This document shows positions 1 to 64,000 of a DNA stretch of 64,000 nucleotides, piece by piece. The stretch comes from Synechococcus sp. Its GTDB lineage: Bacteria; Cyanobacteriota; Cyanobacteriia; PCC-6307; Cyanobiaceae. The stretch spans positions 544,001 through 608,000 of the forward strand of contig JBJBCN010000002.1 of assembly GCA_047285805.1 (NCBI GenBank), written 5' to 3'. The translations under genes were made by a program, and so were the position numbers. Every line of letters starts with the position of its first letter. Position 1 is the first letter of the stretch. The notes beneath the pieces were generated by a model. It saw nothing but the letters and a program-made list of their open reading frames with translations. It did no database searches and was not told the origin of the DNA.

Positions 1-715
1 CCGCCAAACCAGGCAATTGGCGGGGGGCGGATCGAAGGTTTACGAGTACCTGCGGTGCAGGCAGCGGGATAAAGACAGCAGCCTTTGCGAGGCACCAGCG
101 CAGCATCCCTACGACGAAGAACGCATGCTTCGGCGTCTACATGATTTTCGGTGGGCGGAATTCTTCAGCGATGAGAAGCACGAAGCCGAAGTGACGGCAG
201 CGCGGAAGCAAGTGCTATGTGCCCAAGGGCATCGGAGTGATGTTGAACGTGACTTGACCAACCTCAGAACCGCGGCACTTGAGCAGGCGAAAGCAGGCGG
301 AACTGTCAGTGCCTGGCTGGAACACGAAGCAAAGAAGTTGGAGCAGGCGTTTTCAGATGCTCAGGCGGCTGAGAACGTCGCAATCAGCGCTTTAGGGAGC
401 CTTGAACGGCGCAGAACGGGTACAGACGCCCAACGGGCTATCCGGAAGCGTGTTGAGGCTTTCGTGGCCTCAGACAGGCAAGACGTTCAGCAGCGCAAAG
501 CGTTTATCCAGTGGCTCTCGTCAGAAGAGCTGGTGATCGAGTTCAACCTCGAGACAGGAACGATGGAGCTTGGGGTCGGTCAGGTTGCTTCTGACGGCCG
601 CTTGGTTGCACTGGATATGCGGCTTGAAGATGCGGCGGCCTTTGGGCTCCCCGTCGAGGAGTTCCGGGCATTCATCAAGGAGAGGGATGAAGCGATTGCA
701 GCCCAGCTCCAATAG
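1..715 (+). CDS. Large serine recombinase, C-terminal part (5' end outside window)
   Basis: Zn-ribbon-like YEYLRC...C segment followed by a long coiled coil, as in LSR C-termini. The frame is open from the window edge; the catalytic domain is not visible. Confidence 0.65.
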   Translation, partial: RQTRQLAGGGSKVYEYLRCRQRDKDSSLCEAPAQHPYDEERMLRRLHDFRWAEFFSDEKHEAEVTAARKQVLCAQGHRSDVERDLTNLRTAALEQAKAGGTVSAWLEHEAKKLEQAFSDAQAAENVAISALGSLERRRTGTDAQRAIRKRVEAFVASDRQDVQQRKAFIQWLSSEELVIEFNLETGTMELGVGQVASDGRLVALDMRLEDAAAFGLPVEEFRAFIKERDEAIAAQLQ

Positions 716-1047
716 GCCCTCTTGCAAGAAACTGTTGCGCGCTTAAACGGCCGTGGACACACTGAAGCTCGTGCGTCCCACGAATCTGGTCGGTCCTTAC
801 CGCCAGGCTCGTCCTAGTGGATGCGCCCCCCTTGCGCTGACGGCAACACCAAGGCCATAACCGCTGAGGACACGGTCCGAGAGAACCCCGTGATCCGAGA
901 CGGGGGAGTGCCAAGCTCCCCCAACTCAACACTCCCCGCTACTGAGCAGTGGGTCGGGGAGCTGTTGTGCTTGTTATCAGTGACCTTGATCCTTGGCGGC
1001 GAGGGGGAGGAGAGATGAGCGCAACCCAGGAGTTAGCAGGCCATATG

Positions 1048-1797
1048 TCAGAGCTTGGATTCTTCTGGAACCTCCCTTGAGGACGGAACTCGTGGAGCCA
1101 CATGCAACGACTTTTTCTTTCTTCCGTCAGATGAGGGCTGCCAATCTGAATAAACAACCTTCCAAGCTTTGACGGTTTCTGGACCAATCTCATTGATCCT
1201 TAGACCGGTGGATCCATCATTTGAAAGCAAGACAAAAGCTTTTCCATTCACCATGTCGTAGTTAGCCAAAGCGGCCGCAATTTCTTTGTTGACCCTAAAA
1301 ACGCCATCGCACCCATTAACAACCAGATAGCCGTCACCATTCTTGATTCCAAAAGACTGAATTGACTCACTACCAGTGGTCACGCGTCGACCGAAAGACT
1401 TATTGGCAACAGTTTCTTGCCTGACCCGGATTGTGTTCCGACCAAAGAACGAAGCAACCCTGAAGGATTTATTGTAATTGCGGTCAAATACACCAATCGT
1501 CGTCCCGGTGATTGGGTTTTTCAGGATTACTGGTTTGGAAAGAGGGAATTTGGTGCTCTCAAGGTCTTGCGACCTCCAGTCTTCGGTAATAGTGAAAACT
1601 TCGACGCCGGGAAAGACCCTGGGTAGCTTCTCTGGTTCATATTGAATGTATTCTTCGGTTCTATATGGCGAACATAGAAGGAGCTCCTCCTTTAATGCAT
1701 CGCCGTATTTCTTTGGCGATATTTCATATGCCGCTGCAGGCAATGAAGAGGCGAGAAGTGTTGCGCCAGCAAGGGTTAGCGGAGCGAGGGAGCGCAT
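1048..1797 (-). CDS. Hypothetical exported protein (element cargo)
   Basis: 249-aa ORF with a signal-peptide-like N-terminus ending LPAAA; lower GC than the backbone. Confidence 0.7.
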   Translation of the reverse strand: MRSLAPLTLAGATLLASSLPAAAYEISPKKYGDALKEELLLCSPYRTEEYIQYEPEKLPRVFPGVEVFTITEDWRSQDLESTKFPLSKPVILKNPITGTTIGVFDRNYNKSFRVASFFGRNTIRVRQETVANKSFGRRVTTGSESIQSFGIKNGDGYLVVNGCDGVFRVNKEIAAALANYDMVNGKAFVLLSNDGSTGLRINEIGPETVKAWKVVYSDWQPSSDGRKKKSLHVAPRVPSSREVPEESKL

Positions 1798-1859
1798 AGG
1801 CTTCTTTTTTCTATATTTAAGCTAGCATCACTTCTGTAGTCACTTGTGGGTGAAGGCCG

Positions 1860-2138
1860 ATGATCGCCTCTGGGCTTGTGGTGTCAGCGCTATTTGGGAT
1901 TGCACTGCTGAGCGCTGAATCGCCGGCGAACGCGGCTCCTTCAGTCTTGGTGAAGAGCGGCGTCAACTGCCCTGGAAGCTACGTAAAAGCAGGGAGAGGC
2001 AAGAATTGCCAAGCAGCGCCCGAATATGTAGACATCACCTATCTCGGAGAGAATATAAGGGAATCCTGTAAGCCCACCTACACCCGTCTTAATGCTGGCG
2101 ACAGCAAGTGGTGCGTAAAATACAGCGAGCAATACTAA
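1860..2138 (+). CDS. Small exported Cys-containing hypothetical protein
   Basis: 92 aa; hydrophobic N-terminus ending PANA; four Cys in the mature part. Confidence 0.6.
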   Translation: MIASGLVVSALFGIALLSAESPANAAPSVLVKSGVNCPGSYVKAGRGKNCQAAPEYVDITYLGENIRESCKPTYTRLNAGDSKWCVKYSEQY

Positions 2139-2196
2139 TGCGCTCGGATAACTTCACTTGCAAGAGTGATGGGTTGACGTGTATTTGCATCCGCAA

Positions 2197-2547
2197 CTAC
2201 CTCCTTCTCGCCTTCTGCATTGCTTGTTCAATCAGAATCCATTCCGCTGCGGTGTGACGTGTCTTCCACCCGTACTGCTCGCATAGCGCGTTGCAATAGT
2301 CCCCAATCCGCAGGATCGTCTCCAGGTCAACGCGGCTAAGCCTCTCCTTAGCCACCACGTTCCGGTCGCTCCAGTTCACCACCTGAGCAACGCGCTCCCG
2401 TAGCCCATTCATCTCCAGCTGCCGATGACCTCTCTCATTCAGTGAAATGAAGTCATCCAGGTAGCCGTCATCCATCAAGTTCTGAAGGCTTGAACGACTC
2501 CGATATCCCAGCTCTCTTGCTGCCGCCGCAATGCTCTTAATGGCCAC
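2197..2547 (-). CDS. N-terminal HTH DNA-binding protein (possible small-terminase-like or Xis-like)
   Basis: SIAAAARELGYRSRSSLQNL helix-turn-helix pattern; lies just downstream of a cos-like motif. Confidence 0.6.
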   Translation of the reverse strand: MAIKSIAAAARELGYRSRSSLQNLMDDGYLDDFISLNERGHRQLEMNGLRERVAQVVNWSDRNVVAKERLSRVDLETILRIGDYCNALCEQYGWKTRHTAAEWILIEQAMQKARRR

Positions 2548-2610
2548 TATTCGCTAAATCTCAGCGCCTAAACCAGCCTAAGGAATTTTGCACTGACGCT
2601 AGATGAGACA

Positions 2611-2653
2611 TGCGCTTTCGGATGACCCGCAATAAAGCAAATAGCAAGGACCC
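2611..2653 (-). other. Putative cos-like packaging site
   Basis: Minus strand reads GGGTCCT (the lambda cosQ heptamer), an AT-rich spacer, then the dyad TGCG-N13-CGCA. Confidence 0.4.
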
Positions 2654-2708
2654 TGCAAATACGTCATTGGATACTGATTTATTGGCTTATGGGTGTGACT
2701 GAAGAAAT

Positions 2709-2736
2709 AAAAAGCCCCTGCGTTTGCAGGGGCTTT
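2709..2736 (-). terminator. Rho-independent terminator
   Basis: AAAGCCCCTGC-gttt-GCAGGGGCTTT hairpin with a minus-strand T tract, downstream of ORF 2771-3727. Confidence 0.8.
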
Positions 2737-2770
2737 AGGTGGCTAGCCTACCACCTTCTAATGCATAATG

Positions 2771-3727
2771 TCAGCACCGCAATATCCACGGTATGTATGG
2801 ATCCAGGTAATGGCAATTATCGTGCACCCGCACATCCCTGTTACTAGGCGTTGATGTTAGGGCTTTAGCAGCGGCATTGGTTTTCGGTGTTTCTTTGCCA
2901 GGACCGCCATTGGTATTGAAGCGCCACTTGATATCAGCGGAGAAGCGTGACTTGAAGGCACTGTCATAAGAGAGGTTGGTGCCAACGGTTAGTCCGTTGT
3001 TGATGGCATAAGCCAGACGACCCAAGACGCCAGAGCCATCGGCATCGCCTGCATCGCCGTTTTGGTAGTAGTAACCGACAGAGGCTCTTAAGGCTGGCGT
3101 CAGGTTGTAACCAGCATCTAAGCCATAGGTGTCCAGTGCACCGCCTTGATAGACGGTGTTGAGCTGTTGCTCGGTGTCACCCGTTGGAATGAGCGCATAG
3201 GCATTGAAGTTCCACTTATCGCTCATCGCTTCTGCATTGACGGCAGCCTGCTGGAAGAAAGCCGTGCGTGAGGCATAGACAGGGATGCCTGTATCGGCAT
3301 CACCCGTGCTCATTGGTCGGGTGTCATAGCCCGCATTCAGTCCATACATCCAACTGCGGTCACCATTGAGCCAGCGATAGCCCAGGCGGGCTGAGGTGGA
3401 GATGGTGGTGCCAGCAACGGTGGTGTTGATGATGCTGCTGCTGTTACCCCAGTCCGACAAGTTGGCATTCGCCAAGACATCAGCAAAGAAGATGCTGTTG
3501 CTGCCGACCACCAGTGGAAGGAAGCCACCCAGACCGGCTTGGTTGGGGGTGCCAGCGGCTTGGGTTTGCGCATGGATGCCGACTTGAGGTTTGACGATGT
3601 CCTTGAGCTGAATGCTCATCACGCCTAGGTCACTGGCGCTGCCATGCCCATCAGCTTGTGCAGGGAGAGTGGCGACTGCGAATGCAGATGCCACCAACCC
3701 GATTGATAAAGGACGCAGCATCAGCAC
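2771..3727 (-). CDS. Outer-membrane beta-barrel protein, inverse-autotransporter beta-domain-like
   Basis: Signal peptide (ATLPAQA); alternating beta-strand motifs RLGYRW, YGLNAGYD, LGRLAY, ADIKWRF. Confidence 0.7.
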   Translation of the reverse strand: MLMLRPLSIGLVASAFAVATLPAQADGHGSASDLGVMSIQLKDIVKPQVGIHAQTQAAGTPNQAGLGGFLPLVVGSNSIFFADVLANANLSDWGNSSSIINTTVAGTTISTSARLGYRWLNGDRSWMYGLNAGYDTRPMSTGDADTGIPVYASRTAFFQQAAVNAEAMSDKWNFNAYALIPTGDTEQQLNTVYQGGALDTYGLDAGYNLTPALRASVGYYYQNGDAGDADGSGVLGRLAYAINNGLTVGTNLSYDSAFKSRFSADIKWRFNTNGGPGKETPKTNAAAKALTSTPSNRDVRVHDNCHYLDPYIPWILRC

Positions 3728-3775
3728 TGGTGGGCAGTTGGGGTGATGGTGACCTACTTACGGTGACTTGTCGTG

Positions 3776-3807
3776 AGAAAGCCCGAGGGGGCATCACTCC
3801 CTCGGGC
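3776..3807 (-). terminator. Terminator after capsid gene
   Basis: GCCCGAGGG...CCCTCGGGC hairpin (3781-3807) followed by TTTCT on the minus strand, about 30 nt past the stop at 3838. Confidence 0.65.
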
Positions 3808-3837
3808 GGAACTGCACCACTGCAGGAGCTCTCGCGG

Positions 3838-5436
3838 TTATGCGATCGCGTCCTGCATCGCAGCGAAGCTTTCAGGGTGTCTGACGGCGATATCGATCGA
3901 CTGCAGCGCTCGGATGCCAGTCGTGCCCTTGGCGAAGTCGGTGTAGGAGTCCACCAGGATTCCCAAGGTGCCGTACAGGCCAATCAGCAGGTCGCTGAAG
4001 TTGCCGTAGACGATCGCGCTCAGGTTGGTGCCAGTGCCCTTGCTCAAGTTGCTCGGGACGTTGTTGCTGACCTCGAAGCGACGTCCAGCAATCTGCGAGC
4101 GGCCTAGCTAAGTGCCATAAGGCGAAAGCAGGTACTGGTCTTGGGAGTCCTTGAGCTTGGAGAGGACTGCTTCCACCTTGGCGTTGGTGAGGAAGCCGCA
4201 GCTAGCGACATCAGCGTTATCGACGGCCACCTCCTTCTTGAGGTCCATCAGGTGATCGAGGGTCGGAGCCAAGCCATTGGTCCCGCCCGCAACAGAGCCA
4301 ATGCCTGTGGTGTTCAAGATCCCTGTGGGTTGGTTGCTACTGCCACTGCCGTTGATGGCAGCGGTGTCGATTGCATCGGCCAGCAGCGCAACGAAGTCAG
4401 CACGGATCAGCTGCTCGATGTCCGGGGTGCTTTGCAGGTTCATCAGGTGAGAGAACTTGCTAAGTGCACCAACGGTCTTGGGGGTCATCGTCACGGTGCC
4501 GATGGTCCCGGTGCTTTCGGTGACGCTGTCGCTGTCATCAGCACCAAACCAATAGGCAGTCGCAGTGCCTGTTCTCTTGGGGATGCTCACGTCGCCCACC
4601 AAGCCGCCAAGGAAGGTGGCGCCAAGCTCGGCAACGGCCAAGCGATCACGCAGCGCCTCAATGAAACTGGTCGCCAGGTGATCGGTAGCGATCAGGTTGC
4701 CGCCGGCGCTTGCGGTTCCCGCCACATAGGTGCGTTTCTTCCAGCCGTTATCCGGGACAAAGAAGCCTTGAGTACGCCGCCCATTGCGGTGCTCAAGCTC
4801 TTGGTTCACCTCAGCTTCTCGGCCGCTCAGCCCCCGACCTGAGGAGATGCCTTGCGCAGCGCGGACGATGCTGAACTGCTCGGCCTCTCGCCGGTACTCG
4901 GCATCAGGGTCAAGGCCAATGGGGGAAATCGGTTCGTAGGTCATTGGTGTGTGAGTCGTAGTTGGTAGGGCGCGGTTCACGCCAATCGATGCGTCGGCCG
5001 GGATGCTCACGACGCTCAGCTCAATCGGTTGCCAGCGAGTGACGCGCATCACGCCTGCGTCCTGCTCGGCATCCAGCACGGAGTAGCCGACCGAGATGTT
5101 GGGCCTCACGCCTGCTTCAACGTCCTTGCGCACTTGCCTGGCGAGGTCGTTTGTGGCCCAGGTGATGCGGGCCATGCAGCGGCGTCTCTCATCGATCCAT
5201 GCCCGCTCGACAATCCCGAGGATTCGATCCGGGTCGTGGTTCAGCAGCAGTGGTGCTGCGCCTCCATTCAGCCGAGTGAGGTCGACCGCTTCTCGGTCGT
5301 GATCCAACACCTCATCACCGAAGTATCGAGTGACAGGTGTTTCCGAGCTGAATGAGAACTCAAGCTGATTGGAGTCAGCTTTGGTGTCATCGATCGTGAG
5401 ATAACGCCGCTGGATTTCGGCGGCGATGGTTGTCAT
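3838..5436 (-). pseudogene. Prohead protease-HK97 major capsid protein fusion interrupted by an in-frame TAG at 4108-4110 (pseudogene, read-through or sequencing error)
   Basis: Protease motifs LLLNHD and ELSVVSIPAD; capsid motifs AGGNLI, INGSGSSNQPTGILN, and after the stop GNFSDLLIG and DIAVRHPESF in the same frame. Confidence 0.85.
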
Positions 5437-5649
5437 TGACTCCCTCTATAGAGAGGTCTCGTAGATAACGACGTTGCTGAGCGCTAGCGAGGCAATCTTC
5501 CAAGGGATTTGGAACCCTTGGCATGTCGTCATCGACGAGTGATTTCATGTCCAATGCTAGAGATATATCTACTCCGATAATAGTCGCTTCTCTAAATACG
5601 CCTAATCAGTGTTAGTCAATGCTTCTGGGCGCCTGCAGAGGGGTTGCTG

Positions 5650-5761
5650 AGAGGAAAAAGAGGTTTAAGAGGTTAAAGAGGTTGCACCATCACACGCATG
5701 TATGGCTTTCTTGAAGTCAGACCCCTGTAGCGAGACAGCCTCTAAAACCTCTTTTCCCCTT
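5650..5761. repeat. Iteron-like direct and inverted repeats, putative replication origin
   Basis: AAGAGGTT at 5658, 5667 and 5676 (9-bp period); inverted copies at 5746 (exact), 5737 and 5755 (degenerate); abuts the helicase stop codon. Confidence 0.6.
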
Positions 5762-5766
5762 AGTGG

Positions 5767-7137
5767 TCACCTGGTCAGTGCTTTAAGCACCTCATCGACT
5801 GGGCGAAAGAGGGCTGCGGGAGGCCCGCCTCGTTTCCCGTTTGATTGTTGGTAGCCGTCTTCAACGATCAGGTGTTTGCGCTCAAGGGCTTGCAATGCCT
5901 CTCGCGCCTTTGATGTGGCATGCACTTCAAGACCTAAGGCATTGCCTAGGTGAACCGCATCCATACCTTTCTTTGTCGATTGGTAGTGATCGCATAGGTC
6001 TGTCAGGGCCTTGTGCTGACGATCTGTGAGGTCGTCGAGTACTCCCTGAATCGCGGCTTTTCTTGCCACCTCCTCGCCGGATCCATGAAGGATCCAGCCA
6101 GCGTTTGTTTGCTCGATCAGCAAGTCGATCGGTGCAGCTTCACGACCCTCTGCCGCCAACCTGCTCCGCCTGTCTCGTTGAGCGAGCGGGTTGTCATCGC
6201 CGTCCCCAAGAGACGCGAGAGCCGCCGTTTGGGAAGCGGCTGCCGGCAGAGAGTTATTGCCTCGACTGGCCTCTGAGGCCCGCAATGCACCAGGCCGTTT
6301 TTTTGCGTGGTGGATCAAGAGCAGCGTCGCCTCGTGGGGAGCGAGCGCTTCTGTCAGATCGATGCAGGGGTCAGCAAAGGCGGCATCGCATTCCTGCAGC
6401 CCAAGCTTGCTGGTGCACGCGTGATAGCTGTCGACCAGAACAATCAGCCTTGGGTAGCGAAGGCAGTAGCCGACGATTTCCTCAATGCCTTCCTCGTCCA
6501 CATGGAGTGGTGCGCCCTTGTGGAAGAGGCCAACAATCGCCGGGTGCATGCTCCTGTCTGGGTTGAGCAGACCAGCGAGCTGAAGGCACTTTGCCCAATC
6601 CCGTTGCGGTTGGTCCGTTCCAACAATCAGAACCTTGGCGTCAGGCCATGGATGCAGGGCCTGTCCGAGAAACTCTGACTCCCCTCGGACTAATGCCCCG
6701 AGGACGGCACAAGCCAGTCGGCTTTTTCCCGTCTTTGGGGCACCGACAACAAGATTGCTCGTCCCTCGCAGCAGGATGTTCGACCAAAGCCAGGGTGCTT
6801 CTGCAAGCGAAAGCTTTCCGCCTTGCGGGATGGGTTCAGCAGCACCCACCAGCCTTCGCCGCTCTTGCCCAAGGAGGCGGCGAAGCTCGTCGTCTCGGAC
6901 GCGCGTCTGAAGTTCAGATGCGGTTCGGCGTAGGTGGATGAGTCGCTGATGGCTGGGAATGGCCTCATCGCAAAGAAGATCCCGCGTCTTCCTCTGCAGG
7001 GTGCGTAGGTCCTCTGCTGCCGATGGCTTGCGTCGAGGGGCGGGGTCAACGCGTTTGAGCTGACCCTGAACGCGTTGTTGCCGTTCCCTTTGATCAAACG
7101 CGTCTGAGTGGTCGAGCCATGCGAGTGGGTCGGTCAT
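5767..7137 (-). CDS. AAA_25/RepA-like replicative helicase/ATPase
   Basis: Walker A GAPKTGKS, Walker B IVLVDS, LLLIHHAKK, SRGNNSL, wHTH-like C-terminus. ATG at 7137 overlaps the upstream stop (ATGA). Confidence 0.8.
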   Translation of the reverse strand: MTDPLAWLDHSDAFDQRERQQRVQGQLKRVDPAPRRKPSAAEDLRTLQRKTRDLLCDEAIPSHQRLIHLRRTASELQTRVRDDELRRLLGQERRRLVGAAEPIPQGGKLSLAEAPWLWSNILLRGTSNLVVGAPKTGKSRLACAVLGALVRGESEFLGQALHPWPDAKVLIVGTDQPQRDWAKCLQLAGLLNPDRSMHPAIVGLFHKGAPLHVDEEGIEEIVGYCLRYPRLIVLVDSYHACTSKLGLQECDAAFADPCIDLTEALAPHEATLLLIHHAKKRPGALRASEASRGNNSLPAAASQTAALASLGDGDDNPLAQRDRRSRLAAEGREAAPIDLLIEQTNAGWILHGSGEEVARKAAIQGVLDDLTDRQHKALTDLCDHYQSTKKGMDAVHLGNALGLEVHATSKAREALQALERKHLIVEDGYQQSNGKRGGPPAALFRPVDEVLKALTR

Positions 7138-7355
7138 CGGGACCTCCTCGCCCATTCGGCCATTCGGAGGCAGCCAATCGGGTCTTGGTGCTCCAAAAGG
7201 GCTGCTGCTCGGTCGTAATCCGCTGCTGACCAAGCTGGTTCGCTGCTGAGACGCAGCAGCGTGCCGGTCAGATCAACTGAGTCCAGAGGTCGCGAAAAAT
7301 CTCCGTAATGCCGCCAGCGATAACGAGTAACGGTAATTAGGGTGTCATCAGACAT
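7134..7355 (-). CDS. Small hypothetical protein coupled to the helicase
   Basis: GGGAG RBS before ATG 7355; stop overlaps the helicase start. Confidence 0.55.
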   Translation of the reverse strand: MSDDTLITVTRYRWRHYGDFSRPLDSVDLTGTLLRLSSEPAWSAADYDRAAALLEHQDPIGCLRMAEWARRSR

Positions 7356-7370
7356 TTGTTCGTGACTCCC

Positions 7371-7391
7371 AGCCCCAACTGGGGGTTTTTT
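7371..7391 (+). terminator. Terminator-like hairpin antisense to the replication operon
   Basis: GCCCC-aact-GGGGG hairpin followed by TTTTTT on the + strand. Confidence 0.5.
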
Positions 7392-7419
7392 CATTTTTCG
7401 AGAACCTCGATTCGTTGGG

Positions 7420-7662
7420 TCAGGGCTGAAATCCGGTCTTGAGGTGGGCGCTCACCTCTTGGGCCAAGTCACGGGCGGCTTCGCTGGAAGTGCGATTGAC
7501 GACGACCGCCTCCTGCAGCTGACCAACAGCGGCAAGCATTGCGGTGGTGCTATCGATCAAGCGGCGTTCGAGTTCTGTTGATGCCAAAGGCATCAGCTCC
7601 TCGCGCCAGGCATCGCATTGCGTCTGGACGCGTTCCGCCGTCCAAAAAATGTCCGCTTTCAC
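7420..7662 (-). CDS. Small helical hypothetical protein
   Basis: 80 aa; GTG start overlaps the upstream stop (GTGA). Confidence 0.55.
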   Translation of the reverse strand: MKADIFWTAERVQTQCDAWREELMPLASTELERRLIDSTTAMLAAVGQLQEAVVVNRTSSEAARDLAQEVSAHLKTGFQP

Positions 7663-7850
7663 TTGGCTGCTCCTTTTTTGAGCTCTTCCTCCTGGTGCGC
7701 GAGGGCAAAGATCACCATTGCTCTGAGTAGCTCCGCTCGACGGACCCTGTAAGCGGCCGCCAAGGCATCTACGCGAGCTGCGGTCGGTTGGTCGATGTCA
7801 CACGAGAGCCTCACGTCCCGTGATGGCCTCACTGGCAGTTGAACGGTCAT
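7659..7850 (-). CDS. Ribbon-helix-helix (CopG-like) regulator
   Basis: VRLSCDID beta strand then helices TAARVDALAAAY and RRAELLRAMV; first gene of the replication operon. Confidence 0.6.
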   Translation of the reverse strand: MTVQLPVRPSRDVRLSCDIDQPTAARVDALAAAYRVRRAELLRAMVIFALAHQEEELKKGAAK

Positions 7851-7955
7851 GGTTCCAAGTTCTGGACCGAAGTACGAACCAGTGTGTGGAACGTTCAGTA
7901 GCCCTGCAGTGCAGTCGATCTCAGCCGAGTGAATGCTTTTCGCAAGTAACCAACC

Positions 7956-8063
7956 AAGAGGCTGCTGTTGGTGGAGGTCAAAGTCCGGAACCGGAGTGGG
8001 TCTGTGCCTTGGCACCCCTTGCCTCCCAGTCGCCGGCCCGTGCTTTGGCTGTCTTGGGCCTGA
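7956..8063 (+). pseudogene. yraN: Decayed 3' remnant of YraN-family (UPF0102) gene
   Basis: Translates KRLLLVEVKVRNRSG...PLPPSRRPVLWLSWA*, containing the YraN VEVK-x-R motif. No 5' half (in-frame TAA at 7947); directly upstream of rsmA. Confidence 0.65.
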
Positions 8064-8112
8064 GCGGACCGGACTTGAAGCAATGTGGAGATAAGGCCTG
8101 CTCCGCTCACTG

Positions 8113-8925
8113 ATGTCCTTCGCGGCCCACCGTGCCCGCAAACGCTTTGGCCAGCACTGGTTGAAGGATCAGTCCGTGCTTGATCAGATCGTGCGGGCCG
8201 CTGAGCTGACCGCCGCGGACACCGTTCTGGAGGTGGGACCCGGTCGCGGAGCCCTGACGGAGCGGCTGCTGGATTCCGCCGCCAGCGCGGTTCATGCGGT
8301 GGAGCTGGATCGTGATTTGGTGGCAGGGCTTCAGGACCGCTTTGGCGCCAACCACCGCTTTGTGCTCACCGAAGGGGACGTTCTGGCCGTCGACCTGCCG
8401 GAGGCCACCGCCGTGGTCGCCAACATCCCGTACAACATCACAGGCCCTCTGCTGGAGCGCCTGGTGGGTCGCCTGGATCGCCCAGTGGCCGAGCCCTATC
8501 GACGCCTGGTCTTGTTGGTGCAGCAGGAGGTGGGAGAGCGGATTCGTTCCCGTCCCGGCAGCAGTGCCTTCTCAGCTCTAAGTGTGCGGATGCAGTTGTT
8601 AGCGCGCTGCAGCACGGTCTGCCCGGTCCCGCCTCGCTGCTTTCAACCGCCTCCGAAGGTGATGAGTGAGGTGGTGGCCCTCGATCCACTGCCTGTGGAG
8701 CAACGGCTGGATCCCGCCCTGGCCAAAACGGTGGAGATGCTTCTCAGGCGCTGCTTTGCTGCCCGCCGCAAGATGTTGCGCAACACACTCTCGGGTTTGG
8801 TGGATCCGGAGCAGCTGTTGGCCCTTACCGAGGAGGCGGAGATTGGCCTGCAGCAGCGTCCCCAGGAGGTGGCACCCGAGGATTGGGTGCGACTCGCGGC
8901 GGGCTTGAATCGGCTCACGTCCTAA
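8113..8925 (+). CDS. rsmA: 16S rRNA dimethyladenosine transferase
   Basis: [27 protein letters not shown]. Confidence 0.97.
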
Positions 8926-8941
8926 GCAACGCACCCTCGCC

Positions 8942-9874
8942 ATGGCAGAGCTGCAGGCCAGCGCCCCCGCCAAGATCAACCTGCATCTCGAGGTGCTCGG
9001 CCTGCGCCCCGACGGCTTTCACGAGCTGGCGATGGTGATGCAGACCTTGGATTTGGCCGACAGCCTCAGCCTGCGGCCCACGGCTGACGGGGCGGTGACC
9101 CTCCGCTGCGGATGTGCGGACCTGCCCACCGACGGCAACAACCTGATCGTTAAGGCGGCCGAGTTGATCAAACGACGGGTCGGCTTGCCTGAGCTGGGCG
9201 TTGCCATGGACTTGACGAAGCGCATTCCGATTGGCGCAGGTCTTGCGGGGGGCTCCAGCAATGGTGCAGCGGCCCTGGTGGGTCTAAACACTCTGTGGGG
9301 CTGTGGTTTCAGCAGCGCGCAGCTGGAGGCCATGGCCGCTGAGCTCGGCTCGGACATGCCCTTTTGCCTCGATGGTGGGACCCAGCTCTGCTTTGGCCGG
9401 GGAGAGGTCCTCGAAACCGCTGGCTTGGCCGAGCCGCCGGCTTTGGGGGTGCTGCTGATCAAGCATCCCGACGCGAGCGTCTCGACTCCCTGGGCCTATG
9501 AGCAGTGCCGTGAGCAATTCGGGGCGGACTACCTCTCGGGTGAGGAGGCCTTTGAGCAGCGCCGGCAGGCCCTGCGTCAAGCCCCCTTGCTCCAGGGCTT
9601 GAGCGGCAATGGGCCGCTTCCCGCCATACGCAATGACCTTCAGAAGGTGGTGGAGTCCGAGGTGACCAGTGTTCGAGAGGGCCTCTCGATCCTGCGGCGG
9701 GCCAACGGGGCGTTGGCGGTGGCCATGAGCGGTTCTGGGCCAAGCCTCTTCGCGGTGTTCCCCGATCGAGGGGGTGCGGATGCGGCCCAGAACCAGCTGG
9801 CTGAAGACCTGGCGGATGGCGGTTTCGAGTCCTGGGTCTGCCGCTGCACGGGCTCTGGTGCCACGCTGGTCTGA
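8942..9874 (+). CDS. ispE: 4-diphosphocytidyl-2-C-methyl-D-erythritol kinase
   Basis: [27 protein letters not shown]. Confidence 0.97.
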
Positions 9875-9883
9875 GCGCATCCC

Positions 9884-10252
9884 GTGCAATCCCGCGTGAG
9901 TGAGACCGAGAGCGATAGCCAAGACCTCGCTAAGGCGGAGAAGGCCGGCGACGCGGCGGTCTCCACGAAGTCGCGCAAGGGGCCGATCAGCTTTCTAAGC
10001 GGTTCATTGACCAGCTTTGGACTGGGCTGGTTGGCGCTGCAGTTGGCCATCAAGGTGGTGGGTTATTACGCCGAACATCCGCCCACCTACGAGGCGCGCT
10101 TTGCCCAGAGCATTGCTGTGTTCATGAAGACCCTGGGGGTTGGCATGAGTTTTTTGGCGACGTTCACCTTTGCCTTCGTTGGCCTGGGGCTGTTTTTGAC
10201 ATTTATCCGCAGCCTCTTACCGGGTTGGAAACAGGCGGAAGAAACCCCCTAG
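9884..10252 (+). CDS. Conserved cyanobacterial membrane protein (DUF3082-like)
   Basis: KGPISFLSGSLT and two hydrophobic segments; position between ispE and pdhB. Confidence 0.75.
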   Translation: MQSRVSETESDSQDLAKAEKAGDAAVSTKSRKGPISFLSGSLTSFGLGWLALQLAIKVVGYYAEHPPTYEARFAQSIAVFMKTLGVGMSFLATFTFAFVGLGLFLTFIRSLLPGWKQAEETP

Positions 10253-10424
10253 CCTTGGGCAACGGGCTGCCTTCCCTCGACATGACTGGCCACGATCTGC
10301 AGCTGCTTGTGTTGCTCCTTTCACCAGGAATGCTGTTGTCGGTGCTGTTGTTGCTGACCTTTGCCGCAGGCGGTTGAGATAGGTTGGCCCCACCCCGGAC
10401 CAGTGCCGGACCCGCTTTTCAACC

Positions 10425-11408
10425 GTGGCAGAGACCCTTCTCTTCAACGCCCTGCGTGAGGCCATCGACGAAGAGATGGCTAGTGATCCCCATGTCTGCG
10501 TGATGGGGGAAGACGTCGGTCAATACGGCGGTTCTTACAAGGTCACGAAGGACCTCTACGAGAAGTACGGCGAACTGCGGGTTCTGGATACCCCGATTGC
10601 GGAGAACGCTTTCACCGGCATGGCTGTCGGTGCCGCGATGACGGGCCTTAGGCCCATCGTCGAAGGCATGAACATGGGCTTCCTGCTGCTCGCGTTCAAC
10701 CAGATTTCAAACAACATGGGGATGCTCCGCTACACCAGTGGCGGCAACTTCACGATTCCCGCCGTGGTTCGCGGTCCCGGCGGCGTGGGCCGTCAGCTGG
10801 GCGCTGAGCACAGCCAGCGCCTCGAGGCCTACTTCCACGCGGTGCCGGGCATCAAGATAGTGGCGGTCAGCACCCCGACAAACGCCAAGGGCCTTATGAA
10901 GGCGGCGATTCGCGACAACAACCCCGTGCTGTTCTTCGAGCACGTGCTGCTTTACAACCTCTCGGAAGACATTCCGGAAGGTGACTACACCTGTTCCTTG
11001 GACCAGGCCGACTTGGTCAAGGAAGGCAGCGATGTCACGATCCTGACCTACTCCCGCATGCGCCAACACTGCCTGAAGGCCGTGGAGCACCTGGAGAAGG
11101 AGGGTGTCAGCGTTGAGTTGATCGACTTGATCAGTCTCAAGCCCTTCGACATGGAGACCATCTCCCGATCGATCCGCAAGACCCACAAGGTTTTGGTGGT
11201 CGAGGAGTGCATGAAGACCGGTGGTATCGGCGCTGAGTTGATCGCCCTGATTACCGAGCAGTGCTTCGACGATCTCGATGCTCGTCCGATCCGGTTGTCC
11301 TCCCAGGACATCCCGACTCCCTACAACGGCACTTTGGAAAACCTGACAATCATTCAGCCGCATCAGATCGTGGAAGCGGCCAAGGCGCTCAAGGCTGGCC
11401 AGGTCTGA
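10425..11408 (+). CDS. pdhB: Pyruvate dehydrogenase E1 beta subunit
   Basis: [26 protein letters not shown]. Confidence 0.97.
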
Positions 11409-11409
11409 G

Positions 11410-12891
11410 ATGGCACGTCAACAGGGGTGGTTCGCCCTGATCTTGGCCCTGGCGTTTGCCGCAGGTGCCGCTCTGACTTCCTTTCCACTGCAACTGGGTT
11501 TGGATCTGCGTGGTGGTAGCCAATTGACTCTGCAAGTGATGCCGGCAGGCCCCATTGAGCGCGTCGAAAGCGAGCAGCTGGAGGCGGTGAAAGAAGTCTT
11601 AGATCGCCGCATCAATGGTCTTGGGGTGAGTGAAACCACGTTGCAGACCATTGGGGAAGATCGCCTCTTGCTCCAGATGCCCGGTGAACAGGACCCGAGC
11701 CGTGCGGCGAAGGTTCTCGGCACGACAGCTCTGCTGGAGTTTCGGGGCCAGAAACCTGGCACCGAGCAAGAAATGAGCGGTTTGCTCAAGCTCAAGCGGC
11801 AGGCCCAAGCCGTCTTAAATCTGCGTCGCTCCAAGGATCAAGAGCAGGCCAAAGCGGCTGATCTGGATGTAGAGGGTCTGACCCAGCTCCTGAAGGATGC
11901 AGGAGTCAGCGCCCCGGCCGGCAGCAGCGAGACCGACCAGTTGGAGCTGCTCCTTGCAGCAGTCAACACAAAGATTGTTGACCTCTATGAACCTGCCGCC
12001 CTGACCGGTAAGGATCTCACCGGTGCTGGTCGGCAACAGAACCAGTCGGGTAGTGCCTGGGACGTCACCTTGAGCTTTAACACCGAGGGTGGCCGCAAGT
12101 TCGCCCAACTCACTCAAGGCATTGCTGGCAGTGGCCGTCTGTTGGGAATCGTTTTGGACGGCCGCTCGATCAGTGAAGCAAGTGTCGGCCCTGAGTTCAA
12201 GCCCGCTGGCATCAGCGGGGGCGCCGCGACCATCACGGGCAACTTCAGCGCTGAGGCGGCGCGTGATCTGGAGGTTCAGCTCCGGGGCGGCTCCCTGCCT
12301 TTGCCCGTGGAAGTGATCGAGCAGCGCACCATTGGAGCCACCCTCGGCAGCGAGAATGTCCAACGCAGCCTGAAGGCGGCCCTGCTAGGTCTCGCCCTGG
12401 TCGCCTTCTTCATGGTGGGCTTCTATCGCCTTCCTGGTGCTGTTGCCGTGTTGGCCCTGGGGCTCTACGCACTGTTCAACCTGGCTATGTACGCGCTGAT
12501 CCCGGTCACTCTGACTCTGCCTGGGATTGCTGGTTTCATCCTCTCGATCGGCATCGCTGTGGATGCCAACGTCCTGATCTTTGAGCGGATCAAAGAAGAA
12601 TTACGCCTCGGCAACACCCTCATCCGCTCCATCGATGCAGGCTTCTCCTTGGCCTTCTCTTCGATCCTTGATGGCCATATCACTGGTTTGATTAGCTGCG
12701 TGGCCCTCTTTGCACTCGGCAGCGGTCTTGTCAAAGGCTTTGCCGTCACCTTGGGCATCGGTTTGGTGCTGAGCCTATTCACGGCATTGACGTGCACCCG
12801 CACCCTCTTGCGCCTGCTGATGGGTTATCCCTCCCTGCGCCGCTCCAGCTACTTCCTGCAACAGTCTCAGCTGCCCGCCCAGGCCTCCTGA
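11410..12891 (+). CDS. secD: Protein translocase subunit SecD
   Basis: LGLDLRGG, RRINGLGV, AVDANVLIFERIKEE. Confidence 0.97.
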   Translation: MARQQGWFALILALAFAAGAALTSFPLQLGLDLRGGSQLTLQVMPAGPIERVESEQLEAVKEVLDRRINGLGVSETTLQTIGEDRLLLQMPGEQDPSRAAKVLGTTALLEFRGQKPGTEQEMSGLLKLKRQAQAVLNLRRSKDQEQAKAADLDVEGLTQLLKDAGVSAPAGSSETDQLELLLAAVNTKIVDLYEPAALTGKDLTGAGRQQNQSGSAWDVTLSFNTEGGRKFAQLTQGIAGSGRLLGIVLDGRSISEASVGPEFKPAGISGGAATITGNFSAEAARDLEVQLRGGSLPLPVEVIEQRTIGATLGSENVQRSLKAALLGLALVAFFMVGFYRLPGAVAVLALGLYALFNLAMYALIPVTLTLPGIAGFILSIGIAVDANVLIFERIKEELRLGNTLIRSIDAGFSLAFSSILDGHITGLISCVALFALGSGLVKGFAVTLGIGLVLSLFTALTCTRTLLRLLMGYPSLRRSSYFLQQSQLPAQAS

Positions 12892-13868
12892 TGTCAGACC
12901 CTTCGACCGCCGTGGCTGCAACCGCTCCTCGCTTTCGGATCAGCCGCATCCGCCGTCAGGGCTGGCTTGCCTCCGGCCTCGCTGTGTTGCTCAGTGTTAT
13001 GGGCATGGTGCTCTGCTGGACCAACCCTCGCATTGCCGCACCGCTGAAGCCCGGTTTGGACTTCACCGGCGGTACCCAGATAGAGATCCAGCGCAGCTGC
13101 ATGGGCCCAGACTGCTCAGGTCTAAAAGCTGCCGCAGTCCGTCAGAAACTGCGTGCATTGACTTTGCCCGAGATCGGCGGCCAAGCGGCGCCCCAGCTTG
13201 TCAATGCCGGCGTTCAGGTTCTGGATGGGGGCCGTTCCGTCGACCTGCGTCTTCCGGATCTTGAGCCGGAGCAGAGCCAAGCAATGATTGCGGGTCTGGT
13301 TCGCGTCATAGGGCCAATCCACCTTGACCAGGTCTCAATCAACACCATTGGACCCACTCTTGGATCTGAGCTTCTCAAGGGGAGCTTGATTTCCTTATTG
13401 GTGAGCTTTGCCGCTATCTCGGTTTACATCAGATTCCGTTACGACGATGTCTTTGCCGGCTTGGCCCTGTTGTGTCTGGCCCATGACATCGTCATCACCT
13501 GCGGCGTTTTCGCTTGGTTGGGTTTGATCAGCGGCATCGAGGTCAATTCACTCTTTGCTGTGGCTCTGATCACAGTGGCCGGTTACTCCATCAACGACAC
13601 CGTGGTGGTCTTTGACCGCATCCGTGAGCAAAAACGCGCCTTGCAGGGGCTGAGCCTCCAGGACCAGGTGGACGTGGCCGTGGATGCCACCTTGACCCGC
13701 TCGCTGTACACGTCTTTTACTACCCTCCTACCGCTGGTGTCCCTTCTGCTCTTCGGTGGGAGCAGCCTCTTCTGGTTTGCTGTGGCACTGACCATCGGTA
13801 TCGGTGTCGGCAGTTGGTCGAGCATTGGGATTGCCCCGACCTTGTACTCGGTTCTCTCGCGTCGATGA
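12891..13868 (+). CDS. secF: Protein translocase subunit SecF
   Basis: GLDFTGG, GYSINDTVVVFDRIRE; ATG overlaps the secD stop. Confidence 0.96.
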   Translation: MSDPSTAVAATAPRFRISRIRRQGWLASGLAVLLSVMGMVLCWTNPRIAAPLKPGLDFTGGTQIEIQRSCMGPDCSGLKAAAVRQKLRALTLPEIGGQAAPQLVNAGVQVLDGGRSVDLRLPDLEPEQSQAMIAGLVRVIGPIHLDQVSINTIGPTLGSELLKGSLISLLVSFAAISVYIRFRYDDVFAGLALLCLAHDIVITCGVFAWLGLISGIEVNSLFAVALITVAGYSINDTVVVFDRIREQKRALQGLSLQDQVDVAVDATLTRSLYTSFTTLLPLVSLLLFGGSSLFWFAVALTIGIGVGSWSSIGIAPTLYSVLSRR

Positions 13869-14062
13869 CCCGCCGCATCCCCTTGGTGCCGCTGCTGCTC
13901 GCAGCAATAGCCCTTTGGGATCTGCGCTCTGAGCTTCAGCTTCTGGCCGAGCATTTCACTTGGATCAGCCTGCTCACGATTCCCCGCTACCACCTGCTGG
14001 CGGTGAGTGTGCTGCTGTTGACGCCAACCCTCATTCGTCAAATCAGAGCCCAGCGGCGATAA
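13865..14062 (+). CDS. Small membrane hypothetical protein
   Basis: 65 aa, hydrophobic; ATGA overlap with the secF stop. Confidence 0.6.
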   Translation: MTRRIPLVPLLLAAIALWDLRSELQLLAEHFTWISLLTIPRYHLLAVSVLLLTPTLIRQIRAQRR

Positions 14063-14741
14063 CAAATCCCATAGTGCTGAGCATCGCTTATTCGCTGAAG
14101 CTCAAAATCCCTAGGGGCGTTTTGCTGTTCCCGCCGACACAAGCACAGTTCAGAGCCAGTTTGTCTACACAAACGGCATTTAGGACCGAGATAATTCCGG
14201 GAATGCCAACTATGAGTGCGACCCAGCCTGCTAGGGGGACTGCCGGGTTCGTCAAGAAACCCAGGTCAACCAGTAATCCCACGCTTGGGTAAACCTTCGC
14301 CCAATTTCGCCAACGCTGGATGATGAGGTCGTACTTGCTTAAGCTCTCGGCAAAGCTGCTGATGTCCATCAGCTTCAGGATGACCAGCACGCAAATAGAC
14401 AACCACTTGAAGTGTCGAAGGATCGAGCCTTCGAGTACCAACGCGATCAGCAATGTGCTGCCAAAGACAGCGAGCACTGGGGTGTAGGAATACTCGACGG
14501 ACTCAGCCTCCTCTCCGGGTCGCTTGGCTAAGTTGCCATAGCCATCGATGCGTTCATCACGGGAAAAAACTTGCGGAGTTGTTGTCACCCGGTGAGCCTG
14601 TTTAAACGCGTCAACCGCCACTGATGTTGTGAGGAGATGATCGTCGAAAAGAATTCCCTTCGCTTGCAGCAAGTCACGCGCTTCAGTCCAAACGGGCAGT
14701 CGTGCACTAGCGTCGACAAGCGGTATAACAAACGCCCTCAA
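14043..14741 (-). pseudogene. Glutaredoxin-MauE/DoxX-type membrane protein, frameshifted and prematurely stopped
   Basis: LYRLSTLVHDCPFGLK lies in a different frame (shift near 14680) from TTPQVF...SYTPV...LNCACVGGNSKTPLG. TAA at 14088 is followed by in-frame hydrophobic AMLSTMGFVIAAGL*. Confidence 0.7.
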
Positions 14742-14865
14742 GATTGTGACGGCGATGCACCGGTGCCTTGCCTCACTACACGGAAGCTAGAAATCGTCTG
14801 CAAGTTCGACAACCCCACTGCTTGCTATCACAGGCTCCTGGGCTGGGATGAAATCGCAAGGACGA

Positions 14866-15867
14866 TCAAGTCCACTTGTCCATGACCTGCTCCACCAGCA
14901 CCCGTTGGGAGAAGACTTGAAGCACCACCACCAGCGGCAGGGCGAGCAGTACACCGGGAAGTCCCAGCAGAGCCCCGAGGCTCAACTGGGACATTAGGGC
15001 CACGGTGGGCAGGAGGTTGACCGTTCTGCTCAGCAAGAGAGGGGTGAGCAGAAAGGCTTCGCCGTTCTGCAGCACCAAACGCAGCACGATCACCTGAACC
15101 GCAAGGGTCGGTGAGATCAACAACGAGACCCCCACGGGCAACAGGCTGGCCAGGGTTGGGCCGATGGTGGGAACAAAGGTGAGCAGGCCGCAGATCAGGC
15201 CGCTCAACAGCGCCAATGGCACCTTCAGGGCCGCCAGCCCCGCCCAGGTCAGAAGGAAGACCACGGAGGCGGAGAGGGTCATCCCCGCCAGCCAGCCGCC
15301 CAGGGCCTGGCGGCTTTCCGTGAGCAGGTTGTGCACCAAGGCGCGGCTGTGGGCGGGCATCAGCGCCAAGGCCAAGCGCTGGTGACTGCGGGGATCGAGC
15401 ACCAACAGGATCGCTAGCAGTCCCATCAGCAGTAGGATCACGGTGCCACTTGCGGCGCCGCCGGCGACCCCCAGCAGTTGGGCGCCAATGGGCTGCAGCT
15501 TGTCGATGGTGAGCAGCTCTGACAGTTGGCTTCCGAGTCCCTTCAGCACGCTTACTCCGCCGATCAGTTCGGCAAGCCGCGCAATCAAGGCCGGCACCAG
15601 TTGGGTCAGTTGGTTGAGCTGTTCCAGCAGTTCAGGCAAGAGAAGTTCGGCGAGCTGCCAGCTCAACAGGCTGAGCAACACCAGTACCGCCAGTAGGGCC
15701 TGCGGACGGCTCAGCCGAACAACCCTCCGCAGCCAGCTCACTGGCACATCTAAGGCGACGGCGAGCACCACGGCGCCAAATAGCATCATCAGCACCCATC
15801 GCAGTTCCCAGGCCAAAAGCCCAAGGACCACCAGGGAGAGCAGCAGCAGCAAGCCCCTAGGTGTCAT
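14866..15867 (-). CDS. AI-2E family transporter
   Basis: Polytopic membrane protein; FVPTIGP, LGLPGVLLALP. Confidence 0.9.
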   Translation of the reverse strand: MTPRGLLLLLSLVVLGLLAWELRWVLMMLFGAVVLAVALDVPVSWLRRVVRLSRPQALLAVLVLLSLLSWQLAELLLPELLEQLNQLTQLVPALIARLAELIGGVSVLKGLGSQLSELLTIDKLQPIGAQLLGVAGGAASGTVILLLMGLLAILLVLDPRSHQRLALALMPAHSRALVHNLLTESRQALGGWLAGMTLSASVVFLLTWAGLAALKVPLALLSGLICGLLTFVPTIGPTLASLLPVGVSLLISPTLAVQVIVLRLVLQNGEAFLLTPLLLSRTVNLLPTVALMSQLSLGALLGLPGVLLALPLVVVLQVFSQRVLVEQVMDKWT

Positions 15868-16922
15868 GGCCGATCATCCATGGCTGGCTCCCAACCGTTA
15901 AGGACGTCCTGGATCAGCACCTCACGGATGATCACCTGCAGGCAGACCGCGAGCGGCAGGGCTAAGAGCAGGCCCAACGGACCAAAGATGACCGTAAACA
16001 GAAACTGCGCGATCAAGGTCAGCCCCGGCAACAACTTGACCTGGTGGTGCATGACCGACGGAGTGATCAGGTAACTTTCGATGTGCTGGATGACGACATA
16101 GAGCAGCAAGACAAACAACGCCTTCACTGGTGAATCCAGCAGCGCCACCGACATCGGGAAGACTGTGCTGAGGGTGGGGCCGATGTTGGGAATGACGTTC
16201 AACAGCGCCGCTAAGAGGGCATTGGCCGCCACCAACTTCACGCCAAGCAGCGAGAGGCCAATGGCCGCCAAAACACCAACGCAGAACGAACTGATCAGCA
16301 ATCCAGCCATCCAGCTGCTCAAGGCCTCACCGCAGAAGGTGAGAACCTCGCGGAATCGACGTCGATAAAAAGAAGGCACCAGGAGGATTGCGATTTCCCG
16401 GTAGGCCTTTGGCTGTATTGCCATCATTAAAGTGACGGCGACAACAAACAACAACTCCACCAGGCCACTGCTGAGATTGCCCGCTACGCCGAGCAGCTTC
16501 AGCAGGCCATCCGTGGGATCCAGGCTGGCGCTGCCTTGGTTTTGCCAGCTCTGATGCAACCACTCCAGGGCCTTACGCCCGTAGAGCATTTGGCTGCTCT
16601 GATCGAGGCTTTCGCGTAGCAGCTGCATGGCCACCTGCAGGGCGGCGGGTAGTTGCTTGAGCAGCTCCTGAAATTCGGCGATGAAGGGAGGAATGACCAC
16701 CGCCGTGGTCAGAATCGCCATCAGCAGCAAACCTCCAAGACTGAGCGAGAGCGCAACGGGGCGGTTGCAGCGCATTCGCTCTTGCGTGACACCCACCAAC
16801 GTGCAGATCGCCATGGCGAGCACCACGGCTGCAAAAACAAGGATTAGGACCTCGCGTAGGGACCACAGCAGCAGCACCGCAGCTGCTGTGGCGATCAATC
16901 CGAGCCACTGGCCGAATCTCAA
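15864..16922 (-). CDS. AI-2E family transporter
   Basis: IPNIGP, IESYLITP, FGPLGLLLALP. Confidence 0.9.
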   Translation of the reverse strand: MRFGQWLGLIATAAAVLLLWSLREVLILVFAAVVLAMAICTLVGVTQERMRCNRPVALSLSLGGLLLMAILTTAVVIPPFIAEFQELLKQLPAALQVAMQLLRESLDQSSQMLYGRKALEWLHQSWQNQGSASLDPTDGLLKLLGVAGNLSSGLVELLFVVAVTLMMAIQPKAYREIAILLVPSFYRRRFREVLTFCGEALSSWMAGLLISSFCVGVLAAIGLSLLGVKLVAANALLAALLNVIPNIGPTLSTVFPMSVALLDSPVKALFVLLLYVVIQHIESYLITPSVMHHQVKLLPGLTLIAQFLFTVIFGPLGLLLALPLAVCLQVIIREVLIQDVLNGWEPAMDDRP

Positions 16923-16971
16923 AGGGGGAGGCCGACTCGTGTTGTTTTAGCGCCGATTGCGGCACTTCAAT

Positions 16972-17340
16972 TCAGTTGGCGTCTCCTTCGCCAGCGTCTT
17001 CGTTTTTCTTTTGAGCAAATCCCAGGTCATTGGCTTGGGCGTAGCGCTCCGCAAAACGCATAAAGCGCTCGAAGTCTTCGGTGGTTTTCCAGGTGTAAGT
17101 GGCTTCCAGGCCGGCTGGTTTGCCATTCACGAACTTCGCATTGACATCACGGGTCACCATCTGCCCTTCTTCATCGACCATGTACATGCCGCCGATGTCA
17201 GCCATGCTCTCGGGGGAGAGGGCTTGGGGCTGATCGAACACGAAGATCGCCTGACCGGTACGGCCATCGCGCGAACGGGTCATCCGGATGTCGGGCACGA
17301 CCGGCTCATCCACACCGGGGAAAAACTGGATCGCGGCCAT
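16972..17340 (-). CDS. psb28: Photosystem II protein Psb28
   Basis: [32 protein letters not shown]. Confidence 0.95.
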
Positions 17341-17364
17341 CGCCCGTCGTCGTAAAGGCCGATC

Positions 17365-18426
17365 CTAGTGATGCTGCTCGGCCGTTCTGGTGGCGACACC
17401 GCTCTCGATCAGCTGATCGGCAACCGCTGCCGCCGATAGCCCTGCCAAATCCCGCGGTTCCCTTTGATTCAGAGCCTCCTCCTGTCCATGGCGCTCCAGC
17501 TCATGGTCGTAGCAGCGGTCGTAGTAGTCGAGCATTTGGGCGCAGGCTCCATGCCAGTCCCGCAGGGCGATCGCCTCAAGGGCTGTGCTGGTTCGCTGAG
17601 GGCCTAAGCGCCGTGCAATGCGTTGGGTGGCTTCAGCAAGAGCTTCCGGGTCCTGGACGCCGTAGACCTCGACGAGTTGATCGAGACGCTCCTCCATGGG
17701 GCGGGTGATCTCCAGCAGTGGTGCCGCTTGCATCTGCCGCCAGAGCCCGGCTGGGATGCGGCAGCGCCCCACTTGAACGCTTTCTGCTTCAAGCCAGATT
17801 TGGGGCGCCGCGCGCTGCTCATCCAGCACTGCTGCGATCCGATTCTCAAAGGCCTCTGTGCTCGGTTGAGCGGGCAGACCCAGTCCGCCGAAGCTGCTGC
17901 CGCGGTGATGGGCCAGTCCCTCCAGGTCCACGATGGCAACTCCCCGCTCCGCTAGTGCCACCAGAAGATCTGTTTTACCGGTCCCCGTCCGTCCGCCTAG
18001 CAGGCGGATCGGCCAGGGTTGCTCCATCAGGGCTAGAACCCAGCGCCGGTAGCTCTTGTAGCCGCCCTCCAAGACAACGGCCTCAAGGTCGAGGGTCTTA
18101 GCGAGCCAGGCCATGCTGCCCGAGCGCATTCCTCCTCGCCAGCAGTGGATCCTCAGCGGTTGGCCTGGGCACTGGCTGCTCCAGTCCTGCAAGGTTTCTC
18201 CAAGGAGCGCCAATTTCGGCCCCACCAGGGAGAGCCCGAGCTGCACCGCTGCGGTCCGCCCTTCCTGTTTGTAGGTCGTTCCGACTTCGGCGCGCTCGAG
18301 GTCGCTAAATAGAGGCAGATTCTTGGAGCCTGGGATGTGTCCTTTTTCAAATTCCCCCGGTGAACGCACATCCACGACGGGGCCTTGGCTTTTTAGGAAG
18401 GCCTCAATGGATTGCCGGTCAGCCAT
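17365..18426 (-). CDS. mnmH: tRNA 2-selenouridine synthase (MnmH/SelU)
   Basis: Rhodanese CWRGGMRS, P-loop GRTGTGKT, HHRGSSFG. Confidence 0.93.
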   Translation of the reverse strand: MADRQSIEAFLKSQGPVVDVRSPGEFEKGHIPGSKNLPLFSDLERAEVGTTYKQEGRTAAVQLGLSLVGPKLALLGETLQDWSSQCPGQPLRIHCWRGGMRSGSMAWLAKTLDLEAVVLEGGYKSYRRWVLALMEQPWPIRLLGGRTGTGKTDLLVALAERGVAIVDLEGLAHHRGSSFGGLGLPAQPSTEAFENRIAAVLDEQRAAPQIWLEAESVQVGRCRIPAGLWRQMQAAPLLEITRPMEERLDQLVEVYGVQDPEALAEATQRIARRLGPQRTSTALEAIALRDWHGACAQMLDYYDRCYDHELERHGQEEALNQREPRDLAGLSAAAVADQLIESGVATRTAEQHH

Positions 18427-18523
18427 GGCGTTGATCCTGGTGGGGTCCCTAGCCGCTAGTCGACTGCAATGCCTGACATAGTGGGCCAGCGCTGTCAGGC
18501 CAGCGTTAGGTCAGCCCTTTTCT

Positions 18524-19246
18524 ATGCTTTCTGGTCCACCCGTCACCACCACCCTCAGCGCTGACCAGTTGATTGAGCGCTTCATCAGCAGCGCTCCGCG
18601 TCAGCGCCGCAAGCTGCTGCCTCAGGTCCTGAAGCGCAGCAGTGAATGCCGCCCATTGATTTTTGGTCAGATCGACCGCTGGGATGCCACGGGAGACGAT
18701 TGGGCCTGCGGCACCTTGATCCAGCTGCTGGTCGCCGAAGAGGATGCGCTCTGCGAGGCTTTTTGGGCTCGCTATCCCGAGGGCTGGCTGTCCGTCACCA
18801 GCGGCCAAGGGCTGAGCTACAACGCTCTACAACAGGCTTTGATTTGCCAGGACTTTGAGGAAGCGGATCGTCTTACCAGCGAGTACCTCCGCCAGTTAGC
18901 TGGTTCGGCTGCAGAGAACCGGGGCTACGTTTACTACTCCGAGGTCCCCCCTATATCCTCCGTCGACCTCCAAACCCTCGATCGCCTCTGGGTGACGTTC
19001 TCCCAGGGTCGGTTTGGTTTTTCCGTTCAATTGCGCTTGCTGCGCAGCTTGGGCAATCGCTGGGAGCAGCTCTGGCCCCGGATTGGCTGGAAGCAGGCTG
19101 GCATTTGGACCCGCTACCCCAAAGCCTTCACCTGGTCACTGGAAGCTCCCGAGGGCCACATGCCCCTCGTCAACCAATTGCGTGGAGTGCGCCTCATGGA
19201 CGCCCTGCTCTCCCATCCTGGGGTGCAACAACGCATTCCGTCCTGA
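18524..19246 (+). CDS. gun4: GUN4 domain protein (Mg-chelatase cofactor, Ycf53)
   Basis: FEEADRLT, DLQTLDRLW..SQGRFGFSVQ, APEGHMP. Confidence 0.9.
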   Translation: MLSGPPVTTTLSADQLIERFISSAPRQRRKLLPQVLKRSSECRPLIFGQIDRWDATGDDWACGTLIQLLVAEEDALCEAFWARYPEGWLSVTSGQGLSYNALQQALICQDFEEADRLTSEYLRQLAGSAAENRGYVYYSEVPPISSVDLQTLDRLWVTFSQGRFGFSVQLRLLRSLGNRWEQLWPRIGWKQAGIWTRYPKAFTWSLEAPEGHMPLVNQLRGVRLMDALLSHPGVQQRIPS

Positions 19247-19308
19247 AGCGCGCTACCGCACTCAGGGGTAGGGTCGATTGAACCGCTGTTTCCCCTGCTT
19301 GGGGCTCC

Positions 19309-19698
19309 ATGGCGCTGCGCTGGGCTGACTTCATCACCCCATCAACCCTTCAACTGGCTCCATTGTTGGAGCTGTTGTTGGAGCCGATTCAAACGGCGGA
19401 TCAACTGGCCACCCTCCAGCTGGGTCTTCAGGAGGTCTTGGTGAATGCCGTCCGACATGGCAACGGCAATGACCCGCTGAAGTGTGTGCGAGTTCGCCGG
19501 ATCCTTACGCCCCAGTGGTGTGTCTTTCAGGTACAGGACGAGGGACCGGGGGTCCCGCCCCAGGCTCGCTTGTCAGCCCTTCCCGAACGCCTCGATGACC
19601 TGAGCGGTCGCGGTTTCTTTCTGATCCACCAGTGCTTTGACGATGTGCGCTGGAGTCGTCGCGGCAACCGGGTTCAGGTTGCGCTGCGCCGGGCCTAG
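19309..19698 (+). CDS. Anti-sigma regulatory factor-like ATP-binding protein (HATPase_c_2)
   Basis: EVLVNAVRHGN, DEGPG, SGRGFFLI. Confidence 0.85.
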   Translation: MALRWADFITPSTLQLAPLLELLLEPIQTADQLATLQLGLQEVLVNAVRHGNGNDPLKCVRVRRILTPQWCVFQVQDEGPGVPPQARLSALPERLDDLSGRGFFLIHQCFDDVRWSRRGNRVQVALRRA

Positions 19699-20000
19699 TG
19701 GCCGTGGCTGGGGCAACCCGGGTCTTTGCGCTCCCCTGTCAGCCAGCCGAGGGCATGTTCCACCAGTGCGGTCGCTTCCCGACGCTGAGGGCTAATGGTC
19801 GCACCCGCTGGGCTGTTCTCGTTGTCGAGGAGCAACACGAGTGCCGCCACCAGTTGCTCGGCAGCCCGGCGTTGGGGCTGCCCTTTGAGCGCATGCCAGT
19901 CCTGGTTGCCGATCGCCAGCTTTTGATGCAGCGCTTGAGCCAGCTGCTGACTCTCCAAAGGCCATTTCTGTGGATTTTGCTTTGCCTGATGGGCTTGCAC
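19695..20000 (-). CDS. Conserved cyanobacterial hypothetical protein (DUF6439-like); start uncertain
   Basis: DWHALK...RAAEQL...WL..ERKDPGCPSHG. Confidence 0.75.
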   Translation of the reverse strand: MQAHQAKQNPQKWPLESQQLAQALHQKLAIGNQDWHALKGQPQRRAAEQLVAALVLLLDNENSPAGATISPQRREATALVEHALGWLTGERKDPGCPSHGH

Positions 20001-20036
20001 TGGACGTATCCATTCACATCGGGGCATCCTGACGCC

Positions 20037-20309
20037 ATGCAACAGCGACCGCGTTCCCTCTATCAGCCGATCCGCTGGCTGCATCAGCTGGCCAACCTCT
20101 TGGCCACGGTCTCGGCGGCTGAACGCCTCGATCCACTCGACGACAGTCTCCAGGCCCGTCGCCTGCGCCAGCGCCTGGCGGCAGCCCAGCGTTTGCTGGA
20201 TCCACTCCCGGTACCCCTCCAGGCGAGTGTGTGGAGCGAGCGGGCTGTTTGGCAGTTCCTGCGGTGGGGTGGTCTTGGAGCGTTGCTGGCTGTACTTCTG
20301 AAGCGCTAG
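20037..20309 (+). CDS. Hypothetical protein with C-terminal membrane anchor
   Basis: ATG 20037; ends FLRWGGLGALLAVLLKR. Confidence 0.6.
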   Translation: MQQRPRSLYQPIRWLHQLANLLATVSAAERLDPLDDSLQARRLRQRLAAAQRLLDPLPVPLQASVWSERAVWQFLRWGGLGALLAVLLKR

Positions 20310-20319
20310 CTATGGCCGG

Positions 20320-20631
20320 CTACGCCGCGACTTGGATCAACGACTGATCGACTGGCGCTTCGCTTGGGTCGACCTCGAGTCCCTCAACGCCCTTATCAGC
20401 ACTGGTCTCGGTCATCCCCTCCCCGCGAAGCCAAGCAGCACGAAGGGCGCGGCGGCGGCGATCTTCGGCCAGGACCAAGCGATCCGCTGCGGCGATCGGG
20501 CTTTCGCCGTAGCGAAGCGGTGTACGGAGACAGATGCCAAAGCCGCGGGCTTCCACTTGAACACCCCCTTCCATAAGCACGGTTTGGAACGTCCAGCCCA
20601 TGAGCCATCGCACCTTGAAGGGATTGGACAT
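20320..20631 (-). CDS. Conserved picocyanobacterial hypothetical protein
   Basis: MSNPFKVRWLMGWTFQTVLMEG...AADRLVLAEDRRRRAL. Confidence 0.65.
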   Translation of the reverse strand: MSNPFKVRWLMGWTFQTVLMEGGVQVEARGFGICLRTPLRYGESPIAAADRLVLAEDRRRRALRAAWLRGEGMTETSADKGVEGLEVDPSEAPVDQSLIQVAA

Positions 20632-20686
20632 CCGCCACTTGGGTTTCGTAGACCCTATGGACTTTTTCGAGGGAGGTCCGCCTGTG

Positions 20687-21742
20687 TCAGGGCTTGGTGG
20701 CACTCCAGACGCGCGTCATCAGATGCGATTGGGCCCGAATCCCGCTAAACCCAGCAGCGCTCAATCGAGCGTCGATGTCATCGGCGATGTAATCGCGGTA
20801 ATAGGGCTCATGGAAGACGCGTCGGAAGTTGTCCATAGCCACTTCAAATTGCGGGGAGTCGGCCAGTTGGACCGAATCCGCCAACACCAGAACACCACCC
20901 GGTTCGAGAACGCGGAAGCAGTCGTTAATCACTGCTTGGCGTGCCTCGGCGGGCAGCTCGTGCATTAAAAAGACACAGGTCACCCCCTGCATGCTGCCTT
21001 CCGCGAAGGGCATTGCTTCGGCATTGCCTTTGACCAGCTGTGGCAGTTCCGAGGGTCGCTGCGAGAGCCAACGGTTGGCTTGGCGAAGATAGGAGGAGGA
21101 CAGGTCCAGGCCGCAGAGCTGGGCCTTGGGCAGGGCGGCCCGCAATTGATGCAGGGTGCGTCCGGTGCCTGTGGCGATGTCCAAGACGCGCAGTGCACTG
21201 GATGGACGTCCTTCAAACGCACGTAGCCCCTGCAGCAGAGGCTTGATCACACGACGCCGCATGGGGTCTGCGGTGCCGTTGAACAGAATTTCCACCTGCA
21301 GGTCGTAGAGCGATGCCGAGTGGTCGCTCAGGTAGCCATCGGTTTGATGGTGGAAGTTTTGCAGGTAGTAGTCGGGGTAGTTCTCCTGCTCGACGCTGGT
21401 TGGCAGATCACGCACATTTCTCTCGGAACGCCTGGTCCAAGTGCTGGGCATGTCCAGCCAGACCATGGGGTAGCGGGCAGCCCAATCCCCCCATGGGGAA
21501 TCAAAGAGCAGGGAGGTGGGATAGAGACCAACTTCAGCTTCCTGCCAGTCCACGTCCAATAACGCTTTGTGGGAGGCCTGCAGGTCCCGCAGCATCTCGG
21601 GTGGGATGGGCAGCGTTTTGGGCGCTCCATCGGGTGCGACCAGTTCCATAAGCCGCGTGCTGATCTCCTTGTGGGCGACTCCGACCAGGCTCTTGCCCTG
21701 TTGCAGGGCCTCATAGGCGAGCTTGGTGATGGCGTCTGCCAT
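20687..21742 (-). CDS. Class I SAM-dependent methyltransferase
   Basis: YYLQNFHHQTDGYLS, VLDIATGTG, FLMHELP. Confidence 0.9.
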   Translation of the reverse strand: MADAITKLAYEALQQGKSLVGVAHKEISTRLMELVAPDGAPKTLPIPPEMLRDLQASHKALLDVDWQEAEVGLYPTSLLFDSPWGDWAARYPMVWLDMPSTWTRRSERNVRDLPTSVEQENYPDYYLQNFHHQTDGYLSDHSASLYDLQVEILFNGTADPMRRRVIKPLLQGLRAFEGRPSSALRVLDIATGTGRTLHQLRAALPKAQLCGLDLSSSYLRQANRWLSQRPSELPQLVKGNAEAMPFAEGSMQGVTCVFLMHELPAEARQAVINDCFRVLEPGGVLVLADSVQLADSPQFEVAMDNFRRVFHEPYYRDYIADDIDARLSAAGFSGIRAQSHLMTRVWSATKP

Positions 21743-21808
21743 GGGCGGGTGTCAGGTGAAATCAAGCGGCATCCATTTCAGCTGATGGAATGCCACCGCC
21801 GTGGCCGT

Positions 21809-21822
21809 GTATCCCATTTAAC
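21809..21822. promoter_or_regulatory. Secondary NtcA-like site
   Basis: GTA-tcccattt-AAC, one mismatch to GTA-N8-TAC. Confidence 0.4.
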
Positions 21823-21856
21823 GCAGATCAAGATTGATGGAGTTACGGTTTTTTTG

Positions 21857-21870
21857 GTAGCAACGGCTAC
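21857..21870. promoter_or_regulatory. NtcA binding site
   Basis: Perfect GTA-gcaacggc-TAC flanked by T and A tracts, 41 nt upstream of ATG 21912. Confidence 0.75.
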
Positions 21871-21911
21871 AAAATAGAAGAGTGAAGCAGGAATGTAGAA
21901 GGAGGAATCTG

Positions 21912-22142
21912 ATGATCGAGTCCACCCCCACCGCTCGCTGGAACGAGCCCCATTACGTCGCTTGGGTGCGGGAGCATCAGCGCGCTGCCCGTCGCGTCTC
22001 CGCTTGGCTCTCCCAGCGCCGTGCCAAGCCCGATCTTGACCATGAAGAACGGGTGGACGCTCAGGCCCTGGTGTGGGCCGAGCGCCATGCCCATGAGCAC
22101 CGGCTGCACGACAGCGCCCTCGAGCAGCTTCGCCACGGCTAA
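21912..22142 (+). CDS. Small protein, candidate glutamine synthetase inactivating factor (Gif-like)
   Basis: AAGGAGG RBS; 76 aa rich in Arg/His/Glu; NtcA box upstream; convergent with the ancestral glnA 3' end. Confidence 0.55.
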   Translation: MIESTPTARWNEPHYVAWVREHQRAARRVSAWLSQRRAKPDLDHEERVDAQALVWAERHAHEHRLHDSALEQLRHG

Positions 22143-22151
22143 GTCGGCACG

Positions 22152-22175
22152 AAAAAGCCCCGCCGAAGCCGGGGT
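22152..22175 (-). terminator. Terminator (probable original glnA terminator)
   Basis: Minus strand ACCCCGGC-TTCG-GCGGGGC then TTTTT, directly after the degenerate glnA 3' copy. Confidence 0.7.
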
Positions 22176-22193
22176 AGTGGTCGCTGCGACGTC

Positions 22194-22221
22194 GATCAGC
22201 CGTCGCAGTACTTGGTGGACT
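22194..22221. repeat. att-like degenerate copy of the glnA 3' end
   Basis: GATCAGCCGTCGCAGTACTTGGTGGACT vs GATCAGGCGTCGTAGTACATCGTGAATT. Confidence 0.7.
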
Positions 22222-22499
22222 AAGCCTCAGTATTGAGTCAATTGGCAAAACCAGACATAGCAATTGTTCTCAGCGGTCTGACAACGACTGCTATCTAGGT
22301 CGTTGGCTGTCCCATTCACGCCGGCCACTACTGATGCGTGCAGGCGATTTGAGTTGTAACTACTCCAGGCAAGAAAGCCAGCTGCAAGACACCCAGCTTG
22401 TGCTCAGCTCAAAAACGAGACTGGGTGAGGGGGTGATTCGAGACGATGTCACAATCGAATGGGGGCTCTGAGATTTTTGGTGAGGATCGTTCACCAAGC

Positions 22500-22776
22500 G
22501 CTCCTAGAGAAAGCTGAAGAGGTTGTGAATCCGCAGCTTGCCCGCGGCGGCAAGCTGGACCAAAAGTTCGCCGCGATCGATCGCAAGTCCGTCATCAACT
22601 GCAACCTGAATTGGAGCCCAAGTCCTGCCCATCAAAACGATGAGGTAATGCTGGTGATCCGCTGGCCTTAGGTCGCTGCCCACTTCAGCCGCGTTATGGA
22701 TCGCCTCTGGCTCAGTTCCGATCGGCGCATCACCGAACGGTTGCGGCGAAAGCAGGAACGCAACCGCCTGTGCTGA
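22500..22776 (+). pseudogene. Decayed C-terminal fragment of a phospholipase D-family nuclease (cyanobacterial competence ComA-like)
   Basis: LARGGKLDQKFAAIDRKSVINCNLNWSPSPAHQNDE is an eroded HxKxxxxD...GSxNWS..A..NDE motif. Internal TAG at 22669, then AAHFSRVMDRLW continues in frame. Confidence 0.7.
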
Positions 22777-23341
22777 GGACTGTCGCAGTCCGCTTCTTAG
22801 TTTCCAATGGTGGCAACGAACTGCCTGACGACTGCGTGGGCCATCAATGAATCCTCCTGGCACTCCTGCAGCCACCTCATCCAGAGCTTCTGCGGACACG
22901 CACTGAGAGAGCTCAGTGACCCGACAAGGGGGAGGTCATTCCGCTTCCACAAAACACTCCTTGCCGCGAGCTGGTGCTGGGGGGCTCTTGGTTGGGCACA
23001 TACGTAGGTAACTGACAGATGGCACTGCAGTGATTCCGAGCACCGGTATGTACCCGCGCCCTTCATACCTTCATACGGAGGGAACATCGAAGCCTTCTGT
23101 TCGTATCCGGGCGGAGGCTTTTCTCTCTAACTGCGTGGCGAGACAATACGGGAGCCCCACCCCACCTCAAAAATTCCTACTAGCAAGTAGTGGTCTGGAT
23201 GTTTTAGTTGGGTACAGAGAATGGTAACTGATTGATGCCAGCGAAGTAATTTTAGCAACGATGTCCGACTGCCCTCTCCATACCGTAATTAGGAGAGAAC
23301 TCCTTGTCCTTCTGTTCCCTTTCCCCTCCTGAAATTCGCCA

Positions 23342-23533
23342 ATGGATGACGCAGTGCCTATGGATAGGGTGGCTCGGGAGCGACTGGGACTCCTTTCTCA
23401 GCTTTGGAAGCTGACCCCTGGGCAACGCTCTCAGATGCTTCGACAATTTGGAGCGACGACAACTATGTGCGATACAACCATCCCTGTCGAAGTGGCGATG
23501 CGTGCTCTCCAGATTGCGAAGGCCTCGGGGTGA
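23342..23533 (+). CDS. Small hypothetical protein
   Basis: 63 aa; pyrimidine-rich leader and a downstream terminator. Confidence 0.45.
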   Translation: MDDAVPMDRVARERLGLLSQLWKLTPGQRSQMLRQFGATTTMCDTTIPVEVAMRALQIAKASG

Positions 23534-23565
23534 TTTCCTAGGTGGGGAGCTGTCTGGAGTGCGAG

Positions 23566-23598
23566 AAAAAAGCCGGTCACCAACCGGCTCCTTTCTTT
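23566..23598. terminator. Bidirectional terminator-like hairpin
   Basis: AAAAA-AGCCGGT-cacca-ACCGGCT-CCTTTCTTT. Confidence 0.65.
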
Positions 23599-23664
23599 CC
23601 CTGTGGACTGCACTCAGCGGTTATGGCTCACGTCTACACAAAATGCCAGTAAGCGGGTGCGCAG

Positions 23665-24033
23665 TTGCAATTGAGCTTCTCTACAAACACTAGCTTCACC
23701 CCAATGGGCTTTGCCATAAATGATCCGAGGAACGCTGATTGGGTGCCGACTTCAGTCCAAGCAACTGCAACAGGGAGATCACCTGACCAAGAAGTGTCGT
23801 CAATGGATGACCAGACGGGAAAAGCAGCTCGGCTGGTGCCCAGAGGTCGCCTGATGACGAATGACGTTCTCCCCTATGGACTGCTTCGGACGCCAGGAGC
23901 AGGTCTCCACTGCTGCCTATACTGCCGTCCTTACGACAGCAACTACTGCCACCTTCATGAGGGCTCTATCCCTGGACCGAAGGTGTCATCAGTCAAGTGC
24001 TGGAACAGTGCACATGGTTTAAAGCTCGACTGA
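23665..24033 (+). CDS. Hypothetical protein with Cys-rich C-terminus (start uncertain)
   Basis: CCLYC...CHLH...CW pattern. Confidence 0.3.
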   Translation: MQLSFSTNTSFTPMGFAINDPRNADWVPTSVQATATGRSPDQEVSSMDDQTGKAARLVPRGRLMTNDVLPYGLLRTPGAGLHCCLYCRPYDSNYCHLHEGSIPGPKVSSVKCWNSAHGLKLD

Positions 24034-24156
24034 GCAAGTGTTTCTAGCCCTGAAGGCGAGTGACAAGTTCCTTAAAGCCTTTATCTCAAAACAGGAGAAA
24101 ATTAATCCACCCGCGAAGGAATAAATTTTCACACTTACAGCTGTAGGTTTGTTTAT

Positions 24157-25383
24157 CTATAACAAGCCCACGGAATAAGGATGCTCGCCCAGGACGAAGT
24201 CAATTAGGCTACCTTCGTGCTCGATGAGAGCTTTTTCGTACTCTATCCCTAAATTAGAAGCTTCAATCAGGATGTCTTGAGCTCGCCACTGTGTTGGGAT
24301 AATTAGGACATCAGGCTTCCACTTGAGCAGCTCTTCGGGTGCCTTGATCTCTTGTCCTACGCCAGGCACATAAGTCCCGATCTTGCGAAGATCTGAATCA
24401 ACTACGATTTGAATATCTTCACAGCTGATTCCGTAGTGGTGCATAAAAGCAGCACATTTCCCTGTCCCTCCCCAGATCGCCACTCGCTTACCTTGCGTCA
24501 AGAGCATTGAGATCTGATTGGAAATTGTTGATATGGAAGTCGTTGTGGAGGCAGAGTAAAGCAGAGCTTCTTCCTTAATGCTTCTCTGTCTTTGACCTGG
24601 ACATAGCTCTACGAGACCGCAGACAACCTCTCCATCATATGCATGAGATATGTTAACGACCTGTCCTGCGCTTGACAGCAAGTATTTGAATGACTCAGTT
24701 GTAAATTGCGACGGGTGCTCATAGTAAAAGTCTGCTAGCCGCCTCGTGCTAAAAACCCTATCAATGCATGGAACTTCGCAATAAAGGTAGACTGATTTCT
24801 CTATCTCATTGCTGGCCCATGCTAATGAGTGGAGGAATGATGATGGCGCTGTCAGATGCTCGATGACATGTCTCATCAAAAGAAGATCAGGCTGAAGCTT
24901 CTTCAGATGCTCAAACGGGTCGAATAGTGATTTATGAAATTCGATAGATATCTCGCTAAGATTTACATCTCCCGATGGATCAAAGCCCAAGAATCTGCCT
25001 TTGCCTTGATACGAATTCGCCATACTGCCTAAAAAACTGCCATCACCACAGCCAATATCAATGACAATTGGCTCGGGCGGAAGTGAATTTGCAAGTCTGT
25101 CTCTTAAATTACCAAGATGATCTTTCCATATTGCCCCACGATTAAACATTTTGTTTGGCTTGTCGCCATAAGGTATATCTTTCCAGTCAAATAGGTGATT
25201 CCATACATGTGAACAATTAAGGCACTGGATGTATTCTTGTTCAAATGTGGGCACTTGTAGCGCTGCCTTCTGTGAATCAGCCCAGGCAATCGTTGCTAGA
25301 GGTTTCTTGCCTGCTTTAAAAATAGTGACAGCTAGTGTGTAGCCACAAACAGGGCATTGCTTGCATTGATATGACCTTCTCAT
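24157..25383 (-). CDS. SAM-dependent methyltransferase, NDP-sugar C-methyltransferase-like
   Basis: N-terminal CPVC/CLNC zinc site, DIGCGDG, RHVIEH, FYYEHP, C-terminal AIWGGTGK..VDSD..KIGTYVPG. ATG overlaps the upstream stop (ATGA). Confidence 0.85.
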   Translation of the reverse strand: MRRSYQCKQCPVCGYTLAVTIFKAGKKPLATIAWADSQKAALQVPTFEQEYIQCLNCSHVWNHLFDWKDIPYGDKPNKMFNRGAIWKDHLGNLRDRLANSLPPEPIVIDIGCGDGSFLGSMANSYQGKGRFLGFDPSGDVNLSEISIEFHKSLFDPFEHLKKLQPDLLLMRHVIEHLTAPSSFLHSLAWASNEIEKSVYLYCEVPCIDRVFSTRRLADFYYEHPSQFTTESFKYLLSSAGQVVNISHAYDGEVVCGLVELCPGQRQRSIKEEALLYSASTTTSISTISNQISMLLTQGKRVAIWGGTGKCAAFMHHYGISCEDIQIVVDSDLRKIGTYVPGVGQEIKAPEELLKWKPDVLIIPTQWRAQDILIEASNLGIEYEKALIEHEGSLIDFVLGEHPYSVGLL

Positions 25384-27755
25384 GCCTGGAAATTTATGGC
25401 TGACTGCCATTCTAGGGGAAGCTTCCGTCCAGCTCTATCGCTTTCAATGGCGGCAAAGATAAATTCTATAAACTCGTCGCCCGCCTCTTGATCATTGAAT
25501 AAGTGCTGTTGAGCAGCATTGCGAATATCATCCTTCAACCTATCCCTTATATCGCTGGATTCTGCAAGTCTTTTGCACCACTCGACGTATTCATCGGGGC
25601 TTCTTGCTACTGGAGCATTTTCAAGATTCATCTGCTGATATCCCCCTGCGACAATCCTGCCACGCATATAATTTCCTGGCATTGTGATCAGTGGAGTCCC
25701 CACTGCCATTGCTTCATAGAATGTATTGCCGCTTCCGAAGTAAAAAGGATCAAGAAGAAGATCCATTGAATCAAGAAACTCTAGATATATATCGCTATTC
25801 ATGCGTGGCAGAAACACCGAATTCTTTGCGACTGTTGGAGCTCTTCTCCTCCATCTATCTTTCAGTCGCTCAGTCTGCAAATTGCTGTGCCCGTTAATTA
25901 AGACAAAACATGCTGATGGCACCTCTAACGCAATGCTCTCAAGTATTTCATCGTAATCGGGGTGAAACTTAAAGAGGCTTTGCGGTATTCCAATGAGAAC
26001 TCGATCACTGGGCAATTCCTTGAAGTTACATTGTGAGGAGCTGCTTTCTTTGCGAACTGGCTCATCGTAGATACAGGGAAGACGCGATAAGAGTACCAGC
26101 TGTTCTGCATAGTAATCTTGAGAATTCTCTGATTCAATGAGGCTAGAGCTGACAAAGTAGTCAATTGTTGACAGACCAGTCGTATTGGGATGCCCCCAGC
26201 TCGTCATTTGAATCGGCGCCAGCCTTGATAGCGCCATTTGATAAGTGAAGGGCGACATCCCGATATCAGGATAGAACAAGACATCAAGTTGTTCTCCCAG
26301 AACTCTTTCGCAAGCCAGCATGTAGTTCGCAGGAAGATCAATAACTTTAGAGCAGGTCTTGCTAATTATCTTTCTGTGGTTATCTCTCTTGGTGTCGTTC
26401 GGGTAAAGAAGTATGGTTTCGCAATTCGATGCATTCATTCTTTCAATTATTCCGCTGTAGAGTCTTCCTATTGTGTGATTACCAAGAAACTGAGAGCATA
26501 TTCCAATCCTCGGCATGCTTTTCATACGCCTGGCTGGCAAGTCTGATTCTGCCTGGCGTATAAAACCTCTCGTGAATGGGGATGACTTGATTGAGCTTGA
26601 GATCTTTTCAAGCAACGCTCGATCATCATGGCAGTTGTGATATGCGATCCAAAACATGTCAGTCTCTAGCGCCTTCTGCGGGCGTCTGGGGTTATTTGGC
26701 GCCTCTAGTAGTACAAGCTGATCTAAACCCTCTTTGTATTTCTGGCGTGCCTCGTTGATGTCCTCCTGGCATTCGTAGAATTCTTTAAAATATAATCTGC
26801 TCTTCATCCAGTAAAGCGGTGTTTCGGGGGATTGCATGGATGCAATACCCCATTCGTCTATGGCAGCGTGTAGATCACCCTGCGCCTTGAGAGCATTGCC
26901 CAGGTTGTAGTGAGCATCTGGGAAGTTAGGCTTAAGTTGAAGAGCCGTATTGTAGGAAGCGATGGCAGCGTCTAGTTCATCCTGCTCCTGGAGAGCAATA
27001 CCCAGGTTGTTGTGAGCCTCTGGGTAGTTGGGCTTGAGTTGAAGAGCCGTGTTGTAGGAGGCAATGGCAGCGGTAAGATCACCCTGTGCCTTGAAAGCAT
27101 TACCCAGGTTGTTGTGAGCCTCTGGGTAGTTGGGCTTAAGTTGAAGAGCCTTGTTGTAGGAGGCAATGGCAACGTCTAGATCACCCTGGGCTTTGAGAGC
27201 ATTGCCCAGGTTGTTGTGAGCCTCTGGGAAGTTGGACTTAAGTTCAAAAGCTGTGATGTAGGAGGCAATGGCAGCTTGTAGATCACCCTGTTCCTTGAGA
27301 GCAATACCCAGGTTGTTGTGAGCCTCTGGGAAGTTGGGCTTAAGTTGAAGAGCCGTGTTGTAGGAGGCAATGGCAGCTTGTAGATCACCCTGCTCCTTGA
27401 GAGCAATACCCAGGTTGTTGTGACCCTGTGGGTAGTTGGGCTTGAGTTGAAGAGCCGTGTTGTAGGAGGCAATGGCAGCTTGTAGATCACCCTGCGCCTT
27501 TAGAGCAATACCCAGGTCGTTGTGACCTTCTGGATAGTCGGGATTGATTTCTAATGCTTTTTGGAGAAGCTGAATGCTTTCTTTATGCCTACCTTCCATT
27601 AGGTAGATTGCTGCCAGGTGCCCGTAGACAATGTGATCTTTCGTTCCTTCGGTGATCAGCTCTTTGTAAATCGCTCCTGCTTCTTGAAGCTTCCCCTGAT
27701 GGATTAGCGCGACAGCCTGCTGTTCCTTCGCGGCGTGATCAGACATCGTGTTCAA
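25380..27755 (-). CDS. TPR-repeat GT41-family glycosyltransferase (OGT/SPINDLY-like)
   Basis: N-terminal TPR array, then HTIGRL, LDVLFYPDIGM, RLAPIQMTSWGHPNTTG, SLFKFHP, LDPFYFGSGNT. Confidence 0.9.
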   Translation of the reverse strand: MNTMSDHAAKEQQAVALIHQGKLQEAGAIYKELITEGTKDHIVYGHLAAIYLMEGRHKESIQLLQKALEINPDYPEGHNDLGIALKAQGDLQAAIASYNTALQLKPNYPQGHNNLGIALKEQGDLQAAIASYNTALQLKPNFPEAHNNLGIALKEQGDLQAAIASYITAFELKSNFPEAHNNLGNALKAQGDLDVAIASYNKALQLKPNYPEAHNNLGNAFKAQGDLTAAIASYNTALQLKPNYPEAHNNLGIALQEQDELDAAIASYNTALQLKPNFPDAHYNLGNALKAQGDLHAAIDEWGIASMQSPETPLYWMKSRLYFKEFYECQEDINEARQKYKEGLDQLVLLEAPNNPRRPQKALETDMFWIAYHNCHDDRALLEKISSSIKSSPFTRGFIRQAESDLPARRMKSMPRIGICSQFLGNHTIGRLYSGIIERMNASNCETILLYPNDTKRDNHRKIISKTCSKVIDLPANYMLACERVLGEQLDVLFYPDIGMSPFTYQMALSRLAPIQMTSWGHPNTTGLSTIDYFVSSSLIESENSQDYYAEQLVLLSRLPCIYDEPVRKESSSSQCNFKELPSDRVLIGIPQSLFKFHPDYDEILESIALEVPSACFVLINGHSNLQTERLKDRWRRRAPTVAKNSVFLPRMNSDIYLEFLDSMDLLLDPFYFGSGNTFYEAMAVGTPLITMPGNYMRGRIVAGGYQQMNLENAPVARSPDEYVEWCKRLAESSDIRDRLKDDIRNAAQQHLFNDQEAGDEFIEFIFAAIESDRAGRKLPLEWQSAINFQA
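26860..27533 (-). repeat. 102-bp tandem repeats encoding TPR units
   Basis: Six near-identical 34-aa units (P-x-x-HNNLG-x-ALKxQGDLxAAIASYNTALQLKPN) plus a partial seventh. Confidence 0.92.
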
Positions 27756-27879
27756 CTCCGCTGTAGAAGCATAACGTCTGAGCCACCAACAAAGATCTGG
27801 CGAATCTACTGCCCACCTAACTTGATTTGAAACTCCATGCCAGGTTCAAGACCAGGCATCCCGGTGTATGCCTTGCCTA

Positions 27880-28125
27880 TCAGCAGGTTGGAATTCTTTT
27901 GAACCTTTTGGCAAGGCGTTCTGCAGCCGTTGGAAGCTTCGCCAGCTCTATTTCCTGGTCGGTCTTGGCCAGGCAGCTGATGGATTTCCTACGAGCTTCT
28001 GCGAGTTCGTGTCCGAGCCGTATACGCCAAATCTTTTTGCCGATCTGCTCTTGCAGCGCTCTTGGCACCGCTCCGGAGAACCACCAGTCCTTGACTTGCT
28101 GAATCAGATAGGGGGGTTTGGCCAG
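27880..28125 (-). pseudogene. N-terminal relic of a tyrosine integrase (DUF6538-like arm domain)
   Basis: AKPPYLIQQVKDWWFSGAVPRALQEQIGKKIWRIRLG; no ATG, truncated by stops; next to the att at glnA. Confidence 0.55.
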
Positions 28126-28177
28126 AAAAAAAGGACCCTGCTATCTAGACCACACGATAGGGCTAGAAGCAGGATCC
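28126..28177 (-). terminator. Island-supplied terminator downstream of glnA
   Basis: Minus strand GGATCCTGCTTCTAG...CTAGATAGCAGGGTCC followed by T7. Confidence 0.65.
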
Positions 28178-28200
28178 CAGTTGAATGCTGGCCTATGGGA

Positions 28201-29619
28201 TCAGGCGTCGTAGTACATCGTGAATTCGTGGGGGTGGGGCCGCTGGCGAAGCTGCTGCACCTCCTCGTACTTCAGATCGATCCAGTTGTCGATGAAGTCT
28301 TCCGTGAAGACGCCACCGGCCAGCAGGTACTCGTGGTCAGCCTTCAGGGCCTCGAGGGAGCCGTTTAGGGAGGCGGGGACGGTGGAGATCTTTGCCAGCT
28401 CCTCGGCGGGAAGCTCGAAGAGGTCGACGTCGGTGCCGTTACCGGGATCGATTTGGTTCTTGATGCCGTCGATGCCGGCCATGAGCATGGCGGCAAAGCC
28501 GAGGTAGGGATTAGCCAGGGCATCACCTGAGCGGAATTCCAGGCGCTTGGCTTTGGGGTTCGAGCCGGTCAGCGGGATGCGGACAGCGGCTGACCGGTTG
28601 CCCTGGGAGTACACCAGGTTCACGGGAGCTTCGAAGCCCGGGACAAGCCGCTTGTAGCTGTTGGTAGTCGGGTTGGTGAAGGCCAGGAAGCTCGGTGCGT
28701 GCTTCAGCAGGCCGCCGATGTACCAACGGGCGGTCTGGGACAGGTTCGCGTAGGTGCCGTCGCCCCACATCAGGGTGTCGCCATTCTTCCAGATGCTCTG
28801 GTGGACGTGCATGCCGCTGCCGTTGTCGGCAAAGATCGGCTTGGGCATGAACGTGGCGGTCTTGCCGTACTTCTTGGCAATGTTCCGCACGACGTACTTG
28901 TAGATCATCACGTTGTCGGCCGCGGTGATCAGCTCGGCGAATTTCATCCCGAGCTCGTGCTGCGAGGTTGCCACCTCGTGGTGATGCTTCTCGATGGGAA
29001 CCCCCAGGGAGCCCATGGTGAGGAGCATCTCGGTCCTCATGTCCTGAAGAGTGTCGTTGGGGGCGACGGGGAAGTAGCCCTCCTTCAGTTGAATTTTGTT
29101 GGCGAGGTTGCCGCCCTCTTCAACTCGATCGGTATTCCAGGGGTTCTCGATCGAATCAACGCTGTAGAAGCTGGAGCCGTTCCCGCTCTTGTAGCGGACG
29201 TCGTCGAAGACGAAGAATTCAGGCTCGGGACCGAAATAAGCGGTGTCGGCCAGGCCGGTGGAGCCCAGATAGTCCAGGGCCTTTTGAGCCAAGGCTCGAG
29301 GACAGCGGGAGTAGGGCTTGCCGCTGCGCGGCTCCTGAATCGAGCAGATAAGGCTCAGGGTCTTGTGGCCGTAGAAGGGGTCAATCCAGGCGGTGTCCGG
29401 GTCGGGCACCATCGCCATGTCCGACTCGTTGATGGCCTTCCAACCGCGGATCGAGGAGCCATCAAAGGCCACGCCTTCGGTGAAGGCTTCTTCTTCCACC
29501 AGGTCAGGGGTGACCGTGAGGTGTTGCCACTTGCCGTGGAGATCAATGAACTTCAGGTCGATCAGTTCAATGCCTTCGTCCTTGATCTGACGGAGGACGT
29601 CCTGGGCGGTCTTGGCCAT
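28201..29619 (-). CDS. glnA: Glutamine synthetase type I
   Basis: [45 protein letters not shown]. Confidence 0.99.
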
Positions 29620-29669
29620 GACGCGTTGAAAGTGGCTGGGTGGGTGCCCGCCTATACCGGGCGGATGCG

Positions 29670-29712
29670 ACGGTACGGAGTGGGCCAGGGCTGCCTTTGT
29701 ATCACCGGTAAC
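29670..29712 (-). promoter_or_regulatory. NtcA-activated (class II) glnA promoter
   Basis: Minus strand GTT-N8-TAC (29712-29699), 23-nt spacer, TACCGT -10 box (TAN3T). Confidence 0.75.
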
Positions 29713-29860
29713 TAAATTTGCGACTGGTGGGCCTCCTTTTCGCCCGCGTCGCGATTTGAGTAACCGTTTCTGTCAACTTCATCAAAGGCTCGATCCAGCA
29801 AGGGATCTGGACGTTTACCGGTGCTACGGTCCGCTCCAGGTGCGTCGATCTCCCACCCCC

Positions 29861-30391
29861 ATGCGTGATGCCATCACCGGTCTGATCGGCCGTTACGACC
29901 AGCTGGGTCGTTATCTCGATGGGCGAGCCATCGACCGCATCGCCACTTACTACACGGAGGCTGCCCTGCGTTTGGCCGCTGTTGAGTTGATCAACTGTGA
30001 GGCCGCTGAGATCGTCCGCGAAGCTAGTCAGCGTCTGTGGCAAGCCGATCCTGAGCTGCTCCTACCCGGCGGGAATGCCTACACCACCCGCCGCTGGGCG
30101 GCTTGCCTAAGGGATATGGACTATTTCCTGCGTTACGCCAGCTATGCCCTCGTCGCGGATGACAGCACGATCCTCAACGAACGCGTCCTGAACGGCCTGG
30201 ATGACACCTACAAGAGCCTGGGGGTACCCACTGGGCCCACCGTTCGCAGCATCGCCCTTATGGCCGATGTAGTCAGCGAAAAGTTGCTCGATGCGGGTGC
30301 CGCCAGCGCCGAAGCGATCAATGCCGTGGTCCGTGCTCCCTTTGAGCACCTCTGCCGTGGTCTCGGCGTTACCAACGTCCGCGCCCGCTGA
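29861..30391 (+). CDS. apcF: Allophycocyanin beta-18 subunit
   Basis: MRDAITGLIGRYDQLGRYLD, PGGNAYTTRR.AACLRDMDYFLRY. Confidence 0.95.
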   Translation: MRDAITGLIGRYDQLGRYLDGRAIDRIATYYTEAALRLAAVELINCEAAEIVREASQRLWQADPELLLPGGNAYTTRRWAACLRDMDYFLRYASYALVADDSTILNERVLNGLDDTYKSLGVPTGPTVRSIALMADVVSEKLLDAGAASAEAINAVVRAPFEHLCRGLGVTNVRAR

Positions 30392-30444
30392 CTGGTCGCA
30401 CCTGCGACTGCGTAATCTCAACCCATCCAGCCCCCTCACAGGCC

Positions 30445-31635
30445 TTGGCTTCCATCACCTCAACCGTGTCTGATCGGCACCGGCTGTCGCTTGCTCCGAT
30501 TGATACCCCGGAGCGCTTGTTGTTGGGACCCGGCCCTTCCAATGCCCATCCCACCGTTTTAGAGGCCCTCAGCCGCTCTCCGATAGGTCACTTGGACCCC
30601 CTCTACGTCGCCCTGATGGGCGAGGTGCAGGAGTTGCTTCGTTACACCTGGCAAACAGATAACCGCCTGACCCTGCCGATGAGCGGCACCGGCTCAGCGG
30701 CGATGGAAGCCACGATCGCCAATATCGTCGAACCCGGCGACACCGTCTTGGTCGCCGTGAAGGGCTATTTCGGCCTGCGGTTACAGGATATGGCCGGCCG
30801 CTACAGGGCCAATGTTCCGACCATCGAGAAGCCATGGGGCGAAGCTTTCAGCCTCGACGAGATCGAAGCCGGCCTCAAAAAGTACAAGCCAAAGGTCTTG
30901 GCGATGGTGCATGCCGAAACCTCGACAGGAGTCTGTCAGCCGATGGAGGGCATCGGCGATCTCTGCCGTCAGCACGACTGCCTTCTGCTGCTCGACACGG
31001 TGACCTCCTTTGGCGCCGTCCCTCTCTTCCTCGATGACTGGAAGGTTGATCTCGCCTATAGCTGCAGCCAGAAAGGGTTGAGCTGCCCCCCAGGGTTGGG
31101 TCCCTTCTCCATGGGCCCCCGTGCCGAGGAGAAGCTCGCGGCCCGCAGCGGCAAGGTGCCTAACTGGTATCTCGATGTCAGCCTCTTGAACCAGTACTGG
31201 GGAAGCGATCGGGTTTACCACCACACCGCCCCGGTGAACATGAACTTCGGCATGCGGGAAGCACTCCGCTTGATCGCTGAAGAGGGTCTCGAGAACGTTT
31301 GGTCTCGCCACCGCAGAAATGCCGAGCGTCTCTGGTCCGGACTGGAGCGCTTGGGCCTGGAACCCCATGTTCCCCTCGAATTGCGTCTGCCTACCTTGAC
31401 CACCGTTCGCATCCCTGAGGGTTTGGATGGCAAGGCTTTCACCACCCACCTGCTCAACAAGCACGGCATCGAAGTGGGCGGTGGCCTGGGTGCCCTGGCT
31501 GGCAAGGTCTGGCGGGTTGGCCTGATGGGTTACAACAGCCGTGAGGAGAACGTCGACCTGCTGCTCAACCTGCTGGAGCAGGAGCTGCCGGCCTTCCGTT
31601 CCTCTGCGCCTGCTGTTGCAGCCGCCGTCGCCTGA
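30445..31635 (+). CDS. spt: Alanine-glyoxylate/serine-pyruvate aminotransferase
   Basis: LLLGPGPS, VHAETSTG, SCSQKGLSCPPG. Confidence 0.93.
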   Translation: MASITSTVSDRHRLSLAPIDTPERLLLGPGPSNAHPTVLEALSRSPIGHLDPLYVALMGEVQELLRYTWQTDNRLTLPMSGTGSAAMEATIANIVEPGDTVLVAVKGYFGLRLQDMAGRYRANVPTIEKPWGEAFSLDEIEAGLKKYKPKVLAMVHAETSTGVCQPMEGIGDLCRQHDCLLLLDTVTSFGAVPLFLDDWKVDLAYSCSQKGLSCPPGLGPFSMGPRAEEKLAARSGKVPNWYLDVSLLNQYWGSDRVYHHTAPVNMNFGMREALRLIAEEGLENVWSRHRRNAERLWSGLERLGLEPHVPLELRLPTLTTVRIPEGLDGKAFTTHLLNKHGIEVGGGLGALAGKVWRVGLMGYNSREENVDLLLNLLEQELPAFRSSAPAVAAAVA

Positions 31636-32113
31636 ACCAGCGCTCTAGCGCGCTGCGGCATTCCGGCTCCAGGACGCCCCCCATGACCTCCATGTGGTGA
31701 TGGGCGCTGGGGTCGGTAGCCAAATTCAGACATCCCCCTAGGGCACCGCGCTTCGCATCGTGAGCCCCAAAAATCACCCTCCCCAGGCGTGCTTGCACAA
31801 GAGCGCCGGCACACATCGGACAGGGCTCTAGCGTCACGATCAGGCTGCAGTCGTTGAAGCGCCAGTCCTCCCTCAGACGGGCGGCCTGTTCGAGGGCCAT
31901 CAGCTCCGCGTGTCCCAGGGGGCGTTGTTGCCGTTGCCGGCGATTGACTCCCCAGCCCACTGCACGTCCCTGTCCATCCAGGATGACTGCAGCGACAGGG
32001 ATCTCGCCGGTTTCTCCCACCTGCGCGGCGCGGCGCAACAGACGTCCCATCCAGATTTCGTGTTTCTGAACTGCTTGCAAACCCGACGCCCATCGGCAGG
32101 CTTCTTGAACCAT
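31565..32113 (-). CDS. tadA: tRNA adenosine deaminase (start may be 32050)
   Basis: GEIPVAAV, HAE, TLEPCPMCAGA. Confidence 0.9.
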   Translation of the reverse strand: MVQEACRWASGLQAVQKHEIWMGRLLRRAAQVGETGEIPVAAVILDGQGRAVGWGVNRRQRQQRPLGHAELMALEQAARLREDWRFNDCSLIVTLEPCPMCAGALVQARLGRVIFGAHDAKRGALGGCLNLATDPSAHHHMEVMGGVLEPECRSALERWFRRRRLQQQAQRNGRPAAPAPAG

Positions 32114-33575
32114 GTCAGCACGGCGGACCCGACGACACGAGACAATGACCGCTGACCGCCCAGGGCCATTGGCTCAACTCGATCCGAGCCAGCCGCCACG
32201 CAGCCTTGTCTGCTTTCCGGATCCCCTGCGGGATGACCCGGCCTTGGAAGCCTTTCTGCGGCAGGCCGGCGATCGTCTCTGCCAATGGTGGGCCGGATCG
32301 GAGCAGCGCTCGCCACTACCGCTTTTGAGTGTTCTGCCGGATCCGGCTCCGTTGCAACAGGGCTTAAGCCCTGAGGCTTTGTTCGAGGACCTTCAGCTGG
32401 TGATGGATGGGTCCTACAACCCCGTGCATCCCGGTGCCATGGCCCATCTGGATCCGCCGCCGTTGACCGCATCGGTTGCGGCGGATCTGGTCTGCGCCGG
32501 GCTCAACAATAATCTGCTGGCCGAGGAGCTCTCACCCAGTCTGTCGCGTCTGGAACGCAGCCTGACCACCTGGATGGCCGAACAGCTGGGCTTAGGCGAG
32601 GCATCCGGTGGCGTCGCCGCCAGCGGGGGCAGCTTGAGCAACTTGATGGCCCTAGTTGTGGCGCGTCACCAGGCGGGCCTTGCTTCAACGCAGGACCTGA
32701 CCGTCTTCTGCAGCGCTGATTCCCATGTCTCCATCACCAAGGCCTTGATGGTGATGGGCTTGCCCAAGGGGTGTCTGCAGGCCATCGCGACGGATGCGGA
32801 TGGGCGTCTCTCCTGTGAGGCCCTTGCAGAGGGCCTGCGGGCTGCTGATCACGCCGGTCGTCCCGTGCTCGCTGTGGTGGCCACCGCGGGCACCACGGTT
32901 CGTGGTGCGATCGATCCGCTGGCAACCATTTCGGATCTGTGCCAGCAGCACGGCGTTTGGCTTCACGTCGACGGCGCGATCGGTGCTGTTTTTGGTTTGA
33001 GCCAAAGCCACAGGCAGTTGGTGCCTGACCTTGATCGGGCCGATTCCCTCACGGTGAATCCACAAAAGCTGTTGGGTATTACCAAAACTTCCTCTCTCCT
33101 TCTTCTCAAGCGTCCGGAGCTGTTGGCGACCTGTTTTGGTACCGGGCTGCCGTACATGGAACCCAGTTGGGCCGATGCCCATGGCGGTGAATGTGGTCTT
33201 CAGGGCACACGTCCCGCGGAAATTCTCAAGCTCTGGCTCGGTCTGCGTCAGCTCGGCCGCGATGGGATCGAGAGCCTGTTGCAGGGCGCCCTTGCTCGCC
33301 GTGCTGAATTGCAGCGGCAGCTGTCGGTCTTGCCCTTGACACTGCGAAGCGGCCCGCTGCATTTACTCGCCTTCACACCGTCAGAGCTGGGCGTCCATGA
33401 GGCTGAAGCGTGGTCCATTCAGACCCGGCAGCGGTTGCTGGATAAGCAGCTCATGCTCTCCCGCCCCTTTTATGCCGGACGGCACCATCTCAAGGCAGTG
33501 TTGGGCAATCCCAACACCCGCTCCACTGATCTAGCGGCAGTGGCCTCGGTCATCCAAGATTCTCTGCTGACATGA
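32112..33575 (+). CDS. Group II PLP-dependent decarboxylase
   Basis: SGGSLSNL, ATAGTTVRGAIDPL, WLHVDGA, NPQK. Confidence 0.9.
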   Translation: MSARRTRRHETMTADRPGPLAQLDPSQPPRSLVCFPDPLRDDPALEAFLRQAGDRLCQWWAGSEQRSPLPLLSVLPDPAPLQQGLSPEALFEDLQLVMDGSYNPVHPGAMAHLDPPPLTASVAADLVCAGLNNNLLAEELSPSLSRLERSLTTWMAEQLGLGEASGGVAASGGSLSNLMALVVARHQAGLASTQDLTVFCSADSHVSITKALMVMGLPKGCLQAIATDADGRLSCEALAEGLRAADHAGRPVLAVVATAGTTVRGAIDPLATISDLCQQHGVWLHVDGAIGAVFGLSQSHRQLVPDLDRADSLTVNPQKLLGITKTSSLLLLKRPELLATCFGTGLPYMEPSWADAHGGECGLQGTRPAEILKLWLGLRQLGRDGIESLLQGALARRAELQRQLSVLPLTLRSGPLHLLAFTPSELGVHEAEAWSIQTRQRLLDKQLMLSRPFYAGRHHLKAVLGNPNTRSTDLAAVASVIQDSLLT

Positions 33576-33787
33576 TGCAACCCAACACCCAAGGCCGCTG
33601 GGTCGCGATCTTGACCGGCGCGATTTCCATTCTGATTGCTGTTGCCTATCTGGCCTTCATCACGGTCTTGGACGCCCGCGGTCCGATGCAACCGCCACCG
33701 CCGGAGGCCTTCAGCGACGCTGCTGGGGGCGTGGCGGCAGTTGCCCCTGCTTCTCCTGACGCTGCAACGGCTCCACCACTCGGTTGA
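33572..33787 (+). CDS. Small membrane protein
   Basis: WVAILTGAISILIAVAYL...LDARGPMQPPPPEA. Confidence 0.7.
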   Translation: MMQPNTQGRWVAILTGAISILIAVAYLAFITVLDARGPMQPPPPEAFSDAAGGVAAVAPASPDAATAPPLG

Positions 33788-35285
33788 TTGCGGCGCTCAA
33801 GAAGGCATTGAGGGCGGACTCCCGCTTGTTGAGGTCGTACTGACGCTGGACGACTTCCTGAATTCCGCCGTCCCCCCAATCTTGGTCCTGCTGGAAGTAG
33901 GTGATGAAGCTGCGCCCCGCGATTCGGGTGAGCCACCCAGCACCGACCGCTTGAACTGCACGACTGAGGAGAAGGGCCGGGAGGCTCATGCTGAGGGCCG
34001 CGCTGATAAGGCTGATCCCACCTTTGATCAGGCCCAAGCTTGCCAAGGTCCGTCCTACCGAAACCGCCAATTCCTGAGCGGTTGCTTTAGAGAGGCTTAC
34101 CCCATACACGCGGCCGATCTCCATCACCATTTGGGCATTGACTGCTGCAGCCCCGAGGAGATCCACTCCGGGTAAGGGCGTGGCCGCAAGCACCCCGGCA
34201 CTTATCCAGCTGTAGCGATCCACCACCCCCTCGGCATCGAGCTGCCGCTGCTTTCCGAGCAGCCGCCGCCCCGCCTCGCTCAGGCGACTGCTCTGCATGA
34301 GGATGTTGTCCGCAATCAACTCCTCCCCGTCGCTGTGGAGGACCTGGGCGATCCGGCGCAGAAGCCGATCAATTTCCGGTGGCGGTTGAAGCGGTTTGCC
34401 TCCGGGCATCGGGACCGACTGGGGCGAGGCGCTTGCCGTGATCACATCCTCCGTGGCAATGCGCCCTTGGATTCGCCGGCGCAGCAACTCCAGCAAGCGC
34501 TTTTCTTCATCTTCACCGCGCAGGTCGCACTTGTTCAGCACCAGTAGCAGCCGTTTCCCCAGGCTGGCCAGGGCCGCAAAGACCTCAAGCTCAGCGGCCC
34601 GAAGGTCCCCATCGACGACCAAGACCAGCAGATCGGCATTGGCAGCCTGATCCCGGGCAATTTGTTCCCGTTTTTGACCTTCGAAGCCTGCTTCCAAAAT
34701 TCCGGGTGTATCAATCAGGCGAATGCCGCGCTCCAGGTTGCGAAGGCGCAACCGATAACTCGTGGTTTTAGTGGTCGACCCCATCGCGGCACCGACCTCT
34801 CCGACCATGTCCTTCAGCAGTGCTCGAATCAGGGAAGTCTTCCCCGCGGAACACGTGCCAAAGACCACCAGCACCAGATCGCCGCGCTCGAACTCTGCGG
34901 CAACCCGCTCGCGCTCCTGCTGCAGCGCCTTTCGCTGGACCTCATCACGGATGCCTTCGAGCAAAGCATCCAACCCAGCTAGGTTTTGTTGCGCGGCTTC
35001 CTGACGGTTGGTGGGGGCCTCAACCTCTTCGGCGGCGGCCTGGCCGTGGTTGAAGACCGTCCACCCGGATCGACGGACGGTCTTCAACCACGGCCAGGCA
35101 AAGCGGGCGATCAGGAGCGCAGCTCCTCCGAAGATGAGCATGCTGAAGGGACCCACCAGCCAGCTGGGCAGCAAATAGCTCAGCTGCCACAGCAAGTTGT
35201 TCACCGCTTGAAGGACGGCCGTCACGACGACCAGGACCCCGAGGGCCAGACCGAGCCACAGCCAGATTCGACCAGGGGGTTTCAC
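33711..35285 (-). CDS. GTP-binding protein with DUF697 domain
   Basis: G1 GTCSAGKT, G3 DTPG, G4 NKCD, ATPLPGVDLL. Confidence 0.9.
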   Translation of the reverse strand: MKPPGRIWLWLGLALGVLVVVTAVLQAVNNLLWQLSYLLPSWLVGPFSMLIFGGAALLIARFAWPWLKTVRRSGWTVFNHGQAAAEEVEAPTNRQEAAQQNLAGLDALLEGIRDEVQRKALQQERERVAAEFERGDLVLVVFGTCSAGKTSLIRALLKDMVGEVGAAMGSTTKTTSYRLRLRNLERGIRLIDTPGILEAGFEGQKREQIARDQAANADLLVLVVDGDLRAAELEVFAALASLGKRLLLVLNKCDLRGEDEEKRLLELLRRRIQGRIATEDVITASASPQSVPMPGGKPLQPPPEIDRLLRRIAQVLHSDGEELIADNILMQSSRLSEAGRRLLGKQRQLDAEGVVDRYSWISAGVLAATPLPGVDLLGAAAVNAQMVMEIGRVYGVSLSKATAQELAVSVGRTLASLGLIKGGISLISAALSMSLPALLLSRAVQAVGAGWLTRIAGRSFITYFQQDQDWGDGGIQEVVQRQYDLNKRESALNAFLSAAINRVVEPLQRQEKQGQLPPRPQQRR

Positions 35286-35346
35286 GGCAACACCTGTGGG
35301 TGGAGGTCAAGAACGCCACGACCACTCCTCCTGATGATCCCTTTGA

Positions 35347-35796
35347 TTAGCGCCTGCGCCAACCGGGCAACAGCGAGAGCGCAAGGCAGAGCACGGCGAG
35401 GTTGATGGCGACATCCGCCAGATTGAAAATCGGGAAGGAGATCGGTACGAACTCAAGGAAGTCGACAACACGACCGAGACGCCAGCGGTCGATGCCATTT
35501 CCGATTGCCCCACCGAGGAGAAAACCAAGACCGAGGGCTTGCCAGCGTTCCAAGGGGCCGCTTGTTTGAATCCAAAACACCAAGCCGACGGCGACGGCCA
35601 GGCTTACGATCCCCAGAAGATTGGCGTTGCCCTCCAGCATGCTGAAGGCAGCTCCACTGTTAAAGACCAGTTGCTGCTGAAGCAGTCCTGGAACCAGTGG
35701 GCGGATGCCCATGCCGGAGAGATGCTCGAGCGCCCACGCCTTGCTGAGCTGGTCAATCAGCACGACGGCGATGGCGATCAGGTAACTCGGGGCCAT
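35347..35796 (-). CDS. lspA: Lipoprotein signal peptidase
   Basis: DQLSK, NSGAAFS, GNGIDR, VVDFL, FNLAD. Confidence 0.95.
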   Translation of the reverse strand: MAPSYLIAIAVVLIDQLSKAWALEHLSGMGIRPLVPGLLQQQLVFNSGAAFSMLEGNANLLGIVSLAVAVGLVFWIQTSGPLERWQALGLGFLLGGAIGNGIDRWRLGRVVDFLEFVPISFPIFNLADVAINLAVLCLALSLLPGWRRR

Positions 35797-36368
35797 CAGC
35801 GATCGAGCAACAACAGGCGTCGCGTCGGCCAGGCCAGCACTGCGACGGCGGAGCAGAGCAGCAGTTGGGGAAAGAGAGGACCCAGGCTGTAGGTCAGCAC
35901 CAATTGGTGGAGTTGTCCTCCCCAACGCTGAAATAGTCCCCCTAGAAGCAGGTTGGCCAGGCCACAACCCTGGAGGATCAATAACCCCAAGACCGCAGCG
36001 CTCAGCAGGTTCAACAGATCGTCCATGTCCTGCTGCTGAGCCAGGCGACCGGTAAGCCAGGCCGCAGGCAGGAAGCCCGCCAGGTAGCCGAAGGCCGGAT
36101 CGCTGAGATAGCTCAGCCCCCCGCCGCCCTGGAAGACCGGAAGTTGGAAGAGCCCAAGGCTGATGTAAGCCATGCCCGCCAACATCGCTGGGCGGTGCCC
36201 GCAGACCAGGGCCGTAAACAGCAGGGCCGGCACCTGGAGGGTCATAGGCAGGGGCAGAACCGAAACCCCTTGTTCCCCTGGCCAAGGGATTGCCGCCTGA
36301 ATTAACCCGCCACAAAGGATCAGGAGCAATCCAGCGAGGGCACCACTCCAGTTGGCAAGGGCGCGCAC
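35796..36368 (-). CDS. bioY: Biotin transporter BioY
   Basis: TLQV, GLFQLPVFQGGGG, PAFGYLAGF. Confidence 0.9.
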   Translation of the reverse strand: MRALANWSGALAGLLLILCGGLIQAAIPWPGEQGVSVLPLPMTLQVPALLFTALVCGHRPAMLAGMAYISLGLFQLPVFQGGGGLSYLSDPAFGYLAGFLPAAWLTGRLAQQQDMDDLLNLLSAAVLGLLILQGCGLANLLLGGLFQRWGGQLHQLVLTYSLGPLFPQLLLCSAVAVLAWPTRRLLLLDR

Positions 36369-36423
36369 AGTTGATCTCTCAGTTCGACCATCCTGCAGGA
36401 GAGTGGTGGTCTTGCAAGGACCG

Positions 36424-36642
36424 ATGTCTCAGGAATCCATCAGTGTTGGCACCCAGGTGCGGTTGCTGCAGCAACCCAGCTATTTGAAAACGGCCGACGC
36501 CATGTCGATGCTTCGCCCACCGGACCTGATTGACGCAGGTGAGATCGGTCAGGTGGTGGCCTTGAAAGCCCTGGATCAGGTCGCCGTGCGTTTCCGGCGC
36601 GGCACTTTTCTGCTCGAGCTCAAGCAGCTTGAGACGCTTTAA
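36424..36642 (+). CDS. sipA: NblS-interacting regulatory protein SipA (DUF3148)
   Basis: YLKTADAMSMLRPPDL, AVRFRRGTFLL. Confidence 0.85.
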   Translation: MSQESISVGTQVRLLQQPSYLKTADAMSMLRPPDLIDAGEIGQVVALKALDQVAVRFRRGTFLLELKQLETL

Positions 36643-37922
36643 GCGTGGTTCAGCGGATGTTGGTTCCAAACCGTTTCTGCGACCTTGATCGCGTCGTCGG
36701 GTCCGCAGAGACTCAGGCAGGGCAGTTGCAATAGGGCCTTGGCCGCTTGATGCAGGTCATTTGTGGTGAGGGCATCGGCTTCGATCAGGCACTGATCAGC
36801 GAAGTCAAAGGGCAATCCGTGGCCCAAGACCAGGGCATGGCGATCGGCGATCTGACTACAGGTTTGCCGGCCCAGGGCTTCCTGTCCTCTGAATTTGGCC
36901 TTGGCCAGCGCGAGTTGCTCCTCGCTGATGGGCTCCTCGAGCAGACGCATCCATTCGTTAAGTAGTTCTTGGCTGGCCTGTTTAGCGCGATCGCTGGAGC
37001 TTGAGAGATGAAACACAAAGGGCGCATCGCCCAGCCGTGCCGGGTAGTGGACCCCCACGTCGTAGGCCAGGCCGTGTTCTTCACGCAGGGCCACAAAGAG
37101 ACGACTGGACATGCCGATGCCCAGATGGCAGTGGAGAAGACGTAGGGCCAGGGCTTGGTCGCTGCCGAGCGGTCCGGTGGTGGTCCCCAGCATCAGCACC
37201 AATTGCTCTGTGTCGTCGAGCTTGCTGGCTAGGGACCGTTGTTTGAGACCGCGGGCTCCAGGCTCGCGGACCGGAGCCTGGGTGCTCCAGCTTTGTCCAT
37301 CGAGTCCCTGGAGCAACAGCCGCTCGGGCTCCTCGGGGAGCTGGCCGGCCAGCACCATCACCGCACCGCCACGCCCGAGCTGCTGAGTGCACTGCTCCAA
37401 CTGCGGCCGTCCCAGTTGGGCCAGTTCGGCTTCAACCCCGAGGGGGTCGTGGCCGTACGGCCCACTGCCGTAGAGCTGATGGCGCAATAGGTCGTGGGCG
37501 ACCTGGAAGGGGTCCTCCTTTTGCCGTTGGAGGGTTTGCAGATTTAATTGCCGCTCGAGTGTGATCTGGTTCTCGACCAGCCAAGGACTGATCACCATTT
37601 GCGGGATCAATGGCAGCAGCAAGGTGGCGTCGTCGCTGGCGCACTTCAGGCTGATCAAGGTGCCGTCCTCGGCTGCTTCGCAGCGCAGACCTGCTCCCCG
37701 TCCTTCCACTAGATCGGCAAGGGCTTCGCCACTCAGGCGGCCGCAGCCTCGGCTCAAGACCCCGGCCAACAGCTGAGAACGACCGCGTTGACCGTTGGGA
37801 TCTGCGGCACTTCCGCCGCGGATCCAGAGCTTCGCCGAGAGGATGGCCGGGCCTGGTCGCTCAATCAGCCAGAGCGGGCAACCCCCCAGTAGTTCGCGCT
37901 GTTTTACCCCGCCTTTGCTCAC
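36639..37922 (-). CDS. M16 family peptidase, non-catalytic subunit-like
   Basis: PYGHDPLG, GMSSRLFVALREEHGLAY; no HxxEH; GTGA overlap with the upstream gene. Confidence 0.85.
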   Translation of the reverse strand: MSKGGVKQRELLGGCPLWLIERPGPAILSAKLWIRGGSAADPNGQRGRSQLLAGVLSRGCGRLSGEALADLVEGRGAGLRCEAAEDGTLISLKCASDDATLLLPLIPQMVISPWLVENQITLERQLNLQTLQRQKEDPFQVAHDLLRHQLYGSGPYGHDPLGVEAELAQLGRPQLEQCTQQLGRGGAVMVLAGQLPEEPERLLLQGLDGQSWSTQAPVREPGARGLKQRSLASKLDDTEQLVLMLGTTTGPLGSDQALALRLLHCHLGIGMSSRLFVALREEHGLAYDVGVHYPARLGDAPFVFHLSSSSDRAKQASQELLNEWMRLLEEPISEEQLALAKAKFRGQEALGRQTCSQIADRHALVLGHGLPFDFADQCLIEADALTTNDLHQAAKALLQLPCLSLCGPDDAIKVAETVWNQHPLNHA

Positions 37923-39202
37923 GCTGGGACGGCCTCCAGAACGAAGGCCCGCTGCGGCTGAAGCTGCGGGACAAGCTCCTGAAAGAGTCGCCGACCGTCC
38001 CATTGATCCAGCCAGTTCAATGGGGTTTGGAGATTGTGCTCTCGTCCCCAGAGGGCACTGTTGCCAACCATCGCGGCGACGGCGCTGGGTGCTTCGAGGC
38101 TGAAGCGATAGCCGTTTCCTACTAACCGACGGGCGCGATCCACCTCCGCCTCATTCGGACTCTCCTGCAGCAGTGCCAACAAAACCGAATTGATCTCGGC
38201 GCGTACGGCGCTCAACTGCTGGGGTTCGCAGACCGCCTCAAGCAGGACGAGGCAGCCGGACTCCAAAACGTTCAGATCCAGGTCAATGCTTTCCACCAGA
38301 CGCAACTGCTCCCGCAGCCGCTCCACCAGACGACTGCGCCGTCCCTCTGCCAAGAGCGTGGTGATCAGATCGCCGCCCACCACGGAGATCTGATCAGCGG
38401 CGCCAGGGAGTGGCCAGGCCATCAACAGCCGGGCCGCCTCGAGCCGCTGCAGTTCAATCCGCTCCTCGCCGGGCTCGAAGGTGAGGTAATCAGGCCGAAT
38501 ATCCCGCTGCGATGGCTTTACGCCGGCGAGAGCCGAGTCCGACAGCTGTGCGTCAAGTTCCAAAGCGGCAAGGGGACCGGCCACGGAGAGACAACAGCGG
38601 TCGGCTCGGTAATGCCGGTCGTGGAAGGCGGCCATGCTCTCCGGTGTGTGGCCGAGAAGAGCCTTGCGTGCACCAAGGATCGGTAGGCCGTAGGCATGAT
38701 TTAGGCAGCTCTGCTTCAGCAGTTGCTGAAAGGCCACCTCTTCGGGCTGATCCTCACTTTGGGCGAGTTCCTCGAGCACCACCTGGCGCTCCATGTCGAA
38801 ATCCTTGCTGTCGAGTCGGGGGTGCAGCACCAACTCTGTGAGCAGCTCCAAGGCCTCGCCGCAGGCCTCCGGAGGAATCAAGACGTGGTAATGAACGTCA
38901 TCGAACCCGGTTGCGGCGTTGCTGTTGCCGCCGAGGGCTTCGATACGAAGGTCGAATTCCCCTGCCTGCAGTGTTCGACTTCCTTTAAAGACCATGTGCT
39001 CGAGGAAGTGGGCGAGACCGGACTCTTCTGGTCCTTCCACGCCACTACCGGCCCGGCACCAAAAGTCCAGGCAGACGACCGGTGCATTCGGCAGGTCGAG
39101 TTGCACCACGGTGGTTCCGTTGGCGAGATGACCACGCTGCGGTTCCGGCAGTGGTGTGGTGTTCAGACCTGACAACGAGCGGAAATATTGGGTTTGCCCC
39201 AT
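37919..39202 (-). CDS. M16 family zinc peptidase (start uncertain)
   Basis: GLAHFLEHMVFKG, NAATGFD. Confidence 0.9.
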   Translation of the reverse strand: MGQTQYFRSLSGLNTTPLPEPQRGHLANGTTVVQLDLPNAPVVCLDFWCRAGSGVEGPEESGLAHFLEHMVFKGSRTLQAGEFDLRIEALGGNSNAATGFDDVHYHVLIPPEACGEALELLTELVLHPRLDSKDFDMERQVVLEELAQSEDQPEEVAFQQLLKQSCLNHAYGLPILGARKALLGHTPESMAAFHDRHYRADRCCLSVAGPLAALELDAQLSDSALAGVKPSQRDIRPDYLTFEPGEERIELQRLEAARLLMAWPLPGAADQISVVGGDLITTLLAEGRRSRLVERLREQLRLVESIDLDLNVLESGCLVLLEAVCEPQQLSAVRAEINSVLLALLQESPNEAEVDRARRLVGNGYRFSLEAPSAVAAMVGNSALWGREHNLQTPLNWLDQWDGRRLFQELVPQLQPQRAFVLEAVPA

Positions 39203-39243
39203 TCTGCTGGCAGGATCGCCCATGCGGATGTCCCCGAGCCCTG

Positions 39244-39975
39244 ATGAGTACTGCAGCCCTGGGCATTCATCCGCTGGTTGATGGGCTCGCAAAACGAATC
39301 CGTCAGCAATGGGAGTCGCTGCCCGAGGTTGAGCCGCTCGCGGTCGATCCCGAGCTCGAAGCCATTAGCGGCAGCTTGGATGGCGAAGACCTTTTCATTC
39401 ACAACGAACTGCGCTCCAGCCGCGGCTTGCGCAAATTGCACCTCGAAACGGCACGCCTTGGGGCTGGTCTCCAGGTTTTGCATTCCGTCTTCTTCCCAGA
39501 TCCCCGCTTTGATCTGCCGGTTTTTGGGGCTGACATCGTTGCCGGACGCGGCGTTGTCTCGGCCGCCATCGTTGATCTCTCACCCGTTGACGGGACCTTG
39601 CCGCCCGCTGTCCTCCAACGTCTTCAGGCTTTACCCAAGCGTGATTTCATCCAGGAGCGGGAGCTTCCTGAGTGGGGCACTATTTTTTCGCCGTACGTTC
39701 GCTTCGTCCGCCCTGCCGATGAAGAAGAGGAGCAGCGCTTCATCGAAGTGGTTAGTGATTTCCTCCATGCTCTGGCTGAGGCCAGCCGGGAAGCCACGGC
39801 CCAGCCGATCGATCACCCAGATACGGTGAGGCGACATCGCGGCCAGCTTTCGTATTGTCAGCAGCAGAAGCGCAACGACAAGACCCGCCGCGTTCTCGAG
39901 AAGGCGTTCAACCCCGAGTGGGCCGATCGTTACATCGAGGAACTTCTCTTCGACGATCCATTGCCCCTGCAGTGA
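39244..39975 (+). CDS. pcyA: Phycocyanobilin:ferredoxin oxidoreductase
   Basis: RKLHLE, LPVFGADIV, AAIVDLSP, QKRNDKTRRVL. Confidence 0.95.
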   Translation: MSTAALGIHPLVDGLAKRIRQQWESLPEVEPLAVDPELEAISGSLDGEDLFIHNELRSSRGLRKLHLETARLGAGLQVLHSVFFPDPRFDLPVFGADIVAGRGVVSAAIVDLSPVDGTLPPAVLQRLQALPKRDFIQERELPEWGTIFSPYVRFVRPADEEEEQRFIEVVSDFLHALAEASREATAQPIDHPDTVRRHRGQLSYCQQQKRNDKTRRVLEKAFNPEWADRYIEELLFDDPLPLQ

Positions 39976-40883
39976 TCTGGCATTGGATCCAAGGGCATCC
40001 TTGGCGTAGTGCCGGCGGGGCAGCCGCACTGCTGCTCGCTCTCGTGGCGATCAGCCGCAGCGTTGATCGCCCGATGCCGCCCCCACCAGCTCCGGCGGTT
40101 CAACCCAGAATCGAGTCCGTTTCGGCCTTGGGTCGTCTGGAGCCCGCGGGTGACGTTCGTCAACTGGCGGCACCGATGGGTTCAATGGGCGGAAGCCCCC
40201 GCATTACCAGCCTTTCCGTTCAAGAAGGGGATCGTGTTCAGCGCGGTCAAATGCTGGCGACTTTTGATAATCGCCCCGGTCTCTTGGCTGATTTGTCGGC
40301 AGTGAATGCACGCATCAGCACCCTGGACCGTTCAATCGCCATGCAACGTCGTGAGGTGAGTCGCTATCGCGAAGCCGCCCGTGAAGGTGCGGCCAGCATG
40401 GTGCTTCTGGAGGAGAAGCAAGACGAATTGGTCAAGTTCGAAGGACAACGCCGCGAAGCCCTGGCCGAGCGCCGTGGGGTGGAGGTGGATCTTAAGGACA
40501 GCCAGCTCCGCTCTCCGATCAACGGCACGGTCTTGCGGATCTACTCCAGGCCTGGCGAGCGGCCAGGCTCGGACGGAATCCTCGAGGTTGGAGCCAGCGA
40601 CCGGATGCAGGCCATTGCCGAGGTCTATGAGAGTGATATTGGCAGGATCCGTCTTGGTCAGAGCGCCTCGTTGATCAGCGAAAACGGCGGCTTCACTGGG
40701 AAGTTGAAGGCCGAGGTGGTCAGGATTTCTCCGCAGATCAGGCAGCGGGATGTGCTTTCCACCGACCCCACGGGTGATGCGGACGCCCGAATCGTTGAGG
40801 TGCGTCTTGCCCTGAGTTCGGAGGATGCCAAGCGGGTGCAACAGCTGTCGGGCCTCAAGGTCATCGCTCGCTTTGATCCGTGA
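39972..40883 (+). CDS. devB: DevB-family membrane fusion protein
   Basis: VSALGRLEPAG, EVYESDI, DADARIVEVR. Confidence 0.85.
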   Translation: MIWHWIQGHPWRSAGGAAALLLALVAISRSVDRPMPPPPAPAVQPRIESVSALGRLEPAGDVRQLAAPMGSMGGSPRITSLSVQEGDRVQRGQMLATFDNRPGLLADLSAVNARISTLDRSIAMQRREVSRYREAAREGAASMVLLEEKQDELVKFEGQRREALAERRGVEVDLKDSQLRSPINGTVLRIYSRPGERPGSDGILEVGASDRMQAIAEVYESDIGRIRLGQSASLISENGGFTGKLKAEVVRISPQIRQRDVLSTDPTGDADARIVEVRLALSSEDAKRVQQLSGLKVIARFDP

Positions 40884-42067
40884 GCTTGCAGCGTTGGTTT
40901 GAGGGGGCATGGCAGCGGCGGCGCATTCCACTTGCCCTCTTGCTCTTGACCAGGCAGCCGGTTCGCTTGGCCGTCGCCCTAGCAGGCATCAGTTTCGCCG
41001 GGATTCTGATGTTCATGCAGCTCGGCTTTCGTGACGGTCTCTTCGATGCGAGCGTCACGATTCACCGACTCTTTGATGCCGACTTGGTGTTGATCAGTCC
41101 GCGCTCCACAAGCTCGGTGAGCATGGCCGGCTTCCCGAAACGCCGTCTGGTCCAGACCATGGCGGCCCCGGAGGTCGAGGGCATCACGCCTGTGCACTGG
41201 AACTTGCTGCTCTGGCGCAACCCGGAGACGCGGGGCACCCGCTCGATCCTCACCTTGGGCTTTGAGCCCAACGACCCACTGTTCACCGACCCGACCTTGG
41301 CGCCTAAGGCACGCGCCCTAACGCAAAAAGGGAGGGTTCTCTTTGATGAACAGTCCCGTCCCGAGTTCGGCCCGGTGGCGGACTGGTTCAAATCCGGGCG
41401 CATCGTCGAGAGTGAAATCGCCGGAAAACGCGTGCGGGTCGCCGGCTTAGTGGGTCTGGGCACCTCCTTCGGGGCTGACGGCAACCTGCTGACGAGCTCT
41501 GAGACCTTCATCGACTTGCTTCCGAACACGCCGCCGGGGAGCATCGAGGTTGGACTGGTTCGGCTCAAACCCGGCAGTGATCCCCAGGCCGTCGCGCAAC
41601 GCCTCCAGGCGCAACTGCCAAGCGATGTGAAGGTCTTGACCAAGCAGGGCTTCATCGACTTCGAACAGAACTACTGGCGCACCAGTACGTCCATCGGCTT
41701 CATTTTCACCTTGGGGGCTGCAATGGGGTTTGTGGTCGGCTGCGTGATCGTTTACCAGGTGCTTTATTCCGATGTCAGCGATCACCTGCCGGAATACGCC
41801 ACCTTGATGGCTATGGGTTACAACCTGCCCAGCCTGCTCGGCGTCGTTGCTCGAGAGGGCTTGCTGCTGGCGGCTTTTGGTTATCTGCCGGCCTATGCCG
41901 CAGGCCAAGGGCTCTATCTCATGGTCCGCTCGGCCACGCAGCTGCCAGTGTTTATGGACACTTCGAGGGCGGTGACCGTCTTCACCATGATTTTGGTGAT
42001 GTGTATGGCATCAGCTGGTCTCGCCATGCGCCGGCTCGCCGATGCGGATCCCGCGGAGATTTTCTGA
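40880..42067 (+). CDS. devC: DevC-family ABC transporter permease
   Basis: ILMFMQLGF, DHLPEYATL, ADPAEIF. Confidence 0.9.
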   Translation: MSLQRWFEGAWQRRRIPLALLLLTRQPVRLAVALAGISFAGILMFMQLGFRDGLFDASVTIHRLFDADLVLISPRSTSSVSMAGFPKRRLVQTMAAPEVEGITPVHWNLLLWRNPETRGTRSILTLGFEPNDPLFTDPTLAPKARALTQKGRVLFDEQSRPEFGPVADWFKSGRIVESEIAGKRVRVAGLVGLGTSFGADGNLLTSSETFIDLLPNTPPGSIEVGLVRLKPGSDPQAVAQRLQAQLPSDVKVLTKQGFIDFEQNYWRTSTSIGFIFTLGAAMGFVVGCVIVYQVLYSDVSDHLPEYATLMAMGYNLPSLLGVVAREGLLLAAFGYLPAYAAGQGLYLMVRSATQLPVFMDTSRAVTVFTMILVMCMASAGLAMRRLADADPAEIF

Positions 42068-42071
42068 AGCA

Positions 42072-42788
42072 ATGGGAACCTCGGCCGCTGTCGATCTCAA
42101 GGAGCTCTCCCATTTCTATGGAACGGGATCCATGCGCCGTCAGGTGCTTCAGGGCGTCAATCTGACCGTCGCCGCTGGGGAGGTTGTCCTGCTGACGGGA
42201 CCCTCGGGTTGCGGCAAGACCACCCTCTTAACCCTGGTCGGTGCCCTTCGCTCAGTTCAAGAGGGATCGGTGCAGGTCTTGGGTCAAGAACTGGCCGGAG
42301 CGACCCGGCGTGAGCGCCAGCGTCTTCGCCGCTCGATCGGCATGATTTTTCAAGGCCACAACCTATTGCGCTGCCTGACGGCTGAACAGAACGTGCAAAT
42401 GGGTTCTGATCTTCTACCGGGGTTGAGTTACCGGGCCCGACGTGATCAATCCCAGGAATGGTTGCGGTCTGTGGGTCTCGGGTACGAGCTCAACAAATTG
42501 CCCCATAACCTCTCCGGCGGTCAAAAGCAACGGGTGGCCATCGCCCGTGCCCTGGCGGCCCATCCCAGTCTGCTGTTGGCGGACGAGCCGACGGCGGCGT
42601 TGGATTCGCAAACCGGTCGTGAAGTCGTGCAGCTGCTGCGACGTCTCGCCCGTGACCAAGGCTGTGCAGTCCTGATGGTCACCCATGATCCGCGGATTTT
42701 GGATATCGCGGATCGTTTGGTCCGGATGGAGGACGGCCATCTGTTTGAGGACGGGAAGCCTGCGGTCAGCGCCACACATTGGGGGTGA
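42072..42788 (+). CDS. devA: DevA-family ABC transporter ATPase
   Basis: GPSGCGKT, LSGGQKQRVAIARA, ADEPTAALD. Confidence 0.9.
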   Translation: MGTSAAVDLKELSHFYGTGSMRRQVLQGVNLTVAAGEVVLLTGPSGCGKTTLLTLVGALRSVQEGSVQVLGQELAGATRRERQRLRRSIGMIFQGHNLLRCLTAEQNVQMGSDLLPGLSYRARRDQSQEWLRSVGLGYELNKLPHNLSGGQKQRVAIARALAAHPSLLLADEPTAALDSQTGREVVQLLRRLARDQGCAVLMVTHDPRILDIADRLVRMEDGHLFEDGKPAVSATHWG

Positions 42789-42829
42789 TTCAGTACTGTG
42801 GTGACTTACCCGAACTATCCGCCGTTTCG

Positions 42830-42985
42830 ATGGCCAAACGCCGCAACCTCAAGAAGGAAAAGCAAGAGCGCAACCGCGCATACGCCCGCAAGTTCAAAAA
42901 GCGGAAGATGCGTAACGATGGGCGTGGCGAAGGTGCTGGCAACGGAGTGACCGGTACCGCCAACAACGGTGGCGCAGCCGACTGA
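42830..42985 (+). CDS. Small highly basic conserved protein
   Basis: MAKRRNLKKEKQERNRAYARKFKKRK...; followed by a strong terminator. Confidence 0.75.
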   Translation: MAKRRNLKKEKQERNRAYARKFKKRKMRNDGRGEGAGNGVTGTANNGGAAD

Positions 42986-43010
42986 TCTTCAGACCGAACC
43001 TGACCGCAAC

Positions 43011-43036
43011 GGGATCCTGATGGATCCCTTTTTTTT
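43011..43036 (+). terminator. Rho-independent terminator
   Basis: GGGATCC-tgat-GGATCCC-T8. Confidence 0.9.
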
Positions 43037-43057
43037 GCTACATCTGTCGACCTGGCC

Positions 43058-43990
43058 ATGTTTCTCAGCGTCGTCATCCCCACCTACAACCGTCTGCCGA
43101 TCCTCGAGAAGTGCCTTCGGGCCCTCGAACGGCAGCGACTGACTGCGGCGATCAGCGACTACGAAGTGGTCGTCGTGGATGACGGCTCCACCGACGAAAC
43201 GGTGTCCTGGGTCCGCCAGCATCAGGCTGAACTCCCACATGTCCGCTTGATTCAGCAGGACCACGGTGGCCCTGCAGAGGGTCGTAACCGGGGTGTGGAC
43301 CATGCCCGCGGTGACGTCATTGTTTTTATCGACAGTGATCTGGTCGTCACTGAGGAGTTCCTCCTCAGCCATGCCACCGCACTCCAGGCCAGTTGGCAGG
43401 AGAGAGGCAACCGCCTCTGCTTCACCTACGGAGCCGTGATCAACACGGCGAATTTCGAAGATCCCACCAGCGAACCCCATAAGCTTCGCGACCTCTCCTG
43501 GGCCTATTTCGCGACAGGCAACGTCGCGATTGATCGCGAGGTTCTCGAGCGTAGTGGTCTCTTTGACACGCGCTTCCGCCTCTACGGCTGGGAGGACCTG
43601 GAGCTTGGAGAGCGGCTTCGCCAGATGAATGTTGTGCTTGTGCGCTGCCCGTCTGCGGTCGGTTATCACTGGCACCCGCCCCTGAGCCTCGAGCAGGTTC
43701 CCCGCCTCATTGCCGTCGAGGGTGAGCGGGCCAAGATGGGACTCGTTTTCTACAAAAAACACCCCACCCGCCGGGTGCGCTTCATTATTCAGTTCACAGT
43801 CCTCCACCGGATCCTTTGGGAAGTGTTGACCCTTGGAGGCCTGGTCAACGAGCGCAGCCTGAGTCCGCTATTGGCTTGGATGATTCGCAAGGGCCAGGCG
43901 GCATGGGCCATGGAGCTGCTGCGCCTTCCCTTGAATCGCATCGGTGTGCGAGCGCTCTACGCCGAAGCGCGTGCCGCGGGTTTGCGCTGA
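43058..43990 (+). CDS. Glycosyltransferase family 2
   Basis: SVVIPTYN, VVDDGSTD, FIDSD, YGWEDLE. Confidence 0.92.
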   Translation: MFLSVVIPTYNRLPILEKCLRALERQRLTAAISDYEVVVVDDGSTDETVSWVRQHQAELPHVRLIQQDHGGPAEGRNRGVDHARGDVIVFIDSDLVVTEEFLLSHATALQASWQERGNRLCFTYGAVINTANFEDPTSEPHKLRDLSWAYFATGNVAIDREVLERSGLFDTRFRLYGWEDLELGERLRQMNVVLVRCPSAVGYHWHPPLSLEQVPRLIAVEGERAKMGLVFYKKHPTRRVRFIIQFTVLHRILWEVLTLGGLVNERSLSPLLAWMIRKGQAAWAMELLRLPLNRIGVRALYAEARAAGLR

Positions 43991-44042
43991 GTGCTCTCTA
44001 GGGAGTCCTGGTGGGCTGTTTGGTAATGTTATTAGGCATTTT

Positions 44043-44136
44043 CACACCGCACACCTGCGCGTTTCGGGTGATCAACCGGTGATGCAGGTTCACCCTGTTC
44101 GGTCGGTCCCTGGCAGGTGGAGGCAAACCCGAAACC
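44043..44136 (+). promoter_or_regulatory. rpsB leader RNA (t44/S2-binding leader)
   Basis: CACAC...CACCTGC...TTCGGGT pairing with GCAGGTGGAGGCAAACCCGAA, just upstream of rpsB. Confidence 0.7.
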
Positions 44137-44146
44137 TAAACAAAAC

Positions 44147-44866
44147 ATGGCTGTTGTCACTCTCGCCGAAATGATGGAGGCGGGTGCTCACTTTGGGCAC
44201 CAAACCCGCCGTTGGAACCCCAAGATGTCGCGCTACATCTACTGCGCGCGCAACGGTGTCCACATCATCGATCTCGTGCAAACCGCGGTTTGCATGAACA
44301 ACGCCTACAAGTGGGTGCGTAGTGCTGCACGCAGCGGCAAGCGCTTCCTCTTTGTTGGCACCAAGAAGCAGGCCTCCGAGGTGATCGCCCTGGAAGCCAG
44401 CCGCTGCGGCGCGTCCTACGTGAACCAGCGCTGGCTGGGCGGCATGCTCACCAACTGGACCACGATGCGCGCACGTATCGACCGTCTGAAGGACCTCGAG
44501 CGGATGGAGTCCTCGGGCGCTATCGCGATGCGTCCCAAGAAGGAAGCAGCCGTTCTGCGTCGTGAGCTTGATCGTCTGCAGAAGTACTTGGGCGGTCTGA
44601 AGAACATGCGCCGTCTCCCCGATGTGGTGGTTCTGGTGGACCAGCGCCGCGAGACCAACGCCGTGCTCGAGGCCCGCAAGCTGGACATCCCCCTGGTGTC
44701 GATGCTCGATACGAATTGCGATCCCGACCTCTGCGACGTGCCCATCCCCTGCAACGACGACGCTGTGCGCTCTGTGCAACTGGTGCTGGGACGCCTGGCT
44801 GACGCCATCAACGAAGGTCGTCATGGCTCCGCTGAGCAGGGCGGCTACGACGAAGCCCAGGCCTGA
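44147..44866 (+). CDS. rpsB: 30S ribosomal protein S2
   Basis: [31 protein letters not shown]. Confidence 0.99.
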
Positions 44867-44896
44867 TTCGCCTCTGACCCCAGTGCTTGATGCCAA

Positions 44897-44918
44897 GAGC
44901 TTTCCTTCGGGGAGGCTC
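44897..44918 (+). terminator. rpsB-tsf intergenic hairpin (attenuator or stabiliser)
   Basis: GAGCTTTCC-TTCG-GGGAGGCTC with a cUUCGg tetraloop. Confidence 0.55.
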
Positions 44919-44971
44919 CTCGCTTTTGAGCCTCTGTCTTGATTTCCACCTCTTCATCACCGCGATTACCC

Positions 44972-45628
44972 ATGGCTGAGATTTCCGCCAAGCTCGTCAA
45001 AGAACTGCGTGACATGACCGGCGCAGGCATGATGGATTGCAAGAAGGCCCTCAAGGAGACCGAGGGTGACAAGGACAAGGCCGTAGAGTGGCTTCGTCAG
45101 AAAGGCATTGCTTCCGCCGAGAAGAAGTCAGGTCGTGCCGCTGCTGAAGGTGCTATCGGCAGTTACATCCACACTGGCGCTCGTGTGGGTGTCCTTGTGG
45201 AAGTCAACTGCGAGACCGACTTCGTGGCCCGCGGCGAGATCTTCCAGGAGCTGGTCCGCAATGTGGCGATGCAGGTTGCTGCGTGCCCCAACGTTGATTT
45301 TGTCAAGGTCGACGACATCCCCGCTGAAGTCGCTGAGCGCGAGAAGCATATTGAGATGGGTCGTGATGACCTCGCGGGCAAGAAGGAAGAGATGAAGGTG
45401 AAGATCGTTGCTGGCCGTATCGGCAAGCGACTCAAGGAAATGTCCCTCCTGGATCAGCCCTACATCAAAGACAGCAGCATGACCGTTGACCAGCTCGTCA
45501 AGGAAGTCTCCGGCAAGATCGGAGAGAATATCCAGGTTCGCCGCTTCGTTCGCTTCAACTTGGGCGAAGGCATCGAGATCGAGCAGATGGATTTCGCTGC
45601 TGAAGTGGCTGCCATGCAGGCTGCCTGA
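44972..45628 (+). CDS. tsf: Elongation factor Ts
   Basis: [22 protein letters not shown]. Confidence 0.99.
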
Positions 45629-45654
45629 CCGGGAGCACCCCTTTCAGCGCACTG

Positions 45655-46836
45655 TTGGTGGACTCCAACGTTCGATCCCTCGACGAGGCCAAGTTGCAAC
45701 TCCTCTCGCTGCTTGCGCAGCAGGAGGAGTTCACTCCGGTCCTCTACCGCGATTTGGCTCTGTATCTTCAGGTCCTGCGAGATGGCCTGCTGCACAGCGT
45801 GCAGCAGGCCTGTTTTCATTTGGCCACCCAGGTGGTTCCTGAGCGTTACAACCAGCTTCCCCAAGAGCGCCGGGAGATGTTCCAACGCCGTCTTCAGAGC
45901 TTGGTCAAGCGCTCCTGCTCCTTGTTGACGGTCGAGCAGGTGATGGGTCTGGCCACCCAACAGGCTCGCAAGCAGGAGCGCCGGCAACTGCAGGAACAGC
46001 AAAAGATTCTCCAAACGATGCTTGAGGGTCGTGAGGCTGCTGATGCGTCGGCCCCTGTCGAACCCAGCCTTGAGCCTCAATCGGTCAACTTGAGCCTGGA
46101 ATTGCCGCTGGCAGCTGATCTCTTTGACAGTGGTGTCCCCGGTCTGCCCTCCCTGAGCCAACACCAGCGGTCCAGCGAGGAGCAAGCCAACCCACCAGAG
46201 TCGGCTCCCCCCGAAGGAGATTTGGCGCTGCTGCAGTCCCTCTTCACGATGGCCTCGGAGACCCTCTCCGCCGCAGCACCGGAGATTGCGGAGGAGGACG
46301 ACGACACTCAGATCAGTAGCGACTCTCTCTTTGGTTCATCGTCGTCAGCTGTCACCCGTTCGCAGTTACCCAAGGACCCATTGCTGCAGATCCGCTGGTG
46401 GGCGCACTTCGATCGTGCCCTGCGCCGCCGCCTCCGCAACCTCTCCCATGCCATCAACGTGGAGATGATGCGGGTCGGTTTGGCCCAAGGCCTACTGCCC
46501 TTGAACCTCTTGGATGCGGTCTTAGACGGACAAGTGGAGGCCCTTCCTGCCCCCGCAAACGTCTTGCGGATTGCGCTGCCGCTTTCCCTGAATCCGGGAT
46601 CCCAAGCCAGCGCCCCGACTGAGGTCATGACCCTGCTGCTGCGCAGCGCTGATCTGGAGTTTGAGCAACCCCGTTTGCGAACCTGCCGCCAGCGGCTCGA
46701 ACAGCGGCGCCGCACATTGCGCACAATGGCCAAGCGGTATCGAACCTGGCAGCGCCGGGTTCGTGCCCTCGAAGCAGAGCAGCAGTGGTTCCAGGACAGT
46801 TCCCCACCCCAGGATCCAGCGGCGGATCGCACCTAG
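45655..46836 (+). CDS. Conserved picocyanobacterial hypothetical protein
   Basis: 393-aa ORF between tsf and recG with backbone-like composition. Confidence 0.75.
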   Translation: MVDSNVRSLDEAKLQLLSLLAQQEEFTPVLYRDLALYLQVLRDGLLHSVQQACFHLATQVVPERYNQLPQERREMFQRRLQSLVKRSCSLLTVEQVMGLATQQARKQERRQLQEQQKILQTMLEGREAADASAPVEPSLEPQSVNLSLELPLAADLFDSGVPGLPSLSQHQRSSEEQANPPESAPPEGDLALLQSLFTMASETLSAAAPEIAEEDDDTQISSDSLFGSSSSAVTRSQLPKDPLLQIRWWAHFDRALRRRLRNLSHAINVEMMRVGLAQGLLPLNLLDAVLDGQVEALPAPANVLRIALPLSLNPGSQASAPTEVMTLLLRSADLEFEQPRLRTCRQRLEQRRRTLRTMAKRYRTWQRRVRALEAEQQWFQDSSPPQDPAADRT

Positions 46837-49289
46837 CGGTCCAGGCTTGGCTGCGTCCTCTGCAACAGGCTCTGCAGCTCGAGGCTGACCGCGGCTTTGA
46901 GGATTTGCTGGGACGCAAGGAGCGCTTTAGTGGTTTTCTCCAGCGGGCCTTGGCGGCCCCACCGGAGGACCTGGACGTCCAGCGCTTTTCTGGACTGCGG
47001 GTGTTGGCCAGCGATTTTTCCCGCTACGGGGAGTTGAGCCAGTCCCGCCGGCAGAGCTTGGTTCGACGCAGTCGTCAGTACCTCTTCGAACTGCAACGGG
47101 CCGTTCAACCAGTCCAGCCGGTTGCCCCGCCCAGGCTGCGAGTTGTTTCCGCCGCTCCCTCGGGTAACCCTATGCCTGAGCAGGTCATTCGCCCAGAGAC
47201 CCCCTTGAGTGAGGTCCGCGGTGTGGGCCCTAAAAGTGCGACCCGGCTCGCAGCCCTTGACCTTTGGCTGGCACGGGATCTGGTGCGCTACTACCCAAGG
47301 GACTACCTTGACTACGCCAATTTGGTCCGTATTGCGGGTCTCGAGCCAGGCAAGACAGCCACCATCGTCGCCACGGTCCGACGAAGCCACAGCTTCACCA
47401 GCCCGCGCAACCCCAACCTCTCGATCCTGGAGTTGCATCTGGCCGATGTCACGGGTCGCATTCGGGTCTCCAAATTCTTCGCGGGTAAACGCTTCAGCTC
47501 GCCCGCATGGCTGAAGGCTCAGCAGCGCAACTACCCCGTTGGGGCCTCCATGGCCATCAGCGGCCTGGTCAAGGAGACGCCCTATGGCCCTGCTTTTCAG
47601 GACCCTTTGATGGAGGTCCTCGATAGCCCGTCGGCAACGGTCCGTAGTGAGCAGATTGGACGCTTGCTCCCGGTTTACGGCCTGACGGAGGGATTGACGG
47701 CCGACCGGCTCCGCAACCTGATTCGCCCGGTGTTGGCGGCCGCGCGCCATTGGGGGGATCCCCTTCCCGCTGATGTGCTGGACCGTGAAGGACTGGTGAC
47801 GCTGCCGGATGCCCTGCTCCAGATCCACGGGCCGAGCAACCAGGAGAGCTTGAGTGCGGCCCGCCATCGCTTGGTTTTTGACGAATTCCTCGTTCTGCAG
47901 CTCGGTTTGCTGCAACGGCGACGCCAGCTGACCAATCGCCCGGCCCCGGCTTTGGCGTTGGAGGGCGACTCGTTGCTTCACGCCTTCCTCGAGCTGTTGC
48001 CCTTTCCCCTTACGGGCGCCCAACAGCGTGTCCTGGCCGAGATCCGCGCCGACCTCTGCCGCGATCAACCCATGGCCCGTTTGGTTCAGGGCGATGTCGG
48101 CAGTGGCAAAACCGTGGTGGCTATCGCCGCGCTGCTCACGGCCATTAATTCCGGCTGCCAAGGGGCCCTAATGGCCCCCACTGAGGTTCTGGCCGAACAG
48201 CACTACCGCAAGCTCTGCGAGTGGCTGCCGCAATTGCATGTCACCTGCGCCCTGTTGACCGGTTCAACACCGCTGCGCCGGCGCCGTGAACTCCTTGCGG
48301 ATTTGGCCAACGGCACCTTGAAGATGCTTGTGGGCACCCATGCTCTCTTGGAAGACCCGGTCCAGTTTCAGCGGTTGGGCCTGGTGGTCGTCGATGAGCA
48401 ACACCGCTTTGGCGTTCATCAGCGCAACCGACTGCTCGACAAGGGACTGCAGCCCCATCTCTTGACGATGACGGCCACGCCAATCCCCAGGACCTTGGCC
48501 CTCTCGATCCATGGCGACCTGGATGTCAGCCAGATCGATGAATTGCCGCCCGGGCGTACGCCGATTCGCACAAGCCTTTTGGCGGCTGCCGGCCGGGATG
48601 AGGCCTACCACTTGATTCGCGAGCAGGTGGCCCTAGGCCAACGGGCCTATGTCGTTCTTCCCCTGGTGGAGGAATCGGAGAAGCTCGATTTGCGCTCCGC
48701 CGTTGATGTCCATCAACAACTCAGCGAGCTGGTCTTCCCCAACCTTCAAGTCGGATTGCTGCATGGCCGCATGCCCAGTGCGGAGAAGCAAGCGGCCATT
48801 ACGGCGTTTGCCAGTGGCGAGACCCAGGTGCTGGTCAGCACCACCGTGGTCGAGGTGGGTGTGGATGTGCCGGAGGCCAGTGTGATGGTGATCGACCACG
48901 CCGATCGCTTTGGACTGGCCCAGCTGCACCAGTTGCGGGGTCGGGTTGGGCGTGGCGCAGCGGCCTCCTACTGCCTGCTGGTGAATGACAGTCGCAATGC
49001 CCTAGCCCGTCAGCGACTGGAAGTGTTGGTGCGCTCGAACGATGGGTTCGAAATTGCCGAGATGGACCTGCGCTTGCGTGGCCCTGGTCAGGTCCTGGGC
49101 ACCCGCCAGAGCGGTTTACCGGATTTGGCCCTCGCCAGCCTGACCGACGATGGGGAGGTGCTCGAGCAGGCCCGCCGGGTCGCGCAAGAGATCGTCTCCG
49201 TGGACCCCGATCTGGCGCAACATTCCGGTCTTGCCAGAGTGCTGAGCGACCAGCAACACCGGGTCGCCCAAGCCGCCCGTTTGAACTGA
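46785..49289 (+). CDS. recG: ATP-dependent DNA helicase RecG
   Basis: QGDVGSGKT, DEQHRFG, MTATPIPRT, QLRGRVGRG. Confidence 0.97.
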   Translation: MVPGQFPTPGSSGGSHLAVQAWLRPLQQALQLEADRGFEDLLGRKERFSGFLQRALAAPPEDLDVQRFSGLRVLASDFSRYGELSQSRRQSLVRRSRQYLFELQRAVQPVQPVAPPRLRVVSAAPSGNPMPEQVIRPETPLSEVRGVGPKSATRLAALDLWLARDLVRYYPRDYLDYANLVRIAGLEPGKTATIVATVRRSHSFTSPRNPNLSILELHLADVTGRIRVSKFFAGKRFSSPAWLKAQQRNYPVGASMAISGLVKETPYGPAFQDPLMEVLDSPSATVRSEQIGRLLPVYGLTEGLTADRLRNLIRPVLAAARHWGDPLPADVLDREGLVTLPDALLQIHGPSNQESLSAARHRLVFDEFLVLQLGLLQRRRQLTNRPAPALALEGDSLLHAFLELLPFPLTGAQQRVLAEIRADLCRDQPMARLVQGDVGSGKTVVAIAALLTAINSGCQGALMAPTEVLAEQHYRKLCEWLPQLHVTCALLTGSTPLRRRRELLADLANGTLKMLVGTHALLEDPVQFQRLGLVVVDEQHRFGVHQRNRLLDKGLQPHLLTMTATPIPRTLALSIHGDLDVSQIDELPPGRTPIRTSLLAAAGRDEAYHLIREQVALGQRAYVVLPLVEESEKLDLRSAVDVHQQLSELVFPNLQVGLLHGRMPSAEKQAAITAFASGETQVLVSTTVVEVGVDVPEASVMVIDHADRFGLAQLHQLRGRVGRGAAASYCLLVNDSRNALARQRLEVLVRSNDGFEIAEMDLRLRGPGQVLGTRQSGLPDLALASLTDDGEVLEQARRVAQEIVSVDPDLAQHSGLARVLSDQQHRVAQAARLN

Positions 49290-50011
49290 TGCCCCTACGG
49301 CCTTGGAGTGTGGTCCCTATTTGCGATTGCGCTGAGTTGCTCGAGCCCTTGCCCGATGCCTTCTTCCGCATCGAGCCGCATCCCTACGCCGCCGTTGGTG
49401 CTCCCTATGGCGAGGGTGCCTCGCCCTTTCGCTTGCGCAGTGGTGTGATTCAGCGTCTCCTGCGGGCTCAGGAGACGCTGCAAGCCCAAGGCCTCGGCTA
49501 CCGACTGGCGATCTTCGATGCCTGGCGCCCGATCGCCGTGCAGCGCTTCATGGTCGAGTACACAATCGGCATCGAGTGCGCGGCGCAGGGATTAGATCCT
49601 GAGGAGGATCTCCCTGAAGTCCGTTCCGTGATCGAAGAGGTCGGACGCTTTTGGGCCCCCCCAAGCTTGGACCCCGAGACCCCTCCACCTCACAGCACGG
49701 GTGGGGCCGTCGACCTGACATTGCTGGATCGCTCTCAACAGCTCGTCGACATGGGTTCGGACATCGATGCCATTGGAGCGGTCTCAGAACCCAACCACTT
49801 CCTAGCGGTTGCTAAGAGCGCTGAAGACGGCACAGACCGCCAGCGCGCATTGGAGTGGGACCAGCGGCGCAGCCTGCTGGCCGATGCCATGGGGGCAGCT
49901 GGATTTGCGCAGCACCCCAACGAGTGGTGGCACTTCAGCTATGGCGATCAGCTGTGGGCCTGGCGCACCGGCCAGACCCTGGCGGTATATGGCCGCTCCT
50001 CAGAGGGCTGA
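49289..50011 (+). CDS. D-Ala-D-Ala dipeptidase (M15D, VanX/DdpX-like)
   Basis: FDAWRP, PHSTGGAVDLTL, EWWHFS. Confidence 0.9.
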   Translation: MPLRPWSVVPICDCAELLEPLPDAFFRIEPHPYAAVGAPYGEGASPFRLRSGVIQRLLRAQETLQAQGLGYRLAIFDAWRPIAVQRFMVEYTIGIECAAQGLDPEEDLPEVRSVIEEVGRFWAPPSLDPETPPPHSTGGAVDLTLLDRSQQLVDMGSDIDAIGAVSEPNHFLAVAKSAEDGTDRQRALEWDQRRSLLADAMGAAGFAQHPNEWWHFSYGDQLWAWRTGQTLAVYGRSSEG

Positions 50012-51796
50012 ATTGACCAGCTCTTTGACCGACTCGCGTCCAAGCTTTGCTACATAGTCACCAAAGCTGCGGCGACCACCTGCCGCTTTCCAACCTTTCA
50101 GGAGCGGTTCGATTGTGCTCTCCAACTTTTCGAGGGGCATGCGTTCCAAGTAAGGCTCCGCCAGACGGCTGAGGTTCGGAGTTCCGCCCAGCCACAGTTG
50201 GTACTGATTGACACCATCGCCTACCAACCCCAGCTCCGCCATGTAGGGGCGGGCGCAACCGTTCGGGCAGCCCGTCATGCGCACGAGGATTGATTTCTCG
50301 ATCTCCAGGCGCCGCAGTTGTGCATCGAGACGCTCCAACACATCCGGAAGGATGCGTTCGGCTTCGGTGACCGCGAGACCGCACAGGGGGAGCGCCGGAC
50401 ATGCAATGGCATGGCGAGCCAGCAGGTCTGGAGCGTTCGGCGTTTCAACGCCAAGGCTGCTGAGGGCGTCTTTGACCGCAGCCCTTTGAGCCGTACCGAT
50501 ATTGCACAACAAGAGGTCCTGGTTCGGGGTCAACCGAATTTCCAGCTGATAGGTCTTAACCAGTTCACGCAAACCGCGCTTGAGATCACCGGAAAGACGC
50601 CCGCACAGCAGCGGAATGCCAACGAACCATTTGCCTGCACTGATGCGATGCCAGCCCAGGTAGTCCTCCAACTTGGCCTTGGGCTCAACGCGCAGTCCCT
50701 TGATGGGATGGGAGAAGTACTTGACCTTGAGTTCCTCCTTGAACCAGCCAATGCCCTGGTCGTGAATCAAATACTTCAGGCGGGCATGTCGCCGGTTGCT
50801 GCGGTCACCGTGATCCCGCTGCAGGGCAAGAATCGCCTGGACCAAGTCAAAGATGTGCGCCGCTGCCACATAGCCCAAGGGATCAGCGGTGCGGGCGAAG
50901 GTCTCTTCTTTTTTGTGGGTGCGGCCCATGCCACCACCCACATAGACATTGCAGCCCCGCAGTTCGCCATTGGCGTCGGCGAAGGCCACGAGGCCAATGT
51001 CTTGGGTCAGCAAGTCAACGGAGTTATCGCCGGGGACCGTGACGGCCACCTTGAATTTGCGCGGCAGGTAAGTGCCGCCGTAGAGGGGTTCGTTGGCATC
51101 ACCACTGAAGACGCCACCCTCGTGCTGGCGTGAACAGGCCTTCTTCACCGCCCGGGTGGGCTTGATCCGATAGCTGAGATCGCCGTCGACCCAGAGGTCG
51201 AGGTAACTGCCCTCGGCCGCTTGTGGGCTCAGGACATCGGCGATGTCATTGGCCAACTGACGAGCTGCTGGATACCCCCCCTTTTCAAAGGGGGCAGCCG
51301 GAGCCATGACATTCCGGTTGATATCGCCGCAGGCCGCCAGGGTGGAGCCCATCGAGCGGACGATGGTGCCGATGACCTCCTTGAGGTTGCTCTTGCGGAT
51401 GCCGTGCATCTGGAAGGCCTGGCGGGTCGTAGCCCTCAGGGTTCCGTTCCCCAGGCGATCCGCCAACTCATCCATGGCCAGGTAGAGGCCCGTCGAGATG
51501 CGTCCGGCAGGGCTGCGCAACCGCAGCATCATTTGCCAGTCCTTCTCCTGGCCCTTCTGGCGGTTTTCGCGGTTGTCCTGCTGGTAGCTGCCGTGGAACT
51601 TCAGGAGCTGAACGGCACCTTCACTGAAGTGGCTGAGGTCGTTCTCCAGCTCGGCAGCGAGAGGATCCTTGAGGTAGTCGCTGTCGGCCTTGAGCAGCTC
51701 AAACTTGGTGAGCTCTGCTCCAGTGGCGATCGAAGGGGAAAACGTCCGTTCCTCGGGGCTGTTTTGCTCTACGGACTGCCCTACGGACACGCTCAC
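50000..51796 (-). CDS. sir: Ferredoxin-sulfite reductase (start approximate)
   Basis: LKFHGSYQQDNR, ACGDINRN, CPALPLC, TGCPNGC. Confidence 0.95.
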   Translation of the reverse strand: MSVSVGQSVEQNSPEERTFSPSIATGAELTKFELLKADSDYLKDPLAAELENDLSHFSEGAVQLLKFHGSYQQDNRENRQKGQEKDWQMMLRLRSPAGRISTGLYLAMDELADRLGNGTLRATTRQAFQMHGIRKSNLKEVIGTIVRSMGSTLAACGDINRNVMAPAAPFEKGGYPAARQLANDIADVLSPQAAEGSYLDLWVDGDLSYRIKPTRAVKKACSRQHEGGVFSGDANEPLYGGTYLPRKFKVAVTVPGDNSVDLLTQDIGLVAFADANGELRGCNVYVGGGMGRTHKKEETFARTADPLGYVAAAHIFDLVQAILALQRDHGDRSNRRHARLKYLIHDQGIGWFKEELKVKYFSHPIKGLRVEPKAKLEDYLGWHRISAGKWFVGIPLLCGRLSGDLKRGLRELVKTYQLEIRLTPNQDLLLCNIGTAQRAAVKDALSSLGVETPNAPDLLARHAIACPALPLCGLAVTEAERILPDVLERLDAQLRRLEIEKSILVRMTGCPNGCARPYMAELGLVGDGVNQYQLWLGGTPNLSRLAEPYLERMPLEKLESTIEPLLKGWKAAGGRRSFGDYVAKLGRESVKELVNSAL

Positions 51797-51896
51797 GCAC
51801 CAGGTTCTGCTTGTTCTTCGAAGGTAGCGAAGCGCCGATCTAGCTTGGGACTGGGGCCGTTTCAATAAGCTGGGGGGCTGTCGAGACCCCCGCCCC

Positions 51897-54062
51897 GTGT
51901 CCACCTTTCTGCTTGAGATCGGGACCGAGGAGTTGCCCGCGGATTTCGCCCGCCTCGCCTTGCCGCAATTGGAGCAGCAGGTCAAGCGTGATCTGGACAA
52001 GGCTCGACTGAACTTTGGCCAGGTGGAGACGACGAGCACCCCGCGCCGCCTCGTCGTCCAGGTGGCCGAACTCGCGGAGGTCTCCCCGGACCTCCGCGAT
52101 GAACGCAAGGGGCCGCCGGCTGCCCAAGCCTTTAAGGACGGTGTGCCCACCCAGGCCGCCATAGGTTTTGCCAAACGCTGCGGAATAGACCCCGCAGATC
52201 TCGAGGTGCGCGAGACCCCCAAGGGTCCCTTTGTCTTCGCTGAGGTGCTGGAGAAGGGGCGTCCCGCCCGTGAATTGCTGGCTGAGGTCATTCCCCAGTG
52301 GATTTCCGCCTTGCAGGGCCGCCGCTTCATGCGTTGGGGCGTCGGTGAGAGCCGCTTTTCCCGCCCCGTGCGCTGGTTGGTGGCTCTCCTGGGAACCGAG
52401 TTGATCCCCGTCACCCTTTCTGGCAGTGACCCGGTGGTGCAGTCCGGGCAGACCAGCCGAGGTCATCGTCTCTACAGCGACGCTGTAGCGATCCCATCCG
52501 CAGACGGTTACGCCTCAGCCCTGGCTGCTGAAGGTGTCGTTGTGAACCGCAGTGAGCGCGCTTCAACCATCCGTACAGCTGTGGAGACCAGTGCTGCGGC
52601 CTTGGATGCGGTTCCGAACCTTCCTGAAGATCTTTTCGAGGAGCTGACAGATCTGGTCGAGACCCCCCTCTTGATCGAGGGCAGCGTCGCCGACAATTAC
52701 CTCGCCCTGCCAGCTGAAGTGCTGAGCACCGTGATGCGTGCCCATCAGCGCTACGTGCCGCTTTACCGCAAGGATGCGGATTCGGATCCCTTGGCCTTGG
52801 ACGCGCGGAAAAGCCTGTTGGCGCGTTTCCTCTGCATCGGCAACGGCCTGGCGGACTCCACGGACACCATTCGACGCGGCAATGAACGCGTCTTGAAGGC
52901 ACGACTGGCCGATGCGGAGTTCTTTGTGCAGGCCGACCGAGCGGTCCCCAGCATCGATCGCCGCGACCAGCTCAAGCGGGTGACCTTTGCCGAAGGGTTG
53001 GGCTCCCTCCTGGACCGGGTGGAACGCCTCGAGTGGCTTACGGAGGTTCTCGCTGAGCAGCTTGAGCTGCCGCAGTATTCCGTCGCGCATGCCCGTCGTG
53101 CGGCCCATCTCTGTAAGCACGATCTGGTCAGTCAGATGGTGGGTGAGTTCCCCGAGCTCCAGGGGGTGATGGGCGGCAAGTACCTGCTCGCCGAAGGGGA
53201 GCCCCGGGAAGTGGCCCTCGCTGTGCTTGAGCATTACCAACCCAAGGGCGCCGGCGACGCCCTGCCCAGCTCCGTCGCTGGTGCCGTCGTGGCCCTAGCG
53301 GAACGCTTTGAGCTGCTCTTAAGCATCTATGCGAAGGGTGCGCGCCCGACGGGCTCGTCGGACCCCTACGCCCTTCGTCGGGCTGGCAATGGGATTCTTC
53401 AGATCCTTTGGGACAAGGGATGGAGCCTCAACCTCCATGCCCTGCTGGAGCGGGCCACCTCCCATTGGGCGGGGCTGCTGCCGGCCTTCAAGGTCGATCC
53501 CGCTGCCTTAGCGGATGAGCTGGGCGAGCTGTTGCGTCAACGGCTGCAGAGCTTGTTGGAGGAGGCCGGCACGGATGCTGATCTAGTGCAGGCCGTCGCG
53601 GGTGACGGGGTGTCCTTGCCGCGTGTTCTGGCTGATCCTGCCGATGCCCGTCAGCGGGCTTCCTTGCTTCAAAGCCTCCGCTCCGCCGGTGACCTGGCGG
53701 CCGTGCAGGCCGTGGTGACCCGTGCGGCAAAGTTGGCCACGAAGGGCGAGCTGCCAACGAGCGTCCTTTCCGCCAAAATGGTTGTGGAAGAGAGCCTCTT
53801 TGAAAAGGACAGCGAAGCGGCCATGCTCGCGGTCCTCAACGGCTTGGATCCCATTGCCACTGGATCGGATCTCGATCGCTACAGCCAATTGGCCCAAGGC
53901 TTGATCGCCGGGTCCTCTGCCCTAGCCAATTTCTTCGATGGCGATGACAGCGTGATGGTGATGGCTGAGGATCCAGCTGTTCGCACCAACCGCCTGAATT
54001 TGCTTGGGGTTCTCAACAACCAGGCTTCGGTTTTGGCCGACTTCAGCCGCATCAGTAGCTAA
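51897..54062 (+). CDS. glyS: Glycyl-tRNA synthetase beta subunit
   Basis: LLEIGTEELP, TPRRL, EFPELQG, GSSDPYALRR. Confidence 0.97.
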   Translation: MSTFLLEIGTEELPADFARLALPQLEQQVKRDLDKARLNFGQVETTSTPRRLVVQVAELAEVSPDLRDERKGPPAAQAFKDGVPTQAAIGFAKRCGIDPADLEVRETPKGPFVFAEVLEKGRPARELLAEVIPQWISALQGRRFMRWGVGESRFSRPVRWLVALLGTELIPVTLSGSDPVVQSGQTSRGHRLYSDAVAIPSADGYASALAAEGVVVNRSERASTIRTAVETSAAALDAVPNLPEDLFEELTDLVETPLLIEGSVADNYLALPAEVLSTVMRAHQRYVPLYRKDADSDPLALDARKSLLARFLCIGNGLADSTDTIRRGNERVLKARLADAEFFVQADRAVPSIDRRDQLKRVTFAEGLGSLLDRVERLEWLTEVLAEQLELPQYSVAHARRAAHLCKHDLVSQMVGEFPELQGVMGGKYLLAEGEPREVALAVLEHYQPKGAGDALPSSVAGAVVALAERFELLLSIYAKGARPTGSSDPYALRRAGNGILQILWDKGWSLNLHALLERATSHWAGLLPAFKVDPAALADELGELLRQRLQSLLEEAGTDADLVQAVAGDGVSLPRVLADPADARQRASLLQSLRSAGDLAAVQAVVTRAAKLATKGELPTSVLSAKMVVEESLFEKDSEAAMLAVLNGLDPIATGSDLDRYSQLAQGLIAGSSALANFFDGDDSVMVMAEDPAVRTNRLNLLGVLNNQASVLADFSRISS

Positions 54063-54199
54063 GGCGCAGGTCTTAGCCTTGTGAGAACCGAGCGGGCAAT
54101 CAGCTGACGACTCTGAATCGATCCGTCGAACGGAATCAACCCTTAAGTCGCGGCGATTTTTCCCTCGCTCCGTTCCGGCAATCCAGTGATGCCAGGGCT

Positions 54200-55240
54200 T
54201 TGTGGCAACTGACGGTGACGTTGGTTCCTATCGCGCTGCTCTGGGCGTCCATCCCTGTCCTTTCTGCTGAGCCCGCTCTGCGTTGGCTGATGTTTCCGGT
54301 GTTGCTTGCACTGGTGCTGTTTTCGGCCCGCTGCTTCTCGCTGATGCACGATTGCGGCCACAACACGCTGTGGTCCTCGTCGCTCGGCAATCGGATCACG
54401 GGCTTTGCCCTGGGTTGCCTGAATGCCATCCCGCAATTCCCCTGGTCCCGGGGCCATGCGTTTCACCACAAGCACAACGGGAATTGGGAGGTCTACCGGG
54501 GGCCATCGTCGCTGATGACCGTGGAGCAGTTTCTGCGTTTGTCCCCCGCGGCGCAGTGGCGCTATCGCCTGATCCGCCACCCCTTGATGTTGTTTCCAGG
54601 CGGCTTTTTCTACCTGGTGATTCGCCCCAGACTGCAGCTTTTGCTTGGGATGTTTGAGTTCTGTGGCGCGGCTTTGAAGCACGCCATAGCGTCGCCGCGC
54701 AGTGGTTTTCAAGCTTGGAAACGCTTTGTGCTGTCCTTCAAGTCAAGTCACTGGTACACAACCGGTGAATGGTTGGACTTGTTGGCCAACAACGTTGTTG
54801 TTGTCTCCAGCTGGTACCTGATGGCGGCCTGGCTTGGGCTGGGACTCTTTTTGACTTGCTATTCCGTGGTCATGGCCTGTTCCGCGGCCATGTTCATCTG
54901 CGTCTTCTTTGTTCAGCACAACTTCAGGGGTTCCTACACAAGTGGAACCCGCGGCTGGAGTTACTTCAAAGGGGCGATTGACGGCAGCAGCAATCTTGTT
55001 TTGCCTGAAGTACTGAACTGGTTCACCGCTGACATTGCCTTCCACTCGGTTCACCATCTCTGTGAGCGGATCCCCAACTACAAGCTGCGGGAATGTCACC
55101 GTTTGCATGCGGAACTGCTGAAGGGCTGTACTTACTTGAGCCTGAGGGACATTCCGAGCTGTTTTGATCTGATTCTTTGGGACTCTGAGGCCCAAGAACT
55201 CGTCAGTATTGATGAAGCGTTGGCCGCAGCGGCCCTCTGA
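54200..55240 (+). CDS. Membrane fatty acid desaturase (true start probably further upstream)
   Basis: His boxes HDCGH, HAFHH, HSVHH. Confidence 0.92.
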   Translation: MWQLTVTLVPIALLWASIPVLSAEPALRWLMFPVLLALVLFSARCFSLMHDCGHNTLWSSSLGNRITGFALGCLNAIPQFPWSRGHAFHHKHNGNWEVYRGPSSLMTVEQFLRLSPAAQWRYRLIRHPLMLFPGGFFYLVIRPRLQLLLGMFEFCGAALKHAIASPRSGFQAWKRFVLSFKSSHWYTTGEWLDLLANNVVVVSSWYLMAAWLGLGLFLTCYSVVMACSAAMFICVFFVQHNFRGSYTSGTRGWSYFKGAIDGSSNLVLPEVLNWFTADIAFHSVHHLCERIPNYKLRECHRLHAELLKGCTYLSLRDIPSCFDLILWDSEAQELVSIDEALAAAAL

Positions 55241-55277
55241 AGGCTGCTCGACAACGCCTTGGCAATGGGCACAAAAC

Positions 55278-55302
55278 AAGGCAGTGGATGATCCACTGCC
55301 TT
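55278..55302. terminator. Hairpin between convergent desaturase and chlP
   Basis: AAGGCAGTGGA-tga-TCCACTGCCTT, 11-bp perfect stem. Confidence 0.75.
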
Positions 55303-55322
55303 CATGATCTTGGCAAAATTGC

Positions 55323-56687
55323 TTACTTGCTGGTGAGGGCAGGTTCGCGTTCTGCAGCGGGTTTGACCTTCTGGTTTCCGACGCGGATCCCGCCCTTGAT
55401 GGTGCTCACGGCCAACATGTCGTTGACTTCACCATCTTCTCGGACGGCGCTGGGGACAGGCTTATAGCCCTGGGGCGCCAGGGCGTTGCCGCGGAGGACA
55501 GAGCCAAGGGTTAGCAGGGTGAGTTTGAGCTGCTGCCAGGGATTCATCACCACTACCCGCTTGTAGAGGTAGCTGTCGAAGGTCAAGCGCTGAACATCCT
55601 TGTCGTCGCACATTTCGACGAAGGCTTCGCGGGCCGCGTCGTTGCGATAGAAAATGTTCTGAAGGATTTCGAGCACCTTGTAGGTGGCGCCGTATTGGCG
55701 GTCCCACTTCTTCAGGTACTTCTTCAGATCCGCTTCGCTCGGGACACGCTTGCCGCCCTGGCTGGCTTCGACGATTTGTTCGGCGCACATCCGACCGCTC
55801 TTGGCGGCGAAATAGATGCCTTCGCCGGAGCTCTTTGTGACATAACCAGCGGCGTCACCCACCAGGGCCATGCGGCCCACCACACGGCGAGGTCGGGGAT
55901 GCTCAGGGATGGGGTGAGCTTCCACCTTGATCACCTCACCGTTGACCAGGCGCTTCTTGGCCCGCTCGCGGATGCCTTCCTGCAGGCTCTTAATCAGGGC
56001 CTGGTTGTCCTGCATGGTTCCGGTGCCAACTGCCACGTGGTCGTATTTGGGGAACACCCAGGCGTAGAAGTCGGGGGAAACGTCCGTACCCACGTACATC
56101 TCGGCGAGACTCTCGTAGTACTTCATTTCCTCCGCGGGGAGCTTGATGCGCTCCTGGAAGGCGATGGCTACGTTGTAATCGCCGGCATCCATGGCCTTGG
56201 CCACGCGGCTGTTTGCACCATCGGCGCCAATGATCAGATCTACCTCAAGGGTCTTGGTTTCACCCGTCGCCTCGCCCTCGCTGTAATCGGAGAAGGTGAG
56301 GGTGTAGGGCCCTTGGCACTTGGCTCCGGTGTCGATCTTGGTCACCAGCCCATTGACCAGATGGGCGCCCAGTTCGGCTGCACGATCGCGCATGAAGGCA
56401 TCCATGACCTCCCGGCGACACATGCCGATGTACTCGTTGTCGTTTTCGAGATTGATGTCCACCTCGCGGTTCGAGGGGGAGATCATTTTCATGTTGCGGA
56501 CCTTACGGTCGATGATCGACTCAGGCAGGTCGAACTCAGCAACCATGCAGAGGGGGATCGCGCCACCACAGGGTTTGGCGTTGTCGAGCTTGCGCTCAAA
56601 GATCCAGGTCTCGATTCCCGCCTTCGCCAGAACTTCCGCAGCACACGAACCACTCGGGCCGCCGCCCACCACCGCGACTCGCAACAT
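55323..56687 (-). CDS. chlP: Geranylgeranyl reductase
   Basis: VAVVGGGPSG, AKPCGGAIPLC, GDAAGYVTKSSGEGIY. Confidence 0.97.
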   Translation of the reverse strand: MLRVAVVGGGPSGSCAAEVLAKAGIETWIFERKLDNAKPCGGAIPLCMVAEFDLPESIIDRKVRNMKMISPSNREVDINLENDNEYIGMCRREVMDAFMRDRAAELGAHLVNGLVTKIDTGAKCQGPYTLTFSDYSEGEATGETKTLEVDLIIGADGANSRVAKAMDAGDYNVAIAFQERIKLPAEEMKYYESLAEMYVGTDVSPDFYAWVFPKYDHVAVGTGTMQDNQALIKSLQEGIRERAKKRLVNGEVIKVEAHPIPEHPRPRRVVGRMALVGDAAGYVTKSSGEGIYFAAKSGRMCAEQIVEASQGGKRVPSEADLKKYLKKWDRQYGATYKVLEILQNIFYRNDAAREAFVEMCDDKDVQRLTFDSYLYKRVVVMNPWQQLKLTLLTLGSVLRGNALAPQGYKPVPSAVREDGEVNDMLAVSTIKGGIRVGNQKVKPAAEREPALTSK

Positions 56688-56879
56688 CTTGAAACCCGCT
56701 CCGCCAGAAGGATCTTGATGGGAAGCTAACACTGCTTGATGGGTAACGGCTGGTATCTCCAGCATGAGCTCGTAACATCACACAACCCCAGTTCCAACGG
56801 GAGTTTTCGCTTGCCTAGCCCCGGTCGGCAGACCAGTTACTCCAGGGTGGGCTCAGGCAAGGGCGGGGCTGACCCCACT

Positions 56880-57587
56880 TTGGTGGACGACATTCCCCTC
56901 GCCACGCGCACCGTCTTCCCCACCCTGCAGCGCAAACGCCGTACTCCCGTTGCCTTAGCGAGCGCCGTTGGAGCCCTCGTTGTCGTGGCCTCCGCTCTGT
57001 ACGTGCTCAGGGCTCCGATCCTTCAGCGTCTGGCTCCCGTTCCCGTCGCAGGCCTGAGTGCCCGGCTGAGTTCCGATGGACGGCTGCTGGGCCACTTCCC
57101 CTATGCCGAGGCGACTAATGCTGAATTAATTAGCATTGGTCCTGGCGTGGCGTTGAATGCGCAGGCCGCCGCCGCCCTGCGTCAGATGCGCCGCGCTGCG
57201 GATGCTGAGAGTGTGGATCTGAGGGTACTCAGCGGCTTCCGTTCGATCGCGCTGCAAAAGCAGATTTTCTTCGACGTCAAATCAGAACGTAATCAAAGTG
57301 CCCGGGAGCGGGCCCGGGTCAGCGCGCCTCCCGGGTTTTCTGAGCACAGCACCGGCTATGCCGTCGATTTCGGCGATGGCCGTCGCCCCGAGACCCATCT
57401 GTCACAGAGTTTCGACAGCACCGAGTCCTATGCCTGGCTCAAGCGCAATGCCAATCGCTTCCACTTTGTGCTCTCGTTTCCTGAAGGGAACAGGCAGGGC
57501 GTGAGCTACGAGCCCTGGCACTGGCGGTTTGAGGGTTCCGCTGATGCGCTCAAAACCTTTGATGCAGCTGGACGCTTTTCGAATTAA
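56880..57587 (+). CDS. D-Ala-D-Ala carboxypeptidase (M15B, VanY-like); start approximate
   Basis: SGFRS, SAPPGFSEHSTGYAVD, YEPWHWRF. Confidence 0.9.
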   Translation: MVDDIPLATRTVFPTLQRKRRTPVALASAVGALVVVASALYVLRAPILQRLAPVPVAGLSARLSSDGRLLGHFPYAEATNAELISIGPGVALNAQAAAALRQMRRAADAESVDLRVLSGFRSIALQKQIFFDVKSERNQSARERARVSAPPGFSEHSTGYAVDFGDGRRPETHLSQSFDSTESYAWLKRNANRFHFVLSFPEGNRQGVSYEPWHWRFEGSADALKTFDAAGRFSN

Positions 57588-57603
57588 TAGATGGGTTTGA
57601 TCC

Positions 57604-60114
57604 ATGGCTGAGGCCGCACGGCCGGAATTGCTAGCCCCAGCGGGTTGCTGGGGGTCCCTCAAAGCCGCTGCGGCCAATGGAGCGGACGCCGTCTATTTCG
57701 GCGTCGAGACCTTCAATGCCCGCCTTCGAGCCGAGAACTTCAAGGTCGCGGATCTTCCTGACGTGATGGCATGGCTGCACCGCCGCGGCCTGAAGGGATT
57801 CTTGACGTTCAACGTCCTCGTCTTCAGCGACGAGCTAAGCCCTGCCGCAGAACTGCTCTTGGCCGCGGACGCTGCCGGGGTCGATGGCCTGATCGTTCAA
57901 GACATCGGTCTGGCTGCCCTGGCCCAAGCACTCACGCCAGAGCTGGCAATCCATGGTTCGACGCAGATGTCCATCACCAGCGCGGCTGGTGTGGCGATGG
58001 CTCAGGACCTCGGCTGCCAGCGGGTTGTCCTCGCCCGTGAGCTGAGCCTGAAGGACCTGAGGCGCATCCAGGAGCAGCTGCGCCAACGCCAAATCGAGAT
58101 GCCCTTGGAGGTCTTCGTTCATGGCGCCCTCTGTGTGGCCTACTCCGGCCAATGCCTAACCAGCGAAGCCCTGGGCCAGCGCAGTGCCAATCGCGGCGAG
58201 TGTGCCCAGGCCTGCCGCCTCCCCTACGCGTTGATCGTTGATGGTGAAGAGCTCGACCTTGGCGAACAGCGTTATCTGCTCTCCCCGCAGGATTTGGCCG
58301 CCTGGGAGCTGCTGCCGGATCTGGTGGATGCCGGGGTCGCCAGCCTCAAAGTTGAAGGGAGGCTCAAGGACGCCACCTACGTAGCCGCCGTTACGGACGC
58401 TTATCGCCAAGGGCTCGATCAGCTTTCAGGCGAACGCACACTGGTATCCCCATCAGAGCAGGCGGAGCTGCGGCGCAACCTTGAGCTGAGCTTCTCGCGT
58501 GGTCTGGGTACGGGCTGGTTGGCCGGTATTGATCACCGCCAACTTGTCCATGGCCGCTGGAGTAAAAAAAGGGGACCCTGGCTCGGGCGTTTGGAGCGCG
58601 TGGATGGGGATTGGCTGCTGTTCAGGCGTCGCTTGGAGTGCAAACCCGGTGATGGAGTGGTGCTCGAGATTCCCAATCCCGATCCGCTCTTGCCTCCCCA
58701 GGAAGTGGGCGGCCGGGTGATGGCGGTGGACCCGCGGCCCTGCGGTGGTTGCGCTGTGCGGCTCGGACCGAAGCGGGTGGATCTGCGTGGTTTGCGCTCG
58801 GGTAGTCCCTGTTGGTTAACCAGCGACCCCCAGCGGGAGAGTCGCTTCCAGCGCATGGCGGATCGCTCTGCTGAGAAGCAGCGCCGTCCCCTGGCCCTCA
58901 GGGTCTCGGGCTCTTCGGGCGAACCCCTCCGTTTGGAGGTGTTGACAGCCGCTGGTTTGCCGGCCGAAGGCTGCACTGTGCTCAGCCAGAAGCCGCTTGA
59001 GCCCGCCCAAGGTCAGGCTCTGTCCAGGGAGAGGCTGGAGCAGCAACTCGGACGCCTCGGGGGGACATCCTGGCGCCTGGAGCGGTTGGAGCTGCTACTC
59101 GACGAGGCGTTGTTTCTGCCCGTCGCCCAGCTCAATCAGCTGCGTCGCGCCTTGGTGGATCAGCTCGCCCTGCAAGGCCCCAAGGATGCTTCACGCTCCA
59201 CAGAGCAGCGTTCGGTGCTCCAGACCCTCGAAATACTCATGCCTGCGGCCGTTGAGCCCAGCCAGCAAGAGCCGCAATTAACCGTCCTGGTGCGCGATCT
59301 CGAGCAACTAGAGGCGCTCAAGGCCCTGCCTGTCGATCGGGTGATTGTTGACCTGGAGCACCCAGCGCAGCTTCGGGAAGCCGTCAAGCGCGGCAAGGGC
59401 TGCTGGCCGGGTGGACTCTGGGTGGCGGGGCAGCGGATCTGCAAGCCCGACGAGGCCTGGAGCCTGGAGCCGCTCATTCGGGCCGAGCCCGATGGATACT
59501 TGGTTCGCAACGCGGATCAGTTGGAACGGCTGACGCCCCTGGCCCCCTGTCAGGGAGATTTTTCCTTGAACGTTGCCAACCCGCTTACGACACGCTGGCT
59601 GCTCGAGCGTTGGGGGCTGGAGCGTCTCACGGCCAGCTACGACCTTGCTTTGGACCAGTTGCTGGCTCTTGTTGCGGCCTGTCCCCGCGATGCCCTTGAG
59701 CTGACGTTGCACCAGCACATGCCCCTCTTCCACATGGAGCATTGCCTGTTCTGTGCGTTTCTCTCGGAGGGCCATGACCACACCGATTGCGGCCGCCCTT
59801 GCGAGCAGCACCAGGTGCTCCTGCGGGACCGCAGTGGTGCGGAACATCCGTTGCGTGCCGACCTGGGCTGCCGGAATACACTTTTCAATGGGCGCGCTCA
59901 AACTGCGGCGGAAGCCATCCCCCAGTTCCTTGAGGCGGGCGTGCGCCATTTCAGGCTCGAATTGCTGCAGGAGAGCCCGGCCGATACCGAGCGCCGGGTA
60001 TCGCTCTATCGCCAGGCCCTCAACGGAGAGATCAGCGGCCGGATGGTCTGGCAGAGCGAACAGCTCGAAAGTCGACTCGGGGTCACCCGCGGAACCCTCT
60101 CCGAGCGTCAGTGA
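57604..60114 (+). CDS. U32 family protein (long form, RlhA-like)
   Basis: PELLAPAG, HGALCVAYSGQC, NRGECAQACR, SLKVEGR. Confidence 0.9.
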   Translation: MAEAARPELLAPAGCWGSLKAAAANGADAVYFGVETFNARLRAENFKVADLPDVMAWLHRRGLKGFLTFNVLVFSDELSPAAELLLAADAAGVDGLIVQDIGLAALAQALTPELAIHGSTQMSITSAAGVAMAQDLGCQRVVLARELSLKDLRRIQEQLRQRQIEMPLEVFVHGALCVAYSGQCLTSEALGQRSANRGECAQACRLPYALIVDGEELDLGEQRYLLSPQDLAAWELLPDLVDAGVASLKVEGRLKDATYVAAVTDAYRQGLDQLSGERTLVSPSEQAELRRNLELSFSRGLGTGWLAGIDHRQLVHGRWSKKRGPWLGRLERVDGDWLLFRRRLECKPGDGVVLEIPNPDPLLPPQEVGGRVMAVDPRPCGGCAVRLGPKRVDLRGLRSGSPCWLTSDPQRESRFQRMADRSAEKQRRPLALRVSGSSGEPLRLEVLTAAGLPAEGCTVLSQKPLEPAQGQALSRERLEQQLGRLGGTSWRLERLELLLDEALFLPVAQLNQLRRALVDQLALQGPKDASRSTEQRSVLQTLEILMPAAVEPSQQEPQLTVLVRDLEQLEALKALPVDRVIVDLEHPAQLREAVKRGKGCWPGGLWVAGQRICKPDEAWSLEPLIRAEPDGYLVRNADQLERLTPLAPCQGDFSLNVANPLTTRWLLERWGLERLTASYDLALDQLLALVAACPRDALELTLHQHMPLFHMEHCLFCAFLSEGHDHTDCGRPCEQHQVLLRDRSGAEHPLRADLGCRNTLFNGRAQTAAEAIPQFLEAGVRHFRLELLQESPADTERRVSLYRQALNGEISGRMVWQSEQLESRLGVTRGTLSERQ

Positions 60115-60399
60115 CGATGGAAATCCCGGGTGTGTTGCTGGGATAGATTGCGTTAACGCACCGAAGGGTTCTTTGGTTTTGGTGAGTGGTCGTTCGTCAC
60201 GAACGCTCTCAACACATCAGCCACGCTGCAAGAGATACCGGCTCTGTTCGATCAGGTTCATCCCTGCGACCTTGCCCATGGGTTTCAGCCACCGTTCCCA
60301 CGCCAACGCCTGCTCCTGAGTTGAGCGTTGCGGCCGCTAGCTCAAGCTGCGGCGTGCTCCAGCCAGACCATCCCTGACCTCCTCCCTCTAGCCCAATCC

Positions 60400-62208
60400 A
60401 TGAGCGGCGAGCATCCCGGAACACCTATTCGCAATATCGCGATCATTGCCCACGTCGACCACGGCAAAACCACCCTTGTTGATGCCCTGCTGGCGCAATC
60501 GGGCATCTTCCGCGACAACGAGGCCGTCCCCACCTGCGTGATGGACTCCAACGACCTGGAGCGTGAGCGTGGCATCACGATCCTCTCCAAGAACACCGCG
60601 GTGGACTACGAGGGGATCCGCATCAACATCGTGGACACCCCTGGTCACGCCGACTTCGGCGGTGAGGTCGAACGGGTCCTCGGCATGGTCGATGGCTGTC
60701 TGCTGATCGTGGATGCCAACGAGGGGCCGATGCCTCAGACCCGTTTTGTGTTGAAAAAGGCCCTGGAAAAGGGGCTCAGGCCGATCGTCTTCGTCAACAA
60801 GATTGATCGCGCTCGCGTTGACCCTGAGCAGGCGGTCGACAAGGTCTTGGACCTGTTCCTGGAACTGGGTGCTGACGACGACCAGTGCGACTTCCCCTAC
60901 CTTTTCGGCAGCGGCATGGGCGGCTACGCCAAGCCCGACATGAAGACCGAGAGCGAGGACATGCGTCCCCTCTTCGACGCGATCATCCGCCACGTTCCGC
61001 CCCCGGTCGGCGATCCCGAGAAGCCCCTGCAGCTGCAGGTGACCACCCTCGACTACAGCGATTTCCTCGGCCGGATCATGATCGGCCGGATCCATAACGG
61101 CACGATCAAAGGCAACCAGCCCGTTGCCCTCTTGCGTGACGATGGCAGCGTCAAGCGCGGTCGCATCAGCAAGCTGCTCGGTTTCCAGGGCCTCCAGCGC
61201 GTCGAGGTCGAAGAAGCCCGCGCCGGTGACCTGGTCGCTGTGTGCGGTTTCGACGAGGTGAATATCGGCGAAACGATTGCTTGCCCAGATGAGCCCCAGG
61301 CCCTGCCCCTGATCAAGGTGGATGAGCCCACCTTGCAGATGACCTTCGTGGTCAACGACTCACCCTTCGCGGGCAAGGAAGGCAAGTTTGTCACCAGCCG
61401 TCAGGTCCGTGATCGCCTGAACAAGGAGCTGCTGACCAACGTGGCCCTGCGGGTAGAAGACACCGATTCCCCTGACCGCTGGGCCGTGAGCGGCCGTGGT
61501 GAACTTCACCTGGGCATCCTGATCGAGACCATGCGCCGTGAGGGCTATGAGTTCCAGGTGTCTCAGCCCCAGGTGATCTTCCGCACCATCGATGGCACTC
61601 CCTCGGAGCCCTACGAGACCCTTGTGCTCGATGTTCCCGAGGAGTCCGTTGGTGCCTGTATCGAGAAGCTCGGCGTCCGCAAGGCTGAGATGCAGAACAT
61701 GGAAAACACCAATGACGGCCGCACCCAGCTCGAGTTCGTGGTGCCCTCCCGTGGCCTGATCGGTTTCCGTGGTGACTTCATCCGCGCCACGCGAGGCGAG
61801 GGGATCATGAGCCACTCCTTCCTCGACTACCGCCCGATGCAGGGTGAGTTCGACACCCGTCGCAACGGCGTCCTGATCGCATTCGAGGAAGGCACCGCCA
61901 CCTTCTATGCCCTGAAGAACGCCGAAGATCGCGGCCAGTTCTTCATTAGCCCTGGCACGAAGGTCTACAAGGGCATGATCGTGGGCGAAAACAACCGTCC
62001 TCAGGACCTCGACCTGAACGTCTGCAAGACGAAGCAGCTCACCAACATGCGCTCGGCAGGTGCAGAGGAACTCGATACCCTCCAAGCCCCGATGCAGATG
62101 ACCCTGGAGCGCGCCCTGGAGTACATCGGTCCCGACGAGATGCTCGAGGTCACTCCAGAGTCGATTCGACTCCGCAAACTGCCTGCCAAGAAGCCGGCGA
62201 GGCGTTGA
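60400..62208 (+). CDS. typA: Translational GTPase TypA/BipA
   Basis: [36 protein letters not shown]. Confidence 0.98.
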
Positions 62209-62600
62209 GCGATCACCTCGATCCAGAGGAAGCCAGCCTGACGTGCGATCCCCGACTCTGGGATGCCGTTAGGCTTTTTAATGCCGGCGAGTGGTATGCC
62301 TGCCACGACGGTTTCGAAGCGCTCTGGCATGAAACCCAGGGCCCTTGCCGGCGGACCCTGCAGGGCATTCTTCAAATCGCGGTTGCCCACCACCACTTGG
62401 ACCGGGGCAATCAGAGGGGCGCGATGGTCCTCCTTGGCGAGGGCCTCGGTCGTCTGCAGGGTGCTGGGGCGGCGCAATTCGATCTCGCGCTTGACCCCCT
62501 GCGGCAGGCTGCCCGCGAGCGTCTGTTAGCCCTGCACGAGAACCGCTCGCTCGCGCATCTTCCGCTCCCAAAGCTCACCGTCATCTCTGCTGATTCCTAG
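62205..62600 (+). CDS. DUF309 domain protein
   Basis: LFNAGEWYACHDGFEALW, LQGILQIAVA. Confidence 0.88.
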   Translation: MSDHLDPEEASLTCDPRLWDAVRLFNAGEWYACHDGFEALWHETQGPCRRTLQGILQIAVAHHHLDRGNQRGAMVLLGEGLGRLQGAGAAQFDLALDPLRQAARERLLALHENRSLAHLPLPKLTVISADS

Positions 62601-62650
62601 GGAGGGGTAGAGGTGTACGGCGATACGATGGTGACCCTTGCGTCGCATGA

Positions 62651-63181
62651 GTGGGCTTGGCCGCAGATCGCAGCAGTGCCCGCCGCCGGTGCAGCCTTTT
62701 GAGCATGGCCGTCAGCCTGGGTTGTCTGGCACTGCCGGCTTGGTCGCAGTCCACGGTTCCGGGCGCTGAAGTCATCAGCATTGAGGCCGCGGAGACAACG
62801 GTCGTAGAAGTGGAGGGTGCCGAGCCCCTCCCCACCAAGCCCCTGAGCATCAACACCGGCTTGGTCACAATCGAATCGGATCAGCAGCAGGCGGATCAGC
62901 AGACGGGGGTCATTACGGCCCGCGGGAACGTCCGGATCGTCTATCCCGATGAGCGCGTGGTCGCCACCGCTCGCCAGGCCCAGTACTTCAGCAATGAGGG
63001 GCGCGTTGTCCTCAGCGGCGACGTGGACATCCTTCAGGATGGCGGGAATTGGCTTCGTGCTGAGCAGGTCACCTACCTGGTCGATAGCGAGCGGATGCAG
63101 GCCATCCCTGCGAAGGGTCAGCAGGTCTTCAGCCGCGTCGTTCTGCAGACGCTTCCCAGCTCAGAGCCAGCGAAGCGATGA
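62651..63181 (+). CDS. lptA: LptA/OstA family protein
   Basis: TIESDQQQAD, ITARGNV, LSGDV; directly upstream of lptB. Confidence 0.8.
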   Translation: MGLAADRSSARRRCSLLSMAVSLGCLALPAWSQSTVPGAEVISIEAAETTVVEVEGAEPLPTKPLSINTGLVTIESDQQQADQQTGVITARGNVRIVYPDERVVATARQAQYFSNEGRVVLSGDVDILQDGGNWLRAEQVTYLVDSERMQAIPAKGQQVFSRVVLQTLPSSEPAKR

Positions 63182-63906
63182 GTTTGGTTCTTGATCGCGT
63201 CGCCTTAACCATCGGCGGTCGGCCACTTGTCAAAGAGGTCAGCCTCAACCTCAACCCCGGTGAGGTGGTTGGTCTGCTTGGTCCCAACGGGGCGGGCAAA
63301 ACTACGACCTTCAACCTCGTCACCGGTCTGCTTCGCCCGGATTCCGGCGCGGTGAGCATGGATGACACCTGCGTTGCCGACTTTTCCATGCCGGAACGCG
63401 CTCGCTTGGGCATCGGCTACCTGCCCCAGGAAGCCAGCGTGTTCCGAAGCCTGAGTGTCCAGGAGAACTTGATGCTGGCCCTCCAGGAGAGTGGAGCCCC
63501 CAAGCAGGAGCGGCGCGAGCGCGTGGAGCACTTGGTCGAGGACTTCCACCTCAAGCCCTTTCAGCACCGCCTTGGTTACCAGCTCTCTGGTGGTGAACGG
63601 CGCCGCTGCGAAGTCGCGCGTGCCCTGGCCGTGGGCGAAAGCGGACCGCGTTATCTCCTGTTGGATGAGCCCTTTGCTGGGGTGGATCCTTTGGCGGTGG
63701 CGGACCTGCAGGCGTTGATTGCCGGATTGCGCGACCGGGGCATGGGTGTCCTGATCACGGACCACAACGTGCGCGAGACCCTCTCCATCACCGATCGGGC
63801 CTACATCCTCACCGAGGGGAGCATCCTTGCCAGCGGCCCGTCCCGCGAGATGGCCGATGACCCCCTGGTCCGTCGCCACTACCTCGGGGAGGACTTCAGG
63901 CTGTGA
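63178..63906 (+). CDS. lptB: LPS export ABC transporter ATPase
   Basis: GPNGAGKTT, GIGYLPQEASVF, LSGGERRR, DEPFAGVDP, TDHNVRETL. Confidence 0.95.
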   Translation: MSLVLDRVALTIGGRPLVKEVSLNLNPGEVVGLLGPNGAGKTTTFNLVTGLLRPDSGAVSMDDTCVADFSMPERARLGIGYLPQEASVFRSLSVQENLMLALQESGAPKQERRERVEHLVEDFHLKPFQHRLGYQLSGGERRRCEVARALAVGESGPRYLLLDEPFAGVDPLAVADLQALIAGLRDRGMGVLITDHNVRETLSITDRAYILTEGSILASGPSREMADDPLVRRHYLGEDFRL

Positions 63907-64000
63907 CGATCGCCCCAACCTGGAATGAGCCCTTGCGCCGCCAGTCCCAAAAACTCCAACGCCACTGGCGCAGCCTTCCACTCCTGGATCGCTGGCTGTT
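63903..64000 (+). CDS. LptF/LptG family permease, 5' fragment
   Basis: GTG overlapping the lptB stop; translates ...LPLLDRWL to the window end. Confidence 0.65.
   Translation, partial: MTIAPTWNEPLRRQSQKLQRHWRSLPLLDRWL

Follow-up and report, generated by a model that had tools for sequence, protein, structure and literature searches.

The PICI-like tycheposons of Prochlorococcus are satellites that carry either a major capsid protein (MCP) gene or a small terminase gene (terS), and 474 of 501 tycheposons possess tRNA-linked tyrosine recombinases (bioRxiv 10.1101/2020.12.28.424599, which, like the other literature below, is cited for the available parts of its text). The preprint anticipated the hijacking of phage capsids by PICI-like tycheposons, and its available parts name neither a cos site nor a helper for them. 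In the E. coli PICI EcCICFT073, a capsid gene is combined with a cos site and a TerS-like helix-turn-helix (HTH) protein (PMC6092414, PMC9026076). We analysed a window of 64,000 nucleotides from a Synechococcus sp. genome, at whose left edge a capsid-encoding satellite had been proposed from the letters alone. This reading is borne out. With a probability of roughly 0.8, the element is a decayed PICI-like tycheposon of the serine-recombinase, capsid-carrying type, as it combines site-specific integration, a helicase, origin-like repeats, a capsid and a lambda-type cos with no other virion genes.

The whole element comprises 9,037 bp, and its left end lies about 1.07 kb outside the left edge of the window. 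It is inserted in the host gene yraN, in line with the protein-coding target that had been proposed, and provides an example of a conserved core gene being inactivated by a satellite. The att core is present at either end of the split yraN, the two ends being 9 kb apart: the left core is located at C2:542923-542934, left of the window, and the right att site (7932..7971, no strand) consists of an element arm at 7932-7957 and the 12-nt core at 7960-7971. The element arms are inverted and agree at 20 of 26 positions, the best 26-mer match within 8 kb. The yraN 3' remnant (7960..8063, forward strand) has lost about 115 bp. In all 29 genus loci examined yraN is intact and the site empty, with ksgA adjoining in 27. 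No tRNA was found in the window or upstream.

The open reading frame at 1..715 (forward strand), read as the tail of a large serine recombinase, is indeed its C-terminal half. The sequence retrieved left of the window contains the start of the gene (C2:543043, 957 bases left of the window), its Resolvase and Recombinase domains and the left att core, together with a frameshift near C2:543198-543201 and a TAG at C2:543534-543536; the 12 kb of upstream sequence that were listed contain no portal, large terminase or tail gene. Within the capsid gene, an in-frame TAG occupies 4108-4110. These three lesions cripple the copy, which on its own is unable to integrate, to excise or to make capsids, and therefore the induction test that had been suggested would probably be negative in this strain. 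All three lesions had been overlooked in the original prediction, as had a small ORF at 5387-5548. Sequencing error as the origin of the stops was rejected since the lesions recur in the contigs of run X1; this run is possibly the sample behind the assembly and thus confirms the lesions against assembly error only. Its contig depth is alike for unique pieces of the element (564-674) and of the flanks (564-595), which gives no copy number, and no circle joint of the element is among the joints listed.

The replication operon on the reverse strand has the predicted order of a ribbon-helix-helix (RHH) gene, two small ORFs and a helicase gene. The RHH protein (7659..7850; PF01402, E 0.002, below the cut-off) is a probable regulator; the 80-aa ORF (7420..7662) and the 86-aa ORF (7134..7394) are kept in relatives with 66-68% and 61-80%, respectively. 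The helicase (5767..7137) is assigned by Pfam to AAA_25 (RepA-like), has a C-terminal winged helix and shares 30-34% with helicases of Prochlorococcus elements. No primase domain was detected in the element and no AlpA was matched by Pfam among its 11 ORFs, RHH being present instead. The predicted iterons could be substantiated: at 5650..5752 (no strand) an array combines three AGAGGTT units in direct orientation with an inverted pair. A pattern derived from the site itself matches 3 times, the expectation from 100 shuffles being 0.00, and relatives carry similar repeat arrays at the same position. This array is a probable origin of replication.

The proposal that the combination defines a distinct family did not hold, because Prochlorococcus MIT 9302 already contains every part, namely the protease-capsid fusion, cos plus HTH gene, an RHH-like first gene, a serine recombinase and a protein-coding target, in the same RHH-helicase-capsid-cos-HTH-recombinase layout. 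The search for synteny in other picocyanobacteria also recovered the gene order in AG-347-B23, and the compact layout is found repeatedly in both Synechococcus and Prochlorococcus. The kind of element is one described before, and this copy of it is broken. It shares with PICI-like tycheposons a site-specific integrase (here a broken large serine recombinase), a replication gene (the AAA_25 helicase) and a major capsid gene without other virion genes. Their typical target is an island tRNA whereas the target here is yraN, which is one reason to set the element apart from typical members. Furthermore, it carries three cargo genes, while the available preprint text reports cargo in none of the PICI-like tycheposons, and it unites a capsid with a cos-linked TerS-like HTH gene where those have either MCP or terS. 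Its host is a GC-rich picocyanobacterium rather than Prochlorococcus, and the copy is broken.

Further systems resemble the element in part. Like EcCICFT073-type PICIs, it has a cosQ and a cosN resembling those of the helper, a capsid gene, a lambda-type (here candidate) helper and a winged-HTH gene shorter than terS that starts about 80-100 bp from the cut, but it differs in having RHH instead of AlpA, a serine recombinase, a protease fused to the capsid and a helicase without detected primase. Cf-PICIs likewise supply a capsid and a maturation protease of their own (bioRxiv 10.1101/2022.09.08.507074); portal, head-tail connectors, HNH, TerS and TerL are encoded there and are absent here. Marine satellites of VEIME module 3 are similar in serine recombinase, association with Cyanobacteria and size range, whereas VEIMEs have no major capsid gene (PMC9618062). 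Virus collections yielded no copy of precisely this element that was both complete and intact; viral contigs scanned for the capsid and the HTH one protein at a time gave no match, and aligning the recombinase to viral loci gave one, L417, which carries a different capsid.

The capsid gene (3838..5436, reverse strand, 532 codons) encodes a fusion of a prohead protease (Peptidase_S78) and an HK97-fold major capsid protein (Phage_capsid) as predicted. It belongs to a short-linker type: all 39 short fusions lack 49-154 linker residues that phage fusions possess. Portal or TerL genes were found in 0 of 39 loci with short fusions (0/24 with at least 2.5 kb upstream) and in 90 of 122 loci with long ones. 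A quick tree places 27 short-linker capsids together on one side of a branch with SH-aLRT 99; the closest rows outside it are the phage contigs L142, L408 and L416, and the capsid groups with those of Prochlorococcus elements, the capsids of PICI-like tycheposons. Among tRNA-linked elements of picocyanobacteria this fusion is the usual form of capsid, and related capsid elements were seen in viral contigs (L089). Because H67 and S115 of the protease half are invariant in 46 relatives, we suggest that the fusion of intact members matures its own shell. A conserved 53-aa ORF (5387..5548, reverse strand) with the invariant motif D..SAQ.RRYL overlaps the capsid start and is a candidate for a scaffold-like role. 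Our literature search found neither the short-linker rule nor a conserved ORF of about 50 residues ahead of the capsid.

A lambda-type cos site extends over 2593..2653 (reverse strand), with GGGTCCT at 2653-2647, the predicted left end from 2627 and a CTAGCG box at 2602. GGGTCCT, which we take to be cosQ, also occurs near the right end of lambda. An initial search expression for cos gave no match in related loci; a stricter one matched 16 of 39, compared with 25 of 4,344 background windows. The motif of the element was also recovered by a profile built solely from phage loci. Seven phage contigs begin at the base that corresponds to its predicted cut, 24-26 nt ahead of the CTAG box, and in three of the seven 12 of 13 letters are identical to the cut site of the element. 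This match to phage contig ends points to lambda-type cyanosiphoviruses as helpers; the contigs are uncultured and of putative cyanobacterial host, and their TerL proteins are 42-48% identical to that of S-CBS1. All 80 viral matches fetched span 55-59 nt, although 39-71 were permitted; TerS/TerL is found in the locus of 18 and a ParB/methylase-type gene in that of 52, while three have neither and seven loci are incomplete. The cut-site pattern of the window type is followed by TerS and TerL in 10 of 11 viral loci.

Candidate helpers are the Synechococcus siphoviruses S-CBS1, S-CBS3 and S-LBS1 and the uncultured contigs L375, L380, L382, L408 and L416. Their protease-capsid fusion is of the same family (37-38% for the three isolates), they have a gpA terminase and a lambda portal, and the matching cos is present in the uncultured contigs. 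They are full phages of 25-38 kb with 83-107 extra linker residues in their fusions, and not relatives of the whole element. A search of the genome itself found no helper prophage, and neither a gpA terminase nor a lambda portal turned up anywhere in it. A cos site of these elements, its match to phage contig ends or a named helper was not found in our literature search, and the available parts of PMC8995045, PMC12669031 and PMC11876622 mention neither cos sites nor helpers for these elements.

The winged-HTH gene beside cos (2197..2547, reverse strand) had been paired with it as a terS-like gene. The cos half of this pairing stands; the HTH is missing TerS's C-terminal half and is not a full terS. 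Its profile gave a near-tie between excisionase-like proteins (93.2% over 26 columns) and TerS (93.4% over 46), PHROGs favours excisionase, and in fold comparison SoxR and the PICI-hijacking entry 6hn7 tied at Z 6.9. Searches with the profile against PDB revealed no significant sequence match and no similarity to Rpp, Foldseek gave no match at E 0.001, and complex prediction with the TerS of L380 (score 0.00) was uninformative either way. Position, size and fold are compatible with Rpp, the profile being equally Xis-like, and an Rpp-like packaging role is plausible.

In an intact member, the recombinase would integrate the element into a protein-coding gene, as the att anatomy shows. Infection by a lambda-type siphovirus would be followed by excision and helicase-driven replication from the iterons. 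The helper's gpA terminase would very probably cut the cos, whose sequence mimics the helper's cut site. At about even odds, the winged-HTH protein may bind beside cos and recruit helper TerS/TerL like Rpp of E. coli PICIs. The shortened fusion and the leader ORF would make or reshape heads on the helper's portal, to be joined to its tails; that these heads are small is about an even bet. More tentatively, and with the odds somewhat against it, we hypothesize that capsid-type tycheposons stand midway between PICIs and cf-PICIs, supplying their own small head by a self-maturing fusion and a leader scaffold of about 50 residues, and obtaining no more than the portal, the terminase and the tail from cyanosiphoviruses of the lambda type by way of cos mimicry and an Rpp-like adaptor. 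If true, the satellites of the most abundant phototrophs in the ocean would have a named helper and packaging route. The cos cut, the linker-length rule and the leader ORF make helper, cut site and head size testable in strains with intact copies; the copy in the window is inactive and has its value as a pointer to the helper virus of the family.

SaPIbov5 Ccm interferes with or resizes helper heads. A serious contender, to which we give a little less than an even chance, accepts the satellite and contests only the HTH and capsid steps: the HTH would be an excisionase or transcription regulator, packaging would proceed by cos mimicry alone, and the fusion would only interfere with or resize helper heads, or concatemers of 3-4 copies would fill full-size heads. 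The tie between Xis-like and TerS sets speaks for it, as do four Prochlorococcus loci (L018, L019, L021 and L027) in which the HTH gene comes after an integrase-like gene and is oriented towards cos from the opposite side, unlike cos-rpp. Marine satellites are packaged as concatemers (PMC9618062), and deletion of the capsid gene of EcCICFT073 left interference intact (PMC6092414). However, these elements have a separate Xis-like gene heading the replication operon, and the occurrence of the HTH family follows that of capsid and cos, not that of the recombinase: cos lies within 450 nt in 20 of 34 matches in capsid loci (none detected nearby in 14), and 12 recombinase loci without this capsid gave a single weak match, with a profile that was built from capsid loci. 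The invariant H67 and S115 argue against a capsid that serves interference only.

It is improbable that the immobile copy is kept by the host for phage protection or an altered cell surface conferred by the cos decoy, the HTH or the cargo. In line with the exported proteins that had been predicted, three ORFs have hydrophobic N-termini. The 249-aa protein (1048..1797, reverse strand) belongs to a cyanobacterial family without Pfam assignment, and L369 has a 33% homologue between capsid and cos; the 92-aa protein (1860..2138, forward strand) has no family. The 318-aa protein (2771..3727, reverse strand) belongs to a cyanobacterial family mis-named carbamoyl-phosphate synthase, and 43% of the members of neighbouring clusters carry PF11924 IAT_beta, which we regard as a lead; in L324/L325 a gene of this family likewise follows the capsid. 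Retention would agree with lesions confined to the recombinase and capsid genes, with cos and the open frames of HTH, cargo and helicase spared, with cos and/or HTH pieces kept in three further remnants in the genome and with about ten other copies of the 318-aa gene. Yet chance decay would give just such a pattern of three lesions in the two longest genes, further copies of the HTH and barrel genes elsewhere in the genome are broken too, and the yraN site is empty throughout the genus loci.

A temperate phage remnant that lost portal, terminase and tail genes is very unlikely and largely refuted: the copy is visibly decaying and its fusion, cos and helicase have homologues in lambda-type cyanosiphoviruses, but the element retains its two att ends, 9 kb from each other, its compact layout is found again in both genera, and in 39 loci the capsid clade never lies beside portal or TerL.

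Counts of promoters and terminators in the element are at chance level, and Rfam revealed no credible RNA in it. At 848..966 (forward strand) lies a structured 119-nt repeat (z -3.05), which belongs to no Rfam family and has 24 full or partial matches in the genome, itself included.

When intact, the element would probably work like a cos-type PICI, and it belongs with the capsid-type tycheposons. The window (G000:C2:544001-608000) opens inside it, and the recombinase 5' half and left junction that the original prediction proposed to look for lie to the left, in the order pentapeptide-repeat gene, yraN 5' half, recombinase 5' half. On the right, the element is followed by a yraN 3' remnant and then ksgA; the name yraN is taken from an intact orthologue (PF02021). 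A 12-nt att core, with one mismatch between its copies, lies at C2:542923-542934 and at window 7960-7971. The element measures 9,037 bp and has a GC content of 56.5% versus 62.0% in its flanks. Its two element-side arms form an inverted repeat matching at 20 of 26 positions; no other 26-mer in the first 8 kb matches better than 18, and inverted arms of this kind are expected of a large serine recombinase attP. yraN was matched in 41 of 44 other genomes of the genus and is uninterrupted in all 29 of the best genus loci fetched, with ksgA following in 27 and short contigs accounting for the other two. The yraN-ksgA locus also holds family members in other Synechococcus, on four metagenome contigs (L326, L331, L338, L367); the recombinase is absent from two of these, which cover the far or near end. 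The host is probably a marine picocyanobacterium of Synechococcus type, judging from its core genes, the named nearest capsids and the seawater runs in which part of the window's stretch is present. Since the insertion, about 115 bp have gone from the yraN 3' remnant (window 7960-8063), so that excision would not make yraN whole again.

This copy of the element is broken. In the numbering of an intact relative (81-89% identical), the recombinase shifts frame between residues 54 and 56, and it has a TAG at C2:543534. The capsid gene has an in-frame TAG at window 4108-4110, a codon read as Glu in the five closest relatives among the matches listed (86-98% identical, full length). Since contigs of run X1 show zero differences from the assembly across both genes, and the capsid stop position has a sense letter in three of three metagenome runs, the lesions are real in the strain and absent from the covered wild copies. 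What had been seen in the sequence alone was mostly right, apart from this decay, which had been overlooked. Three more family remnants lie near C2:296-299 kb, 1,144-1,146 kb and 1,333-1,339 kb.

A model of an intact capsid relative (94% identical) has the HK97 fold, with marine siphophage R4C (8gta, E 6.5e-19) as its nearest match. Short-linker fusions (-1 to +15 residues) number 39 among the fetched loci and none has a portal or TerL gene in its locus, whereas 90 of 122 long-linker fusions (49-154 more residues) do, in counts made with queries from one phage, including some near-duplicate rows and leaving out partial genes. A quick tree with midpoint root, made from the last 300 residues of 75 rows without duplicates or partial genes, puts the 27 short-linker rows on one side of a branch with support 99. 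Upstream of the capsid, 13 related, non-duplicate loci spread over both genera have an ORF of 43-61 aa with an invariant motif, and a profile search returned 38 clusters, every one of 43-84 aa. This leader ORF may replace the lost scaffold segment, and the heads may be small, judging from an element of 9 kb against full phages of 25-38 kb.

The cos-like motif of the original prediction held up: a profile made from phage cos rows alone ranked the window's site second in the whole genome, with sister remnants in first and third place. By this sequence evidence we consider the predicted cos to be real. GGGTCCT, which in lambda we take to be cosQ, precedes the right end of lambda by 23 nt and the window's predicted cut by 19 nt. 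A three-block pattern built from the window, with an allowed span of 39-71 nt, gave at least 80 matches on viral contigs; the span was 55-59 nt in all 80 fetched, and 70 had a TerS/TerL or ParB/methylase-type gene in the locus. The window's cut-site variant was found in 11 viral loci, TerS and TerL coming next in 10 while the eleventh ends at the motif. Seven phage contigs (L109, L142, L375, L380, L381, L382, L390) have the predicted cut as their first base, with 24-26 nt from contig start to the CTAG box; the start of L389 lies 6 nt further ahead, and that of L384 comes later. L375, L380 and L382 agree with the window in 12 of their first 13 letters, and L380 encodes a gpA terminase, a lambda portal and a fusion capsid. 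TerL is 42-48% identical to that of S-CBS1 in six of eight cos-matching contigs tested, and Synechococcus phage S-LBS1 is the best annotated capsid match. The cos thus appears to point to a helper phage; the hosts of the cos-matching phage contigs we infer. Neither a gpA terminase nor a lambda portal was found in the whole genome of the strain. A prophage in another genome of the genus (L008, G006:C21:18000-33533), truncated by the contig end, encodes a gpA-like terminase alongside a long protease-capsid fusion and is a possible helper type. At L422:6117 and 6614, two facing cos-like motifs around an HTH gene recall the two cos sites of EcCICFT073.

The HTH gene beside the cos, terS-like in the original prediction, is not a full terS, since the conserved C-terminal half of TerS is missing. 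Its N-terminal 60 residues adopt a winged helix fold of MerR/Xis/TerS type, and in a structural search SoxR and 6hn7, an E. coli PICI hijacking entry, tied at Z 6.9 (rmsd 2.7 and 3.7 over 57-58 aligned residues), and excisionases came slightly below. In profile comparisons, 46 columns matched TerS of the cyanophage type (93.4%) and 26 columns the elements' own Xis-like proteins (93.2%). We prefer, at about even odds, an Rpp-like role. The HTH gene begins at bp 81 counted from the predicted cut; for Rpp of PICI-C the start is at bp 102, and Rpp, too, has no TerL-binding end (PMC9026076). With a profile made from capsid loci, 20 of 34 matches had a detected cos within 450 nt of the HTH family member, and 12 recombinase loci without this capsid gave one weak match. 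Against an Rpp-like role count four loci in which the HTH gene lies behind an integrase-like gene, facing the cos.

Capsid alignment of 46 relatives led to 79 genome loci, 26 of them picocyanobacterial. The window's order recurs in Prochlorococcus MIT 9302 (L025) and in AG-347-B23 (L026): RHH-like gene, small ORF, primase-like ORF, helicase (31% identical), fusion capsid (57%), cos, HTH (38%) and a convergent serine recombinase (30%). The MIT 9302 element splits gloA, so that a protein-coding target is common to both, and carries a whole second gloA. With this layout present in MIT 9302 and AG-347-B23 and this type of target in MIT 9302, the proposal of a distinct family is not supported. In the MIT 9302 element (L025:6929-15683), which also has an ORF that by eye is DNA-ligase N-terminal-like, the complete second gloA apparently makes good the split target; yraN is not restored in this way by the window's element. 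Elsewhere this core is paired with an ORF of about 400 aa, integrase-like by eye, near tRNA-Pro or tRNA-Met. The capsid-carrying relatives fit the PICI-like tycheposons of the Hackl preprint; the window's element departs from that description in target, cargo and cos-HTH pair. For tycheposons, the openly accessible literature searched yielded no account of a cos site, a helper or the loss of the linker. Members of the recombinase family are found in 23 of 400 sampled genomes of the taxonomic family. In 12 fetched loci they are accompanied by cargo of other kinds, by an unlike capsid (L417, L419) or by a TerS (L428), so modules are swapped, as the Hackl preprint describes. In G024, yraN is intact and a recombinase 80-85% identical over the first 140 residues (L170:1000-1777) lies at the end of a prepilin-like gene; targets therefore differ between close relatives. 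L089 and L335 are satellites with a short-linker capsid and full-length TerS, in which TerL and portal were not detected. L417, L419 and L009 are satellites of comparable size whose HK97 capsid is of another, unfused type (24-26% identity); L417, a viral contig of 9.2 kb, also has a serine recombinase related to the window's.

The iteron-like array exceeds chance expectation, and arrays of the same build lie downstream of the helicase in L006, L324, L022 and L025. L006, from the strain's own genome, is an island of stacked elements (named by eye), where a sister helicase copy is flanked (1409-5175 and 12129-16135) by two more ORFs of integrase-like type and one that is primase-polymerase-like. 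All three cargo ORFs have hydrophobic N-termini, and the 318-aa product belongs to a multicopy cyanobacterial family with a possible inverse-autotransporter barrel. This barrel-like gene (window 2771-3727) recurs about ten more times in the genome, at G000:C2:1,135-1,153 kb and elsewhere; several of the copies are broken, and a single 20-kb island (L007) holds six. A 119-nt structured repeat (window 848-966, z -3.05), which nothing in Rfam matches, has 24 full or partial matches in the genome, mostly in island-like regions.
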